Shown: positions 1 through 64,000 of the stretch, in pieces
Position numbering within the stretch: the first letter of the stretch is position 1
How the letters are laid out: every line of letters begins with the position of its first letter
Virus record (IMG/VR): IMGVR_UViG_2609459792_000007
Source of the DNA: a virus
Taxonomy: Duplodnaviria; Heunggongvirae; Uroviricota; Caudoviricetes
Direction: 5' to 3' (one strand)
Length of the DNA: 64,000 nt
The notes under the pieces: model-generated
What the model was told of the DNA's origin: nothing
Databases searched by the model: none
The model's input: the letters and a program-made list of their open reading frames with translations, nothing else
Position numbers and translations under genes: made by a program

Positions 1-86
1 CAAGTTAACGTTGAGAAATTTATCGTACTTATCATCTCCCGCAAAACAAGAACCCCAGTTGGTTTATATCTAAAAGATTAACAATT

Positions 87-109
87 AGGCGACTTCTGTC
101 GCCTTTTTT
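87..109 (+). terminator. Hairpin plus T-run upstream of parA
   Basis: aggcgac-ttct-gtcgcct stem-loop followed by T6. Confidence 0.4.
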
Positions 110-257
110 GTTAACAGCCATTGATTCTCGCCTAAAAATTCTAAGGCAGCACCTACCATTTAACCTTTACACAGCAGCCGTAGGCATTTAGGCTATATCA
201 CATATAAGAAAACAAGTTGTTTCAGACAATAATAATAGACGCAAAGGGAACTCTCCA

Positions 258-926
258 ATGACCAAGATCTTTGTGGTTGGCGGCACAAAGGGCGGGCCTG
301 GCAAATCCACCGTTGCCCAGCAAATTGCCGTTTGCCTGAAAGTCAAAAAGAAGAAGAAGGTTTATATCACTGATATAGATATTCAGCGCACGACAACAAG
401 CTGGTGTGAAGACCGTCGACAGAACGAAGACCTTGAGCTGATTCCTTTTGCATACGTTCAGGATGACATCATTAAGCACCTAAAATCGCTTCAGGGTAGA
501 GCTGAGTTTGTAGTGGTAGATGCTGGTGGCTTTGACTCCGAAATTCAGCGACAAGCGATGCTGATGGCCGACGTTATCATTATCCCGCTTCGTCCTAAGC
601 GTCGTGATTTGAAATCTCTGCGTGACATCGATCCTATTATCGACAATGTTCGTAATGTAAACGATAAAGTGAAGGTCCGCGCGGTCATGAACCAGTGCCC
701 GGCTTTGCCATCACAAGTGTCTCGCATTCTGGCGGCTAAAGAGATTGTCGAGACGTTTGGCATCGAGTCTGCGCCAGTCAATCTATATAACCGCAACGTC
801 TACGATGATGCGGAAGAGTCAGGTCGTTCTATCTTTGAAATGACCGGTAGCGAGCGCGACAAAAAGGCGGAAGCCGAGTTTGAAGAATTTGTAGATTATC
901 TGTTGAGTCTGGAGGAAGAAGAATAA
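258..926 (+). CDS. parA: ParA-like partition ATPase (small, type Ib-like)
   Basis: N-terminal deviant Walker A GGTKGGPGKST; 222 aa; small overlapping downstream partner gene; acidic C-terminus. Confidence 0.7.
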   Translation: MTKIFVVGGTKGGPGKSTVAQQIAVCLKVKKKKKVYITDIDIQRTTTSWCEDRRQNEDLELIPFAYVQDDIIKHLKSLQGRAEFVVVDAGGFDSEIQRQAMLMADVIIIPLRPKRRDLKSLRDIDPIIDNVRNVNDKVKVRAVMNQCPALPSQVSRILAAKEIVETFGIESAPVNLYNRNVYDDAEESGRSIFEMTGSERDKKAEAEFEEFVDYLLSLEEEE

Positions 927-1285
927 TGTCCATGAAAATGGGTGACCTAGCAAAGCGCAAAGAGCCTGATGCACCGGCTAAGAACACAACTCCTTTGCGC
1001 CAACCAGTCAGACCACAAGGACGCCCGACTCGTGGCAAAGAGAAAATTAAAAGCCGCACTATGTCACTGGAAGACGAATACTTCGAGCTTCTGGAAATGA
1101 TGAAGTTTATCCCTCGTTTCGAGAAGTTCACCCGCTCTGATGTGATTCGTGCTGCTATTTTCCATCTGGCAGAGAAGTCACCGCAGGAAATCGAGGACAT
1201 CGTGAAACTTAACGAGGCGATCACCGCTGCCGATGTCACGATGCGTACCGATGAAATCAAACGAGAGTTGATGAAGAAAGGTTAA
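926..1285 (+). CDS. Small partition partner protein (ParG/ParB-like, putative ribbon-helix-helix)
   Basis: 119 aa; start overlaps parA stop (ATAATG); basic disordered N-terminus then short helical C-terminal domain. Confidence 0.45.
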   Translation: MSMKMGDLAKRKEPDAPAKNTTPLRQPVRPQGRPTRGKEKIKSRTMSLEDEYFELLEMMKFIPRFEKFTRSDVIRAAIFHLAEKSPQEIEDIVKLNEAITAADVTMRTDEIKRELMKKG

Positions 1286-1290
1286 AAATC

Positions 1291-1321
1291 ATGCATTGGC
1301 GCGTACATTGCGCCAATGCAT
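1291..1321. terminator. Perfect 12-bp inverted repeat hairpin (bidirectional terminator candidate)
   Basis: atgcattggcgc-gtacatt-gcgccaatgcat between convergent genes. Confidence 0.5.
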
Positions 1322-1337
1322 AACTACAGTGTCAGCT

Positions 1338-2105
1338 TTATGCCGCGCTAACACTATGTTCAGTCCTAACCACCCCAACCTTCACAAAAGGGCTACCGTA
1401 GCTTGGTGGCTTCTTGATTAATTTGCCTACATACAGTTTTCTAATATGCTCATCGGCTATTCTGCCAACAAATTCATATCGTTTTGTGTCGGGGCCAAGA
1501 GCTATATCCCTTGTAAAGTACTGCTGAGAACCGGCTTTGACCCAGCATTCAATCTGATAAACTTCCATTATTAGCCCACCATATGTAGCGTAGGCATATT
1601 TGAGATTCTCGTCTCTTGGAACCTTTGCCCATACGCCACGCGTAGCTTCATATAATGCCAGAGCGGACATTCCTGATTTGTAGGTGCTGTTTAGCAGGAA
1701 GGCAAGACCGGCGTGCTCAGGAGCAATTTCAGTTTCCTCTTGCAGCACTAAGTGATGGTAGGCGTCCAGTGATATTCTGCCCATCATGGAACCACTTCCT
1801 CGAACCTTATTCGTAAGCTCTCCGACCCCCATAAGGTCGATGCATGTCGCCTCAACAAGTTTGGCTGTGGTTTCATCCATACCATGACGAAGAATATCTA
1901 TGCCTAATTTTTTATTAGCCAAAAGTTCTTTGATCCGCATGGATTTGGGAGAGTCATCGGGATACTTGATGTGATCGAGACAACGAGTCGATTTGCCTTT
2001 TCCTATGTAAAACGGTCTTTTCATCTTGTCTTCTGTATCATAGAGACAGTAAACATAGTATTTAGCCTTATCCAAGGATCTCGCGTATACCGATAAATCG
2101 TCCAT
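1338..2105 (-). CDS. GIY-YIG-like nuclease domain protein
   Basis: N-terminal YYVYCLYD...KRPFYIGKGKSTR resembles GIY-YIG motif; one of few minus-strand genes. Confidence 0.4.
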   Translation of the reverse strand: MDDLSVYARSLDKAKYYVYCLYDTEDKMKRPFYIGKGKSTRCLDHIKYPDDSPKSMRIKELLANKKLGIDILRHGMDETTAKLVEATCIDLMGVGELTNKVRGSGSMMGRISLDAYHHLVLQEETEIAPEHAGLAFLLNSTYKSGMSALALYEATRGVWAKVPRDENLKYAYATYGGLIMEVYQIECWVKAGSQQYFTRDIALGPDTKRYEFVGRIADEHIRKLYVGKLIKKPPSYGSPFVKVGVVRTEHSVSAA

Positions 2106-2215
2106 TATTGCATCTCTTAGCTACTGACTAATGCGTTCTATTTTACACATAAGTTTTTAATCAATTTAACAGGCTCAAAGTGTAGAGCTTCTGGGCGTCT
2201 AAGACGACAAGTTAT

Positions 2216-2271
2216 GCCTGCTTCTGTATATATAAATAATAAGTAACTTATTAAATATATACGGAAGCAGG
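2216..2271. repeat. Palindromic ~55-bp element, copy 1 (contains TATAAATA)
   Basis: gcctgcttctgtatatataaata...atatacggaagcagg; near-identical copy at 48466-48522. Confidence 0.6.
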
Positions 2272-2387
2272 TCTTTTAAAAGACACCACCAGAACAACTC
2301 CCTTCCGTTTCCACTTCCAAAAACTGCCACCAGTCGCTATCATCCGCTCATTGTGATAAGTAAGTAACTACCTACCAGGTGAGCCAC

Positions 2388-3128
2388 ATGAGCCAAATCT
2401 TTTTCGATACCATCGACAACGACCAGTACGACTTCATGACAGAGTGGAATACCGCTGTTATGGACAAGTGGGTCGCTGAAAACATTGGTTTGTCGCGCTG
2501 TAAAGACGAGGCTGAACTCTTCGAGACGAAGTGGTTTGATTACCGCGACATGCATCCTCTCATGGCCACCTGTCTTTTTACGGAGGCATACAAACGTCAG
2601 TACTCAAATATCATGCTGACGCACGGTCGCGAACACTTTGAAACAGCTCCGTTCACCACCGGGTTAAAACGCCTGCCTTATCAGGAGTTGTCGACTGCCA
2701 ATAAAACGTCGCTATGGAAAGCACGCCAGTTTGCGGATCGCTATTGCTGCTCATACGACTATTTTATCTCCACCGTTCTTTCCGCAGCTGCACGACGGCT
2801 GTGGGACAAGCTGCCGCGCCCACAGCATTTATGGCAGCCAGAGCTGGTTGAGATATTCGAAGAGAAATTAGCCAGACGCGCAACAACCCGTCTGGATGAC
2901 TCTCTGGTTAGTTTTAAGCATATGGGAGACATGCAGTTCAACCCGATTCAGGAAAGCTATTTTGAGTGGATTCTGGAGCGTTTACGCGCCATCCCCCGCA
3001 GCAAGCGCATACGCGCAATTTTCTCCGCTATCTGGCTAATGGAAATCGTTCCAGAGCGCCTTATTTCCGCCCACTTTCCAGAAGAACTGGAAGAAGCACG
3101 GCGGTTTATTGATCCCCTATCTAATTAA
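2388..3128 (+). CDS. Hypothetical protein
   Basis: ORF with conserved cacATG start context at 2388 (track start 2379 is GTG); sits directly upstream of helicase. Confidence 0.5.
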   Translation: MSQIFFDTIDNDQYDFMTEWNTAVMDKWVAENIGLSRCKDEAELFETKWFDYRDMHPLMATCLFTEAYKRQYSNIMLTHGREHFETAPFTTGLKRLPYQELSTANKTSLWKARQFADRYCCSYDYFISTVLSAAARRLWDKLPRPQHLWQPELVEIFEEKLARRATTRLDDSLVSFKHMGDMQFNPIQESYFEWILERLRAIPRSKRIRAIFSAIWLMEIVPERLISAHFPEELEEARRFIDPLSN

Positions 3129-3171
3129 CTAATACTAGAAAACAATTTGTTTAAAAAACAAAGGAAAGCAC

Positions 3172-4512
3172 ATGACCGAACTTTGCCATACAGGACGCGG
3201 GCTGTCCGAAGAGTTTGATGAAGATTTCCAGAACAGACTGACGGCATATTTTTGTCGTGATCACGAGTTTCTTACTCGTGCGGGAGATCTGGTTGTGCCT
3301 AGCCAATTTGCCAATGCGGCCAATGCCATATTGGTTAATATGGTTTCGGGCTATTACCGTATGTACAAGAGCGCGCCCTCTTCATCTGCAATTCTGGATA
3401 TGCTTAAGCGTGCGAAACGCGATAAGACTATCCGTGAGGAACTATTCGCCGATGTTGTTGCTGCGTTTAAGCGCATCCTTGCAGAAAAATTGTCCGATAC
3501 CTCGTACATGGTTGACCAGGTATCAACCTTCGCAAAAAGCGTAGCGTTTGATGATGCTCTGATTAAGGCTGCTGAACTGAAAGAGAAAGGCGACTTTCAG
3601 GGGGCGATGGCAATCATGGCCAAGGTTCAGCAGATTGGATCGAACGAAGCGACCGGAATCTATGACTACTACACCTCCGCAAGTGAGCGATTGAAAGCGC
3701 GTGAATATGAGGCTTCAGAGGAGTATGTGCCAAACAGCATTACAACTGGACTCCCTCTGCTCGATAGGTTGCTGTACCAAAAAGGCTGGGCGAAGCGTGA
3801 AATGGTGCTCTTCATGGGGTTCGCTAAATCCGGTAAATCGACCGCAATGGGTGAGTTTTCCATAAACGCAACGCTTGCTGGCTACAATGTTCTGTATCTC
3901 TCGCTGGAGGTTCACACCAACATTTTGTCCGACCGTTTTGATGCAAGATTGTCGGAGACGGAAATGTCCAAGTTGGTGGAACGGCGCGATGAAGTTCATC
4001 GTAAGTTGGCAGAGTTGGGAGCCTCTAAGGGGATTGGTAGTTTGTGGGTTGTTGAGCGTCCGTCAGGAAGTATGTCACCGGCAGATCTGGACCGTATGCT
4101 TAACAGCATGAAAGCCAACGGCATGGTGCCTGACATGGTTGTTGTCGACTACGCAGATTTGATGCGTGCCAGTTATGACCTTCGTGATGATCGCGCCAAC
4201 ATTCGTAGTATCTACACCGATTTACGTGCTCTTTATGACAAGCATAACGTTGCTGGTATCACGGCGTCGCAAACAAACCGTGAAGGTGGCGCGTCAGAAG
4301 TTGCCACAATGATGCACGCTGCCGACAACATCGAAAAAGTACGTATTGCTGACCTGGTAATAACGATCAACAAAACCGAAGAAGAAGAAGCGAAAGGAGA
4401 GGCTCGTCTCTACTTTGCTGGTTCGCGTAACCAGCAGGGAGGGATCAGCATTCGCGTTAAACAAAACCTCGAACAAATGCGCTTCATTGAGCGGATCTTA
4501 GACGTTACCTAA
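3172..4512 (+). CDS. DnaB-like replicative helicase (RecA-fold ATPase)
   Basis: Walker A GFAKSGKST, Walker B-like MVVVDYADL, C-terminal RecA-like core; conserved aaaggaaagcacATG start context. Confidence 0.75.
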   Translation: MTELCHTGRGLSEEFDEDFQNRLTAYFCRDHEFLTRAGDLVVPSQFANAANAILVNMVSGYYRMYKSAPSSSAILDMLKRAKRDKTIREELFADVVAAFKRILAEKLSDTSYMVDQVSTFAKSVAFDDALIKAAELKEKGDFQGAMAIMAKVQQIGSNEATGIYDYYTSASERLKAREYEASEEYVPNSITTGLPLLDRLLYQKGWAKREMVLFMGFAKSGKSTAMGEFSINATLAGYNVLYLSLEVHTNILSDRFDARLSETEMSKLVERRDEVHRKLAELGASKGIGSLWVVERPSGSMSPADLDRMLNSMKANGMVPDMVVVDYADLMRASYDLRDDRANIRSIYTDLRALYDKHNVAGITASQTNREGGASEVATMMHAADNIEKVRIADLVITINKTEEEEAKGEARLYFAGSRNQQGGISIRVKQNLEQMRFIERILDVT

Positions 4513-4593
4513 AAAATAAGCGTGGAGAACACCTCCACGCTTGATTCATTGGTGAAACAACTTTTCTTTTGCCAAACCACAAAAGAAAAACAC

Positions 4594-5775
4594 ATGAGCC
4601 TTTATGTTATATCAACATTTAGGTTGGTCACAATATTGCCTGTTAAAAGTGGAATTATCGTGAGCGAGCTGAAAGAGCTAATTACCGAATTAGATTTTGA
4701 ACAATGGTTGGACACTGAAGGTATCGTTTATCGACGTGGAGGCGTGAGTGCTCGCGGTCGTGAAGTGAATATCAAGGAGTGTCCGGTATGCGGCAGCTCC
4801 AACTGGAAGGTATATTTCAATCTGACCAGTGGCGTCGGCAAATGCTTTGCTGGTGATCATCCCGAAGAGATTCAGTTCAATAAGCTGGTCTTCCTCAAGC
4901 ACTACAGCGGTAAATCACGACGACAGTTCGAGGAATATGTGCAGAACGCTCTTCTTTCCCAGGGGTGGGCACCAAAGAAAGAAGAGCTAGTGCTTGCAAG
5001 CACAGTCGAGTTAGAGGGGCCAGTTGCACTCCCTCGTCATTACGAGCTTCCTATAGATGGCCGTCTTCCAGACTATCTGGTTGAACGAAACATATCACCT
5101 GAAATGGCAAAGTATTTTGACCTACGATACTGCGTCGAAGGCAAGCACGCTTATGTAGATCCGTATACAGATCAGGTAAAAGGGCAGATATTCGATATGC
5201 GAGTACTGATACCGGTTTACGATCTGGATGGGGTAATGAAGACATTTCAGGGACGAGACATTACCGGTACAGCAGAACGCCGCTACCTCTTTCCTATGCA
5301 GCTTCCAGCTTCAGGTAAATTTCTCTACAACGGCCATAATGCAGTCGGCAAACAGACTGTAGTTGTCTGTGAGGGTGCGTTCGATGTTATGGGGGTCAAA
5401 CGAGCTATTTTCGACGAAGAAACATTACGTGATTACGTGGAGCCAATAGGAACGTTCGGGATGCATCTATCTGGTAACACCACTCAGGATGCAGAAGATC
5501 AGTTAGGCGCGTTCCTGACGCTCAAGGCGCGTGGGTTACGTAATGTGATCATGATGTGGGATAGTGAAAAGCAAGCTATACGCAACACTATGGCCGCAGC
5601 CAGGCGACTGACCAGTATCGGTCTTAATGTCAAAGTTGCGTGTTTGGGTGAGGAAGGACTCGACCCGGGCGGTGCAACGCCAGAACAAATTATCAAAGCC
5701 TATTATCGGGCAAAACCGTATACCAAACAGTTGGAGTTGCAAAGCAAGGTTTTGGGCATTAAGGCGCTATCGTAA
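4594..5775 (+). CDS. DNA primase (zinc-ribbon plus Toprim)
   Basis: CPVCGSS...C..GDH zinc-binding motif; Toprim-like VVVCEGAFDV and MWDSE; start chosen at cacATG 4594 rather than track start 4522. Confidence 0.65.
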   Translation: MSLYVISTFRLVTILPVKSGIIVSELKELITELDFEQWLDTEGIVYRRGGVSARGREVNIKECPVCGSSNWKVYFNLTSGVGKCFAGDHPEEIQFNKLVFLKHYSGKSRRQFEEYVQNALLSQGWAPKKEELVLASTVELEGPVALPRHYELPIDGRLPDYLVERNISPEMAKYFDLRYCVEGKHAYVDPYTDQVKGQIFDMRVLIPVYDLDGVMKTFQGRDITGTAERRYLFPMQLPASGKFLYNGHNAVGKQTVVVCEGAFDVMGVKRAIFDEETLRDYVEPIGTFGMHLSGNTTQDAEDQLGAFLTLKARGLRNVIMMWDSEKQAIRNTMAAARRLTSIGLNVKVACLGEEGLDPGGATPEQIIKAYYRAKPYTKQLELQSKVLGIKALS

Positions 5776-5850
5776 CAAGTGCCGCTAAAATAAGTAGATG
5801 ATTACTTATCTTTCTGTAAGAATACTTTCATCTGTTAGCTAGGAGTTGGT

Positions 5851-6633
5851 ATGAAAGACGAAATTCACAAATTAGCCTGCGACATCATTGATAAAACTGG
5901 TTTAGAAATCAGCGAGAGCAATCGACTAGACATCATTGAAAAAGCGGTAAAAACAGCAATGGATCATATCGCCACTCGTTTGGTTGAGATCCCGCTACCA
6001 GGGCTACCTTATCTGAAAGTTGAGTTACACGTATGGGGTGAACCTTCTTGTGCACGGCGTTCTGCATTAGTTGTTTTTATTAGCAAAGAAAACCCGCTCA
6101 GTCTTAAAGTGCAGGTTGGTGCATGGATGGATGGCAAAGTGATCTACACAAATACCGTTTTTTGTGCGCCAAACGACAGTATTATTGAAGAGGCTATTCA
6201 GGAATCACTTCTAACTATGCATAGCTTAGTTTTGCTGGAAGACAAGCAAAACTACGAAGAGTACTTACGGTCGATAAAAGGTGAGAGAACATTGTCACTT
6301 AGAGCCGATTTCGTTACCCCGACAAACCTGTTGGAAGTCTTGCTTAATAAAGGGGCTAATGATGCCGTAAATGTAATCAGAGAGAGTGAGTATGCGTCTC
6401 TTTGCGACATGTGCAAAAGCCAGTTGGATCTGGTGCATATCGTTATTGATGCTGGGAAGGCATGTGATGGCGTAATGGCGGAATTTGCTGGGAAGATGGT
6501 CAGGATTGCTAACGAATTACCGATGATAGAGCAAGAGGCTAAATCATACGCCACCAATCATGTCACAGAGCTTCTTGTCCCCTATCGCTTAGAAAGCAAT
6601 CAGCGCAAGATGATTAGCTGGGGAAGTTGGTAA
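5851..6633 (+). CDS. Hypothetical protein
   Basis: 260-aa ORF with RBS; no recognised motif. Confidence 0.45.
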   Translation: MKDEIHKLACDIIDKTGLEISESNRLDIIEKAVKTAMDHIATRLVEIPLPGLPYLKVELHVWGEPSCARRSALVVFISKENPLSLKVQVGAWMDGKVIYTNTVFCAPNDSIIEEAIQESLLTMHSLVLLEDKQNYEEYLRSIKGERTLSLRADFVTPTNLLEVLLNKGANDAVNVIRESEYASLCDMCKSQLDLVHIVIDAGKACDGVMAEFAGKMVRIANELPMIEQEAKSYATNHVTELLVPYRLESNQRKMISWGSW

Positions 6634-6689
6634 TCTCTCCGCGCGTCGTTTTTTTACGCAAACAATGATAGGTAAGTACAAGATTATTT

Positions 6690-7172
6690 ATGGCGATAGT
6701 TGTGAAAGCTGATTTGTCAAAAATCCCCTCTATTTCAGGAAATAATGGTTATTCACTTCGTTGTGAGGAAGTAAAGATAAACGGTGAGTCGGCATATTGC
6801 AGTTACTCCGTTTGCCAGCACACCATTCTTGCCTTCAAAGAAAACCGTCTTCCTCGAACTTCTTTCCAGTCGTGCGCAACCGCTATTAAAGCAGGCAAAT
6901 GCAAGGCGTTAAAAATGATGGTTGAAGAGATTCGTAAAGGAGAATCTCTGTATTTCGAAGATATGACCGCACTCATTAAGGAGGTTGAAGAACGGAATAA
7001 ACAAGCCAGAACTATAAAACGAAAACGTGACAGTGTAACGATTAATAGCATGGTTAAGAAGAGCGCCACATCACAAACAGCGATCACTGACGTGTATGCG
7101 GCGTTGCTTGAAGAAACAACAAAAGAAACACATGAGCAAATCGATCAACATATGGAGGCAAAACAACAATGA
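6690..7172 (+). CDS. Hypothetical protein (Cys-rich N-terminus)
   Basis: 160-aa ORF; overlaps ligase start. Confidence 0.4.
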   Translation: MAIVVKADLSKIPSISGNNGYSLRCEEVKINGESAYCSYSVCQHTILAFKENRLPRTSFQSCATAIKAGKCKALKMMVEEIRKGESLYFEDMTALIKEVEERNKQARTIKRKRDSVTINSMVKKSATSQTAITDVYAALLEETTKETHEQIDQHMEAKQQ

Positions 7173-8491
7173 AAAAGTTGATCGCACTTAAGCATAAGCT
7201 GGACGAAATGAAAGCTATGGGAACCAATGCAAAAAAAGAGGCATTGGCCAACATGGATGACTTTGAACAAAGCATGGTTTCATTGATGCTCAACCCTTTC
7301 ATCCGTTTTGGGGTAAAGAAATACAAAGTGGCAGAGCCGCTTAGTGAGTCCGTCCCAAGTGACGAAAAAGCCATTGATGTACTGAATAAGCTGGCCTCTC
7401 GCGAGCTGACGGGGAACGCAGCAATAGTTGCTGTTGAGTCTATCGTAGCGTCAATGTGCGCCGATGGGCAGGACGTGTTCCGTCGTTTCCTCTTAAAAGA
7501 CCCGAAAGCAGGTGTTGGGATTAGCCTATGCAACAAGGTTTTTGAGAATCCCATTCCGAAATTCGAGGTGCAGCTGGCGTCACCGTATAAAGAAAAAGGC
7601 GACAAATACCCCTTCAAGCCAAATCCTAAAGCAAAATGGCCGATGATTGGCAGTCTTAAGCTCGATGGTTTGCGAGTAATTTGCGAGGTTATTGTTGACG
7701 AGGAAGAGGTTAACTTCCTTTCTCGTACTGGTAATCCAATCACGTCTCTCGATCACCTAAAGCCAGCAATGCTCGAATTAGGCAAACTTTCAGGCCACAA
7801 ACACATCTTCTTCGATGGTGAAGGAACAGCCGGTTCATTTAACCAGTCCGTATCTGCATTGCGCAAAAAGAACGTGCAGGCAATTGGCGCTATTTATCAT
7901 GTTTTCGACTTCTTCCTACCGGAATGGCGGGCACAGGCTAAATCCAAAGAGTATGCAAAGACAGGTATGAAGCTGAAAGAGCGCCTGGCTATGCTGGTGG
8001 CGTTGTTCAAAAACGATCGCAGTGAAGGCTACGGACAAGACATTCACCTGCATCCGTTCTATATCATCCATAGCCACGAAGATTTCATCGAACGCTTTAT
8101 GAAACGCCTGGACGATAACGAAGAAGGGGAGATGGGCAAAGATCCGAACTCTGTTTACGAGTTTAAACGTACCCGCAGCTGGTGGAAGTTAAAAGACGAA
8201 GATTCAGAAGATGGTGAAATTATCGACTTTGAGCCGGGCGACCCGGACTCTGGTTTTGCCAACACACTTGGAAAAATTGTTATTCGTCTTGAAAACGGCG
8301 TCATCGTTCGTGCGAGCGGCATTAAGCATAAATATCTGGACGAGATCTGGAACAACAAAGAGAAGTACCGTGGTCGTATTGTTGAGGTTCATTGTCACGA
8401 GAAAACGCCGGATGGCAGCTTACGCCACCCACGACTGAAATGGCCGCGTTGCTTACGCGATACAGAAGATCGAATCGGAGATAAAGAATGA
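7169..8491 (+). CDS. ATP-dependent DNA ligase
   Basis: Adenylation motif KxDG in SLKLDGLRV; size 440 aa. Confidence 0.75.
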   Translation: MKKLIALKHKLDEMKAMGTNAKKEALANMDDFEQSMVSLMLNPFIRFGVKKYKVAEPLSESVPSDEKAIDVLNKLASRELTGNAAIVAVESIVASMCADGQDVFRRFLLKDPKAGVGISLCNKVFENPIPKFEVQLASPYKEKGDKYPFKPNPKAKWPMIGSLKLDGLRVICEVIVDEEEVNFLSRTGNPITSLDHLKPAMLELGKLSGHKHIFFDGEGTAGSFNQSVSALRKKNVQAIGAIYHVFDFFLPEWRAQAKSKEYAKTGMKLKERLAMLVALFKNDRSEGYGQDIHLHPFYIIHSHEDFIERFMKRLDDNEEGEMGKDPNSVYEFKRTRSWWKLKDEDSEDGEIIDFEPGDPDSGFANTLGKIVIRLENGVIVRASGIKHKYLDEIWNNKEKYRGRIVEVHCHEKTPDGSLRHPRLKWPRCLRDTEDRIGDKE

Positions 8492-8667
8492 TGCTCGGCT
8501 GGATGATTGCATTTTTAGCGGTTGGTTTTTTAATCGGTATTGTGGTGATGTCCAGTTGCATCAATGACTACATTAAAAGCGGTGTTATAGAACGACGCGG
8601 TCGTATTTATCGCATTGTAGAAATAACCCACACAGTGAAGGAGATTAAGGATGATCGTATTAAGTAA
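8488..8667 (+). CDS. Small membrane protein (paralog A)
   Basis: 59-aa ORF below track cutoff; hydrophobic segment AFLAVGFLIGIVVM then ...YRIVEITHTVKEIK; paralog of ORF at 8863. Confidence 0.4.
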   Translation: MMLGWMIAFLAVGFLIGIVVMSSCINDYIKSGVIERRGRIYRIVEITHTVKEIKDDRIK

Positions 8668-8866
8668 GCGGGAGAAGGAAACGCTTCATGAAATCAGTAA
8701 GTGGCCGGAGTTCCCTGAGTACTGGAAGCCTAAAACGCGGGCTAAGTTAGAGCGGTTAGGGTTGGTTGCAAACGTTTCTGAAACGTGGTGTTCGGCCAAC
8801 TACCAGTTAACTGATAAAGGGAAAGTATTGCTACAGCAATTAGTAGAATCAGGAGCGTTAAAATGA
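8651..8866 (+). CDS. Hypothetical small protein
   Basis: 71-aa ORF between paralogous membrane ORFs. Confidence 0.4.
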   Translation: MIVLSKREKETLHEISKWPEFPEYWKPKTRAKLERLGLVANVSETWCSANYQLTDKGKVLLQQLVESGALK

Positions 8867-9015
8867 TTCCATACATCTCATTAGCTTTTATGGGTGGCTT
8901 CCTTATTGGCTTCGGCATCTGTCGTGATTTAATTAAGCAGGAACTTAAAACCAAAACACTGTGCATCGGAAAGCGTGTGTATCGGGTAGTTCATGAAACA
9001 AAGGTTAGAAAATGA
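8863..9015 (+). CDS. Small membrane protein (paralog B)
   Basis: 50-aa ORF; AFMGGFLIGFGI then ...VYRVVHETKVRK, parallel to 8488 ORF. Confidence 0.4.
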   Translation: MIPYISLAFMGGFLIGFGICRDLIKQELKTKTLCIGKRVYRVVHETKVRK

Positions 9016-9302
9016 GCAATTTAACTTCTTGGGACTGGTGGTTGGTCACCTATTTCTTAGCGGCTGGAGTAGCATTCGCCTTTTACGTAGGTCAGTTAGT
9101 CGTAAAACTGTTGCTGATTAAATTTGCTAGTCATAAACGTATCGATGATGGTCTGTGGCGTCTTGGCACCTTGGTGGAAACTCGCTACGGGCAACTTAAG
9201 GAGAACGAAACCATTACTATCCAAGCGAAACGATTCACTGCCACCATCACAAGAACACCTAGTCGTAGAGTGGCCTTGATCAAAAAAGTCACAACCGAAT
9301 AA
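9012..9302 (+). CDS. Small membrane protein
   Basis: 96 aa; N-terminal TM segment WWLVTYFLAAGVAFAFYV. Confidence 0.4.
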   Translation: MSNLTSWDWWLVTYFLAAGVAFAFYVGQLVVKLLLIKFASHKRIDDGLWRLGTLVETRYGQLKENETITIQAKRFTATITRTPSRRVALIKKVTTE

Positions 9303-10081
9303 AAATACAATGATAAGTATTTACTTACTTATCTTATATGTATAAGATGACTTTGTTTTCGTTGAGACGCGACTGTTTGAACTTAAATACAAGTGCAAAC
9401 GAAGAAGTCTATCTGGCAGTAGCCTAATAAGCCAAACACCAGCGAGGTCAGTTTCCAGCCTCGTTACCGAAATGGGACACACTGAGCGAGTGTGATTGCA
9501 GAACGCAGGAGGGAACATTCATGTTCCCTCCGATGAAGTAACAGAATGGGCGGTTGGTATATTTTCAACTCCATATGACTCCCGGATTCTTAGCCACTGA
9601 CCGCCCATTCTGTTACGTCATTTTGTTCAATTATGTCGTTTATACTGGGTTAAAAAGCGGCGACGTAGCCCGGCTGGTATGGTCAGCCAGCACACAACGT
9701 TGAGGCCATTACATTTTTATCAATTCTAAGGTTCTATTCACAGAGATACCGGCGAGCGTTGATATGTAACATGTTGGGCAAACATTCAATCGGAGTAGTG
9801 GCCTCAACGTTGTGAAAATAGGATAGTTGTGTAGGTTTAACCACTGTTGCCATTGGTACCTGTTTTCACAACAAATGATTCCATACATCACATTGTATAA
9901 ATTACAAAGTAGGTGCTGTCCTCAGAAACATCATCTACTTAAATAATTTGCCTTCTACTATTGAGCGAAGTCGAAAGCGTCTGGCACTAACGAAAAGTGC
10001 AAGTAGCGGTGCGTTTCCTGGCAGAAACTAACACCGCCGCGATTGGCACTGTTGAGTAATAAATACTGGCAGTGCTGAATT

Positions 10082-10156
10082 GATGGTGTAGCTCAGCGGT
10101 AGAGCAGTTGGCTGTTAACCAACTGGTCGGTGGTTCGAATCCACCCACCATCGCCA
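10082..10156 (+). tRNA. tRNA-Asn (anticodon GTT)
   Basis: Hand-folded cloverleaf: acceptor gatggtg/caccatc, D-stem gctc/gagc, anticodon stem gttgg/ccaac with loop ctGTTaa, T-arm ggtgg-ttcgaat-ccacc, CCA end. Confidence 0.85.
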
Positions 10157-10161
10157 ATTTA

Positions 10162-10248
10162 GGGGAGTTAGTCCGTAGAGGTAGCGGGGTAGACTGTAAA
10201 TCTACTGTCATGGAGACTCGGGTGGTTCGACTCCATCACTCCCCACCA
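10162..10248 (+). tRNA. tRNA-Tyr (anticodon GTA), long variable arm
   Basis: Acceptor ggggagt/actcccc, anticodon stem gtaga/tctac with loop ctGTAaa, T-arm ggtgg-ttcgact-ccatc, CCA; D-arm not cleanly canonical. Confidence 0.6.
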
Positions 10249-10252
10249 AATT

Positions 10253-20300: not shown

Positions 20301-20848
20301 ACCCCAAACGATCGGCTGAAATTAACGCACTCATGACACGGATGGCGGCTGAAATGGGCTTAGGTGATGAACTAATCCGCCCCAGCATTGGTATTAAGCC
20401 GAAAATCATGATCATTCTGGACAATGCAAACGGCAATGATGCTCGAACCGGTTACTTCATGGAGAACGGATACGACGATTTTAAGGCCAAGCTGTTGACG
20501 GCTGGAGATTTGCGCATGGGCGATCTCTATGTCACAGGCGTTTGCAAAAAGGTGAAAGACAAAGAAAAGGACTACACCAAAGACGAGATCGGCCAGTTCA
20601 CCGACTTTATGCGTGAAGAGATCAATCTGGTACGTCCGACCTATGTGCTGACGTGTGGCAGTCGGGCAACGGCATTGTTTAACAACAAAAACAAGCCATC
20701 CGATTTAGTCGGTAGGAAGGAGTATCTTCCAGACCTTGACGTTACAGTCTTTTACGGGTTTAACCCCAACATTCTTTACTTCAGACCTGAAGAGGGAGAA
20801 CGACTAGAAGCGATATTAGCCGACGTAGCAGAAACTATTAAGTCGTGA
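17330..20848 (+). CDS. DNA polymerase III alpha-like replicative polymerase (PHP domain)
   Basis: 1172 aa; DnaE-type motif GPGRGSSAGSLVAWCIGIT; N-terminal PHP-like region; conserved cacATG start context. Confidence 0.85.
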   Translation: MKALMVRTDFSLGESALKAENAVKIAREAGYTAVISADSMNIASVIPLQRAAGDDMAVICGVKLNIVDDPTYEHRAKLAKESMRCMESLERGRNYSFTALIKNEQGYRDICELMTAANTREQFYFVPRLSLEQLVSTYAKGNIILLTSDIGSVFQRNDFAKIISTLITAGGKDNFYSVVYPHPTPFYDQINVRAMKVASALKIEPVAFYPAYYESIDDADIKDIAHMVTNNIKIDQPHRLRIPHQRDNAVNGRRHLLEALKAFSVRMDVPVTAAMASTTQDSIIEACTWRWHELPPALPKMADDEPATLMKLAVAGLRKRLTTKEFGYTPPASENRVYVERLKYEMDTLTRLGFCGYFLMVRDLMNHSRETGIPVGPGRGSSAGSLVAWCIGITNVDPIRHGLLFERFINPERLDLPDADLDFSQARRHEVIEYLNERYGEDYVAGIPNFTYLGAASALRDTARIYGVESADMAVSKELKNAEDDSLPLEELREQLASLDKYATKYPDAFNAACKLQSLMRGFGRHAAGMIVAGVPLTERTPVERRGDARCIAFDKRYCEAMGLIKLDVLGLATLDLLDSAKRYIKENTGEDINLDAISLEDRKVLDGFAAGYTQGVFQLESGPMRKLLKDLGGGIEPMSFKTVVATTALFRPGPIQSGMLDDYVSVAKGFMTPESLHPVLDELTAETNGVILYQEQTMNATRLLAGFTMAEADAVRSAIGKKNMEKMKSMGEKFIVQAQAGWIDVELEDGTTQRIHRAEHFKCEDGTLKTVEEALEHGAKLPINAVRVTASHPGLSEMKAKEIWTAFEKNGAYQFNKSHSVAYSLISYQSMWLKTHYPAEFFAAALTILGEDKHQGLVKDALTYGIRVLPPDVNVSSNRIEIRTLEDGSQVLYAPFSAVKGCSENGCQAIMRAREKVGGKFESLAQFEEAVEKRACNSRVRESLQKVGAFASIEPGSLPATDPERLRDQAELMGNLVIDAVKASRPFEMNPKRSAEINALMTRMAAEMGLGDELIRPSIGIKPKIMIILDNANGNDARTGYFMENGYDDFKAKLLTAGDLRMGDLYVTGVCKKVKDKEKDYTKDEIGQFTDFMREEINLVRPTYVLTCGSRATALFNNKNKPSDLVGRKEYLPDLDVTVFYGFNPNILYFRPEEGERLEAILADVAETIKS

Positions 20849-20857
20849 TCCAATAAA

Positions 20858-20882
20858 CATGGCCTCTATGGCCATGTTTTCT
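20858..20882 (+). terminator. Terminator after polymerase gene
   Basis: catggcc-tctat-ggccatg hairpin plus T-run. Confidence 0.6.
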
Positions 20883-20973
20883 CTTATCCCCTCATATCCC
20901 CTATCCTCGAACTCCTTGCCTTATCATCACAATGATATAATCAATATAAGATGATAAGTAAAAAGGAAAGCAC

Positions 20974-21405
20974 ATGATCACCGATATTTACGAGAAAATA
21001 ATGTCTGATCTCGAGTTTGACCGAGACAATCTGGAGGAAGTCTGGCGTAGACAACCCCGCCTTTTAATGGAGTATGGCTCAAAACTCGCTCATGCAGAAA
21101 GAAGTGTCGCAGAGGCAAAACTTAACCTTGAAGCTGTTGAAGCAAAGCTATACGACACAGAGCGTAAGAACTTGAGTATGAACGGCATTAAGTTCAACGA
21201 GTCTGTACTGGACGCTAAGGTTAAAACGAACCCACAGTATCTATCTAAACGGCAGAAGTTGGATGAAGCACGGCACATCGCAGACATATACAAACATGCT
21301 GTCGCCGCCTTCACGCATCGCCGAGACATGATCGTTCAGGCGTCGAAGATGGCCATCGTTGAATTAGAGCGATTAGGCTCTGAACGCTTTATTACTCCCC
21401 GTTGA
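20974..21405 (+). CDS. Hypothetical coiled-coil protein
   Basis: 143-aa ORF; conserved aaaggaaagcacATG start context. Confidence 0.45.
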   Translation: MITDIYEKIMSDLEFDRDNLEEVWRRQPRLLMEYGSKLAHAERSVAEAKLNLEAVEAKLYDTERKNLSMNGIKFNESVLDAKVKTNPQYLSKRQKLDEARHIADIYKHAVAAFTHRRDMIVQASKMAIVELERLGSERFITPR

Positions 21406-21522
21406 TTTTTGATAGATAATAAGTAAGTACTGATCTATCATTTAACAGCTCGAAAGAGCCACGAATGAACGAAAGCCCAACGCGCATAGCGCCATCGGCC
21501 AAATCACAACAAGGAGAAACAC

Positions 21523-22551
21523 ATGTCTAAGACATTACTTGATTTGCTTAACAAAACTCGTGAAGACATTGCTGCCAAACGTGGTAACAACGTTGATCTG
21601 ACTCGCTTAAAAGACGGCGTCAACTATATCCGCATCTTCCCGAATAAAGACGACCCAAACGGTAAGTTCTTCCAGACTTTCGGTATGCACTACGTTAAGT
21701 ATCAGAACGAGGAAGGTAAAGAAGCAACCAACGCTTATATTTGTGAGCAACATACTCACGGTCGCGCTTGTCAGCTATGCGAAATGGTTATGGAAGGTCG
21801 CGCTCGTCACAAGGGTAACAAAGCAATGGAAGAACGCATCGGTCAAATGCGTGCCACTCCTCGCTACCTGGTCAACGGCATTCTTTCTGCTCGTGAGGAT
21901 TTCGCAGATGCTGAGAAATGCCAGTTAATCGAGCTACCGTCTACTGTATTCGATGATATCTGCAAAGCAATCACCGAAGACATCGCTGATGATATCGGTA
22001 ATCCACTGAGCAAAGAGGAAGGCTACGCATTCCTGATTAAACGTACTGGCTCTGGTCGCGATACCAAATATGACGTCTCGCCTAAGCGTAAAGTCTACAA
22101 AGGCGATATCGAAGATAAATTCTGGAACACCCAGCATGATCTGATCGCATACGCAAATCAGGCTGATGAAACTCGTCTTCTGTCGACAGTTCGCACTATG
22201 GGTCGTCTGATTGGCATCGCTGCACCAACTGCCGCAGCATCTGCACCAGCAATTTCCTCAACCGCGAAAACATCGGCTGCGGCACTACCTGGATTTGGCT
22301 CTGTCACTGGTCATACGGAGGGTGCGACTGCTGTAGCAACCGCTCACACCCCAGCTTCTGAACCAACCAGTCTGGTTGATGAAGAAATCCTCCGTGCCGT
22401 TGAAACTGAATTTAAACCAGAAGCAAGTTCCGCTGCCGTTGCCGTATCAGTCAAAGAGTCTGAAGCAGTCGCAGCGACATCTGTAGCAACCGCATCTGCG
22501 ACGGAAGATGAAGGTCTGGATGACCTACTGAGAGAGCTGGACTCTCTGTAA
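21523..22551 (+). CDS. gp32-like single-stranded DNA-binding protein
   Basis: His/Cys cluster CEQHTHGRACQLCE (zinc-site-like), Ala/Ser/Thr-rich linker, acidic C-terminal tail DEGLDDLLRELDSL. Confidence 0.5.
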   Translation: MSKTLLDLLNKTREDIAAKRGNNVDLTRLKDGVNYIRIFPNKDDPNGKFFQTFGMHYVKYQNEEGKEATNAYICEQHTHGRACQLCEMVMEGRARHKGNKAMEERIGQMRATPRYLVNGILSAREDFADAEKCQLIELPSTVFDDICKAITEDIADDIGNPLSKEEGYAFLIKRTGSGRDTKYDVSPKRKVYKGDIEDKFWNTQHDLIAYANQADETRLLSTVRTMGRLIGIAAPTAAASAPAISSTAKTSAAALPGFGSVTGHTEGATAVATAHTPASEPTSLVDEEILRAVETEFKPEASSAAVAVSVKESEAVAATSVATASATEDEGLDDLLRELDSL

Positions 22552-22568
22552 TCCCATTACGTGACCAG

Positions 22569-22596
22569 TAAGGCGTCTACGGACGCCTTACTTTTT
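22569..22596 (+). terminator. Terminator after SSB-like gene
   Basis: taaggcgtc-tacg-gacgcctta hairpin plus T5. Confidence 0.6.
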
Positions 22597-22608
22597 GGAA
22601 GGAATGTA

Positions 22609-23556
22609 CCGGTGATTTATCTCTTCGTAGATGGCAATAGCCTGGGTTATTACCACCAACAATCTGACAAATTGCACAACGGCGAAATGGAAGTACAGGC
22701 TGCTTTCGGCTTTGTTAAGAACGTCCGTCGTTATGCCTCCATCCTCCATGCCCGACCTATGATTCTTTGGGATGGATTTAGTGACAAGCGTCGCGACTTT
22801 TACCCGGACTACAAAGCAAATCGCGACGACGATCCTGATATGAAAAAGATGAAGGAAGGCTTTGCTGTCCAGAAGCCATACATCCTCAAAATGATGACCG
22901 CGCTTGGTGTTAACCAAATCATTGCAAAAGATGCAGAAGCGGATGATCTGGCCGGGCTGCTGGTATCCCGCATGGCACCGCAGCCAACCGTTGAACACAT
23001 CTATCTGTTAACAGGCGATAGCGACTGGCTTCAGTTAGTTCGTGAAAACGTAAGCTGGGTAAGCCTGCGTGAAGACGCCAAAAACAAGCAGGTTAATTTT
23101 GAGCAATTTGCGGAGCTGACAGGATTCGCCACGCCTCGCGCATTTTTGGAAGCAAAAGCATTACAAGGCGATAACTCGGACAACATTAGCGGTGTTGGAG
23201 GCATTGGTGCTGGCGGTGCGAAAGAGCTGCTGCATGAATGGGGAAGTGTCGCAACGATGGTACGCGGCATCAACGACGGCTCAATCGTGGTTAATAAAGG
23301 GCGTCATAAGACCGCCTTCAACAAACTAGCGAAGAATGCCTTCAACGAGAAAACAGGCTGTCGAATGCTCGAAGCGTTCAAGAGAAACATCACGCTAATG
23401 AACCTGATTGAGACGAAGTTTCCGCCTACCGAAATCGAAACAATCAAAGGCAATCGTGACGTGAAAGCATTCGAGCAACTGTGCTACGAGCTGAATTTCC
23501 GTTCGTTCCTTGAAGACCTTGAAGTGTTTGTTCTTCCATTCGAAAGGTATTGCTAA
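22609..23556 (+). CDS. 5'-3' exonuclease / flap endonuclease (PIN plus H3TH)
   Basis: N-terminal IYLFVDGNSLGYY; H3TH-like GDNSDNISGVGGIGAGGAKELL; GTG start at 22609 follows RBS ggaagga (track start 22561 lies inside the terminator). Confidence 0.75.
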   Translation, partial: PVIYLFVDGNSLGYYHQQSDKLHNGEMEVQAAFGFVKNVRRYASILHARPMILWDGFSDKRRDFYPDYKANRDDDPDMKKMKEGFAVQKPYILKMMTALGVNQIIAKDAEADDLAGLLVSRMAPQPTVEHIYLLTGDSDWLQLVRENVSWVSLREDAKNKQVNFEQFAELTGFATPRAFLEAKALQGDNSDNISGVGGIGAGGAKELLHEWGSVATMVRGINDGSIVVNKGRHKTAFNKLAKNAFNEKTGCRMLEAFKRNITLMNLIETKFPPTEIETIKGNRDVKAFEQLCYELNFRSFLEDLEVFVLPFERYC

Positions 23557-23822
23557 TGCTTAAATCGATTATTAATGGCGCTACAACCACCCCTACCCAA
23601 CTGGCAAAAGAGATTGTCTTTTATCACGGTGAGTACGCTGTCATCGCACTGCCGTCAATTCTAGGCGCTGCCGGAATGAAAGCGACAGATCGCGAGTTTG
23701 GATTAGTCAGCGAGCAGGTCGTAAAAATCCTCGCTCGTGTATCCAGACTCCTTAACCACGATGCGATTGTATTCGACGAATCCGCCGCTTTAAAACGAAT
23801 CAACGAAACAAAAGGAGCCTGA
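23550..23822 (+). CDS. Hypothetical small protein
   Basis: 90-aa ORF bridging exonuclease and RecA-like genes. Confidence 0.4.
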   Translation: MLMLKSIINGATTTPTQLAKEIVFYHGEYAVIALPSILGAAGMKATDREFGLVSEQVVKILARVSRLLNHDAIVFDESAALKRINETKGA

Positions 23823-23824
23823 TC

Positions 23825-24898
23825 ATGGCAAAAGGAAAATCCGCACTGGCACTTGCTCTGAAAAAGAAAATCGGTAGCAACGACGAAATTCAGAAAGTAA
23901 CTCATTGGATTGACACAGGCTTTCCTCCGTTAAACAAAGCTATTTCCGGTCGTTACGATGGCGGTTTCCCATGTGGTCGTATCGTAGAAGTATTCGGGCC
24001 GCCAAGCGCGGGGAAAACCTTTTTGGCAACAGCAGCAATGATCTCCGCTCAGAAACAAGATGGTCTGGCGGTATTCCTCGATCATGAGAACAGTTTTGAC
24101 GTTGGCCTGGCGGTAGCCAATGGCTTGAATGCAGATGAGGATGACGGTCAGTGGGTATACAAGCAGCCAGATACCTTCGAAGACTCTGTAGAGTTGATCG
24201 GCACAATACTTAAATTGGTACGTGATGAAGAGCTTATCCCTGAATCAGCACCTATCTGTATCGTGGCTGACTCACTTGCGTCTATGGTTCCGAACTCCAA
24301 AGCCGAGAAGTTCGAAAAGATGGCTGAAGGCACTGCTAAAGACAAAGATCAGCTAAACATGAACGACAATACGGCGCTTGCTCGTGCGACGAGCGCAAAC
24401 TTCCCCACTCTGGCTTTGTGGGCACGCAAATATAACGCCTGCATTATTTTCTTGAATCAGGTTCGCACAAAAATCGGTGTAATGTTTGGCGACCCTACGA
24501 CGTCGCCAGGCGGCGATTCACCGAAGTTTTACGCTTCTGTGCGCATCCGTCTCGGTGCATCGGTGATGAAGGATGGTAAAGAGAAGATCGGTCAGGACGT
24601 AGGCGCAGAGTGCATCAAAAACAAAGTTGCACCACCGTATGGCAAGTGCACCTGGAAATTCTACTTCGATCCTACTCGTGGCCTCGACGTTATCGAATCG
24701 CTCGTCGAGTACATGCTGGAAGAAGGATACCTGCCAAAGAACGCCAGCGGTCGAGTAGAAATTGGTGACAAGAAATACACCAAATCACAGATCGTCGAGA
24801 TGTATCGGGAGAAGCCACTAGCTGAAATCATTGCGGCTTTACAGGCAATCGACGACCGGAGATCAAAAGACAATCCCACCGAGTCAGTAGAAGAGTAA
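23825..24898 (+). CDS. RecA-like recombinase
   Basis: Walker A GPPSAGKTFLA; RecA-like core VEVFGPPSAGKT...FLDHENSFD. Confidence 0.8.
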   Translation: MAKGKSALALALKKKIGSNDEIQKVTHWIDTGFPPLNKAISGRYDGGFPCGRIVEVFGPPSAGKTFLATAAMISAQKQDGLAVFLDHENSFDVGLAVANGLNADEDDGQWVYKQPDTFEDSVELIGTILKLVRDEELIPESAPICIVADSLASMVPNSKAEKFEKMAEGTAKDKDQLNMNDNTALARATSANFPTLALWARKYNACIIFLNQVRTKIGVMFGDPTTSPGGDSPKFYASVRIRLGASVMKDGKEKIGQDVGAECIKNKVAPPYGKCTWKFYFDPTRGLDVIESLVEYMLEEGYLPKNASGRVEIGDKKYTKSQIVEMYREKPLAEIIAALQAIDDRRSKDNPTESVEE

Positions 24899-24902
24899 AC
24901 AC

Positions 24903-24927
24903 AAGGCGTCCACAGGACGCCTTTTTT
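24903..24927 (+). terminator. Terminator after RecA-like gene
   Basis: aaggcgtcc-aca-ggacgcctt hairpin plus T6. Confidence 0.7.
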
Positions 24928-24990
24928 ATCTCTTGAAAATATATAAGTACTTACTTATCATTTTCACATAACAACCACATAGGAAAACAC

Positions 24991-25191
24991 ATGATCAAAA
25001 TCTATCTATTGGCAGTAGCCACAGGCCTTTCAGTGGCTCTCATCTACGGATTACTGGTTCCGTCGCTGATTTCTGCAAAGAGTGATTTGGCCGTCATGCT
25101 TGGAGTTATTGTTGGTTTTGGCGCTCCAGTAATCGGTCTTATTGGTGGTCGTAAGTTTATTAACTCATTAATCAAAGCAAAGGGGAAATAA
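24991..25191 (+). CDS. Small two-TM membrane protein
   Basis: 66 aa; two hydrophobic segments; stop 4 bp before SPFH gene start. Confidence 0.45.
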   Translation: MIKIYLLAVATGLSVALIYGLLVPSLISAKSDLAVMLGVIVGFGAPVIGLIGGRKFINSLIKAKGK

Positions 25192-25194
25192 GTA

Positions 25195-26025
25195 ATGAAG
25201 AAAGGTTTACTTGCAGTTGCTCTGGCGGCTATTTGCACAATGGGTCTTACTGGCTGTGATCGCGTAGAGCCTGGATACGTTGGCATCAAAGTAAACAAAT
25301 TAGGTGAAGACAAAGGGATTGGTGAAGTGGTTGGCGTTGGTCGCCAATGGACAGGTCTTAACACCGAACTTTACGTATTCCCGACCTTCAAACAAATGAA
25401 GACCTACGACGAGCCGTTCACATTCCAGATGAGTGACGGTACTGCTATTGGTCACAAAATTGGCGTTGCGTATCTGGTTAATCGTGACAAGGTAACGACG
25501 GTGTTCCAGACCTATCGCAAAGGCGTAGACGATATCACCGAATCAGATCTGCGTCAGAAAATTGCCGACTCTCTAAACCGTTTGGCCAGCCGTATGACCA
25601 CTGACTCATTTATCGACGGTGGTAAGGCACAATTGTTGGACAACGCACTGAAAGATATTCAGAAAGAGATGTCTCCGGTTGGTATTGAGGTACTGAGCCT
25701 GTCATGGGTTGGAAAGCCTGATTACCCAAAAACCGTCATTGAATCTATCAACGCCAAAGTAACGGCTAACCAGCGTACTCTGCAACGTCAGCAGGAAGTC
25801 GAACAGCGTAAAGCTGAGGCGAATATGCTGCGTGAACAGGCTAATGGTGAAGCTGATGCTATCCGTGCTCGTGCGCAAGCAGAAGCAGACGCCATTCGTC
25901 TGCGCGGTGAAGCTCTGCGTCAAAACCCGAACGTTATGGAACTGGAAGCCATCAATAAATGGAATGGCCAGTTACCGCAGTACATGACTCAAGGGGCTAA
26001 CACTCCTTTCATTACAGTGAAATAA
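25195..26025 (+). CDS. SPFH/band-7 (prohibitin-like) lipoprotein
   Basis: Signal peptide with lipobox LTGC; SPFH-like core; C-terminal Ala/Glu/Arg-rich coiled coil. Confidence 0.55.
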   Translation: MKKGLLAVALAAICTMGLTGCDRVEPGYVGIKVNKLGEDKGIGEVVGVGRQWTGLNTELYVFPTFKQMKTYDEPFTFQMSDGTAIGHKIGVAYLVNRDKVTTVFQTYRKGVDDITESDLRQKIADSLNRLASRMTTDSFIDGGKAQLLDNALKDIQKEMSPVGIEVLSLSWVGKPDYPKTVIESINAKVTANQRTLQRQQEVEQRKAEANMLREQANGEADAIRARAQAEADAIRLRGEALRQNPNVMELEAINKWNGQLPQYMTQGANTPFITVK

Positions 26026-26043
26026 CTCTCTTTAAGAAGATCA

Positions 26044-26066
26044 GGCGTCCAGTTGGACGCCGTTTT
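26044..26066 (+). terminator. Terminator after SPFH gene
   Basis: ggcgtcc-agtt-ggacgcc hairpin plus T-run. Confidence 0.6.
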
Positions 26067-26120
26067 ATTCTCGTTATTATCACATACAAGAAAACAATTT
26101 GTTAAAAGGTAAAGTTAATT

Positions 26121-26945
26121 ATGCCCAACCACATTACAAACGAAATCCGAGTCATAGGTGGTACAAATAAACAACGCTTAGATTTCATACGTGCCATAAC
26201 TAACAAAAAAGGTCTAATTGACTTTAATACCATTTGCAGACGTCCGAAAAGTATAGAAATGGAAGAAAACAATCATATCAGGCGCATGGCCTCTGCAATG
26301 GCGGGCGAAACAGTTTACGACTACATGTTCGGTGAATTAAAGACTCCAGAACAGGTCGAATTAGCTATGCGTGAATCTGGAATGACACGCAAGGAAATTC
26401 GCAAAATCAAAGAGCAGGCTCTTATGCGGCTTGAGAATTATCGTCGCTATGGCTATTACTCATGGTTTGACTGGTCGCGAGCTAATTGGGGAACAAAATG
26501 GAATGCCTACAACATCGAAATGCCCGTAAAACGTATCCCTACACGTATTAAGTACGGCCATAATTTCCGCCATACACACATTCGAGCATATGCAAAACGA
26601 ATCTATAAAAAACGTCTTGCAAGACATGCCGCAACTGGTGGTGAGTTGGTGATTCGCTTTGAAACAGCCTGGTCTATGCCAAAACCAATTTATCAAGCGA
26701 TGGCTAGAAAGTTCCCGCACCTTGAGTTTGTAATACGTTATGCAGACGAAGACTTCGGCAATAACTGCGGATTCATTTTACTTCGCAACGGCAAATGGGA
26801 ATATGACTACATTGCACCGGCGAATAACGAACAATCGTCAGAAGAAAAAATCAAATGGCGCAAGTTCGCCTTTGAGTTATGTTGTCCTGGTATCACTCCA
26901 CAAGAATACGGTCTAAATGAAGAATACGAATACGCCGGATATTAA
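26121..26945 (+). CDS. Hypothetical protein (Trp-rich, basic)
   Basis: 274-aa ORF in AT-rich island; no confident family assignment. Confidence 0.45.
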   Translation: MPNHITNEIRVIGGTNKQRLDFIRAITNKKGLIDFNTICRRPKSIEMEENNHIRRMASAMAGETVYDYMFGELKTPEQVELAMRESGMTRKEIRKIKEQALMRLENYRRYGYYSWFDWSRANWGTKWNAYNIEMPVKRIPTRIKYGHNFRHTHIRAYAKRIYKKRLARHAATGGELVIRFETAWSMPKPIYQAMARKFPHLEFVIRYADEDFGNNCGFILLRNGKWEYDYIAPANNEQSSEEKIKWRKFAFELCCPGITPQEYGLNEEYEYAGY

Positions 26946-26990
26946 AGAATTGTCATTTGGCTTTACGCTCGAAGCATAGTGGTTAAGAAG

Positions 26991-27731
26991 ATGAAAAGAA
27001 AAATTGAAGAACCAAAAACGACACTTAATAAACATGGGGAAAAAATTCAAACACACCCAGCGTTCGGTCTTGTGAAAACAAGCCGTGTTAGCACGACTGG
27101 CATTCGTCTATTTGATTCAGAACTGGAACATAGAGACTATATTGAAATAGGCGTTTACGAGGCTGAACTGTCCTTAGACAATGAACGAACCCGGCCACAA
27201 AGGAGTAGCAATAGACGGCCTTTAGTTGAAATTAGACTTAGCCAGGCACAATGGGCTGCTATGGTTAGCAGTTTTGGTGTGGGCGAAGGTGTGCCATGCA
27301 CTATTTCATATAAAACCATTGGCGACTCAATTAGAGTTCATGATATTGCCGAGCAAAAAAGTATTCGGCAAAAATTCAACGATCAAATAAAGGCAGCTAC
27401 GAATAGTGAGATTGATCGACTTAATCAGCAAGTTTCAGAGCTAGGTGAGCTTGTGAAAAAAGGAAGAGCTGGAAAACGTGACCTTGAAGAACTATATAGA
27501 AAACTTGCATCTGCTGTAGCTAACCTTCCTGAAAATCTGTGCTTTGCTACCGAATTAATGCAGGAGCAAATGGATGAAATTGTCTCATCTGGAAAGGCGG
27601 AGATTGAGGCGTATGTTGCAGGCACTGTTATGCGTAAAGGGTTAGCAGCATTAGGCACAGAATCATGCATTAACGATGATCCTACTGTCTCTATCACCAA
27701 AATGGAAAGCGGTAAAGAATTACTGCCATAA
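26991..27731 (+). CDS. Hypothetical protein
   Basis: ORF; ATG at 26991 preferred over GTG at 26979. Confidence 0.4.
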   Translation: MKRKIEEPKTTLNKHGEKIQTHPAFGLVKTSRVSTTGIRLFDSELEHRDYIEIGVYEAELSLDNERTRPQRSSNRRPLVEIRLSQAQWAAMVSSFGVGEGVPCTISYKTIGDSIRVHDIAEQKSIRQKFNDQIKAATNSEIDRLNQQVSELGELVKKGRAGKRDLEELYRKLASAVANLPENLCFATELMQEQMDEIVSSGKAEIEAYVAGTVMRKGLAALGTESCINDDPTVSITKMESGKELLP

Positions 27732-27751
27732 ATGCATCTGAGGTACTGACA

Positions 27752-28141
27752 ATGCTTTTAATTCAACCTGGTTTCGGTTTAAAGATAAAAAAAGGGCATA
27801 TGTTTGGTGAGCGAGATTCCAAACGAAAAATTCTGTCTATTCGATTACCATTTATCACCATTCATTGGTTAAACAGAGAGTCAACCGATTATTGGTATAA
27901 ATGCGCAAGAGCAGCATTTAACGACCCTGACTGGTTTGTAGAAAATCACCACGCGGTTCGTCAGGCAAAAAGAAAGGCTAATACGACATATATGAAGGCA
28001 TATCAGGATGCCTGGGAAGAACATCGTGGCCGATACCAAAAAAACATTGAAAAACTTGAATCAGAAAATATGGACCTAAGAAGAAAACTCGGTGAAGCAC
28101 GTCGAGACATCGAAGCATATAAACGTCTTGTATCGGAGTGA
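27752..28141 (+). CDS. Hypothetical protein with C-terminal coiled coil
   Basis: 129-aa ORF; start uncertain (alternative ATG at 27797). Confidence 0.35.
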   Translation: MLLIQPGFGLKIKKGHMFGERDSKRKILSIRLPFITIHWLNRESTDYWYKCARAAFNDPDWFVENHHAVRQAKRKANTTYMKAYQDAWEEHRGRYQKNIEKLESENMDLRRKLGEARRDIEAYKRLVSE

Positions 28142-28143
28142 AT

Positions 28144-28278
28144 ATGACTTTACGTTGTTTTTTCAAAGGGCATAGTTTTTCACTATACAGAAACAGAAAT
28201 AATAATGGGGCATTCTACATATGTAGTAAATGTGGGAGGACAAAATATCTTCCAGATGTCAAATTTGAAGGTCCTTAA
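28144..28278 (+). CDS. Small Cys-rich (zinc-ribbon-like) ORF
   Basis: 44-aa ORF below track cutoff: C-x4-H ... C-x2-C (CFFKGH...CSKCG); starts 3 bp after the previous stop. Confidence 0.3.
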   Translation: MTLRCFFKGHSFSLYRNRNNNGAFYICSKCGRTKYLPDVKFEGP

Positions 28279-28304
28279 ATGTTTGCATTAAATGGGCAAT
28301 ACAG

Positions 28305-28721
28305 ATGATCACAACAGACTTTTCTAAATTAAGTGATTTTGAAATTAACAGACGAGTATGTGAGGCTTTAGATATGGAGGAGTATTTCTTCATACCTGAT
28401 GACGAAGCAAATTTCGATTCGGAGATCCCCACTGACGAAAGAGGTCCTGTTTGGCAGACGTCAAAAAGGGATATTAATGGCTTCCGTGCTTCAAACGGAA
28501 ATTGCTTCAATCCTTGCAACAACCCGGCGGACGCAAAGCCTATTATCGTAGAGAACAGAATTGGCATTATTCCTGCGCCAGAAAATGGATTATGGAAGGC
28601 TGCGCATAGAAAGATTGGTAACGATAATACTCCATACCATATGACTCAAAATGTAAATCCACTCCGCGCCGCCATGATTGTCTTTCTGATGATGAAAGAA
28701 AGTGAGAGTTGTACCGATTAA
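28305..28721 (+). CDS. Hypothetical protein
   Basis: 138-aa ORF in AT-rich island; contains FNPCNNPADAKPIIVENRI. Confidence 0.4.
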   Translation: MITTDFSKLSDFEINRRVCEALDMEEYFFIPDDEANFDSEIPTDERGPVWQTSKRDINGFRASNGNCFNPCNNPADAKPIIVENRIGIIPAPENGLWKAAHRKIGNDNTPYHMTQNVNPLRAAMIVFLMMKESESCTD

Positions 28722-29020
28722 TGAATATATACGATTTTTTTAAAAAACCTAACACATGTGTCAGAAAAGGGTATAGACCGTCAGTCATCGATTGCTGGTC
28801 GCTATCAGCAAATAATCTCAACAATGTATTCAAAATGCATTGGGAGTTTCTTTGTGAAGCGCGCGGCGTTCTCGACATGACAGTCAGAGAAGCAATTATC
28901 TGGATTCTTTGGTTTCCGGTAAGAACATTTATGACTCTGACGTACCCATTTATCTTCTGGATTTGGGGAACCGTCCTTTATTTCATATTAAAAGGAGAAG
29001 TAAAACATGGCAGCAATTAA
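28721..29020 (+). CDS. Small membrane protein
   Basis: ATG overlaps previous stop (TAATG); hydrophobic segments IIWILWFPV and LTYPFIFWIWGTVLYFIL. Confidence 0.4.
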   Translation: MNIYDFFKKPNTCVRKGYRPSVIDCWSLSANNLNNVFKMHWEFLCEARGVLDMTVREAIIWILWFPVRTFMTLTYPFIFWIWGTVLYFILKGEVKHGSN

Positions 29021-29432
29021 GAAACTCTACGATGCCGCAAACGCGGCTCTGGATGTTATTGATGATGAAGTATCAAAAGGCTTTCCTGAACCTGATTGGG
29101 CGCATCAACTACGAAATGCTATCGCCGAAATGAATCCACCAGATCCGACCACCGACGAGACAGACTGGCAGCGATTTATCCGTATGTACGCTCAGGAAAT
29201 AGGTCCAACGCCAACGGCAGAGCAAGCAATGCTGCTGAAATACTTCAAAGAGGCGGGAGAGGATTTACCAATTGATGACTCAGCATATTGGTTCCACTGC
29301 GCATGGCGTAAGTATGACGTGATATTCACACAAGGCATGGGGAGCAAAGATATGGTTGTGTGGCATCTACTCCATATAGACACAGCCGTTGACAGAGTCA
29401 TTGAACAGTTTTTCCCTAAACAAGAAGATTGA
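29007..29432 (+). CDS. Hypothetical protein
   Basis: 141-aa ORF with RBS aaaggag. Confidence 0.45.
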   Translation: MAAIKKLYDAANAALDVIDDEVSKGFPEPDWAHQLRNAIAEMNPPDPTTDETDWQRFIRMYAQEIGPTPTAEQAMLLKYFKEAGEDLPIDDSAYWFHCAWRKYDVIFTQGMGSKDMVVWHLLHIDTAVDRVIEQFFPKQED

Positions 29433-29487
29433 TCGCCTATTCATAACTAACAAAATAAGTAAACACTAACCACAAAAGGAAAAACAC

Positions 29488-29763
29488 ATGAGAGTTTTAG
29501 TTCGAATCGTTACCAGCACTGTCTATGACGTGTTTCCGCTTTTTATGGTCAAAGCCGATGGTCTTAACGACGAAGAAACTGACGCGCTGATCCAGCGTAT
29601 TCTCGTTGAATATACAGGTCATGACGCTGATTCAGTGATGGTTGATGATGATGGTGTTTGTTGGCATAACGGCAACTGTTGGTACGTAGAAGAGACTCAA
29701 CAAATCAGTGATGAAGATGCCGCACATCTTGAGCGTATTTTAAGCATCAGCACTTTTGAGTGA
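29488..29763 (+). CDS. Hypothetical acidic small protein
   Basis: 91 aa; conserved aaaaggaaaaacacATG start context. Confidence 0.45.
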   Translation: MRVLVRIVTSTVYDVFPLFMVKADGLNDEETDALIQRILVEYTGHDADSVMVDDDGVCWHNGNCWYVEETQQISDEDAAHLERILSISTFE

Positions 29764-29978
29764 GTTTACAGTAAAATTTATATAAGTTAGTATCTACCTA
29801 TCATGAAGATTTTTATTGAATACTTGTTACTCATCGTGTCAATAGCTTTTGTCATCGACTGCATTTTCACTGGTGTCATTCGTAAAGTCTTTTCCCCGGT
29901 GAACGACGTAGTCATAAACGCTTTGGCTATCGTGCTCGTATTTAATTCAGCATTTGATGTAATCAAAGAGGTGGCAGC

Positions 29979-30314
29979 ATGAAGGCCATCCCATTTGCGC
30001 TGTTGTTCCTTTCTTCGATCGTTGTGGCCGACACCACTGTTTATCAGTGTGAAATGTCTGTAGCCGACGTTAAGAATGGCGCTCTTACCGACGTCATAAA
30101 AGCACCATATGGAGCGATGGTCGTAGACAGCGGCGACCAGTTCTATGTTGTGCGTGACGATCGAGTGTTGTCATCCCCATATCTCACAAATCGTAATGGC
30201 AAATTAACCGGCGTCGGAGAAGACCACTTCGTATACAACAAATACAAGGGCTTCTATGGCGTTCACGCTTCTCAGCAAAGCTACCTTTTCGATGACTGCA
30301 AGGAGGTTGGATAA
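29979..30314 (+). CDS. Secreted small protein (signal peptide)
   Basis: N-terminal MKAIPFALLFLSSIVVA signal-like segment; two Cys. Confidence 0.45.
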   Translation: MKAIPFALLFLSSIVVADTTVYQCEMSVADVKNGALTDVIKAPYGAMVVDSGDQFYVVRDDRVLSSPYLTNRNGKLTGVGEDHFVYNKYKGFYGVHASQQSYLFDDCKEVG

Positions 30315-30526
30315 TGGCATTAACACTGGCAGGTCTGGAAATCGAGAAAACAAGCGGCTACTGGCGTGCTAAGGGTTTCAAGCAGCCTGGCATTCTTGAG
30401 CGTCTGGAACGTGAAGATGGGTATATCGTCCACCAGCGGCGTGAATGGCGTATGTACGATCCAGAAACAGGAAAACTGACTACAAAAGCCGGAACACTTT
30501 GGGGTCTGTTGAAGAAAATACACTAA
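30314..30526 (+). CDS. Hypothetical small protein
   Basis: 70-aa ORF overlapping previous stop. Confidence 0.35.
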   Translation: MALTLAGLEIEKTSGYWRAKGFKQPGILERLEREDGYIVHQRREWRMYDPETGKLTTKAGTLWGLLKKIH

Positions 30527-30569
30527 TAGCACCAACCACTGCGGTGAGTAGTCTACTCACCGCATTCGT

Positions 30570-31012
30570 ATCCAGCTCATTATCCACTGTAGTCAGTAAC
30601 AAAACCTTCCTACATATCTGCTAACCACTGTAGCGAGTAGACAGCCTTTCATTCGCATCAAACAACCACTATGGTGAGTATTGGAGTGAGATGTCCAGCG
30701 GGTATCCACTATGGTGAGTAAGCCTTTGCTGTTTTCAGTGGATATCCACTCGCCACAGTGGATACGCTCAAAGATGAGGGCGACAACAACCACTATAGAC
30801 AGTAAATTTTCCAAGATACCCAGTGACCACTAACCTCGCAGCCCTTGTTTCATCAGTGTTAGTGATCACTAACATTTAATTCAGTATTTGCATTCTACTG
30901 CCTACAGTGGTTATCAACAGATAACGATACTCACTATAGTGGATAGCGAATTACAGATATAAGTAAGGCTCACTACAGTGGATAGTGAGTCTTACTACTA
31001 ACTACAGTGGTT
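30570..31012. repeat. Iteron array downstream of repA (incA-like), at least 10 copies
   Basis: Repeated CCACTRTRG / CYAYAGTGG cores, e.g. ccactgtagtcagtaac, ccactatggtgagta (x2), ctcactatagtggatagcg, ctcactacagtggatagtgag; orientation switches near 30900. Confidence 0.8.
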
Positions 31013-31015
31013 GGG

Positions 31016-32071
31016 CTATTTGCGAGTCTTTGCCTTGCGCAACTCTTCGAGAAGCGCCAGTTCTTCTTTACTCAACATGACCATTTTGCCTTCTTTTTCG
31101 TCAGGCACAACGTCGATAATGTCATCTTGATTCTCATCTGGGAGGCTATATTCCGTCTCATCATTATCGATTTTTGTTGATATTTGTGCCTGGCGTAACT
31201 TTGGCCGCCTATAGTGGATGACGAAGTAGACCGAGTTTCCGCGCTTAACTTCCGTGTAATCGAGATATCCTATCTCTCGCAGCTGTTCCATAGCCTTTCT
31301 TACCGTCGCATTCTGAGTAATAGTGCGACTTGTCAGATTAAGTCTGGCGCGTAAACGGGCTAGTGATATTGGTGCCGGATCAGGCGGCAAACTTTCAATA
31401 AAAGTATAAAGCGCCTGAGCGGATTCTTTTCTTGAGAGTTCGTTTATAGCCCGGAGTTGCAGAAGAACCTTTTTGTCGAACTGGTAGAGTTCGAAAATCT
31501 TGGGATCTGCTTTCAGTTCGACCGTATCGTGCTTGACACTATATTTTGCCGTTTGCACAAGATGCGTTACGTAAAACTCATCAGAGCCTTTGCTACGGAA
31601 CGAGATGGTATTTGTGGCAATACGGCTTAGCGAACTGTCCAGGCGTTTGCGTAACTTCGCTGATGACCTGGCGGTCGGAATGCCACACAGCCTTACAAAC
31701 TCAACGAACGGCAACGTGACAGTATCGCCAACGACCTTGTGTTTGGCAAACGCGTGGATTATTCCCACCCACGTTTTAAAGTCGTTATCCATATCAAGCC
31801 GAAGGCCAGAGATCCTTATGTCTTCGTACCCTTCGGCTTTTGCCAGAGACAGCTGTTTGAGTTCAGCAGAGGCATCCATAGAGACCATTTGCCCCTTTCT
31901 TCCTCTGGATGTCGATTTCAGCGTCGGAACGAAGAGGCCCAGACGCATCAAAGCAACAGGCTGAACAGTGTTATTAGTGTTAGGAACCAACGTAACAACT
32001 TCGCCTGTCTTTTTATCTGTTTCTGAAAATGCTTCAACGATCGCTATGTTTTTATTGCCGTTTTCGCTCAT
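31016..32071 (-). CDS. repA: RepA/RepE-family iteron-binding replication initiator
   Basis: 351 aa; flanked by iteron arrays on both sides; from memory resembles RepFIB/P1-type RepA (not searched). Confidence 0.75.
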
Positions 32072-32099
32072 TCCAAATGTCTCTTGTTATTCGACGGCT

Positions 32100-32240
32100 T
32101 TGGTGGCCTTTGCTGATTACAGTGGATAGTAGCACTCATCACAGCGGTTATCCTACCGTCTATAGTGGTTTTTCTCCTCTCTATAGTGGTTGCTTTGCTC
32201 CCTATAGTGGATTGTTCGCTCTCTATAGTGGATATCGATC
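32100..32240. repeat. Iteron array upstream of repA (origin/promoter-proximal), about 5 copies
   Basis: ttacagtggatag, ctatagtggtttttc, ctatagtggttgc, ctatagtggattg, ctatagtggatat at ~21-22 bp spacing. Confidence 0.8.
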
Positions 32241-32280
32241 ATGTCTGAAGGCAGATGGCACAACGGTTTGAGGTGGGCGG

Positions 32281-32500
32281 GGATCTTATTGGGTCTTTAT
32301 GGGTCTCTTTGGTTCTCTTTGTGATCTGAATTACTGGATCGGGCCTGTGGATAAAAATCAGAGAATTTCAAGAACAGGTAACTCTACTCTTCTGTGGATA
32401 TTTAAGGACATAAGAATCATGACTAAGAGTAGAGTTTAAAATATATCTATGTATATCAGTATGTTAATGAAGAATTAAGTCATTAAGTTATCCATAAAAG
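32281..32500. other. Origin-like region: GATC cluster, DnaA boxes, AT-rich unwinding stretch
   Basis: GATC sites at 32282-32340; tgtggataa (32347-32355, perfect reverse DnaA box) and tgtggatat (32393-32401); AT-rich 32437-32500; ttatccata near 32489. Confidence 0.65.
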
Positions 32501-32504
32501 ACAA

Positions 32505-32715
32505 TGTGCTCTACTCTCTACAGTGGATATATACAGCTCTCCAGAGTGGTTGTTTTACTCTTCATAGCGGTTATTCAGCTCTCTACAGAGGTTTCTTTGC
32601 TCTCCATAGTGGATGGCAACACCCTTTCAGACCAGTAACCGCAACGGCTAGAGGCGATCGGGGATCTCTTTGGATCTTCTATTTGATCTTACTTGGGATC
32701 TCTTATTTGGATCTA
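32505..32715. repeat. Second iteron set plus second GATC cluster
   Basis: ctctacagtggatat, ctccagagtggttg, ttcatagcggttat, ctctacagaggttt, ctccatagtggatgg, then six GATC within 32655-32715. Confidence 0.7.
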
Positions 32716-32814
32716 TCCAGTGGATAACTGGGATAAGTAAAACAGGCAAATGCAGATTAAGGTATGCCTAATGAGTTATCGTAGCATCGGCCAATAACTA
32801 CTGAAAAAACGATT

Positions 32815-33459
32815 ATGGATCTAAAACGCACGCGCTGGGTTCGTCGTCTTGAGGACGGCTCCTACACTATCGAATCAAATTCCAACCTGAATAAGCAGAA
32901 GTTACTTTGTGATATCTGCGGTATAGCGGCGAAGTGCCCGATCTACGAAACCAGAATTAAACTTGATAAGGCTGGTGTGAACTTTCATTTGAATAGTTGT
33001 ATCAGGTACGTTCCATTGCTCGCATTTCGTAAACCGATCATCGGATTGGATGCGCCCTACTTCAACACACTCCGTTCAGGGGTAACGTGGCGAGATCGTT
33101 TATCACCAGACAAGCTGATTTGCCTCGTATCCGCAGACACAGGGAAAATCATCCGTTTTGGGAAAGTAGACAAGGTTTACTCAGGCCCAGTTGACGAGAT
33201 GTTGCGGAAACACAGCCGGTTTAATCACCTCTGCATGGGTGGTGAGAAAATCGAGAAGGTTGAAGAAGTGATCCGCAAATCCTACGGACACTTCCTGACC
33301 AAAGATAGCCTGCTCACTGCAATCTACATCAGACATGTAAAACGTGAGTTCGACCTTGAATACCATAGCGAAGAAGAACTGAACCTTGTCGATCCACGTC
33401 CTAAAGCTGGCGTCATAAGCATAAATGCAGCGCGTAAAAAGCCCACTGACGCGCTGTAA
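32815..33459 (+). CDS. Hypothetical protein
   Basis: 214-aa ORF beside the replicon. Confidence 0.45.
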   Translation: MDLKRTRWVRRLEDGSYTIESNSNLNKQKLLCDICGIAAKCPIYETRIKLDKAGVNFHLNSCIRYVPLLAFRKPIIGLDAPYFNTLRSGVTWRDRLSPDKLICLVSADTGKIIRFGKVDKVYSGPVDEMLRKHSRFNHLCMGGEKIEKVEEVIRKSYGHFLTKDSLLTAIYIRHVKREFDLEYHSEEELNLVDPRPKAGVISINAARKKPTDAL

Positions 33460-33713
33460 CCCTCCAGATCGTATATTGGCGTAGATAGAATCTACGCCCC
33501 CTCAAAATAGCTCTCATAGCGTTCTACAGTGATCCTGTCTTATTTTTAGTCATACAGACAAGCAAAGTTGCGCCACGATAAATAGGTATATACTTACTTA
33601 TAAATTTTGTATATTAAGGCGCTCGTTTCATTCCTAACATACCGTTATGCATAGTTGTTTACCTCCTCATTGCTCTTAGAATTTGTATCAAAATAACCAC
33701 AAAGGAAAAACAC

Positions 33714-34799
33714 ATGACTTTGCCATACGGCGTCATTTCTGACTGCCACTACCACAAATGGGATGCGTTCTCCACGACGAACGCTGAGGGGCTTAACTCC
33801 AGACTTGAAATACAGTTGGAAGCAACGAAAGAAGCAGCCATCGCCATGAAGAAGGCCGGTTGTAAGTACATGTTGGTTGCCGGTGATACATTTCACGTCC
33901 GAGGAACTGTGTCCCCTTCTGTTTTGCATTACGTAACTGAAACGTACAAGTGGATTATCAACGAGCTTGATCTGACAGTAGTAATGCTGGCCGGTAATCA
34001 CGATCTTGAAACCAACGATTCAGTATATAGCGCCAACGCAGCAGCATCGCTGAGTTCTATCGGCGTGGTAATCGTATGTGGCAAGCGCCCACACTCAATA
34101 AAAATTGGTGATGTGACTGTCCACCTGATTAGCTGGCGTAACAATCATGCGGAGCTTATCAGCGATCTGAAAGCATTACGTAAGAGCGTAGAAGGTGATA
34201 ATCATGACGTTGTTATCCATACATCCATTAACAAAGCCATTCCAACAATGCCTGACGTCGGTATCGATGCGCAGGAGTTAAAGGATATCGGCTTTCGTCT
34301 CGTGCTTAGTGGGCATTACCACAACCACAAAGAGGTCATTCCTGGAGTTATCAGTGTCGGTGCACTGACTCATCAAAATTGGGGAGATGTTGGATCTCTG
34401 GCTGGCTACATGATCGTAAACCCGGACGGCAGTTTCAGTCACTACGAAACCAGTGCGCCTAAATTCATTAACCTGGAAGATGATGTTGCTGATGACCAAA
34501 TTCGCGGCAACTACGTGCGTTTCCGCGCCTTAATTGAGAACGATGAAGAAGGCATTAAGTACCAGAACATCCTCAAAACAATGGGTGCAAAAGGTGTCGT
34601 GTGCAACTTCATCCGTAAGTCATCAATGATGGAAGGTACAGCCAGCACAACTGAAACCAGCAAAATCGATAGCCTTGGAGAGTCGGTATCTGCTTATTGC
34701 AAGATTGTCCACGATACTGACGGCGGATTTGATCTGAGCAAATTGGATATTTTGTGTCAGGAAATCCTCACCGAAGCGGAGAGTTCGGAGGCTGTGTGA
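33714..34799 (+). CDS. SbcD/Mre11-like nuclease (calcineurin-like phosphoesterase)
   Basis: Motifs ISDCHYH, VAGDTFH, LAGNHD, SGHYH; conserved cacATG start context. Confidence 0.75.
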   Translation: MTLPYGVISDCHYHKWDAFSTTNAEGLNSRLEIQLEATKEAAIAMKKAGCKYMLVAGDTFHVRGTVSPSVLHYVTETYKWIINELDLTVVMLAGNHDLETNDSVYSANAAASLSSIGVVIVCGKRPHSIKIGDVTVHLISWRNNHAELISDLKALRKSVEGDNHDVVIHTSINKAIPTMPDVGIDAQELKDIGFRLVLSGHYHNHKEVIPGVISVGALTHQNWGDVGSLAGYMIVNPDGSFSHYETSAPKFINLEDDVADDQIRGNYVRFRALIENDEEGIKYQNILKTMGAKGVVCNFIRKSSMMEGTASTTETSKIDSLGESVSAYCKIVHDTDGGFDLSKLDILCQEILTEAESSEAV

Positions 34800-35028
34800 A
34801 GCAAAGTCGTTATGGGAGCTTTCGAGACTTTGCCATCACGATGAAAAGACTTGAACGAGGCCAGACGGTGATTTTTCACAAGCCCTCCCCGCCACAAGGA
34901 AATCCCGTAGCGTTTTATCTTGGAAGGTTAACAAGAAAAGGCGTATTGAGGCGCAGATCCTTCCCGGCGCATACGGAGTTCAGATTGAAAGAAGGCCAAA
35001 AGCTAACACACGGTATCAGAGGTGTTAT

Positions 35029-36945
35029 ATGAAGTTTTTAAAGCTCCAGGTTGAGAATTTTATGGCTATCGCCAGCGCGGAGGTCGAGTTAGATCAGCGT
35101 GGTTTAGTGCTTATTCAGGGTGTTAATAGTGATGATAGTTCCGCATCAAGTAATGGCTCTGGAAAGTCAACTCTAATGAATAGCCTGATGTGGTGTCTTT
35201 ATGGCGAAACAGCTCATGGTGTGAAGGGTGACGATGTGTTGTCTACCGACCATGAAAAGAACTGTCGTGTTGCAGTAACCATCGAGGATGAAGGCAAGAG
35301 ATACGCAATCATTCGTCACCGTAAACACAAAGAGTTCAAAAATCGTCTTATCGTTCGTGGTGAAGATGGCGATATGACGAAAGGCAAAGATGCGCTGACG
35401 CAGGAGTTCGTCGAGCGTCTGATCGGTGCATCTAAAGAGGTTTTCATGGCTTCCATCTATGCGAGCCAAGAAGCTATGCCAGATTTACCTGGAATGTCCG
35501 ACAAAAACCTCAAAACCATCGTAGAAGAAGCCGCTGGCGTTGACAGACTGACACGCGCCTACGCTATTGCTCGTGAGCGAGCTAATGCAGCTGCCGCACG
35601 TATGGATGTGGTTAAAACCAAATTGGAGTCGACAATCTCGACCATTGAGGCAACACAGTCAGAAATTGAGTCAGCGAAAGCCTCCTCTGAATCATGGGAG
35701 CAAGAGCGTTCTAAACGTTATGACGATGCCCTGGCTGGGCTGGCCAGTGCCGAAGTTGAGTTAACGGAAGTTGAACTTGAGATCCGCACTCTTCCCGAAC
35801 AGATACGTGATACCGAGAAGGCAATCGAAAGTGAGCGCAAAAAGTTAGCCTCAAAAGAAGAACATGACGCCAAGTTGCTCAAAGTTCGTGGTGCGATAAC
35901 TGATATTCGGGCAAGCATCAAAGCTACAGAAAATAGTCAGGCTGATGCAATGAACCGCGCGCGTAATTTTAAGACCAAAGCAGAAGAGGTTGGTACTAAA
36001 GTGGGATCACCATGCCCTACTTGTGGCAAAGCCTACTGCGAAGAAGATCTATCAACGGTGAAGGAGAGTTTCATTGAACAAGCACGTCAGGAAATTGGTC
36101 AGGCGAAGACACTTGCAGAGGCAATGGCTAAACACAAAACGAATCTTGAGAAAGCGTTAAGCATTGAGTCTGCCCTTGTTAAAACGACACCTGATGTAAC
36201 GGCTATCATTGCCCGGATTGAAGAGCTTACGAAACAACTCTCATCTTTGCGTCATCGTGAGAAGGAGGTTGTTGCTATTGAGTCTCTTGTGACTCGTGCT
36301 CGTACTGAGGTCGATCGTATATCAAAAGAGATTAATCCGTTTATTGCTCTTATCGCCAGACACGAAGATAACTTGGTATCCAGTAAGTCTACCTTCAAGT
36401 CCTTAAAAGATGAGTTGAAGGCTATTCAGGAACAAACGTTGCTATTGGAAAAAGCTCGTCAGGTCTACTCTCCTGCCGGGGTGCGTTCTCATATTTTGAC
36501 GTCTGTTACGCCTTTCCTGAATACACGCACTGCCGAGTATCTCAATACGTTGTCTGACGGGAATATTACTGCTGAGTGGTCGACGATGGATGTCACTAAA
36601 AAAGGTGAGTATCGCGACAAATTCAACATTAGTGTGCAGAAGAAAGGTTCAAGTAAGTCGTTCCAGACCCTCTCTGGTGGTGAGAAGCGGAAGGTTCGCA
36701 TTGCGTGTTCTTTGGCATTGCAGGATCTGGTTAGTAACCGGGCGAGTAAAAACATCGATTTGTTTATCGGCGACGAAATTGACGATGCACTCGATACAGC
36801 CGGTCTTGAACGCCTCATGGGTATTCTGGAGTCCAAAGCTCGCGAGCGAGGTACTGTGCTGATTATCTCCCATAAAGAGATGAAGTCATGGTTCCGGGAA
36901 ACTATTACGCTGGAAGTTAAAGAGGGGCGCAGCTATGTCGTTTAA
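35029..36945 (+). CDS. SbcC/Rad50-like ATPase
   Basis: Walker A GSGKST, long coiled coil with CPTCGK hook-like CxxC, signature LSGGEKRKV, D-loop LFIGDEIDDALD. Confidence 0.8.
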   Translation: MKFLKLQVENFMAIASAEVELDQRGLVLIQGVNSDDSSASSNGSGKSTLMNSLMWCLYGETAHGVKGDDVLSTDHEKNCRVAVTIEDEGKRYAIIRHRKHKEFKNRLIVRGEDGDMTKGKDALTQEFVERLIGASKEVFMASIYASQEAMPDLPGMSDKNLKTIVEEAAGVDRLTRAYAIARERANAAAARMDVVKTKLESTISTIEATQSEIESAKASSESWEQERSKRYDDALAGLASAEVELTEVELEIRTLPEQIRDTEKAIESERKKLASKEEHDAKLLKVRGAITDIRASIKATENSQADAMNRARNFKTKAEEVGTKVGSPCPTCGKAYCEEDLSTVKESFIEQARQEIGQAKTLAEAMAKHKTNLEKALSIESALVKTTPDVTAIIARIEELTKQLSSLRHREKEVVAIESLVTRARTEVDRISKEINPFIALIARHEDNLVSSKSTFKSLKDELKAIQEQTLLLEKARQVYSPAGVRSHILTSVTPFLNTRTAEYLNTLSDGNITAEWSTMDVTKKGEYRDKFNISVQKKGSSKSFQTLSGGEKRKVRIACSLALQDLVSNRASKNIDLFIGDEIDDALDTAGLERLMGILESKARERGTVLIISHKEMKSWFRETITLEVKEGRSYVV

Positions 36946-37678
36946 ATTAAGCCGCTCGCAGTTTTTGCAGGTATTTGCAGTGATGCAGTCGATAAAACTG
37001 ATCAATGGGCATACTTCCAATGGTGCGGCTCCACGTATTCTGTGGGGCAGCAACAATATTGACGGAGTACAATTCGCCGCGTTGCTTGGTCTAATATCCG
37101 AGACGCCATTGATGCAAAGTTTGAAATCACTACCACCTGGATGTATTGCGCCGATCCTGATTAATCCTTTTGTTGAGGGGGGATATCTTCCCAACGTCGG
37201 GCCTGGGTTTATTGCATCCCATGAAACTGAAGATCTTAACATTAATAGCGAAGGGTTCTTTGGGGGAATGGGTGCGCATCACTGTATGGCTTTCACGAAC
37301 CTTATTCGACTTGCCAATAAGCGGGTGGATAGTTTGGCATCGCCAGGTGATGCTTTTACTGGTTTCCTTATCCAAAGGAGGGATAAAAAGTACAGTGCGG
37401 ACAAACTACAGTTTGTTGGTAAGTATGGAGAAATGGTAGAAATCGAACTTCAGCTCCCTCATGTTTTAGCAAACGATAGTGCAGACAGTCGGAGGCTATT
37501 GGGCATCATGCGTCATTTCATAGCAAGTGGTGTTAAACATGCCGCAGATAAACGTGTCACGCAGGAAAATGAGTATTCAGACTTTGCAAACTATCCCCAA
37601 CCAACGTTGCAAACGGCAATAGTAGCCAATTCGTTGGAGGCGAGATTATTGGAAAACCCTATATGGGGAACATGGTAA
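36935..37678 (+). CDS. Hypothetical protein
   Basis: 247-aa ORF overlapping SbcC-like stop; no recognised motif. Confidence 0.4.
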   Translation: MSFKLSRSQFLQVFAVMQSIKLINGHTSNGAAPRILWGSNNIDGVQFAALLGLISETPLMQSLKSLPPGCIAPILINPFVEGGYLPNVGPGFIASHETEDLNINSEGFFGGMGAHHCMAFTNLIRLANKRVDSLASPGDAFTGFLIQRRDKKYSADKLQFVGKYGEMVEIELQLPHVLANDSADSRRLLGIMRHFIASGVKHAADKRVTQENEYSDFANYPQPTLQTAIVANSLEARLLENPIWGTW

Positions 37679-37687
37679 GGAGACTAT

Positions 37688-38257
37688 ATGAGTAAAAAAA
37701 TCAGCGTAGTTGGTGTTGATCCCTCAATGAGCAACTTTGGGCTTGCTGTGGGCACTTTAGACCTTGAGACGGACGAACTTGAGATTCACGGCCTTACTCT
37801 TGTTGAGACTAAAGCGGGGAGTAACAAAAAGACCGTTCGTGTGAACAGTGACGATCTGCGCCGCGCCAGTGAAATATGGCGTGTTGCGAAGCCAATCATT
37901 GATAAGGCAAATATGGTTTTTTGTGAGCTACCGGTTGGGAGCCAAAACTCTCGTTCGCAGACGTCTTACGGTATTTGTATCGGTGTACTTGCGTGTGTGG
38001 ATAAGCCATTGATCCAGGTTACTCCAAACGAAATCAAGCATTTTGTCGGCAATAAACTTACTACATCGAAAGAAGAGATTATCCAGTGGGCTACGAAAAA
38101 ACACCCTAAAGCACCGTGGCTGCGTCGTAAGCAATCTGGACAGGATGTTCTCGTGAACAAAAACGAACATTTGGCTGATGCGGTGGCTGCCATCCATACC
38201 GGTATGCAAACAGATCAGTTCCGCCAGGTGCGCGATGTTCTTAAGTCTCTCATTTGA
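37688..38257 (+). CDS. RuvC-like Holliday junction resolvase (RNase H fold)
   Basis: N-terminal VVGVDPSMSNFGLAV resembles the RuvC first catalytic motif; 189 aa. Confidence 0.5.
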   Translation: MSKKISVVGVDPSMSNFGLAVGTLDLETDELEIHGLTLVETKAGSNKKTVRVNSDDLRRASEIWRVAKPIIDKANMVFCELPVGSQNSRSQTSYGICIGVLACVDKPLIQVTPNEIKHFVGNKLTTSKEEIIQWATKKHPKAPWLRRKQSGQDVLVNKNEHLADAVAAIHTGMQTDQFRQVRDVLKSLI

Positions 38258-38291
38258 TTTCATTGATAGGTAAGTGCTTATCTATTAACAT

Positions 38292-38320
38292 GGGCCACTA
38301 TATTTAGTGGCCCTCTTTAT
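38292..38320 (+). terminator. Terminator after resolvase gene
   Basis: gggccacta-tattt-agtggccc hairpin then T-rich. Confidence 0.55.
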
Positions 38321-38330
38321 TTGGTGATAC

Positions 38331-40646
38331 ATGATAAGCATCGTAAAACGTAACGGCCAAACAGAGCCGTTATCCGAAGAAAAATACAACCGCGTCGTAA
38401 TGTATGGCGTAGAAGGCATTCGTGGTGTAAGCGCATCCGCTGTAGCAATGGGAGCTGCGGCCAGCATTTTTGATGGGATTACCACCAGCCAGTTGCATGA
38501 GGCTTTGGTTAAATCTGCCGCTGATTTGATCTCACCAGAAGCACCAAATTACTCACAGGTGGCTGCCCGCCTGAACATTTTTAAAATCCGCAAAGATGCC
38601 TTCGGTCGTTACGACTATCCGAACTTCTACCAACACATTGTCAAGAACGTTAACAAGGGCGTTTATGACAAGGATTTGCTGACACATTATTCGTTTGAAG
38701 AGATCGAAGAACTCGGCAATTACATTAAGCCGAAACGTGACGATCTTTTTGGCTATGCAGCTACGGTGCAGTTGCAAAGCAAATACCTCGTTCAAAACCG
38801 TGTTACTGGTGAGATTCATGAGGGGCCGCAACATATCTATATGCTGGTAGGCATGTGTCTGTTCCAGAATTGGGAAGACGACTGCGCTGGCAAAACACGT
38901 ATGGAGATGGTCAAAGGTTTCTATGACGTTACAAGTACGTTCAAACTGTCTCTGCCCACACCAATCATGGCCGGCGTCCGTACTCCAACCCGTCAGTTCT
39001 CCAGTTGTGTGCTGATTGAGTCTGGCGATAGTCTGAAAGGGATTAGTGCAGCTTCAGCCGCAATTATCGACTACGTTTCACGTCGTGCTGGAATTGGTAT
39101 TGGTTTTGGCCGTATCCGTGCGCTGGGCAGCGAGATCCGCAATGGTGAAGCCACCCATACTGGAGTTATTCCATTCCTGAAGCATTTCCAGACGGCTGTT
39201 AAATCTTGTTCGCAAGGTGGTGTTCGTGGTGGCGCAGCAACAGCGTTTTACCCGATCTGGCATCTTGAAGTTGAAAGTCTGCTGGTGGTGAAAAATAACC
39301 GTGGTATTGATGAAAACCGCGTTCGCCATCTTGATTACGGCGTCATGAGTAACCGTCTAATGTACCGTCGACTCGTCAGAAGCGAGAACATCACTCTGTT
39401 CAGCCCGCATGATGTGCCTGATATGTACGAAGCCTTCTTCACAGACCAGGAGCTGTTTGAAAAGCTGTACCATAAATACGAAGCCGATGATTCAATTCGC
39501 AAGAAGTCAGTACCTGCCATTGAGCTGTTCTCATCTCTGATGCAGGAACGAGCGTCCACGGGCCGAATTTATATTGCGAACGTCGATCATATTAACGAGC
39601 ATGGCGCTTTCATTCCTGCTCTTGCACCTGTTCGCCAGTCAAACCTGTGCATGGAGATCACTCTACCCACTCGTCCACTGGCATTTACCGACGACCCGAA
39701 CGGTGAGATCGCGCTATGCACTTTATCCGCTTTTAACCTCGGAGCCATCCGTTCACTGGAGTCTCTTAAAGAGGTGGCGTTCTATGCCGTTGCTGCACTG
39801 GATTCGTTACTGGATTATCAAGACTATCCGATGGAGGCAGCCGAAGTGCCTGCCAAAGCTCGTCGTAGCTTGGGAATTGGTGTAACCAACTTTGCTTATT
39901 ACCTGGCAAAGAATGGCGTTCGTTATTCTGATACCGCTGGCAATAAACTGGTGCATGAAACGTTCGAAGCTATCCAGTATTACCTTCTTGATGCCAGCTG
40001 CCGACTTGCTGAAGCAAAAGGTGAGTGTGACTGGTTTGAGCAGACCAAGTACGCAATTGGTCAGTTGCCGATCGACCATTACCGTTCTTCATTAGACGAA
40101 AGTGGCGAAACCAACTTTGAGTTAAAGATGCCGTGGGAAGAACTGCGTGAACGTATTGCAAAATACGGCCTTCGCAACTCCACACTGACGGCACAAATGC
40201 CATGCGAGACTTCCAGCCAGATCACTAATTCCACCAACGGCATCGAACCGCCTCGTGGACCGGTGTCGGTGAAATCTTCTAAGGACGGCATCGTTAAGAT
40301 GGTCGTGCCTGAGTTTGAAAAACTGAAGGAACAGTATGAATACCTGTGGGATATGCCGGACAACCGCGGCTATCTGACAAAGGTGGCGATCATCCAGAAG
40401 TTCTTTGACCAGGCTATTTCAGCCAATACCAACTATGACCCTTCTCGCTTTGAAGGCGATAAAGTCCCAATGATGACGCTACTGTCAGATTTGCTTCTCG
40501 CCTACAAGATGGGAGTTAAAACGCTTTACTACCACAACACCAGAGATGGGGCAGGAAAGCGTGATGACGACGAACCGCAGAATCCACTGACGCAAGCTGT
40601 AGCCGTCGAGCCAGAAGATGAGTGCGACGGAGCCTGCAAAATCTGA
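38331..40646 (+). CDS. nrdA: Ribonucleotide reductase class Ia large subunit
   Basis: 771 aa; N-terminal ATP-cone-like region; followed by nrdB. Confidence 0.85.
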   Translation: MISIVKRNGQTEPLSEEKYNRVVMYGVEGIRGVSASAVAMGAAASIFDGITTSQLHEALVKSAADLISPEAPNYSQVAARLNIFKIRKDAFGRYDYPNFYQHIVKNVNKGVYDKDLLTHYSFEEIEELGNYIKPKRDDLFGYAATVQLQSKYLVQNRVTGEIHEGPQHIYMLVGMCLFQNWEDDCAGKTRMEMVKGFYDVTSTFKLSLPTPIMAGVRTPTRQFSSCVLIESGDSLKGISAASAAIIDYVSRRAGIGIGFGRIRALGSEIRNGEATHTGVIPFLKHFQTAVKSCSQGGVRGGAATAFYPIWHLEVESLLVVKNNRGIDENRVRHLDYGVMSNRLMYRRLVRSENITLFSPHDVPDMYEAFFTDQELFEKLYHKYEADDSIRKKSVPAIELFSSLMQERASTGRIYIANVDHINEHGAFIPALAPVRQSNLCMEITLPTRPLAFTDDPNGEIALCTLSAFNLGAIRSLESLKEVAFYAVAALDSLLDYQDYPMEAAEVPAKARRSLGIGVTNFAYYLAKNGVRYSDTAGNKLVHETFEAIQYYLLDASCRLAEAKGECDWFEQTKYAIGQLPIDHYRSSLDESGETNFELKMPWEELRERIAKYGLRNSTLTAQMPCETSSQITNSTNGIEPPRGPVSVKSSKDGIVKMVVPEFEKLKEQYEYLWDMPDNRGYLTKVAIIQKFFDQAISANTNYDPSRFEGDKVPMMTLLSDLLLAYKMGVKTLYYHNTRDGAGKRDDDEPQNPLTQAVAVEPEDECDGACKI

Positions 40647-40752
40647 CATATGGTGGGGGATATCCCCACCTTCTCTTTGATTTGTAAGCCTTGTTTAAAC
40701 ATATAAGATAACAACTTGTTTAAACGCACCAAAAAAGAAAAAGGAAAAACAC

Positions 40753-41895
40753 ATGTCATATTCAACGTTCCGTTTGGGTGCTAATGATGCAACCAAAGAG
40801 CCTATGTTCCTCGGACAATCTGTCAACGTGGCACGTTACGATCAGCAAAAATACCGTGATTTTGAAAAGTTGATTGAACGTCAATTGTCTTTCTTCTGGC
40901 GGCCGGAAGAAGTTGATATTTCGAGCGATCGTATCGACTTCAACACGAAGCTGCGGGACCACGAACGTCACATTTTTCTGAGCAATCTCCGTTATCAAAC
41001 GTTACTCGATTCAGTTCAGGGACGTAGCCCAAATGCAACGCTGCTGCCGCTTATCTCTATTCCTGAACTGGAAACGTGGGTTGAAACATGGTCTTTCTCT
41101 GAGACTATCCATAGCCGCAGCTACACCCACATTATTCGTGGCATGGTGGACGATCCGAGCATTGTTTTTGACGGTATTGTTACGGATGAAGAAATCATCA
41201 ACCGAGCGATCAGTATCTCTGCTGAATATGACAGGCTTTATGGGATGACCTGCGAGCGCCAGTCGTTAGGTGAGAAGGAGTTTGAACGTCTGTACGTAAA
41301 TGAATATGGCTGGGAGCCATACCCTTTGCACCGTCAGCTTTTCCGCACGTTGGTGTCCATTAATGCGCTTGAGGCGATCCGTTTCTATGTAAGTTTTGCA
41401 TGTACGTTTGCCTTTGGCGAACGGAAGTTGCTTGAGGGTAACACCAAAATTATGCGCTTTATTGCCCGTGATGAAGCTCTGCATTGCGAAGGAACTGAAC
41501 GCATGATCCGCTTCATGCGTACCGGTCGCGAAGGTTTATTGTGGAAAGAGATTGCTGCTGATGAAGAAAACGTCATTTACGACACCATGAAATCAGTCGC
41601 CGAACAAGAAATGAACTGGGCAGACTATCTCTTCAAAGACGGTTCGATGATTGGTTTAAACGCGGATATTCTCAAAACCTATGTAAAATACCGCACCAAT
41701 CTGGCTATGAATCGTCTTGGCCTGAAGGCTTTATTTCCAGAGGTTACCACCGATCCGCTGGTCTGGATGAACAAGTGGTTGTTAACCGACACACTGCAAA
41801 TTGCACCACAAGAGGCAGAGCAAAGCACATATCTGGTAGGTCAGATCGATTCTACCGTGGATAAGGCTTCTCTAAGCCAGTTTGCTGACCTGTAA
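40753..41895 (+). CDS. nrdB: Ribonucleotide reductase class Ia small subunit
   Basis: 380 aa; di-iron ligand-like ExxH patterns; conserved cacATG start context. Confidence 0.85.
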
Positions 41896-41972
41896 ACCGA
41901 TACAAAGCATTATGTGGCCTGGCAACGCTGGGCCACAATGGATCACAAGAATTAAGAAGGAACAAAACTAGC

Positions 41973-42842
41973 ATGAACTTTACCAAACTGACTGACCACC
42001 TGAAACTTGCCACCGATCGACTCATTGGATTTAAGCCAGAACCATATGAGTTGCATGAAGGTCATGGTGTAGCTACTGAAAGTATTTACAAGATGGTCGA
42101 TCAGTTTCATGAACTCTTCCAGCATCCGAGACGCGTTATGCCGACACCAGAGCTGCTTCGTCTCCGTGCAAGCCTGATTCATGAAGAAGCTGTAGTGGAA
42201 GGTATTCCAGCCGCAATGAATGGGGATATTGAGCAACTGCTGGATGCAATGGCCGACTTTTTATACGTTGGTGTTGGTACGATGGTCGCCATCAAAGGTG
42301 GTATTTCTACCGGCATGACCTATTACACGCAGGAACAGAGCATTGATCGCTTTATGCAGACAATTTTTGTGCCTGGTAACACTGTTTTCGATGATATGGC
42401 AATGCCATTTCAGGAAGCTCGTGAGGCGTCATGTATGCTCGAAGAGCTGGCAGATAAACTTGAGAACAAGACTGTTAAGGATTCTGAGCTGATTCAGGAA
42501 CTGCGCCGTGTCATGAACAAAATCTATGTGGCGTGCATGATGACCTATCGACTGGCTGATTTCCTCGGTATCAATGTAGTCGAGCTGGTTGGCGAAATTC
42601 ATCGGTCTAACATGACAAAATTATGGCCTGCTGATGTTGAGGAACGTCGCCAGGCTGTGGCCAACTGCAAATACGACTCTTCAGATCTGGGATTCCGCCA
42701 TGCTGATGGCACCGATAAGATGATCGGTTTTCGAATTTCCGATGGAAAGATTCTGAAGTCTCCAACCTATAGTGATGTCGATTTATCCTCCTTTGTTGAG
42801 CAAGCTAAAGCCTCGGCAATGTACGGAATGATCAAAAAATAA
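41973..42842 (+). CDS. Putative MazG-like all-alpha NTP pyrophosphohydrolase
   Basis: EExxE...D pattern in LIHEEAVVEGIPAAMNGDIEQLLDAMAD; assignment tentative. Confidence 0.35.
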   Translation: MNFTKLTDHLKLATDRLIGFKPEPYELHEGHGVATESIYKMVDQFHELFQHPRRVMPTPELLRLRASLIHEEAVVEGIPAAMNGDIEQLLDAMADFLYVGVGTMVAIKGGISTGMTYYTQEQSIDRFMQTIFVPGNTVFDDMAMPFQEAREASCMLEELADKLENKTVKDSELIQELRRVMNKIYVACMMTYRLADFLGINVVELVGEIHRSNMTKLWPADVEERRQAVANCKYDSSDLGFRHADGTDKMIGFRISDGKILKSPTYSDVDLSSFVEQAKASAMYGMIKK

Positions 42843-42910
42843 TTGTAGGTAGTTATCTATCTGTGTATATTGCGTTGGCGCGTTAAATTTCTGAAACAAC
42901 TATTCGTTTT

Positions 42911-42937
42911 TGGTGGCCTATGGCCACCATTTTTTTA
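42911..42937 (+). terminator. Terminator after MazG-like gene
   Basis: tggtggcc-tat-ggccacca hairpin plus T7. Confidence 0.7.
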
Positions 42938-43013
42938 TCTGTCTGGTCTTGTTCTCTCAATAAATGTAAACTCACGCAATGAATAAGTGGTTACTTATCT
43001 TTGTGAGGTTTTT

Positions 43014-44117
43014 GTGTCACTCCTTTTGAATCGTGAGCATACGAACGGTCAGGTAACAAACGCATCGTATGCAAAAGTTATTGAGACGGTGCTTAAAAGC
43101 GGCGTGCAGGCTGATGATCGCACAGGCACTGGTACTTTAAGCACCTGCTACGTTCCCTCTTACTACATGCTTACTGGTGGGACTGTGCCGCTTATTTCTG
43201 GAAAGGCGGTAAATCTTAAGCCACTGCTTGTCGAACTTGAGTGGTATCTGAAAGGCACGGGCAACATCCAATTTCTCAAGGATAACGGCGTTAAGATTTG
43301 GGATGCATGGGCCGATGAGAATGGCGATTTGGGGCCGGTTTACGGTAAGCAGTGGCGTCGATGGGAAGATACCCGCATCGTGAGCCATAGTGAATATCTG
43401 AGCAAGATCGATACTTTCCGTGAACGCGGGTACAAAGTCGAGGGATACCTGGGTATCAGTGAAGATCGCGTAGTGCTGTCCCGTGAAATCGATCAGCTAC
43501 AGCGTATTGTCGATACACTGCGCACGAACCCTACCGATCGTCGCATCATGCTTAACGCATGGAACGTAGGCGAGCTTGAGGATATGAAACTGCCACCTTG
43601 CCACTTTGTCTTCTCTTTGTGGAGTCGTGAGCTTGATTTTGAAACCCGTTTAACGATGGCAACTGACATTGGTCTTCAACACAGTCGCCTCGGTTATGAG
43701 TCTATCTACACCAAGATGCTATACGATCTGGAGATGGACGGCAGTGTTACTGAAACTGAACTGGATGAACTTGGAATCCCCAAACGCATCCTCAACTCCT
43801 GCCTCGTACAGCGTAGCGTAGACACTTTTGTTGGTATGCCATTCAATATTGCTGGCTATGGCATTCTCACTCATTTTCTCGCGAAGATTACGGGTCACAT
43901 GGCCGGTGCATTTGTGCATTTTGGCTTTGACGTGCATTTATACAATAACCACATGGAAAGTGTGTGTGAGCTAATGAAACGACAGGCTCCAGAGCATTCA
44001 GATCCGGTCGTTATTTTCCCTCATGAATGGTCTGAGCTGGATGATTTCAAATGGGACGATATTCTGATTCTTGGCTATGACCCTCTACCGTGGATCAAGG
44101 TTCCAGTGGCGGTGTGA
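43014..44117 (+). CDS. thyA: Thymidylate synthase (ThyA family) with internal insertion
   Basis: WADENGDLGPVYGKQWR, active-site PPCH, RSVD...PFNIAGY with Asn retained; ~50-aa insertion between FSLW and the RSVD block; GTG start 43014 after RBS gagg. Confidence 0.8.
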   Translation: MSLLLNREHTNGQVTNASYAKVIETVLKSGVQADDRTGTGTLSTCYVPSYYMLTGGTVPLISGKAVNLKPLLVELEWYLKGTGNIQFLKDNGVKIWDAWADENGDLGPVYGKQWRRWEDTRIVSHSEYLSKIDTFRERGYKVEGYLGISEDRVVLSREIDQLQRIVDTLRTNPTDRRIMLNAWNVGELEDMKLPPCHFVFSLWSRELDFETRLTMATDIGLQHSRLGYESIYTKMLYDLEMDGSVTETELDELGIPKRILNSCLVQRSVDTFVGMPFNIAGYGILTHFLAKITGHMAGAFVHFGFDVHLYNNHMESVCELMKRQAPEHSDPVVIFPHEWSELDDFKWDDILILGYDPLPWIKVPVAV

Positions 44118-44118
44118 T

Positions 44119-44532
44119 ATGGCAAGAGGTATGTATGTCTTATGCGAAATTGAAGGTGTGCTGGCAAATACAAGCCATCGTAAATCTGTATCTGACGCGG
44201 ATGCAGGCCAGCTCATTGCCGGTGATGAACTCATTTTCCCCACCAGCCGTATGTTGCGTGGTTTTGCTCGCTCAGGGGCTGAAGTGGTGCTTATCAGTAG
44301 CCGCTCTGAAACTCTTGAAGCGCCAACTAAACGATGGCTGAAAGATTTTGGCGTTGATTATGACTGGCTTCATCTCGTACCGAATGGCACCAGTTATGAG
44401 AAGCATATTAAGCGCACATTAGCGGAGCATAAAGGCGATCTGCTTATCGCTGCGCTGGTGCACGATCCTCGACTCCGTGCCGCTTTAGCCGACTCTCACC
44501 ATCGACCGGTCATCTATGAGGTGAGCAAATGA
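44119..44532 (+). CDS. Hypothetical protein
   Basis: ORF between thyA and DHFR; ATG 44119 directly after thyA stop. Confidence 0.4.
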   Translation: MARGMYVLCEIEGVLANTSHRKSVSDADAGQLIAGDELIFPTSRMLRGFARSGAEVVLISSRSETLEAPTKRWLKDFGVDYDWLHLVPNGTSYEKHIKRTLAEHKGDLLIAALVHDPRLRAALADSHHRPVIYEVSK

Positions 44533-45005
44533 AGATGATCGCTGCTGTTGGCCGTAACTATGAGATCGGCATAGCGAATGAACTCCCCTGGCGTTGTTCT
44601 ACCGATCTGAAGCTATTTAAGAGACTCACCAAAAACGCCACTGTCGTTATGGGGCGTAAAACGATGGAAAGTCTCAAACGCCCTCTTCCAGAGCGTCATA
44701 ACCTCGTTTTGACGCGCTCTCATGGCTTTGTACCAAATGGATTCTACCCTGCTGGTGTGGATGATGTGTTGCGATTACCAGAGCCTGTGTGGGTGATTGG
44801 CGGGGAACAAATTTACTCGCTATTCATGCCGCATGTTGAAGAGATTTGGCTCTCCCACATCGGCGTTGATGTGCCAAACGCTGATGCATTCTTCCCGGCA
44901 AGCATGATGCGTAACTTAGGCTTTGTGCCTGTTGAAACAGCTTATACCCAACGAGCCAGCGAGGAAGAGCCTGGCTTTTCGCAGATCGTATACAGAAGGT
45001 CGTAA
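44529..45005 (+). CDS. Dihydrofolate reductase
   Basis: N-terminal MIAAVGRNYEIGIANELPW...LTKNATVVMGRKT..SL.RPLPERHNLVLTRS matches DHFR signature. Confidence 0.85.
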   Translation: MKMIAAVGRNYEIGIANELPWRCSTDLKLFKRLTKNATVVMGRKTMESLKRPLPERHNLVLTRSHGFVPNGFYPAGVDDVLRLPEPVWVIGGEQIYSLFMPHVEEIWLSHIGVDVPNADAFFPASMMRNLGFVPVETAYTQRASEEEPGFSQIVYRRS

Positions 45006-45649
45006 TGGATTACCGGATTGGGATCACTGGTGCTCAGGGCAGTGGGAAAACAACCCTGGCTAAATATATCGACAAACATTACGGAATCCCTTACGTGGAT
45101 GCTGGTGTCGGAAGTTTGATGAGCCGCCTCGGTGTTCGAGTAGGTGAGTCTATGACTCTATATGAGCGGCTTCAGATTCAAATGGAAATAGCAAAGCATA
45201 TAGAGCTACTTACGCGTGGTGTTGAAGGCTTTGTTATCGATCGCACACCTGCTGATGTTATGGCCTACACGTTGGATTTGGTCGGCCATACCAATGAAGA
45301 TCGGTGTATTGAGTTAGCCCTCGATATCGAAAAGTTTTGCCACAAAACTGCTATTTCAAACTTTAACGCCATTGCTGGCTTACGCCCGGGAGTCGCTCTC
45401 TCCGAGCGAGATTACTTGCGTTCACAACGAGCATCATTAGACCGTCTGTATGTCGCTCGTATTGATGCGTTGATGTGCGGGGAACTGACAAAAATTCACC
45501 TACATCCGCAAAGGGGAGATCTGCAAACCTTCGTCGTTTCCAACCGATATCGCACAGTTGAAGCAAGAGCCAGATCAGTAATGAGAATGCTAGATAACGC
45601 AGTAGAAAAGATAGAAAACCGCTTCTGTGGCCGAGTGACCGTTCATTAG
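45005..45649 (+). CDS. P-loop nucleotide/nucleoside kinase-like protein
   Basis: Walker A GITGAQGSGKTT at N-terminus; 214 aa; sits in nucleotide-metabolism cluster. Confidence 0.5.
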   Translation: MDYRIGITGAQGSGKTTLAKYIDKHYGIPYVDAGVGSLMSRLGVRVGESMTLYERLQIQMEIAKHIELLTRGVEGFVIDRTPADVMAYTLDLVGHTNEDRCIELALDIEKFCHKTAISNFNAIAGLRPGVALSERDYLRSQRASLDRLYVARIDALMCGELTKIHLHPQRGDLQTFVVSNRYRTVEARARSVMRMLDNAVEKIENRFCGRVTVH

Positions 45650-45710
45650 AAATTGTTCGCCTCTTCGACATTGCAACAATAAAACTCTCAAAATGGGTTA
45701 AGGATAAAAA

Positions 45711-46130
45711 ATGTTTAGTGAAATGTTGCTTGAAGATGAACTGGATCGGAAAACAACAGAGGCTTTGATTCGTGTAGCGGACGAACATTCCCGGTCGCTT
45801 ATGACCGATCGAGAGGCTCGTCTGGCTATTCGTGCCATATTCGAAACTGCGCAGGGGCTTGTTGGCGCACAAGTAGGTGAAGCCATTAACATCGCCATGT
45901 CTCAGTTCAGTGAAGACAGTAAAAAGCCTCTGTTTCCTATGCATTTGATGCTGGCTGGTGGCACGGTGCTTTATATCTCTGTTTGTCTGGATAGCAACCA
46001 AATCAATATTCTCAACACTGCGTCAGGTAAGTGGAAAGATCCGATTGTCTGTGAAACCAGTGAAGAAACTTTGAAAAAAGCGGCTCAATTTGTACGTAGC
46101 GCACTACTTAAGGGCGCTAAGAAGTTGTAA
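45711..46130 (+). CDS. Hypothetical protein
   Basis: 139-aa ORF. Confidence 0.4.
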   Translation: MFSEMLLEDELDRKTTEALIRVADEHSRSLMTDREARLAIRAIFETAQGLVGAQVGEAINIAMSQFSEDSKKPLFPMHLMLAGGTVLYISVCLDSNQINILNTASGKWKDPIVCETSEETLKKAAQFVRSALLKGAKKL

Positions 46131-46139
46131 GGAGTTCTG

Positions 46140-46697
46140 ATGACAACGATTGTTGCAGGCATCGATATCGAGTCTACGGGACTGGATTTCCTTGCTGGTC
46201 ATAAAATTATTGAAATCGCAATTACCCGCTATGAACTGGAGACACAGAGACATATTGATAGTCTGGAGATGCGTTTTAACCCTCGCAGAAACATAGATCC
46301 GAAAGCTCAAGCCGTTCATGGCATTTCATTGGAACAGCTCGCAGCTGAACCTTTGTTGTCAAATCATGCCAGCGAAATTGGCGCTTATATGGGGGCATGT
46401 AGTGCGTGGATTGCTCATAACGGTGAAGCGTTTGATATACCATTTATTCGACACGAGTTTTCAGGGTATGGAGTAAGACTGCCAGATGTTCCTGTTATAG
46501 ATACTATGTTATCGGGATTGTGGGCCACAGAAGACGGTAAACGTCCCCGCCTTGAAGAGTTGGCCTTCTCTCTTGGCTTTATATACGATCATGCCAAAGC
46601 ACATAGCGCCTTATATGACACAAACTTAATGATGCAATGCTTCTTTAAGGCACGTAATAAGTACGGATTTTTTAAATTACCCTCTGAAATTGTGTAA
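46140..46697 (+). CDS. DnaQ-like DEDDh 3'-5' exonuclease
   Basis: Exo I GIDIESTG, Exo II AHNGEAFDIPF, Exo III HSALYDT. Confidence 0.8.
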   Translation: MTTIVAGIDIESTGLDFLAGHKIIEIAITRYELETQRHIDSLEMRFNPRRNIDPKAQAVHGISLEQLAAEPLLSNHASEIGAYMGACSAWIAHNGEAFDIPFIRHEFSGYGVRLPDVPVIDTMLSGLWATEDGKRPRLEELAFSLGFIYDHAKAHSALYDTNLMMQCFFKARNKYGFFKLPSEIV

Positions 46698-46857
46698 AGC
46701 AAAAGCCTACTTTAAAGAGAGTTTAAAGTAGGCTTTCTTTTAAAGAACAGTCGCCTTTCAATCATTTCCTGCCTGTATTTAATACTTTTCCGCCTGATAG
46801 GTTTAGTCAAAATGTAGCCATCGAAACGCAAATGTAACCAAACAGAAGGAGACTTAC

Positions 46858-47667
46858 ATGAGTTCGGTTGAAAATGTAATGACAAATGATGATCTGGACG
46901 AACTGACAGCTATGTTGCAATCACTTGATGAACCGGTAAAAAAAGCTGCACAGGTTGAGAATACTGATGATATTGACGATCTGCTTCTAGGCCTCGATGC
47001 TGGCGTAGCCATGAGTTCTGATGATGTTGCCGAAGAACTGTTCAATGAAGAAAAAGCAGGTGATTTCAGCTCCGCTTTAAATGAGTTGGAGTTAGCGCAT
47101 GAGCCTATAAACGTAATTAACACTGAAAGTGGTGAAGCTGCCGAAAACGAGCCAGAACAATTGGGATTTATTGAGGTTGAAGATTGTGTTGAGGTTAATG
47201 ATGAATTAAAAGTTCAACAGTCAAATGATAGCAATACAAATAAAAAAGCTCGTACTGCAAGAGGTCCTCGTTTTACTTTAAGTGATAAAGATGATTCGTT
47301 TTTCAATAAAGCAGGCTTAGAAAAAGATATTTTCTTAGACGCTTACGAAAACGCGCCTGTCAAAGCAAAGGATAAGATATTAAACCTTCTTAATTGGTTT
47401 AGCGGAGGTCCAGATATTAGTGTTTACACGGTAATTTCCATGAGACACCTTCTCACAGAAAAGAAGGCTACAAGTAATAGTATTAAGATTGCTTTAATGA
47501 GCAATCCAGAAAAACCGTATCCGCTTAACACTGCGTCAACTCAGGCTGGGCAAATGATGGCTGTATTTCCAGCTACAGGAATTGCTGTTAGAGACGGTGG
47601 AAATCTAACATTGAACGAAGAATCACCGATCGTTAAGAAGTTTGTCGCGGAGTACACTATTGGATGA
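46858..47667 (+). CDS. Hypothetical protein with highly acidic N-terminal half
   Basis: 269 aa; Asp/Glu-rich first ~120 residues; directly upstream of Dam-like methyltransferase. Confidence 0.45.
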   Translation: MSSVENVMTNDDLDELTAMLQSLDEPVKKAAQVENTDDIDDLLLGLDAGVAMSSDDVAEELFNEEKAGDFSSALNELELAHEPINVINTESGEAAENEPEQLGFIEVEDCVEVNDELKVQQSNDSNTNKKARTARGPRFTLSDKDDSFFNKAGLEKDIFLDAYENAPVKAKDKILNLLNWFSGGPDISVYTVISMRHLLTEKKATSNSIKIALMSNPEKPYPLNTASTQAGQMMAVFPATGIAVRDGGNLTLNEESPIVKKFVAEYTIG

Positions 47668-47849
47668 CGTTCCCCTACTGAAAATAAAGCCCATAGAGAG
47701 CTTTATAGTGCTGGGTAAGCTAACCCATACCCAGCACCACAAAAACGCGTCAGAGAGCTTCTCGTTTGCATTTCTGGCGCGTTTTATTTGATTGCCAGAC
47801 ATAAAATCAAATGCAAAAATAGGTATTTACTTACCTATCGAGAAAGAAG

Positions 47850-48443
47850 ATGATTGCAGCCGAAAAAATCAAACAGCGAAAGCGCGACAACTCTCTTCGT
47901 GACCTCTGGAGAACACCTGATTGGCTGTTTTCTGCCATTCAACGTTATCTTGGAGTGACATTTGATGTTGACGTTGCCTGCAACAAGGACAATGCAAAGC
48001 TGCCTAATTTCATAGGCGTTGAGCGTGATGCTTTGAAATCTGAATGGGGACAGCCAGGTACAATTGCCTTCCTCAATCCACCCTACTCCAAAATCTCCCC
48101 CTGGATTGATGCGGCTATACGTGAGCAGGCTCGCGGAGTTACAACAGTGATGCTAATTCCTCAATCCCTAGATACAAAGTGGTATGAGCGTGCAACAGAG
48201 TGTGCGAATGAGACGATTATTCTGTCTGGTGGCCGCGTAGCGTTTGTCGAGCCTGACGTCAATCTGGGTCAGGTAGAAGTAAACATCAACCCAGGTGGCA
48301 GTATGCTCGTTGTTTTTCGAGGATTCTGTCAGGACGCTGGGCACTCTATAAGCAAGATCCCTTTGGACGTCATGAAAAGTCTGGGAGGGTATGATCCTGC
48401 GAATGTGATCAGGAAAAAAAGACCATCAAAGAAGGCTGCTTAG
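47850..48443 (+). CDS. DNA N6-adenine methyltransferase (phage Dam-like)
   Basis: Catalytic motif NPPYS; 197 aa. Confidence 0.7.
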   Translation: MIAAEKIKQRKRDNSLRDLWRTPDWLFSAIQRYLGVTFDVDVACNKDNAKLPNFIGVERDALKSEWGQPGTIAFLNPPYSKISPWIDAAIREQARGVTTVMLIPQSLDTKWYERATECANETIILSGGRVAFVEPDVNLGQVEVNINPGGSMLVVFRGFCQDAGHSISKIPLDVMKSLGGYDPANVIRKKRPSKKAA

Positions 48444-48465
48444 TTTGTTCTGGCGTCTGTAATTA

Positions 48466-48522
48466 GCCTGCTTCTGTATATATAAATAACTACATATTAA
48501 TTATTAATATACGGAAGCAGGC
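48466..48522. repeat. Palindromic ~55-bp element, copy 2 (contains TATAAATA)
   Basis: gcctgcttctgtatatataaata...atatacggaagcagg; matches copy at 2216-2271 including flanking tctggcgtct. Confidence 0.6.
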
Positions 48523-48604
48523 TGTTTTGTATCAGAGACTCCAGACCTGAACATCACTACAGAATCCACTAGAACCCCTTCCCAGACGCTTTAAAATCGA
48601 TTTT

Positions 48605-48859
48605 ATGAATCACTTTAAGGAAACTAACATGTCATACCCGACTAATGTCGTTGCGCTCGTAGAGAGCGATTTTCTGGCCCAGGCCCGTGAAATGATGAAA
48701 GATCGCGAGCAGGCTTTCAACTTGTACGAATGGGCAATTAAGTGCTTGCATCTTGGGGAGCATCGCGAACTTGTTGAACAGCTTTTAGGTGAGTTGATCA
48801 ACGAGGTGTTTGCCTTGAATGTTCAACTACATGGTCGAGAAAATAATCAATCGAAATGA
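48605..48859 (+). CDS. Hypothetical small protein
   Basis: 84-aa ORF; alternative ATG at 48629. Confidence 0.35.
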   Translation: MNHFKETNMSYPTNVVALVESDFLAQAREMMKDREQAFNLYEWAIKCLHLGEHRELVEQLLGELINEVFALNVQLHGRENNQSK

Positions 48860-49443
48860 TAGATAAGTACAAACTATTCATAAAGTGAATTGTAAGTGCT
48901 AAGATCTGATAGTTTCCAGTCGTAGACTGGAGACTCGACCTGATGGGTGGGGGTAAGCGTCACTGGCGTCAGGTTTAAAAAAGCTCACTACCAGCGTAGA
49001 ACCGGTGCCGTTTAGGTGTCGGGGAAGGGGGAACCAAAGTGAGCGGAGACAAGGGTCACTTTATGATTGTCGAGTCTGGGGTGTTTCGAGAGGTTGAATC
49101 CAGTACTCCCCTTCATAAAGTGTGGGAAGATCTCGGTTCTGGGGTGCTGTCATCCATAACTTCCCAAGTCTAAGCTGGCAGTAGACTTAGGCCATAACTT
49201 TTCAGGTTATGAAACGACCAGGTTGGTGAGGGATTTTTATACTCACCTCCCTGGGAGAGTATTACCTGAAAAGACAACCTCTCACTTCGTTCGAGGTGAA
49301 CTTCACTCACTTCGTTCGTTCAGTTCAGGTTTATAAAAACCTGTTCTGGGAAGTAATTTGTTTATTTTAATAATTATTAACACGCACGCGTGTGCGCACG
49401 CGCGAGGAAAAAAATCGGCGCGGCGCTTGATTCAGGAGTTTAT

Positions 49444-50034
49444 ATGACGACGAAGACACCAGCCCGATCGCAAGAAAAAACTCGCAAAAAAGCCAAAAAC
49501 AAAACTTCTCCCCGCACCAATTCCACAACGCCTGTCGTAGAGTTCAATCCCCAGCTTAAAACCGTGAAAATCTTCAGTGATGGCTCTTGCCTTAAAAATC
49601 CGGGTGGCCCGGGCGGTTACGGTATAGTTCTCCAGTATCGTGGTGAGGAACGCGAGTTCTCAGATGGTTTTCATAGCACCACCAATAACCGCATGGAGAT
49701 GATGGGGGCACTTATCGGGCTGGAGCGTTTGAAATATCCATGCAACGTTATTTTGCACTCTGATAGCCAGTATCTGAAAAACGGCATGACACTGTGGATG
49801 AAATGGTGGAAACGCAATGGATGGATGACTTCTGACAAAAAACCGGTAAAGAATGTTGATCTGTGGAAGCGTCTGGATGAGGCCGCAAGTCGACATAATG
49901 TTCGCTGGAAGTGGGTTAAAGGCCACGCCGGGCATCGTGAAAATGAAATATGTGATCGACTCGCGAAGATCGCAGCTTTTTCCGCAGCAGATATGCCTCA
50001 CAAGAAAGATATTGGTTTTGTTTATAACAAATAG
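49444..50034 (+). CDS. Ribonuclease HI
   Basis: [36 protein letters not shown]; start at ATG 49444 with RBS aggag; basic N-terminal extension. Confidence 0.85.
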
Positions 50035-50182
50035 TAAGTAAGTCTTTACCTATCATTTTAAATCATGTATCTTATCGGCGTCAGGATGACAATGTGTCGG
50101 TAAGACACAGTTCCAGGATGGAACGAGAAAGGCGGCTGGCAATCGCCAGCCGCAACTCTTTCTGACACTGGATGGAGTCCAC

Positions 50183-50677
50183 ATGGCACGTCAAACCTAT
50201 TTCACTTCTGCAACTAAACGTCCTCGTTCACTACGTCAAATTTTGGCCGAATTATTTAGCGGTCGTGTTCTGTCACGTCTTGATGAACTAGAGACTGCCG
50301 TTCGGTTGCTGAATGAACGTTTAGATAAGCAAGCGTCAGTTGTTGCGAACGTGGGGGCGATTGTTACCTCTGGTTCTTCACGCGAAGCGAAAAGTACACG
50401 GCCTTTAGTGAAGGAGAAAAACAACAAGGACAGTTCGAATGGAAAATTTTCAAAGAAAGAGGCTGAAACCAATGGCCTACGTTCTCATTATAGTTTCACT
50501 GGCGACGATAGCCGTTCCAGCCGGCCAGAGCCTTTTGATGCCGGGTTCATCCATCACCACACCTCCGTCGACGACAATTACCACCACTCCAGTAGAGCGT
50601 CCTGTCACTCTGGATGGGATGACGGTGGATGCGATACCTCAAGTTCATCCAGTTACTCAGGATCATGCTGTGACTAA
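50183..50677 (+). CDS. Hypothetical protein (low-complexity C-terminus; extent uncertain)
   Basis: ORF overlaps alternative-frame membrane ORF 50439-50690; only one frame is likely genuine over the shared stretch. Confidence 0.25.
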   Translation: MARQTYFTSATKRPRSLRQILAELFSGRVLSRLDELETAVRLLNERLDKQASVVANVGAIVTSGSSREAKSTRPLVKEKNNKDSSNGKFSKKEAETNGLRSHYSFTGDDSRSSRPEPFDAGFIHHHTSVDDNYHHSSRASCHSGWDDGGCDTSSSSSYSGSCCD

Positions 50678-50690
50678 GGCGGTTGTATGA
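50439..50690 (+). CDS. Putative small membrane protein (alternative frame)
   Basis: N-terminal TM segment AYVLIIVSLATIAVPA, Thr/Pro-rich tail; overlaps 50183 ORF. Confidence 0.3.
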   Translation: MENFQRKRLKPMAYVLIIVSLATIAVPAGQSLLMPGSSITTPPSTTITTTPVERPVTLDGMTVDAIPQVHPVTQDHAVTKAVV

Positions 50691-50884
50691 ACTGGTTTTC
50701 AAATCACTTTGGAAAAACTTGGCTGGCGATTCTGGCTTTCATAGCTCTCATGGCCGCCGGTTGGGTATCGAACATTGTAAAACTCGTTTGCTCTGGTGAT
50801 CTCCAGTTTCAGGCTGGTATGACCTTGGCTCGTGTTGTTGGGATTTTTGTTTTTCCAGTCGGTTCGGTACTTGGTTATTTCTGA
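50687..50884 (+). CDS. Small two-TM membrane protein
   Basis: 65 aa; hydrophobic segments WLAILAFIALMAAGW and VVGIFVFPVGSVLGYF. Confidence 0.4.
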   Translation: MNWFSNHFGKTWLAILAFIALMAAGWVSNIVKLVCSGDLQFQAGMTLARVVGIFVFPVGSVLGYF

Positions 50885-50977
50885 CGGTTGTTAGTGCATA
50901 TGCATTGACCGTCTTTTCGTAAGCAATTCATGTAACTAGAAAACAGCTTGTTTTAACAAATAACAAAAGGAAAGCAC

Positions 50978-51403
50978 ATGTTAGGTTTATTCAAAAAGAA
51001 AACTCGTAAAGCTGTTATCGAGGTCAAAAAAATGGAGAACCGAGATGCGGTTGAAGCCACCGTGTGGGGCGCGTACATGATCTCCTATGCCGATGGCACA
51101 TGCGACGCAAAGGAAATTTCCATTCTTGAGAAAACAATTGCAGCTCTGCCTGCGTTTTCTCCGTTTGCTGGTGAGATTGCCCAAATGAGCGCCAATATCC
51201 GTGCTCAATACGAAGCCTCACCGCGCCGCGCTAATGCCCAGGCTTTACGTGAGCTGGCTGATGTGGCCGGGACTAATGATGCAGTAGATGTACTGTGTCT
51301 GTGCCTTGATATTGCCGACCAAGACGGTATTGGCGAACAAGAAGAGCTGGCCCTGAAAAAGATCGCACAGGCGCTTCAGTTGTCACTGGATGCTTATCTC
51401 TAA
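50978..51403 (+). CDS. TerB-like domain protein
   Basis: 141 aa; ADG..D..E...L..A.. pattern and C-terminal DQDGIGEQEELALKKIA typical of TerB-like folds; assignment from motif only. Confidence 0.45.
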   Translation: MLGLFKKKTRKAVIEVKKMENRDAVEATVWGAYMISYADGTCDAKEISILEKTIAALPAFSPFAGEIAQMSANIRAQYEASPRRANAQALRELADVAGTNDAVDVLCLCLDIADQDGIGEQEELALKKIAQALQLSLDAYL

Positions 51404-51561
51404 TGCTTGAGAGATTCCGGCTTGTGACCGTCATTGCTCTTCTGGTGATGGCGGTGTTGGTGGATTTTACGGGAAAGATGATGTCTGTCATTTCTGATGG
51501 CGTCCTCATTGGTCTGGCGATCTACTTCGCTTATCCGCTAGTCCGTAAAGCAACGTGTTAA
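51403..51561 (+). CDS. Small membrane protein
   Basis: 52-aa ORF below track cutoff; overlaps TerB-like stop (TAATG); followed by hairpin gggccaaatggccc. Confidence 0.35.
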   Translation: MLERFRLVTVIALLVMAVLVDFTGKMMSVISDGVLIGLAIYFAYPLVRKATC

Positions 51562-51700
51562 TGACAAGGGCCAAATGGCCCTTGTGTTTCGTTGACCGAA
51601 ATAGAGAGTTTGCACCTTTACGTTTAGCTTGCTCCCCTTTTATGCCACATCACAATAAAGCCAATAAGAAAACAACTTGTTTAAGCATTAGGAAAAACAC

Positions 51701-52270
51701 ATGTGCAAGAAATGCAAAGCGATAGCTGATGAACAAAACGCCTTATTCGAAGAAATGGATGCTAATGAACTGGTCAAAATGTTAGCCATTCTTCGAGGAA
51801 TAGAAGACGTTTCCATATTTGAGAGAGTGGTTACAGCACTTAATTTTGAGTCCACCTTTGAAGAGCCAACTCAGGTTGTAGCTTTAGCACATCATTTCGG
51901 TGTTCATTATCTTGCTGAAAAAGAGCGCGCTGATAAGTTGCAGGCGACTTTGGATATGGTGAGCGAGACTCAACGAACTGATGACACTAACAAGAGTGAG
52001 GCGATTATTGCCAGCAAAGATCGTGAAATTGCTGGGCTTAAATCCTCTCTAACGATGTTGATGTCTGCGTTCAATCTTATGTCTTCTCAGGCGGGTTATA
52101 AAATGCCATCACTAAACAGCGATGATCCGATGGCCGTTCGTCAGCTTTTGGGAGCAATGGCCGACCAACTCGACGACACAAAGAGTCGGCTTGAAGACAT
52201 GATGCGTGAGTTAAGCCATCGACATAACCTCGCAACACAGCCACACAAAGCCTTTCAAAGCTCTAATTGA
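51701..52270 (+). CDS. Hypothetical protein (N-terminal CxxC)
   Basis: 189 aa; conserved cacATG start context; terminator-like hairpin after stop. Confidence 0.45.
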   Translation: MCKKCKAIADEQNALFEEMDANELVKMLAILRGIEDVSIFERVVTALNFESTFEEPTQVVALAHHFGVHYLAEKERADKLQATLDMVSETQRTDDTNKSEAIIASKDREIAGLKSSLTMLMSAFNLMSSQAGYKMPSLNSDDPMAVRQLLGAMADQLDDTKSRLEDMMRELSHRHNLATQPHKAFQSSN

Positions 52271-52325
52271 TCTGATATGGCCGCATGATCGGCCATATTG
52301 TGTTGATAAAAAACAAGGATGAAAA

Positions 52326-52607
52326 ATGGCATACGGTACAGGGATTTACAACAATAAAGGAATTAACGTTACTGGCTTCCTTACTCCTATTTTTTTTCTT
52401 GATCGATTTACTGCGTCATCAGGCTCTAAGACGTACTCCAATCCGCCACCGGGTAAATCGCTACATGCCGTGTGGTCATTGATGCCTCTTAACAACGACA
52501 ACTACATTAATTTACCTGTTCCAACAGTTACTATTAATGGAAATACGGTTAGTTGGTCAAATTTATATACGGGGCTTGGTTCTTACATATACACATACTG
52601 GGGATAA
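52326..52607 (+). CDS. Hypothetical Asn/Ser/Thr/Tyr-rich protein (AT-rich island)
   Basis: 93-aa ORF in low-GC segment. Confidence 0.35.
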   Translation: MAYGTGIYNNKGINVTGFLTPIFFLDRFTASSGSKTYSNPPPGKSLHAVWSLMPLNNDNYINLPVPTVTINGNTVSWSNLYTGLGSYIYTYWG

Positions 52608-52609
52608 TT

Positions 52610-53224
52610 ATGTTCGGGATGTCAATTACTCAATCAGATGGAAGTTTGTGGATGAGTCCAGAATTTACTCCGCAAAATCTGATTAATAAAGGGACAATGT
52701 CTACATCTAAAGGTTCTGTTTTTCAAACATCAATCCCATCAAACAAATCATGCTTTTTCTTCATAAAAAGCAGTAATAAGGCGAACATGATGTTTATTCA
52801 TGAGCATAGTAACGGATACAATGCTCTCAGATTGCATCAGGTAAATGGTAGCCCCGGAACAATAACAGTTTATGCTTTTTCTGATATGGTGTTACCACAT
52901 TCTGGCTATGGCATTGCCATGTATAACAGCGCAGGCGCAATGGTGTATCACGGTGAGATGATGCCCCTTGATGCGAAACTTATCACTATTTCTGACCCTC
53001 AATTTACAATAGATATGGGGTATCCATGTGCGGTAATGCCTGCTATGGTTGGGGTATATAACTATAGACGAACCGATTACGACAGACCTGTCTATGTAAC
53101 AATGACAGGTGCAACTGGAAACCAAGTATATAACGGTCAATGGTATTCCGGTAATGTCACATGGGATATTAAGAAGATTTATACAAACAAAATTCTGGTG
53201 ATAAATACCTCCAAGTATGATTAG
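52610..53224 (+). CDS. Hypothetical Asn/Ser/Thr/Tyr/Gly-rich protein (AT-rich island)
   Basis: ORF starting at ATG 52610 (track start 52553 runs back into the upstream gene); low-GC codon usage. Confidence 0.4.
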   Translation: MFGMSITQSDGSLWMSPEFTPQNLINKGTMSTSKGSVFQTSIPSNKSCFFFIKSSNKANMMFIHEHSNGYNALRLHQVNGSPGTITVYAFSDMVLPHSGYGIAMYNSAGAMVYHGEMMPLDAKLITISDPQFTIDMGYPCAVMPAMVGVYNYRRTDYDRPVYVTMTGATGNQVYNGQWYSGNVTWDIKKIYTNKILVINTSKYD

Positions 53225-53327
53225 CCAATGCCTTTATTTGAAGGATTGCCTGTTTATTTCTATTTAGTACCTTTTCATTTTTGAAATAATTGCACCATTA
53301 AACAAATCACTTCTTAATGGTGCAATT

Positions 53328-55013
53328 ATGAATACAGCCCTTTCCATCATCGACGATGCCAACTCAAACACTGCTATCGACTATCGGCAGGAAATGAACG
53401 TCATCCACGAAATTGTGGCCGAGTGCGAGAAAGAGATCGCCTTCATGTATCAGGTACACGACTTCGTTTATGGCGACGAACGCCACAACATGATTAATCG
53501 CCTGCTGAGACTAAACCATCGACCAGATGAAGATCGCTCGCGTTTAAATCGAGGTTGGTTGGATAAAGTCGATCTGGAATGGGTGAAACAGAATATTTGG
53601 GCCGAGTACTGGAGGAAGGTCACGGACATGACTAACGTTTTGCTGATCATGCCAGCTTCCCGTCGAGATGAGTGGCGCGAGCAGTTTATAGAGGGCAAAC
53701 AGGAAGTCATCAAAACTGACAGAACCGGCTACCAGATGAAGGTTAAAGAGTTCGTTGGTGTACCGGAGTTCAAAGCAGAAACGGTCATACCCACGATGCT
53801 TAATTTGCTGAATGACAGGCACAAATATCTCTCTGAGCGCGTGTATGGCTTGTTTAAGGCGCTGAGTCCTGCGCACAAGACAAATAAGACAAACGGTTTC
53901 AGCGAACGTCTGATAATCGCTGACTGCATTTCTGATTTCTGGCGGGACAGCGTTAGTGTGAACTATCGCAAAGAGGACTATATCGACGATCTGCGTGTCT
54001 TGCTTCATTTCTTCGCGCACAAAGAATTTATTACCATCAACCGCACTGCTGAGGTGCTATCAGCTGCGTATCGGGCAAACGACTGCCAGACCGGTGACTG
54101 GATGAACGTCGATGGAAATCTAATGCGCGTGAAGATGTTCAAGAACGGCAACGTTCACTTTGAAATACATCCTGACGTGGCCTGGAAGTTGAATGAGGTG
54201 CTGGCTTACAGTATGCCTGCTGCAATCCCCGCGCCATGTCGCACCGCGCCAAAAACACGGGCACCAAAGCAGTTCGGTTTAATCCAGAAGACGATCTCCG
54301 TGCCGGTTCGCACTGCGCTTCGTGACGGGCGATTGAGCAAAGACAAAGGCGTATGGTACTTCTCTGATTCAGCTCTCCAGAAGTCGCAGGTGGAAGAGCT
54401 TGAGCGCACACTGAGCTTCATTGGCGGCGTGCAGGAGAAAAAGCACTGGCAGTTCCCGTATGACATCGACCATACGCTAAATACGATTGTGGCTACCGGT
54501 TTAATACCGGATACAAAATCACACCAGTTCTACCCTACCCCACGCTTGATTGCTGAGTACGTTGCCAGAGCCACTGAATTGAAGCCTGGTGAGAAGCTGC
54601 TGGAGCCTCAAGCCGGACGTGGGGATCTTCTGGCCTATATTAACGCCGATCTGGAAGATGTTACCTGCATAGAAATCGCATCTCTCTTCGCTGATATCCT
54701 GCGTGGAAAAGGGTATACGAACACGATTTGCTGCGACTTCATAAAGTGGTCTGAGGACAACGCAGGTTATCAGTTCGACAAAATCGTTATGAACCCGCCG
54801 TACTCGCTTGGTCGTCATAAAGAGCACACGCTGGCTGCGCTGGGGCATCTGAAAGTCGGCGGGCGTCTTGTAGCAGTATTGCCGGGCACTGCGCCAATAC
54901 TGGACTGGATGACGATGGATAATTACGTTTATGCCAGAGGGAAGTCGTTTACCAACGAGTTTGAAGACACAGGGATCACAGTCAGCGTATACGTTTTCAA
55001 ACGCGTTAAATGA
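53328..55013 (+). CDS. DNA methyltransferase, NPPY-type, with large N-terminal domain of unknown function
   Basis: C-terminal AdoMet motif LEPQAGRGDL followed by IVMNPPYS; ~400-aa N-terminal region unassigned. Confidence 0.6.
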   Translation: MNTALSIIDDANSNTAIDYRQEMNVIHEIVAECEKEIAFMYQVHDFVYGDERHNMINRLLRLNHRPDEDRSRLNRGWLDKVDLEWVKQNIWAEYWRKVTDMTNVLLIMPASRRDEWREQFIEGKQEVIKTDRTGYQMKVKEFVGVPEFKAETVIPTMLNLLNDRHKYLSERVYGLFKALSPAHKTNKTNGFSERLIIADCISDFWRDSVSVNYRKEDYIDDLRVLLHFFAHKEFITINRTAEVLSAAYRANDCQTGDWMNVDGNLMRVKMFKNGNVHFEIHPDVAWKLNEVLAYSMPAAIPAPCRTAPKTRAPKQFGLIQKTISVPVRTALRDGRLSKDKGVWYFSDSALQKSQVEELERTLSFIGGVQEKKHWQFPYDIDHTLNTIVATGLIPDTKSHQFYPTPRLIAEYVARATELKPGEKLLEPQAGRGDLLAYINADLEDVTCIEIASLFADILRGKGYTNTICCDFIKWSEDNAGYQFDKIVMNPPYSLGRHKEHTLAALGHLKVGGRLVAVLPGTAPILDWMTMDNYVYARGKSFTNEFEDTGITVSVYVFKRVK

Positions 55014-55074
55014 TAGGTAAATACTTACTTAATTTGTGTAAGAATGTAATAACTAAACGATAAGAGAAAAACAC

Positions 55075-55779
55075 ATGAACAACCTCCAGTTAGAGCATTT
55101 TAACGTCACAGGCCATTCTGATTTTCCTTTCAAGTTTACATTGAAAGGTTATGCAGAGGATGCGGTAGGCCAGATCATTATTGATAAAGGCATCGTTAAG
55201 TTTGAGGGGAATTTTGATGAATCCGCGAAAACATTCATAGACTTCGTTGCCAAACGTTGGAGCGAGCAATGGAAAGACCTGGAAAAGCGCGCTAGTGAGT
55301 TTGATCGGTTCATGGATGCAATGGATACAGCAAAAGAGGCTCTTGCTGCTGGTACTCCGTTAGATCTGGAGTCACTTTTCAACGGCGAAGTGGCCTCTGC
55401 GATGTTCGCCACCATGTTCGCGGGTGAGTTCGTCCGCAGCGGTGCCAAAAACTACCTTGAGCTGGATTACAACGTCCCTGCAATTGGCGATTTCGTCGTT
55501 ACCATCCAACGCAAAGAAGGTAAGACGCCAGGTGAACGCGTCGCAGAGCTTGAGGCCGTTGTGGATCAGCGTAACGGAGAGTGTGACCGTTTGATCAACG
55601 AGCTTCATGCACTTCGGGAAGAAAGAATATGCGCGGGTAGTAATACACGTAATGCAGCGGATATCTACTTCCAGTTAGTTGAGGAATGCCAGATTCCACC
55701 AGGTGGCTCTCTTGTCGATTACGTAAGACATTTAATGGCGGAAGTTAGCTCCAGCCATAAAGATGGTGAGGTGCGCTGA
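55075..55779 (+). CDS. Hypothetical protein
   Basis: 234 aa; conserved cacATG start context. Confidence 0.45.
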   Translation: MNNLQLEHFNVTGHSDFPFKFTLKGYAEDAVGQIIIDKGIVKFEGNFDESAKTFIDFVAKRWSEQWKDLEKRASEFDRFMDAMDTAKEALAAGTPLDLESLFNGEVASAMFATMFAGEFVRSGAKNYLELDYNVPAIGDFVVTIQRKEGKTPGERVAELEAVVDQRNGECDRLINELHALREERICAGSNTRNAADIYFQLVEECQIPPGGSLVDYVRHLMAEVSSSHKDGEVR

Positions 55780-56159
55780 TGTTTGGCATTGACGCACAGC
55801 GTATAGCCGCTTTTGCAAAAAGCCCTCTTGATAATCCCTTGTCTCGTAGTGAGCAAATGGAGCTGGCAAGGCTTTTTCTTCATATTCAAAAACAGTCAGA
55901 CGTTTTCAATAACATGCCTGATCAACCTATTCTGGATGGTCACATCCAGATGGTCATTAACAGTCATGAGAAAGGCTGGGCTGCAATCGTCCCCAGCACA
56001 ATTACATACAAGTTGGCGAAAGAGGTTCAAGAGTTTCGAAAAGCCAGTGTCGAATCGGAGTCTACCAAAGCCGCAATAAACACTCTTATTCGCATGGGGT
56101 TCACATGGACCGGTGGAGCCTACTGGCAAGCACCTCACCCCATTTTATCCGGCAATTAG
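55779..56159 (+). CDS. Hypothetical protein
   Basis: 126-aa ORF overlapping previous stop. Confidence 0.4.
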   Translation: MFGIDAQRIAAFAKSPLDNPLSRSEQMELARLFLHIQKQSDVFNNMPDQPILDGHIQMVINSHEKGWAAIVPSTITYKLAKEVQEFRKASVESESTKAAINTLIRMGFTWTGGAYWQAPHPILSGN

Positions 56160-56278
56160 ACGCTACAAATCCTTCGGCATGAATAAATAAAGGCCATAAG
56201 TTGTGGCCTTAAATAAATTGTTTTCTACCTTTTCTTATTTGTGAAAATAACCACAACTAGAAAACAACGGAGTTAAGA

Positions 56279-56920
56279 ATGTCTAGTATTTCCGAAGCTC
56301 ATATGTTCGCCGCTGGCGCTCATGGTGGCGTTGGTCAGAAAAGAAAATATACCGGCGAAGACTACATCAACCACCCGGTTGCTGTCCGAGAGATTGTTGC
56401 ATTGCATGACGGAACCGTGGAGATGCAAATCGCGGCGCTTCTGCATGATGTGGTCGAAGACACCCATGTAACCATAGAGATGGTTCGTGATCACTTCGGT
56501 GAGCGCGTAGCTGAAATGGTTCAGGCTCTGACCAACATTGCAAGGCCAGAAGACGGCAATCGAATACAGCGTTTCATCATCAATGTCCGGGAGCTGGAGC
56601 AAAATCTCGACATGCAGACGCGCATGATCAAGCTGGCTGACCTGCTCGACAATACCTCTTCTATCGTGAGTCGCGATCCTGAGTTTTCAGCTATCTACCT
56701 TGCAGAGAAAGAGCTGATGCTGGACGTACTTTTTAACGGGAAGGAGATTGGTGCCAACGCTGATGTTGTCGAGTACATGGAGAGGATAGGTATAGAACAC
56801 CCGTTGTTATTAAGCGCAATGGCGAAAGTCACTGAAGGTATTGCGCTTCTGAAACCGGTACACATCAAACGTTATGAAAAACACAAATCGCTGATCTGGA
56901 GCGCGTGGGAGGCTGCATGA
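56279..56920 (+). CDS. HD-domain hydrolase, SpoT/Rel hydrolase-like (small alarmone hydrolase candidate)
   Basis: YINHPVAVREIV...AALLHDVVEDT matches the HD motif of RelA/SpoT hydrolase domains; 213 aa, no synthetase domain. Confidence 0.65.
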   Translation: MSSISEAHMFAAGAHGGVGQKRKYTGEDYINHPVAVREIVALHDGTVEMQIAALLHDVVEDTHVTIEMVRDHFGERVAEMVQALTNIARPEDGNRIQRFIINVRELEQNLDMQTRMIKLADLLDNTSSIVSRDPEFSAIYLAEKELMLDVLFNGKEIGANADVVEYMERIGIEHPLLLSAMAKVTEGIALLKPVHIKRYEKHKSLIWSAWEAA

Positions 56921-57459
56921 AGATCGAAAAAATAGATGTTCTTTCCTTTGTGCTGACGGATCTGGAACGCCTCGATCCGGTTCGAGTGATGATTGAAAAC
57001 TACGAACCTGGTAAGGGAAGAATCACCATCACCTGCTACGGAAAAGCGTGGACTGCGGCTTGGTTTGCTATGGGCGGTGATGATGTGCAGACGTTCATTA
57101 AGCGGGTCAGCAACGAGTATCTAATCGGCTATTTCGACCCTCAACTGCGAAGCACGGTCGACGATGACAACGATGCAAATCTGCTTTTCGTGAAGTCAGA
57201 AATCATAAAGTTACGAAGAGAGAGAGAAATAGACGCTGTACTGGCTCGCGAAATGTGGGACGAGGCGGAAAACGCCGATGACGTAAAAGAAAGCTGCTGC
57301 TGTTTCGGCGTCGGTAACAAACTACTGAATCTCTTTGGTGATGATCCGTGGTATGCCGACTGGCCAACGGTACCAAACCCGAAATACCAGTATCTGGAAC
57401 GCATTGTGAACTCGGTACGTGAAGGGCTGAAAGAGTTAGACAAGTTAGAGGCATCGTAA
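56917..57459 (+). CDS. Hypothetical protein
   Basis: ORF with ATG 56917 overlapping HD gene stop (ATGA). Confidence 0.4.
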   Translation: MKIEKIDVLSFVLTDLERLDPVRVMIENYEPGKGRITITCYGKAWTAAWFAMGGDDVQTFIKRVSNEYLIGYFDPQLRSTVDDDNDANLLFVKSEIIKLRREREIDAVLAREMWDEAENADDVKESCCCFGVGNKLLNLFGDDPWYADWPTVPNPKYQYLERIVNSVREGLKELDKLEAS

Positions 57460-57914
57460 TGAGAGAGAAAATCAAGAACCCGGTCGTCGTATTGTATAAG
57501 CGGGAAACCAGCGATTCTTATGCGGTATCTATCACTGATGGAAGCCAGAACATGCACGATGGTCTGCTAATGGCCTCCGTATCTCCTGATGATTCGGACT
57601 ACCCTTTCGCCACTTTCGCTATGGTTGGTTACTACATGGCTGCCGAAATTGAGAAGTTGCGGGCGCAGAGAGACGCATTAGCGGCGGAGAATGCAGCCCT
57701 GAAAGAATCTGAGCGAGCATTCGATGCGATGTGTGCCGAGGAACACGGAGATAATTGGGTTAGCGAATTAACGGAGACTCCAGCCACCGATGCTTTTCTG
57801 GCTGAAGTACGTGCGCAGGGCGTGGAGATGTTTGCTGAGTGTGCATACACACTTGAACATCATGATCACGCAGTAGCCTTCGCCGCTGATCTTCGCAAAG
57901 GAAATAAACAGTGA
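57459..57914 (+). CDS. Hypothetical protein
   Basis: 151-aa ORF, translationally coupled. Confidence 0.4.
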   Translation: MREKIKNPVVVLYKRETSDSYAVSITDGSQNMHDGLLMASVSPDDSDYPFATFAMVGYYMAAEIEKLRAQRDALAAENAALKESERAFDAMCAEEHGDNWVSELTETPATDAFLAEVRAQGVEMFAECAYTLEHHDHAVAFAADLRKGNKQ

Positions 57915-58477
57915 GTGAGATTTACTACCTGACGTTACGTGAGCGTTATTCACCAAAACCAGCGCCTAAATGCTCTGTTTGTGGCGAGGAAATGTCAATA
58001 CAGCGCATATCTGGAGCACATGTTGTTTATGCCTGTTCCGGTGAGGGTGATGACGGATATTTTAAGATAGGGCGTACTTTTGCAGACGAACATTATGAAA
58101 AATCACGCGTAACAGTAGTTGATGATAGTGATCCCGATGTGATTGCACTGCTGGACGAAATGGATAAAAGACAGCAACACATCCGACGTCTTGAGCAGGA
58201 GAACGTAGAGATGGCCCTAACGCTTGAGAAACTGCGTGTTGAGCTGGAGACCGTTAAACAGCGGGAAAAGGATCTGTTTATGGAAAATGTTCGACTTAAG
58301 TCAGGTATAGCAGGTCTGATACACCTCGGTATTCGATATGCGGATGTCGAAGTCATGAAAATAGCTGGAGATGCCCAGCTTTCTACTCCCTGTACTGACA
58401 GCATCATAAACAGTATTGCATCAGGCGTTTTCACCAAAGAGGGTCAGCATGATGAGAACAGTAGAAGTTCGCGCTGA
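57911..58477 (+). CDS. Hypothetical zinc-ribbon plus coiled-coil protein
   Basis: CSVCGEE...YACSGEGDDGYFK then coiled-coil segment. Confidence 0.4.
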   Translation: MSEIYYLTLRERYSPKPAPKCSVCGEEMSIQRISGAHVVYACSGEGDDGYFKIGRTFADEHYEKSRVTVVDDSDPDVIALLDEMDKRQQHIRRLEQENVEMALTLEKLRVELETVKQREKDLFMENVRLKSGIAGLIHLGIRYADVEVMKIAGDAQLSTPCTDSIINSIASGVFTKEGQHDENSRSSR

Positions 58478-58637
58478 AGATGTAATCCCAGGTGATGTGG
58501 TCATAACATCTAAAGGCAAACGATGTGCGGTTAAATCTTTCTGGATGGAAGGTGACAAAGTGACTCTGTTCGGTACGGATGGTTCCGAAACGGATTATGA
58601 CTACGACGAATTGCTTGTTGTTGAGAGAGCTATCTAA
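58449..58637 (+). CDS. Hypothetical small protein
   Basis: Start moved to ATG 58449 (track start 58416 is TTG). Confidence 0.3.
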   Translation: MMRTVEVRAEDVIPGDVVITSKGKRCAVKSFWMEGDKVTLFGTDGSETDYDYDELLVVERAI

Positions 58638-59305
58638 TGACCACCGTTAACAATAAGAAATGCTACCCAAGCGAGAAATATCTTAATGAGCTGATCACCA
58701 ACATTGAGTTCGCTGCAAGGGCACCAGTTGAAGTCGTGAGAGCGATTGCAGCAGAGCTACAGAAGTACCGTAAGGCCTATGCCAATACAGCCGCAACTAA
58801 GGATGGTTGGATAAGCTGTAGTGAGCAGATGCCTGTAATTGGCGAGCTAAATTGGAGAACTAGTTTTCCTTTGCTGATTACGTGTGAGATCGGCGTTATA
58901 CCTGCTTATTACGGCTTTGTAAGCATTAATGGTGAAAGACATTATGGCTTTATGGAGAGTTTTAAATACGGAGATGAGCACGGCAACCACCCTCAAACTA
59001 ATGAATATGGCTTCATTAGTAATGTCACACACTGGATGCAGCTACCAGAACGCCGCAGGAGTCGAAGAGTGAATAAAGCAGAGTTATTTCAGAAAATATC
59101 GGCTCTCGCGACTGAATGCCACGCTATAGCATCTGAGCTTGATGTTGGCGGTGAACGAACCGAGATGTTCGAAATATACAGTGTGCTGCGCAATCTCTGT
59201 CGGCGTGGCTACGCTACTCAGGTGGGGCGAATGACTAACCCACTACTCTCATCCTGTGATGAGGATGACTCGGATGAGGATGACTCGGATGAGGATGACG
59301 AATGA
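58637..59305 (+). CDS. Hypothetical protein with acidic DEDDSDEDDSDEDDE tail
   Basis: 222 aa; C-terminal Asp/Glu/Ser repeat. Confidence 0.4.
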   Translation: MTTVNNKKCYPSEKYLNELITNIEFAARAPVEVVRAIAAELQKYRKAYANTAATKDGWISCSEQMPVIGELNWRTSFPLLITCEIGVIPAYYGFVSINGERHYGFMESFKYGDEHGNHPQTNEYGFISNVTHWMQLPERRRSRRVNKAELFQKISALATECHAIASELDVGGERTEMFEIYSVLRNLCRRGYATQVGRMTNPLLSSCDEDDSDEDDSDEDDE

Positions 59306-59685
59306 TGCATAAATCAGTAGCCGGTGAGTTTCAGAAGGAAGTCGATAATACCACTGATCTATTGGACGATATTTTAAGCATTCTCGCGCTGCTTGAGGCT
59401 GGCGATTGGTCAGAACATTGCACTAAAACAGAGCTAGGCGGTCGGCTTGAAAGAGAGATTACACGACTGATTAGCGATGCCCAAAATGATTTGTCACCTG
59501 AGCATCTCCCCTGCGATGTAGTCCTTGTGCCAGGGGTGAGGATACACGAAGGCGTCAGAACGAAAACATTATTAACCGCATTACAGAGAAGAGCCGAACT
59601 AAGCTCGCGGATAAAGTTGATGCCATCCAAAATATTTGATGTCGTCAAATTTACGCCATCGCAACATACTGAGAGAGATAAATGA
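59302..59685 (+). CDS. Hypothetical protein
   Basis: 127-aa ORF, translationally coupled. Confidence 0.4.
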   Translation: MMHKSVAGEFQKEVDNTTDLLDDILSILALLEAGDWSEHCTKTELGGRLEREITRLISDAQNDLSPEHLPCDVVLVPGVRIHEGVRTKTLLTALQRRAELSSRIKLMPSKIFDVVKFTPSQHTERDK

Positions 59686-60497
59686 GCACGGTAGCGAAAG
59701 ATCTCACAGAAGATATTCTCAATGAAATTATTGCTGGTGCAAATACCTCGCTTGAGCAACTTCTTGCGTTAGCACTGAGAGCCGAACGTCGAGACAGAAA
59801 TCGTTTTTATGAGCGATTACCAGGGAAGCGACCAGATAGATCGGATGAAGAAGGTTGCGATATAGACTACATGGAGCCTTCAGAGATTTATCAACTTGGT
59901 AAAGATGACGGCTGGAACGCTTATCACGATGCTGTGATGAAGTTGGATGAAAAAGTTAAACCTCTTTCTCGACCGGTAGATCACGGTTTCCGCGATAACT
60001 GCGAATGCTCTAGTTGCCAGACCACGGCCCGTATTTGTTCCGAATTGACAGATAAGTCCAGCCTAATCTACGAAGTTAATGTAGGCGGTAATACATGGGT
60101 CGAATGCACAAGAGCTGCATACGTAAGAGCAAAAGACAAGGGTGAATTAACCAGAGTTGTTACCCATCACCCAAATAATGAGCTTAAAGATCACCAGATT
60201 CGAGAACTAGTGAACGAGTTGCGGCATATTGCGGTTACGTATCACGGAACGCAGCAATTGCGGGAGAAAATTGCCAGAGCAGTGAACAACTCGCTCAAAG
60301 GTGGACAATCCCAACCGAAACGTATACGAATTACACATATAGGTGAAAACGGAACAGAAATCCCCCAATTTTCTGTTGGGGACATCTTTGATGTACATGG
60401 AGAAGAGTTTGGCGAGCCTCACATCACTATGCCTAGTGGCCATGTTTATTGGCTAAGAGCTATGGAGAAATATGGTGATAAATGGGAAGTGTTATGA
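59682..60497 (+). CDS. Hypothetical protein
   Basis: 271-aa ORF. Confidence 0.4.
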   Translation: MSTVAKDLTEDILNEIIAGANTSLEQLLALALRAERRDRNRFYERLPGKRPDRSDEEGCDIDYMEPSEIYQLGKDDGWNAYHDAVMKLDEKVKPLSRPVDHGFRDNCECSSCQTTARICSELTDKSSLIYEVNVGGNTWVECTRAAYVRAKDKGELTRVVTHHPNNELKDHQIRELVNELRHIAVTYHGTQQLREKIARAVNNSLKGGQSQPKRIRITHIGENGTEIPQFSVGDIFDVHGEEFGEPHITMPSGHVYWLRAMEKYGDKWEVL

Positions 60498-60510
60498 GGG
60501 ATGCTAAGTT

Positions 60511-61035
60511 ATGACTAAATTTGGAAAGCTGGAAGCTCATTTGCTAACTCGTAACTACCGCCATGATGTGCATCCATATAGACAGTGGATCGATGAAAGC
60601 GAAGGAGTTGTTACATTCCCTCTATACAGGTTTGATGGGATGTTGGCCGGGTATCAGACATACAGACCAGGCGCTCCTAAGCAGCATAGCAATCCGAAGA
60701 TGGCCCGGTATTTCACACGAGCGCACGGCAGACAGCTACTATGGGGAACCTATCTTCCTTTAAAAGATGGACCGATATGGATAACTGAGTCGATTTTTAA
60801 AAGTGCAGCAGTGCACAACGCGGGCGGAAATTCGTGGGCGCTGTTAGGTTCGACTTTCTCAGCAGGATTACGTCGTCAACTGGCAATGCTGCCGTATGAC
60901 TTTCGCGTAATAGGTGACAATGATGCGGCTGGTGAATCACTTGTGAAGTCTTTCGGAAAAGGTTTTGTGGCCCCGGATCTTGACGAGCTACAACCAAATG
61001 AAGTGTCTCATTTGATTTTTAGCCATAGCCAATAA
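60511..61035 (+). CDS. Toprim-like domain protein
   Basis: ITESIFKSAAV (Glu) followed by GDNDAAG (DxD) in Toprim-like spacing; tentative. Confidence 0.35.
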   Translation: MTKFGKLEAHLLTRNYRHDVHPYRQWIDESEGVVTFPLYRFDGMLAGYQTYRPGAPKQHSNPKMARYFTRAHGRQLLWGTYLPLKDGPIWITESIFKSAAVHNAGGNSWALLGSTFSAGLRRQLAMLPYDFRVIGDNDAAGESLVKSFGKGFVAPDLDELQPNEVSHLIFSHSQ

Positions 61036-61171
61036 GCATCCCTTCTCCATTAAGGCCACTAGTTGTGGCCTTAAACAATTTGTTTTCTACCTTTTCTTGT
61101 TCGAGAAAATAACGTTCCTTTGTCTGGTGCTATGTACCGAACAGTTGCACTGAGTGAGCTTCTTTCATGTA

Positions 61172-61191
61172 TACTGTATGAATGAACAGTA
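61172..61191. promoter_or_regulatory. LexA (SOS) box
   Basis: TACTGTATGAATGAACAGTA = CTGT-N8-ACAG palindrome, 17 bp upstream of the UmuD'-like start. Confidence 0.8.
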
Positions 61192-61207
61192 TTGAGGGCA
61201 AAACGCT

Positions 61208-61597
61208 ATGGGCTTCCCTTCTCCTGCGGCGGATTATGCTGAGAGCCGTATTTCTCTTGATCAGCAGATAATTAGACATCCTTCAGCGACCTACTTCATG
61301 AGGGCAGCTGATAGTCATCATCGTGAGGGAATATTACAGGGTGCATTGCTGGTGGTCGATTCCTCACTTACCCCGGTTGATGGTTCTCTGCTTGTATGCG
61401 CTCTGGATGGGGAATATCGCGTAAAAAGATACCGGAAGTATCCACGTCAGCATCTGGAGGATTTAAGAACCGGTAAGAAGGAAGCATTGCCAAAGGATGA
61501 CGATGGGTGCACGGGCAGCAATGCCGTGTTTGGTGTGATCACTCACATTATCAACGACGCAAGAAGTGGCGAGTTTGATGATTGTCCCGTGATGTAG
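61208..61597 (+). CDS. UmuD'-like S24 peptidase-fold protein, pre-truncated, no umuC partner
   Basis: Starts MGFPSPAADYAE (UmuD residues just after the autocleavage site); SATYF..A.DS....GI..GALLVVD; LexA box upstream. Confidence 0.8.
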   Translation: MGFPSPAADYAESRISLDQQIIRHPSATYFMRAADSHHREGILQGALLVVDSSLTPVDGSLLVCALDGEYRVKRYRKYPRQHLEDLRTGKKEALPKDDDGCTGSNAVFGVITHIINDARSGEFDDCPVM

Positions 61598-61608
61598 GAG
61601 AACTGATT

Positions 61609-61633
61609 AGGCGGTGCAATGCACCGCCTTTTT
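61609..61633 (+). terminator. Terminator hairpin at element/chromosome boundary
   Basis: aggcggtgc-aat-gcaccgcct plus T5; ends 2 bp before the apbC stop codon on the opposite strand. Confidence 0.6.
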
Positions 61634-61634
61634 A

Positions 61635-62735
61635 TCACACTGCGCGGAATGCGATTTCGCCAGGTATTACTTCACCTTGCCAATACATTTGGGCAGCAAC
61701 GCGATCTGCGAGGTCACGATAAATAGCCGTAAATTCGCTATCTGGACGACTAATAACGGTTGGTGTTCCGTTATCCAGATCTTCACGAAGAGAGATATGA
61801 AGTGGCATTTGGCCTAACAACTGCGTGTTGTATTTCTCGGCCAGTTTCTCTGCGCCACCGGTGCCAAAAATTGGCTCGTGATGACCGCAGTTACTGCAAA
61901 TATGCACACTCATGTTTTCAACGATACCCAGTACCGGCACTTCGACTTTTTCGAACATCACAATGCCTTTCTTCGCATCGATCAGCGCGATGTCTTGCGG
62001 CGTAGTTACCACAACAGCACCAGTTACAGGAATGTTCTGCGCCAGCGTCAATTGAATATCACCAGTGCCCGGCGGCATATCGAGAACGAGATAGTCCAGA
62101 TCAGGCCACAGTGTTTCCTGCAACATCTGCATCAGCGCCTTGCTGGCCATCGGTCCACGCCACACCATTGCATTGTCGTCGGTGACCAGATAACCAATAG
62201 AGTTGGTTGCCAGGCCATGAGACATGATAGGTGCCATGTGAGTACCGTCCGGTGAGGTTGGACGTTGGTTTTCCGCGCCCAGCATGGTTGGAATTGATGG
62301 ACCATAGATATCGGCATCCAAAATACCAACTTTCGCACCTTCAGCAGCCAACGCCAGTGCCAAGTTTACTGCTGTGGACGATTTGCCTACACCGCCCTTG
62401 CCTGAGCTTACGGCGATAATATTCTTAACGCCATTAATGCCTGGTTGGTTTTTGACGCGCTTAAGCGTGGCAATGTTGTACGACAGCTTCCAGTCAATAG
62501 CCTTTGCGCCAGTGATACGGAGCAGATCACCACTACATTGCTCTTTCAGGTCTTCAAAAGGCTTATTCCACACGAAAGGCATGATTAGTTCGACATGCAG
62601 TGTGTCATCCATCAACGCAACATGGTGTAACGCTTTAAGCGTAGTCAGGTTGTGTTTCAGGGTTGGGTGCTGAAAATTAGCCAGCGTACCGGCTACCATT
62701 GCTCTCAGGGCATCCGGCGATTTGGACTCGCTCAT
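61635..62735 (-). CDS. apbC: Iron-sulfur cluster carrier ATPase ApbC/Mrp
   Basis: Walker A SGKGGVGKSS, C-terminal CSNCGH; near-identical in recalled motifs to enterobacterial Mrp; divergent from metG. Confidence 0.9.
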   Translation of the reverse strand: MSESKSPDALRAMVAGTLANFQHPTLKHNLTTLKALHHVALMDDTLHVELIMPFVWNKPFEDLKEQCSGDLLRITGAKAIDWKLSYNIATLKRVKNQPGINGVKNIIAVSSGKGGVGKSSTAVNLALALAAEGAKVGILDADIYGPSIPTMLGAENQRPTSPDGTHMAPIMSHGLATNSIGYLVTDDNAMVWRGPMASKALMQMLQETLWPDLDYLVLDMPPGTGDIQLTLAQNIPVTGAVVVTTPQDIALIDAKKGIVMFEKVEVPVLGIVENMSVHICSNCGHHEPIFGTGGAEKLAEKYNTQLLGQMPLHISLREDLDNGTPTVISRPDSEFTAIYRDLADRVAAQMYWQGEVIPGEIAFRAV

Positions 62736-62892
62736 CCCGTCTCCTTTATTTTAATTTGCGCAATTATCGCCTTGTAGTGTACTCCAGCTACGACATTTAA
62801 TCATTTATGAGAAATGCTGTTATCACATGGCAGACATAAGGCCATTTTGTTACTATCAAGCCCCTTTTCACTACAAAGAAGTAATGCCTACT

Positions 62893-64000
62893 ATGACCCA
62901 AGTCGCGAAGAAAATTCTGGTGACGTGCGCGCTGCCGTACGCTAACGGCTCAATCCACCTCGGCCATATGCTGGAGCACATCCAGGCTGATGTCTGGGTT
63001 CGTTACCAGCGAATGCGCGGCCACGAGGTTAATTTCATCTGTGCCGACGATGCCCACGGTACGCCGATCATGCTGAAAGCACAGCAGCTTGGTATCACAC
63101 CGGAGAAGATGATTGGCGAAATGAGTCAGGAACACCAGACTGATTTCGCAGGCTTTAACATCAGCTATGACAACTATCACTCGACGCACAGCGAAGAGAA
63201 CCGTCAGTTGTCTGAGCTTATCTATACTCGCCTGAAAGAGAACGGTTTTATTAAAAACCGCACTATCTCTCAGTTGTACGACCCGGAAAAAGGCATGTTC
63301 CTGCCGGATCGTTTTGTAAAAGGCACCTGCCCGAAATGTAAAGCGCCAGATCAATACGGCGATAACTGTGAAGTCTGCGGCGCAACATATAGCCCGACTG
63401 AATTGATCGAGCCGAAATCGGTGGTTTCTGGCGCTACCCCGGTAATGCGTGATTCCGAACACTTCTTCTTTGATCTGCCTTCTTTCAGCGAAATGTTGCA
63501 GGCATGGACCCGCAGCGGCGCGTTGCAGGAGCAGGTGGCGAACAAAATGCAGGAATGGTTTGAATCCGGCCTGCAACAGTGGGATATCTCCCGAGATGCG
63601 CCTTACTTCGGTTTTGAAATTCCGAACGCGCCGGGCAAATATTTCTACGTCTGGCTGGACGCGCCGATTGGCTACATGGGTTCCTTCAAGAATCTGTGCG
63701 ACAAGCGCGGCGATACCACCAGCTTCGATGAATACTGGAAGAAAGACTCCACCGCCGAGCTGTACCACTTCATCGGTAAAGATATTGTTTACTTCCACAG
63801 CCTGTTCTGGCCTGCCATGCTGGAAGGCAGCAACTTCCGCAAGCCGACCAACCTGTTTGTTCACGGCTATGTGACGGTGAACGGCGCGAAGATGTCCAAG
63901 TCTCGCGGCACCTTTATTAAAGCCAGCACCTGGCTGAATCATTTTGACGCCGACAGCCTGCGTTACTACTACACTGCGAAACTCTCTTCGCGCATTGATG
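62893..64000 (+). CDS. metG: Methionyl-tRNA synthetase (5' part, runs off window end)
   Basis: [26 protein letters not shown] (HIGH motif), zinc knuckle [18 protein letters not shown]; open to position 64000. Confidence 0.9.

Follow-up and report, generated by a model that had tools for sequence, protein, structure and literature searches.

In siphophages whose central tail fibre resembles lambda J, receptor-binding proteins (RBPs) are encoded at a separate, exchangeable "bona fide RBP locus" (Maffei et al., 2021, PMC8594841). One such locus is the BtuB-associated one of Warwickvirus (Drexlerviridae), for example tonn gp65-gp67 and that of BASEL phage Bas04 FritzSarasin (Maffei et al., 2021, PMC8594841; preprint 10.64898/2026.04.02.716166). 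The RBPs of small siphophages that bind LptD are represented by the Oekolampad RBP (Bas18_0025; PDB 9RPT chain C) and Rtp44 (Dunbar et al., 2025, PMC12685063). The Oekolampad protein is a single 321-aa chain paired with a periplasmic exclusion lipoprotein (Rtp45/SE-Oeko), and LptDE binding has been demonstrated for the Rtp44/RBP-Oeko family only. This LptD type is also the only one solved; for the two-gene family considered here, the RBP role in the literature rests on correlation and AF3 modelling, and the paper on FhuA took the J-like protein as the RBP, with the pair outside its analysis. The receptors so far tied to this locus type are four: FhuA, BtuB, LptD, and YncD. Among phage-plasmids of E. 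coli and Shigella, the SSU5-like (pSLy3-type) ones occur commonly and may bring resistance genes with them; what determines their host range has been described as poorly understood (PMC9600943).

The DNA analysed here (the window) is a stretch of 64,000 nt from such an element of E. coli. Positions 52280-53330 had initially been annotated as an AT-rich moron, a horizontally acquired cargo cassette between hairpin terminators, encoding two adjacent Asn/Ser/Thr/Tyr-rich, low-charge proteins of 93 and about 205 aa. The composition and the two ORFs (Table 1) were borne out. This is the lowest-GC kilobase in the window (0.380 vs. 0.458 overall; sd 0.027, 1051-nt windows), with values as low in only 0.1% of sliding windows and the window-wide minimum at 52300. 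Among 55 plus-strand ORFs with 120 aa or more, ORF2 has the lowest GC, with a GC3 of 0.37 against a mean of 0.46. N, S, T, and Y together make up 41% of ORF1 and 32% of ORF2 (background 19%), and D, E, K, and R 6.5% and 12.7% (background 26.6%). The family as such has low GC (0.38-0.42) in every host phage examined. An alternative TTG start would extend ORF2 to 223 aa, a mechanical longer reading. Judging from their junction, the two ORFs are translationally coupled, and this stop/start arrangement is kept in JenP1, tonn, and Stx2-86.

Table 1. Features of the two-gene stretch and its flanks, in window positions.
Feature	Position	Strand	Description
Upstream flank gene	51701-52270	+	189 aa; phrog_5508, function unannotated; backbone, outside module
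Left hairpin	52266-52307	+	55-nt spacer 5' of ORF1; perfect 9-bp core 52275-52283/52290-52298
Shine-Dalgarno (SD)-like AAGGA	52315-52319	+	6 nt 5' of ORF1 ATG; read from sequence
ORF1	52326-52607	+	93 aa; small all-beta subunit; phrog_557
Coupling junction GGGGA-TAA-TT-ATG	52600-52612	+	ORF2 SD within final ORF1 codons; stop/start gap 2 nt
ORF2	52610-53224	+	204 aa, ATG start; all-beta protein; phrog_425
Right inverted repeat	53286-53329	+	Perfect 16 bp; arms 53286-53301/53314-53329
Downstream flank gene	53328-55013	+	DUF4942 / N6-adenine-type DNA methyltransferase; backbone

Both hairpins exist, but neither looks like a convincing cassette terminator, and neither was called as one by a consensus terminator scan. 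The left one (dG -17.2, z -4.0) has no U-tract after it and stands where plasmids without the cassette have a canonical terminator, GGGGGC-GAAA-GCCCCC-T5; the final ~20-45 nt of the upstream flank gene, with the terminator, are unlike those of the cassette-less relatives. The right inverted repeat (dG -19.1, z -5.3) spans the SD region and the A+T of the methyltransferase start codon, and since it is also found in relatives without the cassette, it is part of the leader of the methyltransferase. A position "between hairpin terminators" is thus largely a coincidence.

Remote-homology searches and structure prediction, proposed as checks in the initial annotation, linked the pair to tail genes. 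ORF1 matched phrog_557 (E 5e-29) and ORF2 phrog_425 (E 2e-72). In several phage groups the homologues belong to the tail module, at the receptor-binding locus, and the homology to other phages is limited to the two CDSs. In single-chain relatives of ~316 aa (P0080; Pantoea phage Vid5, Pectobacterium phages) both domains are fused in one polypeptide, the N-terminal ~80 residues (~3-80) corresponding to ORF1 and the stretch from about residue 100 (~101-310) to ORF2, at ~22-27% identity to the latter. The Vid5 match overlaps features annotated "hypothetical protein" and "tail fiber protein". ORF1 is proposed to be the N-terminal or adaptor half of a split receptor-binding protein, and ORF2 its receptor-binding subunit.

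The predicted ORF2 fold matches the LptDE-bound RBP of Oekolampad, at the fold level only (11% identity) and with AF2 models built on shallow alignments of 14 and 12 sequences. The Oekolampad sequence gave no hhalign match to ORF1, ORF2, or the single-chain alignments (probabilities <1%), and PDB profile searches with the ORF2 and 316-aa families returned nothing relevant, so the link to the solved protein is structural only. A Foldseek search of BFVD with ORF2 found only uncharacterised phage proteins, and NCBIfam and PADLOC had no match for either ORF. Pfam DUF6453 was rejected for ORF2, as its score of 15.4 bits (E 0.012, over just 62 residues) is below the gathering threshold of 25 bits; neither the concatenated ORFs nor P0080 matched it. 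The database names "outer membrane protein" and "membrane associated protein" were also set aside. No signal peptide, lipobox, transmembrane helix, or N-terminal hydrophobic segment is present in either protein, Pfam and NCBIfam gave no outer membrane protein family match, and the maximal 19-residue Kyte-Doolittle means are 0.94 (ORF1) and 1.10 (ORF2), compared with 1.76 for the tonn lipoprotein as control.

A variable region flanked by an RNase H/TerB block on one side and by the DUF4942 methyltransferase on the other holds the pair. The tail genes are some 43-60 kb away, and none is annotated within ~8 kb of the pair in either direction. In the collinear phage-plasmid Cyrano (108379 bp), the J gene runs to 22417 and the pair begins at 81933. 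Presence or absence in related elements, another check proposed initially, turned out to be variable: pEC881_2 and pHCM2 lack the pair at the corresponding site, where the flanking genes abut. The site is a cargo hot spot, occupied in other relatives by Rha, a 689-aa ORF, or resistance genes. The remote pair is found with both ORFs intact in ~120 PLSDB plasmids, a count made with a chimeric query (an earlier figure of 175 plasmid matches was inflated by flanking backbone in the query), and in 73 plasmids a distantly homologous pair lies next to the lateral tail fibre. The two are nearly mutually exclusive, with at most seven plasmids having both, a statistic that ignores clonal relatedness and is taken from summary lines rather than per-record tables. 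E. coli SSU5-like plasmids almost always have either the remote pair or a homologous pair elsewhere.

Between alleles of the pair, dS is 0.7-0.8 (up to 0.84), seven to nine times the value of 0.09 in the flanks, and dN/dS is 0.075-0.10. These values show that the alleles have been exchanged by recombination and are under purifying selection. With the patchy presence and the CDS-only homology, the high dS supports the part of the initial annotation that saw a discrete, horizontally exchanged two-gene unit; the idea of unrelated cargo is not supported, as the homologues are tail-module genes.

J itself lies outside the window, and its tip was read in relatives. Cyrano, NZ_CP020118.1, pEC881_2, PhiR41_1, and NZ_CP027369.1 all have a short tip (...VLRVRIGRL/GLL) that aligns to those of JenP1, tonn, and Oekolampad, while the J of pair-less pHCM2 has a C-terminal extension of ~110 aa. 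Such a short tip is typical of phages with separate RBPs. The tip does not covary with the pair allele: over its last ~115 residues J keeps 97-99% identity regardless of which pair or allele the element has.

Taken together, the homology, the synteny in other phages, the fold, the J tip type, the mutual exclusion, the allele replacement, the purifying selection, and the silence in a lysogen (below) argue that the AT-rich pair is, on balance probably, a horizontally swapped two-chain receptor-binding (host-range) module displaced from the tail genes. The module would have been acquired by recombination, with the 9g-like JenP1/JenP2 allele as its closest known form. During lytic growth the pair would be made from read-through transcription and coupled translation, and the two chains would assemble, ORF1 as the N-terminal domain and ORF2 as the receptor-binding body of the single-chain relatives. 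The assembled pair would then dock non-covalently on the short C-terminal J tip and set the host range by binding its terminal receptor, a beta-barrel protein of the outer membrane. We infer the virion incorporation, the docking on J, and the receptor binding; late co-expression with the tail genes is assumed for a pair that adjoins neither J nor any other tail gene.

Among the observations that count against an RBP module, the pair is not next to J or another tail gene, there is no cognate superinfection-exclusion lipoprotein, J tip and allele do not covary, and the similarity to Oekolampad is at the fold level only.

The pair could instead be an accessory of the lateral tail fibre, such as a distal adhesin with a partner or chaperone, acting in trans on any side fibre carried. 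Some gene neighborhoods would suit this: the homologous pair of pEC881_2 is immediately 3' of a 1175-aa lateral fibre gene, that of Stx2 phage 86 is 3' of a "tail fiber protein" gene, and that of JenP1 is between J and the lateral-fibre genes. In tonn and vojen, however, the pair abuts J, apart from the lateral fibre genes, and alleles go with the protein used as terminal receptor (BtuB, or FhuA with Cor) and not with glycan-binding lateral fibres. The fibre modules of remote-pair plasmids (P1 S-like, or a fibre with a gp38-like adhesin) can be read either way: a factor acting in trans might serve all of them, but one remote pair occurring with at least three unrelated modules is hard to fit to a specific fibre-tip partner. 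Since the predicted fold, too, resembles that of a J-tip RBP, we regard a fibre accessory as unlikely.

A true moron, as proposed initially, would be cargo whose expression benefits the lysogen, for instance in superinfection exclusion or surface modification. Atypical GC, presence/absence polymorphism at a cargo hot spot, distance from structural genes, and the membrane-protein names in databases all point that way. No sigma-70-like promoter was predicted upstream of the pair, though, and in RNA-seq of an LF82 lysogen in LB the near-identical genes CYRAN_88/89 had ~7.6 and 11.4 normalised units, like their neighbours and equal to background, and were not among the 13 Cyrano morons of that study. 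The pair is thus silent in a lysogen, according to data from Cyrano, a 98.7% identical relative rather than the exact window element. Of the features of a moron, atypical composition and patchy presence were found, while an own promoter and terminator and lysogen transcription were not. The proteins have no signal peptide, lipobox, or TM helix and therefore no route to the envelope, and PADLOC gave no defence match. The homologues are embedded in tail modules where exclusion is left to a separate lipoprotein (Cor, tonn gp65, Rtp45), and the near mutual exclusion with the tail-adjacent pair also speaks against cargo. A moron role seems quite improbable. That the pair is a functionless hitch-hiker, a tolerated leftover from recombining with a 9g-like or Stx-like phage, is very improbable: it is far from any functionally related gene and some carriers are probably defective phages (NZ_CP020118.1, identical to the window over the pair stretch, has an IS1 in J), but both ORFs are intact in the ~120 plasmids, dN/dS is low across alleles with dS as high as 0.84, the coupling junction is conserved, and the carrier PhiR41_1 was deposited as a phage, its record naming E. 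coli K-12 MG1655 as host. No usable literature was found on PhiR41_1 or on the receptor of SSU5-like E. coli phage-plasmids.

If the pair is a terminal receptor-binding module, a 0.9-kb locus now labelled "hypothetical" or "outer membrane protein" could predict host range, and RBP-finding tools limited to the tail-gene neighborhood will miss it. Virulent T1-like and 9g-like phages, Stx-converting phages, and phage-plasmids would then draw on one pool of exchangeable host-recognition genes. Comparing the split pair with the single-chain form also points to a docking part and a binding part, a distinction useful for engineering. BamA has been reported as a receptor for short-tailed Stx phages carrying a 61% identical pair. 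A more far-reaching reading, doubtful as a whole, combines three ideas: a plug-in host-range module, in which a 0.9-kb two-gene swap at a cargo hot spot retargets virions with the tail operon untouched; a 93-aa detachable adaptor docking differing receptor-binding bodies on one invariant J tip; and a JenP1/Stx-like allele recognising a receptor beyond FhuA, BtuB, LptD, and YncD, for example BamA.

Compared with the known systems, the closest allele outside phage-plasmids is gp22-gp21 of JenP1, JenP2, and BRET (Nonagvirus, Queuovirinae), with 78% nucleotide identity and 83% (ORF2) and 76% (ORF1) amino acid identity. Like the window pair it is a two-gene unit without a lipoprotein, at GC 0.38, but it is located beside the tail genes of a virulent 60-kb phage; a literature search found no published receptor for JenP1. 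The pEC881_2-type pair comes from the same plasmid family, and the J tip there is 99% identical. It too encodes two proteins in this arrangement, with overlapping stop and start codons (34% and 24% identity), but is in the tail module. Both protein families also occur in the Warwickvirus locus, with identical order and stop/start coupling (ORF2 40-41% identical over its full length, ORF1 52%), and Warwickvirus and SSU5-like J proteins have a C-terminal tip domain in common. The locus there is convergent with J and starts with a lipobox lipoprotein, a presumed exclusion factor, whereas the window pair has no lipobox ORF next to it and is tens of kb from J. A cognate exclusion lipoprotein (Cor / Llp / Rtp45-like) accompanies the pair in tonn and vojen and is absent in JenP1, making it a frequent, not universal, feature of the RBP locus. 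The pair adjoins a gpJ homologue in all three of these phages, unlike in the window element. The nearest receptor-typed relatives (40% identity, including Bas04) are BtuB-dependent and more distant ones FhuA-dependent; at 41% identity to the Warwickvirus protein, the receptor of the window pair need not be BtuB. A cobalamin link to BtuB, taken from "cobalamin" gene names in Cyrano, was rejected, as the window genes encode an AAA_5 ATPase and a CobT with a VWA domain at its C terminus, neither of them demonstrably a B12 enzyme. The window pair is most likely a module of the kind found next to the tail-tip gene in T1-like, 9g-like, and Stx phages, one of the separately encoded RBP modules (PHROG 557 + 425).

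The AT-rich stretch at 52280-53330 (1051 nt) has a GC content of 0.380, against 0.458 for the window, about 2.9 standard deviations under the mean of windows of equal length, and the sliding-GC minimum of the entire window falls at 52300. It holds two adjacent ORFs very close to the 93 and ~205 aa proposed in the initial annotation, whose description of them as low-charge proteins rich in Asn, Ser, Thr and Tyr also holds: these four residues make up 41% of ORF1 and 32% of ORF2 (background 19%), and charged residues 6.5 and 12.7% (background 26.6%). Of the 55 plus-strand ORFs with 120 aa or more, ORF2 has the lowest GC, with a GC3 of 0.37 compared to a mean of 0.46. A profile search of the window found no further copy of the pair. 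In every host genome examined the pair is GC-poor (0.38–0.42 vs. 0.43–0.51), so its composition characterises the family and is more than a sign of foreignness. Elsewhere in the window there is a cluster of four tRNAs (Asn-GTT, Tyr-GTA, Thr-TGT, and Ser-TGA), for exactly the four enriched residues. Within the pair, Thr is most often encoded by ACA (13 of 26 codons) and Ser by TCA (9 of 29), fitting the anticodons of Thr-TGT and Ser-TGA; the cluster may reflect tRNA supply for host-recognition proteins of this composition.

Coordinates of the pair, its surroundings, and related features
Feature	Sequence	Coordinates	Strand	Remarks
ORF1	window	52326-52607	+	93 aa
ORF2	window	52610-53224	+	204 aa, counted from ATG
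Right hairpin	window	53286-53329		16-bp inverted repeat
Upstream gene	window	51701-52270		189 aa, phrog_5508
DUF4942 methyltransferase	window	53328-55013
RNase H gene	window	49390-50034
Cargo hot spot	window	~50180-53330		RNase H gene to DUF4942 gene
TerB/TciA-like gene	window	50978-51403		hot spot content in E. coli elements
DUF3927/TciB-like gene	window	51403-51561		hot spot content in E. coli elements
tRNA cluster	window	10082-10639		four tRNAs
Two genes with cobalamin names in Cyrano	window	13711-17150
CYRAN_88/89	Cyrano	8126-9024		ORF1 and ORF2 homologues
Lipoprotein gene	tonn	5451-5720		89 aa
Large tail-adjacent gene	pEC881_2	9618-10226		as annotated
IS1 transposase gene and J fragment	NZ_CP020118.1	2043-4277		J fragment 466 aa

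In this region the window is matched at 99–100% identity by the phage records Cyrano (pLF82) and CMS-2020a and by many non-mobilisable E. coli plasmids of ~107–112 kb, all of them SSU5-like phage-plasmids. One of these, NZ_CP020118.1 (100% identical over the cassette), has an IS1 transposase gene directly upstream of a C-terminal fragment of J, the lambda-J-like central tail fibre protein; its J is apparently interrupted and the copy is probably a defective phage. The cassette is missing from pEC881_2 (E. coli) and pHCM2 (S. Typhi), where a canonical terminator (GGGGGC-GAAA-GCCCCC-T5) closes the 189-aa gene and the methyltransferase comes next, and in Klebsiella relatives its site is occupied by another ORF (689 aa, reverse strand). 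The site lies in a cargo hot spot of SSU5-like elements, which in pHCM2 holds a Rha regulator and in Klebsiella plasmids the 689-aa ORF; the DUF3927/TerB neighbourhood has been described as a hot spot where resistance genes insert in phage-plasmids of the pSLy3 type (Pfeifer et al., 2022).

The pair had been placed between hairpin terminators. Both hairpins are real and exceed shuffled sequence in stability, but the left one lacks a U-tract and was not called in a terminator scan. The right one, a perfect inverted repeat (RNA dG -19.1, z -5.3), extends over the Shine-Dalgarno region into the methyltransferase start codon, of which it takes in the first two bases. The repeat is degenerate in pHCM2 and present in pEC881_2, where a G:C pair across the arms is replaced by a compensatory A:T; since pEC881_2 has no cassette, the repeat is part of the methyltransferase leader. 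Its form suggests either a hairpin controlling translation or a palindromic operator.

Homologues of ORF2 were found in 326 phage records (tblastn), always with both genes together and in the host-recognition part of tail modules. The pair is convergent with “central tail fiber J” in JenP1 (Nonagvirus) and with J in tonn (Warwickvirus), preceded in the latter by a lipobox lipoprotein gene; in vojen (Hanrivervirus) the order is J, 101 aa, 213 aa, Cor; and in Stx2 phage 86 (Traversvirus) it comes straight after a tail-fibre gene, before lom. This setting is the “bona fide RBP locus” (receptor-binding protein) of Maffei et al. (2021). Similarity to JenP1, tonn, and Stx2-86 is limited to the span from the ORF1 ATG to the ORF2 stop, and the stop/start junction GGGG(A/G)-T(A/G)A-NN-ATG is kept in all three. 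ORF1 falls into phrog_557 and ORF2 into phrog_425, which PHROGs labels “outer membrane protein” and “membrane associated protein”, respectively; the sequences give these names no basis, as both proteins lack a signal peptide, a lipobox, and any hydrophobic segment.

The closest alleles are those of JenP1 (83% identity) and Stx phages (61–63%), for which no verifiable receptor was found in the literature. Among receptor-typed relatives, the nearest are BtuB-dependent (41% identity) and FhuA-dependent ones are more distant; the Warwickvirus allele is present in BASEL phage Bas04 FritzSarasin, which requires BtuB. In tonn, the gene that opens the Warwickvirus (BtuB-type) locus encodes a protein with a signal peptide and LTGC lipobox, likely a BtuB-directed superinfection-exclusion lipoprotein and a counterpart of Cor, Llp, and Rtp45; neither the window nor JenP1 has an equivalent next to the pair. 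A B12/BtuB link was also considered from two genes named “dimethylbenzimidazole phosphoribosyltransferase” and “cobalamin synthetase” in Cyrano, but is unsupported, as their Pfam matches (CobT with its VWA C-terminal domain, and an AAA_5 ATPase) do not fit these enzymes.

AlphaFold2 models from shallow alignments (14 and 12 sequences) are all-beta with moderate confidence for both ORF2 (pLDDT 80.3, pTM 0.75) and ORF1 (pLDDT 79.7). An exhaustive profile search gave 114 representatives, some of ~307–325 aa. In profile-profile comparison the ORF1 family corresponds to residues 3–80 and the ORF2 family to residues 101–310 of this single-chain family, and its profile recovers ORF1 as well as ORF2 from the window. 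Either one protein has therefore been split to give the pair, or the long form is a fusion; this relation, with coupled translation, argues that the two chains function as one unit.

J, like the tail fibre, lies outside the 64-kb window and was read in relatives. Cyrano J has 1575 aa; over the last ~190 residues it shares 38–39% identity with the C-terminal ends of J in JenP1 and tonn and 31% with that of Oekolampad, and it terminates at the same point (...VLRVRIGRL vs. ...VLRVQIGRITGSW). Among E. coli SSU5-like plasmids (L005, L009 or pEC881_2, L015, and L016) J is mosaic, with the N-terminal ~800 and last ~115 residues 92–100% identical and a central repeat region (~800–1450) at 43–86%, differing in length by 40 residues. 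In pHCM2 no pair is found at the methyltransferase locus or after the tail fibre, and J has a ~110-aa C-terminal extension, paralleling the Drexlerviridae rule that J extensions take the place of the RBP locus. pEC881_2 lacks the remote pair (that of the cassette) and has a distant homologous pair directly 3′ of the lateral fibre gene. The two proteins there (84 and ~202 aa) have 34 and 24% identity, and stop and start overlap in the same way. The annotated start of the large gene of this pEC881_2 pair is probably too far downstream: an alternative ATG overlapping the small gene's stop (TAATG) yields MYGSKIYRSDGKVWMSP..., matching the conserved ORF2 N-terminus MFGMSITQSDGSLWMSP.

The tail-adjacent pair occurs in 73 PLSDB records, and a chimeric query of both pairs matched 186 records at 193 places, leaving about 120 with the remote pair and at most 7 with both; the short-tip J C-terminus occurs in 180. 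If carriage of the two pairs were independent, 41–47 records should hold both (Fisher p < 1e-25 whichever plausible total is assumed), with counts taken from search summaries and plasmids treated as independent of phylogeny, so that shared ancestry is ignored.

Taken together, these patterns suggest that the pair is probably a module for receptor binding that serves the tail tip in trans. As no promoter was predicted upstream, it would be transcribed by read-through in lytic growth; ORF1 and ORF2 would be translationally coupled, giving a two-chain equivalent of the single-chain relatives, which would dock non-covalently on the conserved short J tip and bind an outer-membrane beta-barrel protein. 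Incorporation into the virion, J docking, and receptor binding are inferred. A role as an accessory of the lateral fibres would suit where the pair lies in pEC881_2 and Stx phages, but is rather unlikely given that J is its direct neighbour in tonn and vojen, that alleles follow protein receptors, and that one remote pair occurs with at least three unrelated side-fibre modules.

The initial reading as a moron, a horizontally acquired cargo cassette, is less likely still. Atypical composition, patchy occurrence, and location favour it, but it fits poorly with homologues in tail modules, mutual exclusion with the tail-adjacent homologue, the lack of any export signal or defence-family match, and silence in the lysogen. 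The last is known from LF82 transcriptomes, which represent a close relative of the window element under lysogenic conditions only: CYRAN_88/89 (98.7% nt identity) are at background in LB and absent from the 13 Cyrano morons. In the non-LB columns of that data set (PMC9928086 S1 Table), CYRAN_89 rises to log2 5.2–6.5 and CYRAN_88 stays at 2.7–3.9, a gap unexpected for a translationally coupled pair, which may reflect an internal promoter in ORF1 or differential RNA stability. Compared with PhiR41_1, the flanks are 94–100% identical and the pair 80–87%, with dS of 0.67–0.84 in the pair vs. 0.09 in flanking genes and dN/dS of 0.075–0.10. The alleles are old and were swapped by recombination, with both ORFs under purifying selection, which together with intact copies in ~120 plasmids makes an inert remnant very improbable.

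For the receptor-binding module favoured here, several features are apparently undescribed in the literature: that SSU5-like phage-plasmids carry the pair, that it sits there at a cargo hot spot remote from the tail operon, that it alternates almost perfectly with a homologous tail-adjacent pair, and how split and single-chain forms are related. The mechanism itself is not new. RBP modules that serve J-type tail tips, are encoded separately, and are exchanged horizontally are already known, with structural proof for the LptD type and correlative evidence for the others, and the pair belongs, as judged by sequence, to the family found at BtuB- and FhuA-associated loci.

Follow-up and report, generated by a model that had tools for sequence, protein, structure and literature searches.

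The 65-bp segment found twice in the window (the whole 64,000-nucleotide stretch of phage DNA analysed here), at 56187-56251 (copy 1) and 61049-61113 (copy 2), is best read as a transcription terminator coupled to an operator-controlled early promoter, a unit that would double as a recombination joint in an SSU5-like phage-plasmid; we place the probability of this reading at roughly two in three (about 0.68). The segment is duplicated, belongs to a motif family with rigid internal spacing and varied cargo, coincides with breakpoints of homology among related plasmids, and is represented in some of them by a deletion allele. The window itself is 97-98% identical to ~109-kb IncFIB plasmids of E. 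coli and Shigella; among phages, SSU5, Cyrano and PhiR41_1 are related to it. Phage-plasmids of the SSU5 type are widespread among the Enterobacteriaceae and carry resistance and accessory genes, while their transcriptional control is essentially uncharacterised; a search of the literature on SSU5/pHCM2 promoters, repressors and the motif found nothing relevant. The module would supply a promoter/operator consensus for annotating the early regulon of these elements, a bait sequence for their regulator, and a defined joint that could explain the gain, loss and transfer of accessory operons, the SOS-linked humD region included, between phage-plasmid families.

The first-pass annotation had described a duplicated hairpin-plus-motif module at 56183-56260 and 61041-61105, a placement that proved right in location and a few bases off at the boundaries. 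Pairwise alignment bears out the duplication: the two copies align without gaps and are identical at 57 of 65 positions (88%), and they have in common an exact 19-mer, TTGTTTTCTACCTTTTCTT, for which 0.02 chance matches are expected in the window at ≤3 mismatches. Nor is the similarity limited to the hairpin, the outcome that had been named as speaking against a shared module, since it reaches well past that structure, with 36 of the 41 nucleotides on its 3' side identical. The order of parts is a GC-rich hairpin, a 13-bp palindrome (O1), the trinucleotide TCT, an (A/G)CCTTTT box and an extended -10 element of the form TGnGA(A/T)AAT (Table 1).

The genes around both copies are all on the + strand. 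Copy 1 sits between the stop codon of ORF 55779-56159 and a tightly packed accessory operon, here called HD-to-toprim, which contains HD_4 hydrolase, Ead/Ea22 and DUF551 genes and whose last gene encodes a toprim domain according to RefSeq; copy 2 sits between the last stop codon of this operon (61035) and humD. The gene starts that had been placed downstream of the two copies, 56279 (HD_4) and 61208 (Peptidase_S24, HumD/UmuD'-like), were confirmed.

Table 1. Coordinates of the module parts, the neighbouring genes and the related palindromes in the window; regulatory roles are putative.
Feature	Position	Strand	Remarks
Copy 1 hairpin, AAGGCCA TAAGTTG TGGCCTT	56190-56210	+	31 nt past the stop codon of ORF 55779-56159
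Copy 1 O1 palindrome, AAATAAATTGTTT	56211-56223		one mismatch to AAACAAnTTGTTT; putative operator, centre at about -38
Copy 1 box, ACCTTTT	56227-56233	+	consensus (A/G)CCTT(T/A)T; 9 nt 5' of the -10 hexamer
Copy 1 extended -10, TGTGAAAAT	56240-56248	+	TG, n, GAAAAT
Copy 1 O2 left half, TAGAAAACAA	56258-56267	+	followed by RBS GGAG (56269-56272) and ATG (56279)
HD-to-toprim accessory operon	56279-61035	+	tightly packed, between the two copies
Copy 2 hairpin, TTAAGGCCAC TAGTT GTGGCCTTAA	61050-61074	+	15 nt past the stop codon of ORF 60511-61035
Copy 2 O1 palindrome, AAACAATTTGTTT	61073-61085		perfect match
Copy 2 box and -10-like hexamer	61089-61110	+	ACCTTTT (61089-61095) and GAAAAT (61105-61110)
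P1/P7-type humD promoter region	61145-61190	+	TTGCAC ... TATACT; by homology to P1/P7
LexA box, TACTGTATGAATGAACAGTA	61171-61190		CTGT-N8-ACAG at 61174-61189
humD/umuD'-like gene	61208-61597	+	Peptidase_S24, 129 aa
Canonical terminator after humD	61609-61629
AAACAAnTTGTTT site	210-222	+	upstream of the ParA-like gene at 258
Other AAACAAnTTGTTT sites	3140-3152, 13679-13691, 26092-26104, 40709-40721, 50941-50953, 51670-51682

A LexA box accompanies only the second copy, as the annotation had it: a pattern search for CTGT-N8-ACAG finds just two occurrences in the window, one after copy 2 and one at 11620, with none near copy 1, and the record of phage P7 annotates the homologous site as a LexA binding site. 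The homology to P1 begins at the TTGCAC/LexA region, downstream of the module, and the idea that copy 2 serves as humD's own promoter was dropped for that reason; because the P1/P7 homology covers TTGCAC...TATACT and not the module, humD appears to have a LexA-controlled promoter of its own. Elsewhere in the window, a second LexA-box-like site (CTGTTTACTTATACAG, 11620-11635) lies 29 nt upstream of a tyrosine-integrase gene (11664-12767). Directly after humD come the chromosome-type genes apbC/mrp (61635-62735, - strand) and metG (~62893 to the window end, + strand), an arrangement that is kept in relatives, Cyrano included.

The module has many relatives. Searches of three kinds brought together about 57 distinct members of its family in elements of E. 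coli, Salmonella, Klebsiella, Enterobacter and Citrobacter: an exact-word scan of viral contigs filtered on flanking sequence, BLAST of phage and plasmid collections, and nhmmer searches of the fetched loci. The exact 16-mer scan of IMG/VR returned mostly chance matches in unrelated contigs, which were removed by their flanking sequence. Among 5426 complete E. coli genomes, 372 carry the module. The distance from the centre of O1 to the first base of the -10 hexamer is 26 nt in all 44 unique sequences. A second palindrome (O2) is often present downstream, and in 18 of 18 cases it lies 51 bp from O1, a distance of some five helical turns. Part of the set, however, entered it by way of an exact 16-mer and a GA[TA]AATAA filter, so that conservation looks higher there than it is, and the orthologues collected by BLAST and the nhmmer hits correct only partly for this ascertainment. 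Seven orthologous regions upstream of the HD gene, collected by BLAST from E. coli, Salmonella, Enterobacter, Citrobacter and Klebsiella, all retain TG and GAnAAT, and in them the right arm of O1 and the string CAnCnAGAAAA are also invariant; what varies is the flanks, the loop of the hairpin and the box. Across the family the start codon follows the -10 hexamer by ~28-40 nt, and the core of O1, box and TGnGAnAAT precedes at least 12 unrelated N-termini at SSU5, Cyrano, Klebsiella and IMG/VR loci.

It is from such patterns that we infer promoter, operator and terminator activity for the module. The invariant TGnGA(A/T)AAT and its fixed distance to the palindrome and to start codons strongly suggest a promoter, and the architecture fits that of an extended -10 promoter lying between two operators, with a conserved box at about -28 to -22. 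Copy 1 has the TG at -15/-14 and a hexamer whose second base is A and whose sixth is T, the hexamer starting with G and not with T; the module offers no good -35, the best -35-like sequence being TTGTTT at 19-bp spacing. Past the -10 of copy 1 come AACCACAAC, the left half of an O1-type palindrome, GGAG and ATG, and transcription is predicted to start near 56254-56256. A simple sigma-70 scan found no promoter on the + strand of the module; because it requires a -35, such a scan is blind to extended -10 promoters. In copy 2, CG replaces TG before GAAAAT, leaving the hexamer without the extended -10 feature, and unrelated sequence follows the module in place of O2. Because both TG and O2 are missing, copy 2 may be non-functional as a promoter; it is probably a weakened or orphan promoter, and at best a weakened tandem one. 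Other regulatory signals were considered for the same DNA and set aside: a CRP site in copy 1 (56240-56255, TGTGA-N6-CCACA, matching the core at 9 of 10 positions and overlapping the -10) is not conserved in the family and is taken as coincidence, and sigma-28, sigma-54 and IHF consensus sequences do not fit by eye.

The same scan reported one candidate on the - strand of copy 1, which together with a terminator-like site there might be taken for a short minus-strand RNA, transcribed from TTCACA-N17-AACAAT into the hairpin, behind which TTTATTTATT stands on that strand; this is very unlikely, and the idea was dropped, for neither copy 2 (TTCTCG, AACAAA) nor other members of the family retain the hexamers, a U-tract is missing from the - strand of copy 2, no Rfam family matches, and the neighbouring genes and RBS-ATG units are all on the + strand.

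The palindrome is not confined to the module. At ≤1 mismatch, AAACAAnTTGTTT occurs at nine sites in the window, as compared with 0.24 in shuffled sequence, and all nine lie upstream of + strand genes. The seven sites outside the module copies are 25-45 nt upstream of a + strand ATG, each with a -10-like hexamer 10-12 nt upstream of the palindrome; the genes behind them include those for a ParA-like ATPase, a DnaB-like helicase, CobT and a TerB/TciA-like protein, and that for the ribonucleotide reductase small subunit as well. In the nearly identical plasmid NZ_CP034066.1, further family members are found just beyond the position of the window's right end, among them a complete O1-box-GATAAT-O2 unit after metG, units reading TGCGATAAT-N12-AAAACAAnTTGTTT, a unit with O1 and TGTGAAAAT that stands behind a different, canonical terminator (GGCGCGTAAACCGCGCC followed by ATTTTCTTA), and a pair of palindromes where the late operon begins. 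The module promoter is most likely one member of a genome-wide, previously undescribed family of operator-bearing promoters in SSU5-like phage-plasmids. A Pfam search for a protein that might bind the palindrome left the candidate small ORFs with no assignment or only weak helix-turn-helix hits. At 26047-26120 the window also holds a compact version of the design, in which a canonical terminator (GGCGTCCAGTTGGACGCC followed by GTTTTATT), TATTAT, a palindrome and an RBS precede the ATG at 26121; the minus strand of this segment, on which TGTGATAATAAC adjoins the palindrome, matches the module HMM with E=4e-6.

Under the preferred reading, these parts would work together as follows. The hairpin, lying just past the upstream stop codon, would end or stabilise the upstream transcript, and the next ~45 bp would form a sigma-70 extended -10 promoter, TGnGA(A/T)AAT, that lacks a good -35 and has an (A/G)CCTT(T/A)T box at about -28 to -22. 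Copies of AAACAAnTTGTTT would flank this promoter, O1 centred at about -38 and, in complete versions, O2 at about +13, exactly 51 bp away; they are most likely operators for a putative dimeric regulator encoded by the element. That regulator would probably be a repressor that silences the early and accessory operons while the element is a plasmid prophage. Copy 1 would drive the HD-to-toprim operon, and copy 2 would terminate it and supply a degenerate promoter upstream of the LexA-controlled promoter of humD. Because a unit of 65-90 bp recurs at several operon boundaries, it could also serve as a joint at which operon-sized blocks are inserted, deleted or exchanged, whether between SSU5-like elements or between these and phages of the P1/P7-like and lambdoid types.

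A broader version of this proposal, which we hold only tentatively, is that O1/O2 and the box form an undescribed global regulatory circuit, the cassette serving also as an exchange joint across families of SSU5, P1 and lambda type. A single element-encoded protein may then co-ordinate dozens of early, accessory and late-operon promoters, and this protein could be a global repressor resembling KorB/ParB or omega, or an activator that replaces recognition of a -35.

For the hairpin, the most telling evidence comes from what replaces it. The stems of the two copies are 7-10 bp long, that of copy 2 having 10 bp and a 5-nt loop, and both fold robustly, in the predicted folds as stems of 9-10 bp, with z-scores of -3.1 (copy 1) and -4.5 (copy 2). 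On the + strand of copy 1 just UU follows the stem and a canonical U-tract is absent, while on the - strand the hairpin is followed by TTTATTTATT and was called terminator-like; a simple terminator scan flagged copy 2 on the + strand and copy 1 only on the - strand. Covariation in the stem amounts to a single pair, C-G changed to U-A by way of U-G, and is not significant, its score being equalled in 163 of 500 shuffles. An Rfam scan of the whole window returned three tRNAs only and no family at the module, and a permissive scan of 56100-56300 gave only hits below threshold, the best scoring 25.6 bits where the cut-off is 55. Elsewhere in the family, the place of the hairpin is taken by unrelated canonical terminators (for example GGCGCGTAAACCGCGCC with ATTTTCTTA, or GACCGCCGTCGCGGTC with TTTTCTTA, the TTTTCTTA tails being of the canonical kind), and many members have no hairpin. 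Because unrelated canonical terminators stand at the identical place, the slot would be that of a transcript-end signal; this, the best single argument, suggests a terminator reading of the hairpin. The copy 1 hairpin is a probable transcript-end hairpin. By the same comparison, hairpin and promoter are separable sub-modules.

Published RNA-seq of strain LF82 bears on both activities. In lysogens, CYRAN_93, the Cyrano gene after the module, stands at log2 2.6-3.8 with a floor of 2.32; at 6 h in macrophages (sample MB6) it reaches 3.65-3.83 as against 4.9-6.0 for the upstream genes CYRAN_91/92, that is, 1.3-2.1 log2 units below them, and the humD homologue CYRAN_98 is high and induced, rising from log2 7.4 to 12.1 (PMC9928086, S1 Table). 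These values agree, weakly and indirectly, with transcription being attenuated across the module and with its promoter being silent in the lysogenic state. The ParA operon has an O site and yet is expressed in Cyrano lysogens, so a simple model of a lysogenic repressor does not fit every site.

Silence of the genes after the module would also be expected if it were a terminator, possibly bidirectional, combined with a binding-site array for a global DNA-binding protein (KorB/ParB-like or nucleoid), with no promoter and with downstream expression by read-through from upstream promoters. The robust folding of the hairpin, the scatter of palindromes over the whole plasmid, which recalls the KorB operators dispersed around IncP plasmids, and the absence of a -35 would suit this explanation. 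We nevertheless consider it rather unlikely, given that the TG and the A2 and T6 of the hexamer are invariant, that the hexamer keeps a fixed distance from unrelated start codons, that versions without a hairpin still carry the -10, and that an upstream terminator would strip the downstream operon of any promoter.

The mobility of the unit is seen most directly in where homology stops. When 671-nt queries centred on each copy were compared by BLAST, many E. coli plasmids matched only positions 1-364 of the copy 1 query, ending at the 3' end of the module, and plasmids of Salmonella, Enterobacter and Citrobacter matched only 291-671, starting from its 5' end. With the copy 2 query, P1-like plasmids matched 74-367 (a remnant of the toprim 3' end plus the module), one record matched from position 303, and most other P1-like and SSU5-like plasmids matched only from 408-421, the humD cassette. 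In all, the breakpoints of homology fall at the two ends of the module in hundreds of plasmids. In pCPE35-IncFIB (NZ_CP075723.1) and two further plasmids, the upstream ORF is followed by one hybrid module and then by humD, and the 4.86-kb operon is missing; the hybrid has the left flank of copy 1 and the sequence of copy 2 from the loop onward, a switch that puts the crossover inside the 7-bp AAGGCCA arm. This allele could have arisen by deletion between the repeats or by insertion at a pre-existing module. In Cyrano, copy 1 is identical over 74 nt and then leads into an Eae-like gene where the window has the HD gene, and in SSU5 an insertion of ydfZ and a LexA-box gene splits a module at O1, with O1 copies on both sides. 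The gene inside the split module, SSU5_103 (SSU5 10370-10470), has its own LexA box, CTGTTTATATATACAG, and an adjoining palindrome, AAACAAATTGTTT, and is a second SOS-controlled small gene in that accessory region.

Traces of the module also extend to other phage types. In P7, some P1 variants and SJ46 it lies beside IS903, together with a truncated 3' end of toprim, and its palindrome or box has partly decayed; in the lambdoid phage ev099 and at ~109 chromosomal prophage sites a strongly decayed module occupies the ea region. The copies in these foreign backgrounds (P7, ev099) are decayed in O1 and the -10, which is consistent with a function that needs a factor of the SSU5 type.

Taken with the presence of the core before so many unrelated genes, which the annotation had proposed to look for in related genomes, the breakpoints, the hybrid allele and the copies in P1/P7-like and lambdoid phages are direct evidence of portability. 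The earlier view of the repeat as a portable terminator-promoter cassette is thereby supported by comparison, with four refinements: its sub-modules are separable; it would be an operator-bearing member of a family; copy 2 looks degenerate and humD would have its own SOS promoter; and the hairpin is poor in U-tract. On the same comparative grounds, a block the size of an operon is polymorphic for presence and absence, and the two copies form its joints.

Recombination could, of course, be all there is to it. The copies might be a scar or linker with no regulatory role, homology left over from insertion of the HD-to-toprim operon and conserved in appearance because the event was recent, and the single-hybrid-copy allele, the location of the breakpoints and the apparent degeneracy of copy 2 would all accord with this. 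Such a scar is quite unlikely, we think: the core is 80-90% identical across genera and stands before many genes with invariant spacing, an invariant TGnGAnAAT and a fixed distance to the ATG, and the decay of O1 and the -10 in P7 and ev099 suggests that constraint operates only in SSU5-like hosts. There is very little to recommend the view that a site-specific recombinase moves gene cassettes at the element, which would then be attC-like or a secondary att site: an imperfect palindrome at cassette boundaries, the presence/absence alleles, the SSU5 insertion flanked by O1 copies and the integrase encoded in the window would suit it, but the breakpoints vary (5' end, 3' end, hairpin arm, O1), as is more readily expected of homology-driven or illegitimate exchange than of a single, fixed point of crossover, attC-type core sites (RYYYAAC / GTTRRRY) are not visible on reading the sequence, and the motif family keeps promoter geometry throughout the genome. 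The attC and MITE models were rejected on similar grounds, reading of the sequence having shown neither an RYYYAAC/GTTRRRY pair at the ends nor any terminal inverted repeat or duplication.

As an element type the module is familiar, mixing features of morons, boundary sequences and dispersed operators, and it overturns no concept. Lambdoid morons, in the account of Juhala and Hendrix, are reportedly autonomous transcription units, accessory genes with their own promoter and terminator, and classical morons are expressed from the prophage. Similarly, genes of the ea-region type (Ead/Ea22, DUF551 and HD hydrolase) are bracketed here by a promoter-like element and a hairpin, and the HD-to-toprim block is present or absent between otherwise collinear genomes; unlike a moron, however, the repeated unit is an intergenic cassette with element-specific operators that brackets an operon of about ten genes, and CYRAN_93, which follows the module, is silent in the lysogen, where a moron would be expressed. 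Susskind and Botstein on modular evolution, and Clark et al. on HK620, are said to have described conserved boundary sequences at the junctions of lambdoid mosaics. The module is likewise short, conserved and intergenic, lying exactly at breakpoints between a stop codon and the next start, but it differs from boundary sequences in occurring in three unrelated phage types (SSU5-like, P1/P7-like and lambdoid) and in its constrained internal promoter/operator architecture.

The promoter itself resembles the extended -10 sigma-70 promoters of E. coli, TGnTATAAT, in having TG one base before a hexamer with A2 and T6 and in having no usable -35, and departs from them in its hexamer, GA(T/A)AAT with a conserved initial G, and in the (A/G)CCTT(T/A)T box. 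This box recalls activator-dependent phage promoters such as the MotA-box middle promoters of T4, by analogy only. The operators of P1 C1 and the 13-bp OB palindromes of IncP KorB form dispersed networks, and the present sites are like them in being a short operator, here a 13-bp palindrome of the form 6+1+6, repeated at many promoters around a replicon; some of the palindromes are centred near -38/-40, as are class I KorB sites. The sequence of the palindrome is unrelated to those of the known networks, and the network described here is a predicted one.

Several other features of the window deserve mention. A second palindromic family, ATAAGTAnnTACTTAT, has 25 matches at ≤3 mismatches as compared with 2.6 expected and lies upstream of many + strand operons (sites include 9313, 15837, 21419, 24943, 33582, 38266, 42983, 47819 and 55013), and a related sequence, GGTAAGTGCTTACC, occupies 13181-13194 in a divergent region beside an HTH repressor-like gene (12762-13148, - strand) that is a homologue of Cyrano CYRAN_45; it is possible that the prophage repressor uses these motifs as dispersed operators. 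Two clusters of 21-bp iterons (..CTATAGTGG..), at 32139-32231 and 32541-32612, lie beside a Rep3-type initiator gene (31016-32071, - strand) and constitute, as judged from this arrangement, the plasmid replication origin. A 56-nt long-stem palindrome, GCCTGCTTCTGTATATAT...ATATACGGAAGCAGG, is present in two copies of 82% identity (2216-2271 and 48466-48521), with a third just upstream of the late operon in NZ_CP034066.1. Three tandem tRNA genes are located at 10082-10325, and a highly stereotyped translation start, AAGGAAAAACACATG, is common to at least eight genes (4576, 20956, 21505, 29470, 33696, 40735, 51683 and 55057).

Follow-up and report, generated by a model that had tools for sequence, protein, structure and literature searches.

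A stand-alone Rel/SpoT-type hydrolase of an SSU5-like phage-plasmid as a candidate counter-defense alarmone hydrolase

The gene at positions 56279–56920 (+ strand) of the window, the 64,000-nucleotide stretch of viral DNA analyzed here, encodes a protein of 213 residues that is best explained as an active small alarmone hydrolase (SAH) of the PaSpo type, which would take 3'-pyrophosphates off (p)ppGpp and (p)ppApp, and probably off tRNA-CCA-PP too, and so cancel the growth arrest produced by toxSAS. The probability that we attach to this reading is roughly 0.78. The sequence-only reading of the same DNA had proposed that a mobile element carries a stand-alone Rel/SpoT-type hydrolase, a candidate for alarmone hydrolysis in counter-defense, and this interpretation is supported because an ortholog from phage SSU5 with 88% identity neutralizes five toxSAS and the authors of that work proposed a counter-defense role; it therefore coincides with the published view. 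It should be noted that the protein family, the SSU5 ortholog, its phenotype, and the idea of counter-defense are all already in the literature.

Domain content, active site, and fold of the hydrolase

The ORF begins with ATG, and its product, which starts MSSISEAHMFAAGAHGGVGQKRKYTGEDYINHPVAVREIV...AALLHDVVEDTH, contains the sequence YINHPVAVREI...AALLHDVVEDT, so that the 213-residue protein with an HPVAV...AALLHDVVEDT HD motif described from the letters alone is confirmed. The Pfam profiles that match it are HD_4 (E = 1.4e-18, residues 8–135) and HD (6.4e-06), and phrog_990 matches at 8e-55. Of the 687 positions in the TIGR00691 (spoT_relA) model only 1–123 are aligned, and the match to PRK11092 (SpoT) is likewise limited to the N-terminal ∼125–150 model positions; the protein therefore corresponds to the hydrolase domain alone. 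Pfam and NCBIfam profile searches detected no synthetase, TGS, ACT, or any further domain in the 213 residues, which agrees with the earlier observation that synthetase and regulatory domains are absent. The protein has the single RSH-type HD domain, free of a synthetase or C-terminal regulatory part, that characterizes an SAH, and the ORF stops at residue 213, with none of the SYNTH and TGS/ACT regions of a long bifunctional RSH (SpoT/Rel). In the PDB, the sequences that match best are the HD domains of long RSHs (SpoT 7qpr and Rel 6s2t, 1vj7, and 5xnx; E values of 1e-13 to 1e-11 over residues 10–139), but these are enzymes of ∼700 residues, whereas the window protein is without their SYNTH, TGS, helical, ZFD/CC, and ACT/RRM domains. 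The ORF is far beyond what chance would produce because 705 publicly available sequences belong to its exact protein cluster and its dN/dS is 0.18 relative to SSU5 and 0.05 relative to pJN2-26, low values that indicate a functional gene under purifying selection.

The catalytic residues (Arg22/Lys23, His32, His56-Asp57, Glu60-Asp61, Asp121, and Asn125) are all intact. His32, His56-Asp57, Glu60-Asp61, Asp121, and Asn125 align with the catalytic positions of SpoT (7qps and 7qpr), Rel (5xnx), human MESH1 (3nr1), and Lmo0812, Arg22/Lys23 likewise have their equivalents in MESH1, SpoT, and Rel, and in an alignment of 40 homologs with identities of 43–88% the catalytic residues are invariant, as are Ala14, His15, Gln20, Arg22, Lys23, Tyr24, and Thr25. 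Loss of the catalytic His and Asp residues in such an alignment had been named at the outset as the observation that would count against an alarmone hydrolase, and these residues are retained in every one of the 40 homologs. The complete SAH constellation is present, consisting of the metal-binding His, the HD dyad, the distal Asp, the ED diad, and the Arg/Lys and Asn contacts with the nucleotide.

An AlphaFold2 model, generated with the 40-sequence alignment as input, is a single compact all-helical domain spanning residues 1–213 (pLDDT 97.1, pTM 0.92). A Foldseek search of the PDB with this model returned 41 matches with E ≤ 1e-3, all of them hydrolase domains of MESH1, SAHs, Rel, or SpoT with a probability of 1.00, and the predicted structure thus has the RSH hydrolase fold. 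The single-domain form of this fold is shared with metazoan MESH1 (HDDC3; 3nr1, 5vxa, and 9chy) and with the SAHs of Pseudomonas aeruginosa (6yvc), Corynebacterium glutamicum (RelH, 7qod), and Leptospira (7qoe), with target-normalized TM-scores of 0.70–0.77 and with the H..HD..ED..D..N active-site constellation kept, but sequence identity with these proteins is just 20–28% and the window protein is longer by ∼30 residues. The additional residues form an inserted segment (approximately residues 153–175) and a C-terminal helix, which are confined to the SSU5-like clade and are missing from environmental phage homologs of ∼175 residues.

Host element, distribution, and upstream region

The 3.5 kb around the hydrolase gene matches 446 plasmids in PLSDB, 438 of which are non-mobilizable, and the best matches are Escherichia plasmids of ∼109–114 kb with 97–99% identity, for example p009_B (NZ_CP048306.1). 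The annotation of p009_B includes a complete siphovirus structural module together with RepB, ParB functions, DnaE, RecA, NrdAB, ligase, and tRNAs, and among phages the hydrolase region has matches in SSU5, PhiR41_1, Cyrano, and CMS-2020a. The plasmid and phage matches and the gene content of p009_B identify the window, at the level of sequence comparison, as part of an SSU5-like phage-plasmid of Escherichia coli.

Within this element, the hydrolase gene sits in a variable accessory region of the ea type (Ead/Ea22, DUF551, and a DUF4942-methyltransferase) and is a common, variable accessory gene. In megablast searches it is found in 144 PLSDB plasmids (49 from Escherichia, 41 from Enterobacter, 39 from Salmonella, and 14 from Citrobacter), and the adjoining methyltransferase gene in 557, including 205 from Escherichia, 185 from Klebsiella, and 47 from Salmonella; these counts do not capture the hydrolase homologs of Klebsiella elements, which have 52–58% identity. 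About three quarters of the Escherichia SSU5-like plasmids, as well as PhiR41_1, are without the hydrolase at the megablast level, and the gene is dispensable to SSU5-like elements. Relatives of the hydrolase occur in at least 535 IMG/VR viral contigs and in 248 GenBank phage records. The full cassette formed by the hydrolase gene and the next gene, whose 180-residue product is here called DS180, is present in 36 of 5,426 complete E. coli genomes, and among the matches listed all that are full-length lie on plasmid-sized records of ∼104–156 kb. PADLOC, applied to the hydrolase and its neighbors, gave nothing but generic methyltransferase matches for the DUF4942 protein. Some other plasmids carry chimeric or truncated hydrolase genes, and in a distant SSU5-like clade a Tad2-like anti-Thoeris gene is located 2 kb from the hydrolase gene.

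A second hydrolase-like protein is encoded in p009_B, which is 99% identical to the window. This paralog, of 231 residues and with 63% identity, follows directly after a plasmid-borne metG, and it has probably lost catalysis, as judged from its sequence, because the HD dyad is replaced by HG and His15, Gln20, Asp133, Phe136, and Lys144 are also changed. The metG gene of the window begins at ∼62893 and is cut off by the window end, which aligns with p009_B position 79384 at 98% identity; the paralog would therefore lie 1–2 kb further on. The window also contains four tRNA genes (Asn, Tyr, Thr-UGU, and Ser) at 10082–10639.

The intergenic region upstream of the hydrolase gene is 119 bp in length and contains, at 56206–56267 (+ strand), a repeated element that a consensus argument suggests to be promoter- or operator-like and that is directly followed by the ribosome-binding site, GGAG, at 56269–56272. 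The element, of ∼60 nt, recurs in every one of the 8.6-kb SSU5-like loci examined, where it is found at two to three sites, 10–20 nt before a start codon. When 12 copies are aligned, the consensus is ...AAACAAnTTGTTTTCTACCTTTTCTTATTTGTGATAATAAC..., in which AAACAAnTTGTTT palindromes are located on either side of an extended −10-like TGTGATAAT; the element has an invariant TGTTT...CC...T.T core, and its extended −10-like sequence upstream of the hydrolase gene is TGTGAAAAT, at 56240–56248. The window has two exact occurrences of a degenerate pattern for the core (56219 and 61081), as compared with 0.02 expected. It should be recognized that the element was detected through its repetition rather than by a generic scan: a generic sigma-70 scan did not call it on the + strand, and in this region neither that scan nor a terminator scan gave counts above the shuffled background. 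PhiR41_1 also has the element, up to the −10, and the cassette therefore directly follows a promoter-like site common to both elements and is promoter-proximal in its operon. Between the upstream gene, which encodes 126 residues, and the promoter-like element there is a GC-rich hairpin, AAGGCCAtaagttgTGGCCTT, at 56190–56210, which was called on the − strand by the terminator-like scan with a count not above the shuffled background; a similar hairpin, at ∼61056–61076, is present ahead of the other copy in the window. The hairpin might conceivably act as a terminator that separates transcription units. A search of the intergenic region against Rfam for structured RNAs gave only a sub-threshold match to DapZ (E 0.66; 22 bits, the gathering score being 56), which was dismissed.

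Relationship to the SSU5 enzyme and probable substrates

PaSpo(SSU5) (SSU5_099, AFL47026.1), from Salmonella phage SSU5, has the same length of 213 residues as the window protein, and 187 of these (88%) are identical in an ungapped alignment. The 26 substitutions in the window allele are mostly in the C-terminal helices (residues 150–200), and none is at a catalytic position. Both genes are carried by an SSU5-like phage-plasmid, both are positioned after a DUF4942 methyltransferase gene and two small genes, and both are followed, with a 4-bp overlap, by the same downstream gene, but the host is Escherichia in the case of the window and Salmonella in that of SSU5. Since the SSU5 genome has a single place that matches the window hydrolase, we infer that SSU5_099 is the protein referred to in the literature as the Salmonella phage SSU5 SAH (PaSpo). 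The assignment of the window protein to the PaSpo subfamily (Jimmy et al., 2020) is made through its 88% full-length identity with the SSU5 member of the subfamily and not through a phylogenetic tree.

In toxicity-neutralization assays in E. coli, the SSU5 SAH neutralized all five validated toxSAS, CapRel, PhRel2, FaRel2, PhRel, and FaRel (Jimmy et al., 2020; PMC7229694, Table 1), and the same authors proposed that phage SAHs provide a bypass of toxSAS defenses. Co-expression of PaSpo(SSU5) allows CapRel(SJ46) to be produced (PMC9712102) and has also been used to detoxify FaRel2 and PhRel2. Universal neutralization of toxSAS has been reported for ATfaRel as well, but ATfaRel belongs to a different SAH subfamily and adjoins its toxin gene; the window gene is not next to a synthetase gene. 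[quoted passage not shown] The SAHs MESH1 and ATfaRel reverse tRNA pyrophosphorylation in vitro and restore aminoacylation (Kurata et al.); the direct evidence for this reaction was obtained with MESH1 and ATfaRel (PbcSpo) and not with purified PaSpo, and tRNA de-pyrophosphorylation by a PaSpo-type enzyme would be expected by analogy.

The mechanism that best accommodates these observations is one in which the hydrolase is a Mn2+-dependent SAH of the PaSpo subfamily of RelA/SpoT homologues, encoded by an accessory gene in an early operon of an SSU5-like phage-plasmid. In the manner of its SSU5 ortholog, it would take off the 3'-pyrophosphate installed by enzymes with the RSH synthetase fold, and this removal would cancel the arrest of growth or translation caused by toxSAS (CapRel, FaRel2, PhRel, and FaRel), viewed here as abortive-infection defenses of bacteria and their resident prophages. 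The biochemical activity of the window allele is a prediction from its similarity to the SSU5 enzyme, and a benefit during infection or plasmid establishment would be in line with a published hypothesis. A literature search found no case in which a phage SAH has been shown to improve plating in the face of a toxSAS defense during infection, and a search for work on SSU5 phage-plasmids together with ppGpp found nothing.

It is possible, although we give it only a modest probability, that the benefit for which the enzyme is selected lies instead in the degradation of host (p)ppGpp (RelA/SpoT), which would let an infected or plasmid-carrying cell go on making ribosomes and nucleotides and replicating DNA to the advantage of the element. 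(p)ppGpp is the canonical substrate of the enzyme family, the element is rich in genes of nucleotide and DNA metabolism (NrdAB, thymidylate synthase, DHFR, DnaE, and ligase), and a link between infection by phages and the accumulation of alarmones has been described (PMC7229694, discussion). However, the hydrolase gene is located in the hypervariable ea-type region, outside the conserved replication module, a position that is more suggestive of an arms race, and the sole phenotype tested for the ortholog is the neutralization of toxSAS. A role in countering the stringent response and one in counter-defense are in any case compatible, as they require one and the same activity and differ only in the benefit that is selected.

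A more doubtful proposal is that SSU5-like phage-plasmids carry a tRNA-centered protection toolkit, made up of the hydrolase, their own tRNAs, a plasmid-encoded MetRS (metG), and the HG paralog. Pyrophosphorylated tRNA, and not alarmones, would then be the physiological substrate, and the dead paralog or DS180 might function as a decoy that binds tRNA or toxin, or as a specificity factor.

It is unlikely that the gene confers a benefit by lysogenic conversion, either by shielding the cell from injected (p)ppApp synthetases (Tas1-type T6SS) or through action on a non-alarmone substrate, for example NADPH, as has been reported for MESH1. The relatives found by Foldseek include the (p)ppApp hydrolase 7smg and the complexes of MESH1 with NADPH and with PAPS, and SAHs are known to confer self-resistance to toxic alarmone synthetases (PMC9765508), but substrate preference is not something that can be read from the sequence of the hydrolase.

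The downstream gene and the two-gene cassette

DS180 is encoded at 56917–57459 (+ strand) and belongs to the phiTE_072/PF26211/phrog_3451 family, the function of which is unknown. The last four bases of the hydrolase ORF, ATGA, contain its start codon (gcATGAag), as the sequence-only reading had pointed out in describing a next gene that overlaps the hydrolase stop; the end coordinate of 57459 in that reading is that of the second gene. The two genes form a presence/absence cassette at 56251–57458 (+ strand) that is defined by comparison with PhiR41_1 (L002), which has homology to the window on either side of it. When window positions 55000–59000 were compared with L002 by blastn, 55000–56250 matched 2001–3251 with 97.7% identity and 57459–57831 matched 3299–3671 with 87.7% identity; homology ends at 56250 and restarts at 57459, and in PhiR41_1 the two-gene cassette of ∼1208 bp is replaced by 47 bp, both genes being absent.

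The sequence-only reading had also hinted that the overlapping gene may be a partner of the hydrolase, and the idea that the two proteins form a dedicated system, in which DS180 would be, for example, a regulator, a specificity factor, or a second anti-defense component, could draw on the 4-bp ATGA overlap, the joint gain or loss of the two genes as one ∼1.2-kb cassette relative to PhiR41_1, the retention of the pair in SSU5, pJN2-26, L015, and L020, and the purifying selection to which DS180, like the hydrolase, is subject. This idea mostly fails, and we regard it as quite improbable, when the neighborhoods in six phage records, 80 viral contigs, three other SSU5-like clades, and E. coli genomes are considered. 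DS180 is encoded within 4 kb of a hydrolase homolog in just two of the 80 viral contigs, the two closest (99 and 79% identity). The hydrolase has other neighbors in Klebsiella-type SSU5-like elements, where its gene is upstream of the methyltransferase gene, and in the clade with 40% identity, where it is followed by an unrelated gene for 156 residues. Conversely, DS180 occurs without the hydrolase in the phages EC.W1-9 (88% amino acid identity), Kp4856-1, Cronobacter CR8, and Pseudomonas 8P and, in E. coli prophages, at 60 chromosomal places with 97–98% nucleotide identity, and in EC.W1-9 its homolog has a similar 4-bp overlap with an unrelated upstream gene. In addition, PaSpo(SSU5) functions alone when expressed in E. 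coli, and neither profile searches nor structure comparison gave a structural or family clue to the function of DS180. The pair is thus linked only in the closest SSU5-like relatives, and co-occurrence across hydrolase homologs does not reveal a conserved system; DS180 as a general partner of the hydrolase is ruled out by the 2/80 linkage and its frequent solo occurrence. We conclude that the ATGA overlap reflects the tight packing of early operons in phages and not a functional pair.

The least probable explanation, that the hydrolase is the type IV antitoxin of a toxSAS encoded on the same element, as in FaRel-ATfaRel, follows the precedent of the faRel operon, where SAHs have this antitoxin role (PMC7229694), but is effectively refuted for the annotated genes, as there is no adjacent toxic synthetase gene of the kind that defines a toxSAS-SAH type IV module, the flanking genes have no RelA_SpoT synthetase domain, tblastn found no second RSH-like gene in the window, the PGAP annotation of p009_B (99% identical, 131 features) includes no protein with a RelA/SpoT domain and no GTP pyrophosphokinase, and the SSU5 enzyme itself was described as a stand-alone phage SAH by Jimmy et al. 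(PMC7229694).

With the favored reading of a stand-alone PaSpo-type hydrolase, the window adds one more allele of an enzyme that has been characterized through its SSU5 ortholog and is annotated in hundreds of plasmids, and locates it in a promoter-proximal cassette that is present or absent among otherwise collinear SSU5-like elements; the practical value of this is modest. SAHs are handy laboratory tools for the expression of toxSAS toxins, and PhiR41_1, which is naturally without the cassette, offers near-isogenic natural pairs for addressing the question of SAH versus toxSAS in infection. More broadly, the SAHs of phages and plasmids are plausible broad-spectrum countermeasures to abortive infection mediated by toxSAS such as CapRel and FaRel2.

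Recombination in and around the hydrolase gene

Decayed and chimeric forms of the hydrolase gene are present in other plasmids, represented by the variant proteins P0010, P0011, and P0012 and by PLSDB and E. coli matches. In one chimera, the N terminus of an AAA-ATPase is joined at ...DEDTH, so that the product is without His32 and His56, and in another, residues ∼76–213 of the hydrolase lie behind the N terminus of the 234-aa protein encoded upstream. A 139-aa N-terminal truncation of the hydrolase occurs on 139 contigs, and in some plasmids the ORF is reduced to its initial 43 nt. In the E. coli matches, this remnant corresponds to the first 67–71 nt of the cassette query, whose start is window position 56251. 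As judged from these sequences, the hydrolase gene is one that has been broken repeatedly by recombination.

The upstream 234-aa protein (55075–55779, + strand) matches positions 13–101 of the 287-position PHROG profile phrog_3451 over its N-terminal ∼90 residues, and the downstream 180-aa protein (56917–57459, + strand) matches positions 105–282 over its whole length. The division of this profile between two proteins indicates that fusions of the two modules exist in other phages; such fusions are a further sign of mosaic recombination around the hydrolase.

A second HD paralog next to metG

A plasmid-borne metG gene, encoding methionyl-tRNA synthetase, begins at about 62893 on the + strand and runs past the window end at 64000. 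In p009_B (NZ_CP048306.1), an Escherichia plasmid 99% identical to the window, metG is directly followed by a gene for a second, 231-aa HD paralog (77610–78305, − strand; 27610–28305 in L096, the locus taken from this plasmid), which is 63% identical to the window hydrolase. It has HG in place of the HD dyad (LLHGVIEDT) and is also altered at His15, Gln20, Phe136, and Lys144, which are invariant elsewhere, and at the nearly invariant Asp133. The 231-aa protein is probably a catalytically dead paralog of the small alarmone hydrolase. The corresponding paralog in the window's own element is expected ∼1–2 kb past position 64000; the Salmonella phage SSU5 has no second hydrolase copy.

Repeated promoter-like element and tRNA genes

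An intergenic promoter/operator-like repeat, with the consensus AAACAAnTTGTTTTCTACCTTTTCTTATTTGTGATAATAAC...AAGAAAACAATTTGTTT, lies 10–20 nt 5′ of start codons at several sites per locus in all SSU5-like loci examined. In the window, two exact core matches were observed as compared with 0.02 expected: one copy (56219–56250, + strand) is upstream of the hydrolase and the other (61081–61112, + strand) is ∼95 nt upstream of an S24-peptidase-like gene (61208–61597). A weaker match is present at 26065–26096 on the − strand. Elsewhere in the window, at 10082–10639 (+ strand), genes for four tRNAs form a cluster: Asn(GUU), Tyr(GUA), Thr(UGU), and Ser(UGA). Reported targets of the toxic small alarmone synthetase FaRel2 include tRNA-Thr, and a connection between the cluster and the hydrolase is speculative.

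Accessory genes and possible anti-defense functions

A 561-aa protein (53328–55013, + strand) combines DUF4942 at its N terminus with a methyltransferase domain at its C terminus. It matches phrog_6263 (DNA methyltransferase), gives mad2 and Type II MTase matches in PADLOC, and is conserved in 557 PLSDB plasmids; it is probably an orphan DNA methylase of the anti-restriction type. The genes 3′ of the cassette (57459–59305, + strand) are of lambdoid "ea-region" types, patchily common to Stx, P1-like, and lambdoid phages, and encode a 151-aa eae-like protein (phrog_492), an Ead/Ea22-like protein (57911–58477, + strand; PF13935), and a DUF551 protein with an acidic DDSDEDDSDEDDE tail (58637–59305, + strand). 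In L011, a locus on a 110.6-kb Logan contig (SRR31304528) from a distant SSU5-like clade, a gene for a Tad2-like (anti-Thoeris, PF11195) protein at 1563–1877 lies in the same accessory region, ∼2 kb upstream of a hydrolase that is 40% identical to that of the window. This neighbor is consistent with the accessory region around the hydrolase being a hotspot for anti-defense genes.

Follow-up and report, generated by a model that had tools for sequence, protein, structure and literature searches.

The locus analysed here raised the question of whether a gene lying behind an SOS box in a Caudoviricetes DNA encodes a UmuD′ protein that is made directly in its processed form, and the further questions of where in its element this gene lies and what it may do there. 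The window, namely the whole stretch of 64,000 nucleotides, had been described in an original prediction, made from the letters alone, as containing such a gene without a polymerase partner at the edge of the element. The HumD reading of the gene was found to be already known, as the family is a curated one and the exact protein is named in RefSeq.

Position of the gene and its translation start

The following features were found around the gene, in their order in the window.

61050-61074, + strand: hairpin after the toprim/primase-like gene (60511-61035), 10 pairs
61145-61175, + strand: candidate promoter read from the sequence, with -35 TTGCAC (61145-61150), a 19-nt spacer and -10 TATACT (61170-61175)
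61172-61191, no strand: predicted LexA operator (SOS box), 20 bp, TACTGTATGAATGAACAGTA, its 3′ end 16 nt before the ATG
61194-61198, + strand: Shine-Dalgarno sequence GAGGG, read from the sequence, 9 nt 5′ of the ATG
61208-61597, + strand: humD coding sequence, 129 aa, ATG start, pre-processed UmuD′ homologue
61609-61633, + strand: intrinsic terminator of humD, stem 61609-61629 followed by TTTTT
61635-62735, - strand: apbC, downstream of the humD terminator (759.7 bits against the ApbC equivalog)

The translation of the open reading frame at 61208-61597 was found to begin with MGFPSPAADY. When the frame was read in the 5′ direction, a TGA was found at 61193-61195, only 12 nt before the ATG and overlapped by the Shine-Dalgarno sequence, with no start codon between the two, and a longer N-terminus is therefore impossible. 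In a tblastn search of the window with K-12 UmuD, the UmuD residues 25-139 were aligned to 61211-61564 with 42% identity. This alignment begins at UmuD residue 25, which falls on codon 2 of the frame, and codon 2 thus corresponds to the Gly that forms the N-terminus of UmuD′ after cleavage; the same residue was placed at codon 2 by the alignments to PDB entries. The earlier statement that the protein starts with the residues following the UmuD autocleavage site was borne out by both observations.

Identity of the protein

The protein was found to match the NCBIfam model NF051876 (HumD family translesion DNA polymerase, equivalog) with 219.8 bits against a cut-off of 120, its residues 1-129 covering positions 1-129 of the 129 in the profile. 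The NCBIfam model for the UmuD autoproteolytic subunit of Pol V (NF007621) was matched with 87 bits, below the cut-off of 110, and the Pfam family PF00717 (Peptidase_S24) with 37.9 bits against a cut-off of 23.3. The S24 family was the only one returned by the Pfam search, in which no DNA-binding domain was found in the window protein. The protein was 100% identical to CYRAN_98 of phage Cyrano, identical to RefSeq WP_000506720.1, which bears the PGAP name 'HumD family translesion DNA polymerase', and 91.5-92% identical to HumD of phage P1 (AAQ14181.1). The best sequence match in the PDB was E. coli UmuD′ (1UMU, E = 6.7e-23), with an alignment beginning at UmuD′ residue 1, and 1UMU was also the best PDB fold match of an AlphaFold2 model. 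The quality of this model was moderate (mean pLDDT 67), with a confident core but with pLDDT values below 50 at both ends (residues 1-25 and the tail, residues 120-129), and the model is consequently uninformative on the tail.

A comparison of the gene with humD of P1 gave 55 nucleotide differences and 11 amino-acid differences, corresponding to a dS of 0.77, a dN of 0.042 and a dN/dS of 0.055, which indicates strong purifying selection on humD. Judged by its sequence, the gene is a standard humD; such genes are already known, are covered by a curated family and occur very commonly. Its description as a stand-alone gene for a UmuD′ homologue made in the pre-cleaved form, as P1 HumD is, and predicted to lie behind a LexA box, is supported by the comparisons given here.

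In the multiple alignment, the Ser of the motif ADSH and the Lys of the motif VKRY were found to align with Ser60 and Lys97 of UmuD, respectively. The alignment that had been proposed as a check on the N-terminal truncation and on the catalytic residues thus returned the Ser60 and Lys97 equivalents and no N-terminal arm. The presence of both catalytic residues, together with some family entries of 148-223 aa in the databases, could be taken to favour a full-length self-cleaving UmuD or a LexA-like repressor with its true start further upstream. Such a product is extremely improbable, as the upstream start and the N-terminal arm were refuted by the in-frame TGA at 61193-61195, the UmuD subfamily model was matched only below its cut-off and a DNA-binding domain was absent, the only Pfam match being to S24. 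The longer entries were also found to hold the Met-Gly-Phe-Pro sequence internally, behind mutually unrelated N-terminal extensions, which suggests that these entries probably carry miscalled starts.

Conservation in the HumD family

When a large protein collection was searched with the window protein, 555 clusters were matched at E <= 1e-10; most of them belonged to Escherichia, Citrobacter, Klebsiella, Enterobacter, Salmonella and Kluyvera, and many already bore the HumD family name. The query and the top 120 cluster representatives were aligned (121 sequences). Only a Met was found before the Gly25 equivalent in 110 of the 121 sequences. The position of Lys97 was occupied by Lys in 118 sequences, and that of Ser60 by Ser in 76, by Thr in 43 and by Ala in 2, so that roughly one family member in three has Thr in place of the nucleophile Ser. 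The residue following the Ser60 position was His in 108 of the 121 sequences. A nearly invariant C-terminal tail, NDARxxEFDDCPVM, was found to extend 10 residues past the end of UmuD, and UmuD′ does not contain it.

Of the 5,426 complete E. coli genomes searched, 770 (~14%) contained a humD-like sequence. The allele of the window (at least 95% DNA identity) was found in about 196 records, of which the sampled ones were plasmids of ~106-120 kb, whereas matches at 80-90% were found in 576 records, of which the sampled ones were mostly plasmids of ~70-102 kb, a P1-like size. Truncated humD fragments (aa 45-128) were found at the ends of Stx2 phages. The frequency of ~14% bears on how frequently clinical E. 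coli may bypass the checkpoint of UmuD cleavage in their damage-induced mutagenesis.

LexA operator and candidate promoter

The box TACTGTATGAATGAACAGTA agreed with the LexA consensus in 16 of its 20 positions, the 12 outer ones all being among these, with the CTGT at 61174-61177 and the ACAG at 61186-61189. The bare core CTGT-N8-ACAG occurred twice in the window against 0.79 expected; this core is not rare and is no evidence by itself, and only the extended box is significant. The extended form TACTGT-N8-ACAGTA was found once in the 64 kb against 0.00 in 100 dinucleotide-preserving shuffles. The canonical SOS box that had been placed before the 129-aa open reading frame was thereby confirmed at its exact position, 61172-61191. 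The K-12 umuDC operator is, for comparison, TACTGTATATAAAAACAGTA.

In the GenBank record of P1 (AF234173), a LexA binding site, TACTGTATAAATGAACAGTA, is annotated 19 nt before humD, and the box of the window was found at the corresponding location with one base different. A LexA box was found 14-19 nt 5′ of the start codon in P1, N15, HK639, p09EL50 and Cyrano, the boxes of N15, HK639, p09EL50 and Cyrano having 2-4 mismatches to the consensus, and a lexA site is annotated before the humD homologue of phiKO2. In Cyrano, the coding sequence and the downstream DNA were the same as in the window whereas the upstream DNA was unrelated, and the box was nevertheless present at the identical distance of 16 nt. 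The original likening of the arrangement to that of P1 HumD was accordingly sustained by the family model (219.8 bits), by the identity of 91.5-92% and by a box with one base different. The gene humD is described as a LexA-regulated SOS gene in one publication (PMC9603915).

The window box is predicted to be a LexA operator placed over the humD promoter. The -10 element TATACT of the candidate promoter was found to overlap the left arm of the box, the -35 element TTGCAC was also kept in P1, and TATACTGT was kept in p09EL50 and Cyrano. A canonical sigma-70 promoter was rejected, as no site on the + strand was returned by a consensus scan allowing spacers of 16-18 nt; the listed promoter is thus a candidate only. 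The promoter is the weakest part of the humD cassette, being weak by consensus, and its exact location is putative.

The stem of the intrinsic terminator, which follows the TAG stop codon of humD, was found to contain 9 pairs, of which 7 are G-C, with a fold energy of -18.6 kcal/mol (terminator scan and RNA fold). The hairpin behind the toprim gene was returned by the terminator-like scan with a fold of -16.2 kcal/mol and a weak T-tail, and is likely the upstream boundary of the humD transcription unit. As humD has its own operator, Shine-Dalgarno sequence and terminator, in addition to the hairpin behind the upstream toprim gene, it looks like a transcription unit of its own. The earlier description of a terminator followed by apbC was also correct, the stem at 61609-61629 and its TTTTT being followed by apbC at 61635-62735 on the - strand.

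Genomic context

The window was found to be collinear from 151 to 64000, at 97.4-99.1% identity, with the 108,278-bp circular plasmid pPRO_A-1422-6M-A_2, across the origin of that record. The first 25 kb of the window showed 96-98% identity to the phages CMS-2020a, Cyrano and PhiR41_1 and 80.6% identity to Salmonella phage SSU5; a LexA-boxed recombinase module was absent from phage SSU5 itself. A 1.6-kb query covering toprim, humD and apbC was matched by 22 records at at least 99% identity, the best 20 of these 22 being all of ~108-115 kb and the two that were inspected being circular plasmids. The same query was matched at 80-90% by 5,784 records, mostly chromosomes, which is consistent with the chromosomal apbC.

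In the related plasmid and in Cyrano, apbC was found to be followed by a complete metG and then by further phage-plasmid genes (regulators, helicase, ParB, terminase and structural genes). The apbC-metG copy was 86.6% identical to the K-12 chromosome and reached no more than 87.3% nucleotide identity to the 80 best-matching chromosomes of species-representative genomes, among which Escherichia species were the closest; no species-representative genome was thus found above 87.3% as the donor. The chromosome-like homology was found to start at 61633-61645, that is at the apbC stop codon and 37 bp from humD, which places the humD terminator outside the captured apbC-metG segment.

The placement of the gene at the edge of the element was the one part of the original prediction that did not stand. 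A chromosomal prophage edge was ruled out by the collinearity with circular plasmids and by the identity of only 86.6% between apbC-metG and K-12. On sequence comparison, the window is an internal stretch of a 108-kb SSU5-like siphovirus phage-plasmid of E. coli, and apbC-metG is old cargo of this phage-plasmid, derived from a chromosome, rather than a chromosomal flank. The whole 64 kb belongs to a single SSU5-like phage-plasmid.

The distance of 37 bp between humD and the chromosome-derived segment, together with the truncated humD fragments known at the ends of Stx2 phages, is what could be expected if humD were a 5′-truncated umuD pseudogene that a decayed umuDC operon had left behind where recombination had brought in chromosomal DNA. 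This is very improbable, and the pseudogene reading was refuted by the evidence for selection and by the comparison within the family: the HumD model is matched over its full length, the dN/dS against P1 is 0.055, the operator, the Shine-Dalgarno sequence and the terminator are present, the Met-Gly start is common to 110 of the 121 family sequences, and the gene is retained in hundreds of plasmids.

The DNA similarity between P1 and the window was restricted to 61161-61596, which comprises the box, the Shine-Dalgarno sequence and the coding sequence, and amounted to 85.6%. No homologue of the divergent P1 gene lxr was found in the window, and the idea that the LexA box has a divergent lxr as its partner, as in P1, was consequently rejected. 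As the P1 homology is limited to the box, the Shine-Dalgarno sequence and the coding sequence, and as the box is kept in unrelated contexts, the pattern is the signature of a moron-like cassette that moves among temperate phages and phage-plasmids. The locus illustrates clearly how a portable cassette under SOS control, made up of operator, gene and terminator, is exchanged between two families of phage-plasmids, the P1-like and the SSU5-like.

Absence of a UmuC partner and proposed function

A tblastn search with K-12 UmuC gave no homologue (E > 1), either in the window or in the near-identical complete 108-kb plasmid, and no Y-family polymerase is listed in the PGAP annotation of that plasmid. 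The earlier claim that umuC is missing was therefore upheld, and it was extended to the 108-kb relative. The humD homologues of P1, N15, phiKO2, HK140 and HK639 were likewise found without an adjacent umuC.

With a probability of about 85%, humD is a self-contained cassette of SOS operator, ribosome-binding site, gene and terminator, carried as cargo by an SSU5-like phage-plasmid, and its product is a LexA-repressed UmuD′ that pairs with the UmuC of the host. In an undamaged cell, host LexA would occupy the operator overlapping the -10 element and humD would be off. After DNA damage, RecA filaments would stimulate the self-cleavage of LexA, followed by the transcription of humD. The product would be translated already in the form for which UmuD needs RecA-stimulated self-cleavage at Cys24/Gly25, and this cleavage, by which mutagenic synthesis is normally held back, would thus be skipped. 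A HumD dimer may then form a Pol V-type translesion polymerase with the host-encoded UmuC, a complex to which the element would contribute no polymerase subunit of its own.

The P1 HumD homologue was reportedly characterised in 1999 by McLenigan and colleagues, and it is reported to be a UmuD′ homologue that functions in SOS mutagenesis. Because the window protein is 92% identical to P1 HumD, we infer by analogy that it may substitute for UmuD′ in SOS mutagenesis with UmuC. The binding of LexA to the box, the activity of the promoter and a benefit to the phage-plasmid are presumed in the same reading.

Genes for a DnaE (17330-20848) and for a divergent RecA-like protein (23825-24898) were also found on the element itself, so that partners besides host UmuC are possible. 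HumD could accordingly be mainly a modulator, acting on the replisome (host Pol III or the DnaE of the element), on RecA filaments or through heterodimers with host UmuD, and tuning replication, recombination or the timing of the SOS response to the advantage of the phage-plasmid. The products of the umuD gene are known to contact Pol III subunits, and the conserved tail absent from UmuD′, together with the Thr in place of the nucleophile Ser in 43 of 121 sequences, suggests constraints unlike those on UmuD. The modulator role is the only rival with real weight, but it was considered unlikely, since the P1 protein with 92% identity was reported to function in SOS mutagenesis as a homologue of UmuD′, and since the UmuC-contacting core of UmuD′ is conserved in HumD at the level of the sequence.

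A further proposal, held as a long shot, is that HumD is more than a shortened UmuD′ and that its tail mediates a HumD-specific contact, serving the replication of the element itself after damage rather than host Pol V. This proposal draws on the near-invariant tail SGEFDDCPVM, on the altered protease motif (ADSH or xxTH against GDSM) and on the neighbouring genes for DnaE and the RecA-like protein. The contact could be made with replication or recombination proteins of the element, or the tail could provide an escape from the proteolysis that limits UmuD′. The pairing of HumD with host UmuC nevertheless remained the preferred reading.

Comparison with known systems

ImpA resembles the window protein in being an S24 protein of SOS mutagenesis carried by a mobile element, and was hit in the plasmid search at less than 60% identity; MucA and RumA are, like ImpA, S24 proteins of SOS mutagenesis on mobile elements, all three being UmuD homologues of plasmids or ICEs. 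All three differ from the window HumD in being full-length precursors that need cleavage and in being encoded with a UmuC-type polymerase of their own.

E. coli UmuD′ (1UMU, 1AY9 and 1I4V) shares with the window HumD the fold, the core sequence, the positions of the Ser/Lys dyad and the presence of a LexA box before the gene. UmuD′ is formed when a 139-aa precursor, whose gene shares an operon with umuC, is cleaved under stimulation by RecA, whereas the window HumD is translated directly in the short form with no umuC beside it. The window HumD was also found to contain ADSH where UmuD contains GDSM, and to have 10 extra residues at the C-terminus.

The proteins gp26 of N15, Gp23 of phiKO2 and the 'UmuD-like' proteins of HK140 and HK639 were found to belong to the same family, with 64-73% identity, a pre-cleaved start and the C-terminal tail. 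Terminators are annotated directly after the humD homologues of N15 and phiKO2, as was found for the window gene. These proteins contain Thr at the position of UmuD Ser60, where the window protein keeps Ser, and that of HK639 contains Met at the position of Lys97, where the window protein keeps Lys.

P1 HumD is like the window protein in its length of 129 aa, in its Met-Gly-Phe-Pro start, in its C-terminal SGEFDDCPV, in the near-equal distance between box and ATG and in having no adjacent umuC. The surroundings of the two genes are different, as the window copy lies in an SSU5-like siphovirus phage-plasmid and not in P1. In P1 the box lies between the divergent lxr and humD, with phd-doc after them, whereas in the window the gene is preceded by a toprim gene and followed by a terminator and apbC-metG.

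A second LexA-like box and genes of the element

A second good LexA-like box was found in the window, containing one mismatch among the 12 outer positions, and it was kept in the 108-kb plasmid relative (pPRO_A-1422-6M-A_2).

11618-11637, LexA-like box TACTGTTTACTTATACAGTG, 26 nt 5′ of the ATG of the ORF at 11664-12767
11664-12767, plus strand, tyrosine recombinase/integrase gene

Because the predicted box precedes the recombinase gene and is kept in the relative, the phage-plasmid is suggested to carry a second SOS-controlled gene, the tyrosine recombinase/integrase. The LexA-boxed recombinase module was found to be absent from SSU5 itself.

Metabolic and replication genes of the element include the following.

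17330-20848, plus strand, DnaE-type Pol III alpha subunit
23825-24898, plus strand, divergent RecA-like recombinase
38331-44117, nrdA/nrdB/thyA cluster
44529-45005, plus strand, dihydrofolate reductase gene

The dihydrofolate reductase gene was placed within the nrdA/nrdB/thyA cluster, and its product passed the curated DfrA51 (trimethoprim-resistant) model with 338.2 bits against a cut-off of 322. The dfrA51 gene was previously described from SSU5-type phage-plasmids (PMC12217456). The RecA-like recombinase was found to be divergent, its score of 153.7 bits falling below the cut-off of the RecA equivalog (325), and together with the DnaE it potentially bears on what HumD interacts with.

Cargo genes, tRNA cluster and variable region

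A complete, divergent apbC-metG pair was found as cargo of the phage-plasmid (window 61635-64000, with metG continuing past the window end), and the cargo junction was found exactly at the apbC stop codon.

61635-62735, minus strand, apbC, Fe-S carrier
about 62893 to past the window end, plus strand, metG, methionyl-tRNA synthetase

The DNA identity of the pair was at most 87.3% to each of the 80 best species-representative chromosomes, the closest of which was Escherichia, and the pair looks like an old, maintained capture and not a recent pick-up.

10082-10639, tRNA cluster (Asn, Tyr, Thr, Ser)

The P1-like phages P7 and D6 have a tRNA region that matches a portion of the cluster at about 94% identity; the cluster is further evidence that modules were exchanged between P1-like and SSU5-like phage-plasmids. 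The tRNA-Tyr spans a gap (about 10159-10220) in the alignment of the window to the closest plasmid relative, in which three tRNAs only (Ser, Thr and Asn) were annotated.

The sole sizeable window stretch without a match in this relative was found at 58654-59352, and it covers most of the following ORF, located inside a variable ead/Ea22-like gene block.

58637-59305, ORF ending in an acidic DDSDEDDSDEDDE repeat

humD in other phages and conserved residues of the family

The region 11200-12000 of phage Cyrano was compared with window 60511-61207. The humD coding sequence and downstream DNA of Cyrano were identical to the window, whereas the DNA 5′ of humD was unrelated and, unlike the window, contained no annotated toprim gene. 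A LexA box nevertheless lies as far from the ATG in Cyrano as in the window, and a recombination breakpoint is therefore placed just upstream of the operator. Remnants of humD covering only aa 45-128 were found in Stx2-converting phages and mEp234/Sf101 (matches H24-H32 of the homologue search). In several lambdoid and Stx2 phages, the truncated remnants, mostly unannotated, lie close to an att region or an end of the genome.

The window protein was aligned with 120 family representatives (121 sequences), and the positions of its residues 36-39, 73 and 116-129 were examined. The protease nucleophile position was occupied by Ser in 76 sequences, Thr in 43 and Ala in two, and the protease Lys position was retained in 118 of the 121. 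The C-terminal tail NDARxxEFDDCPVM was found to be nearly invariant across the alignment; the HumD family contains this tail, whereas UmuD does not.
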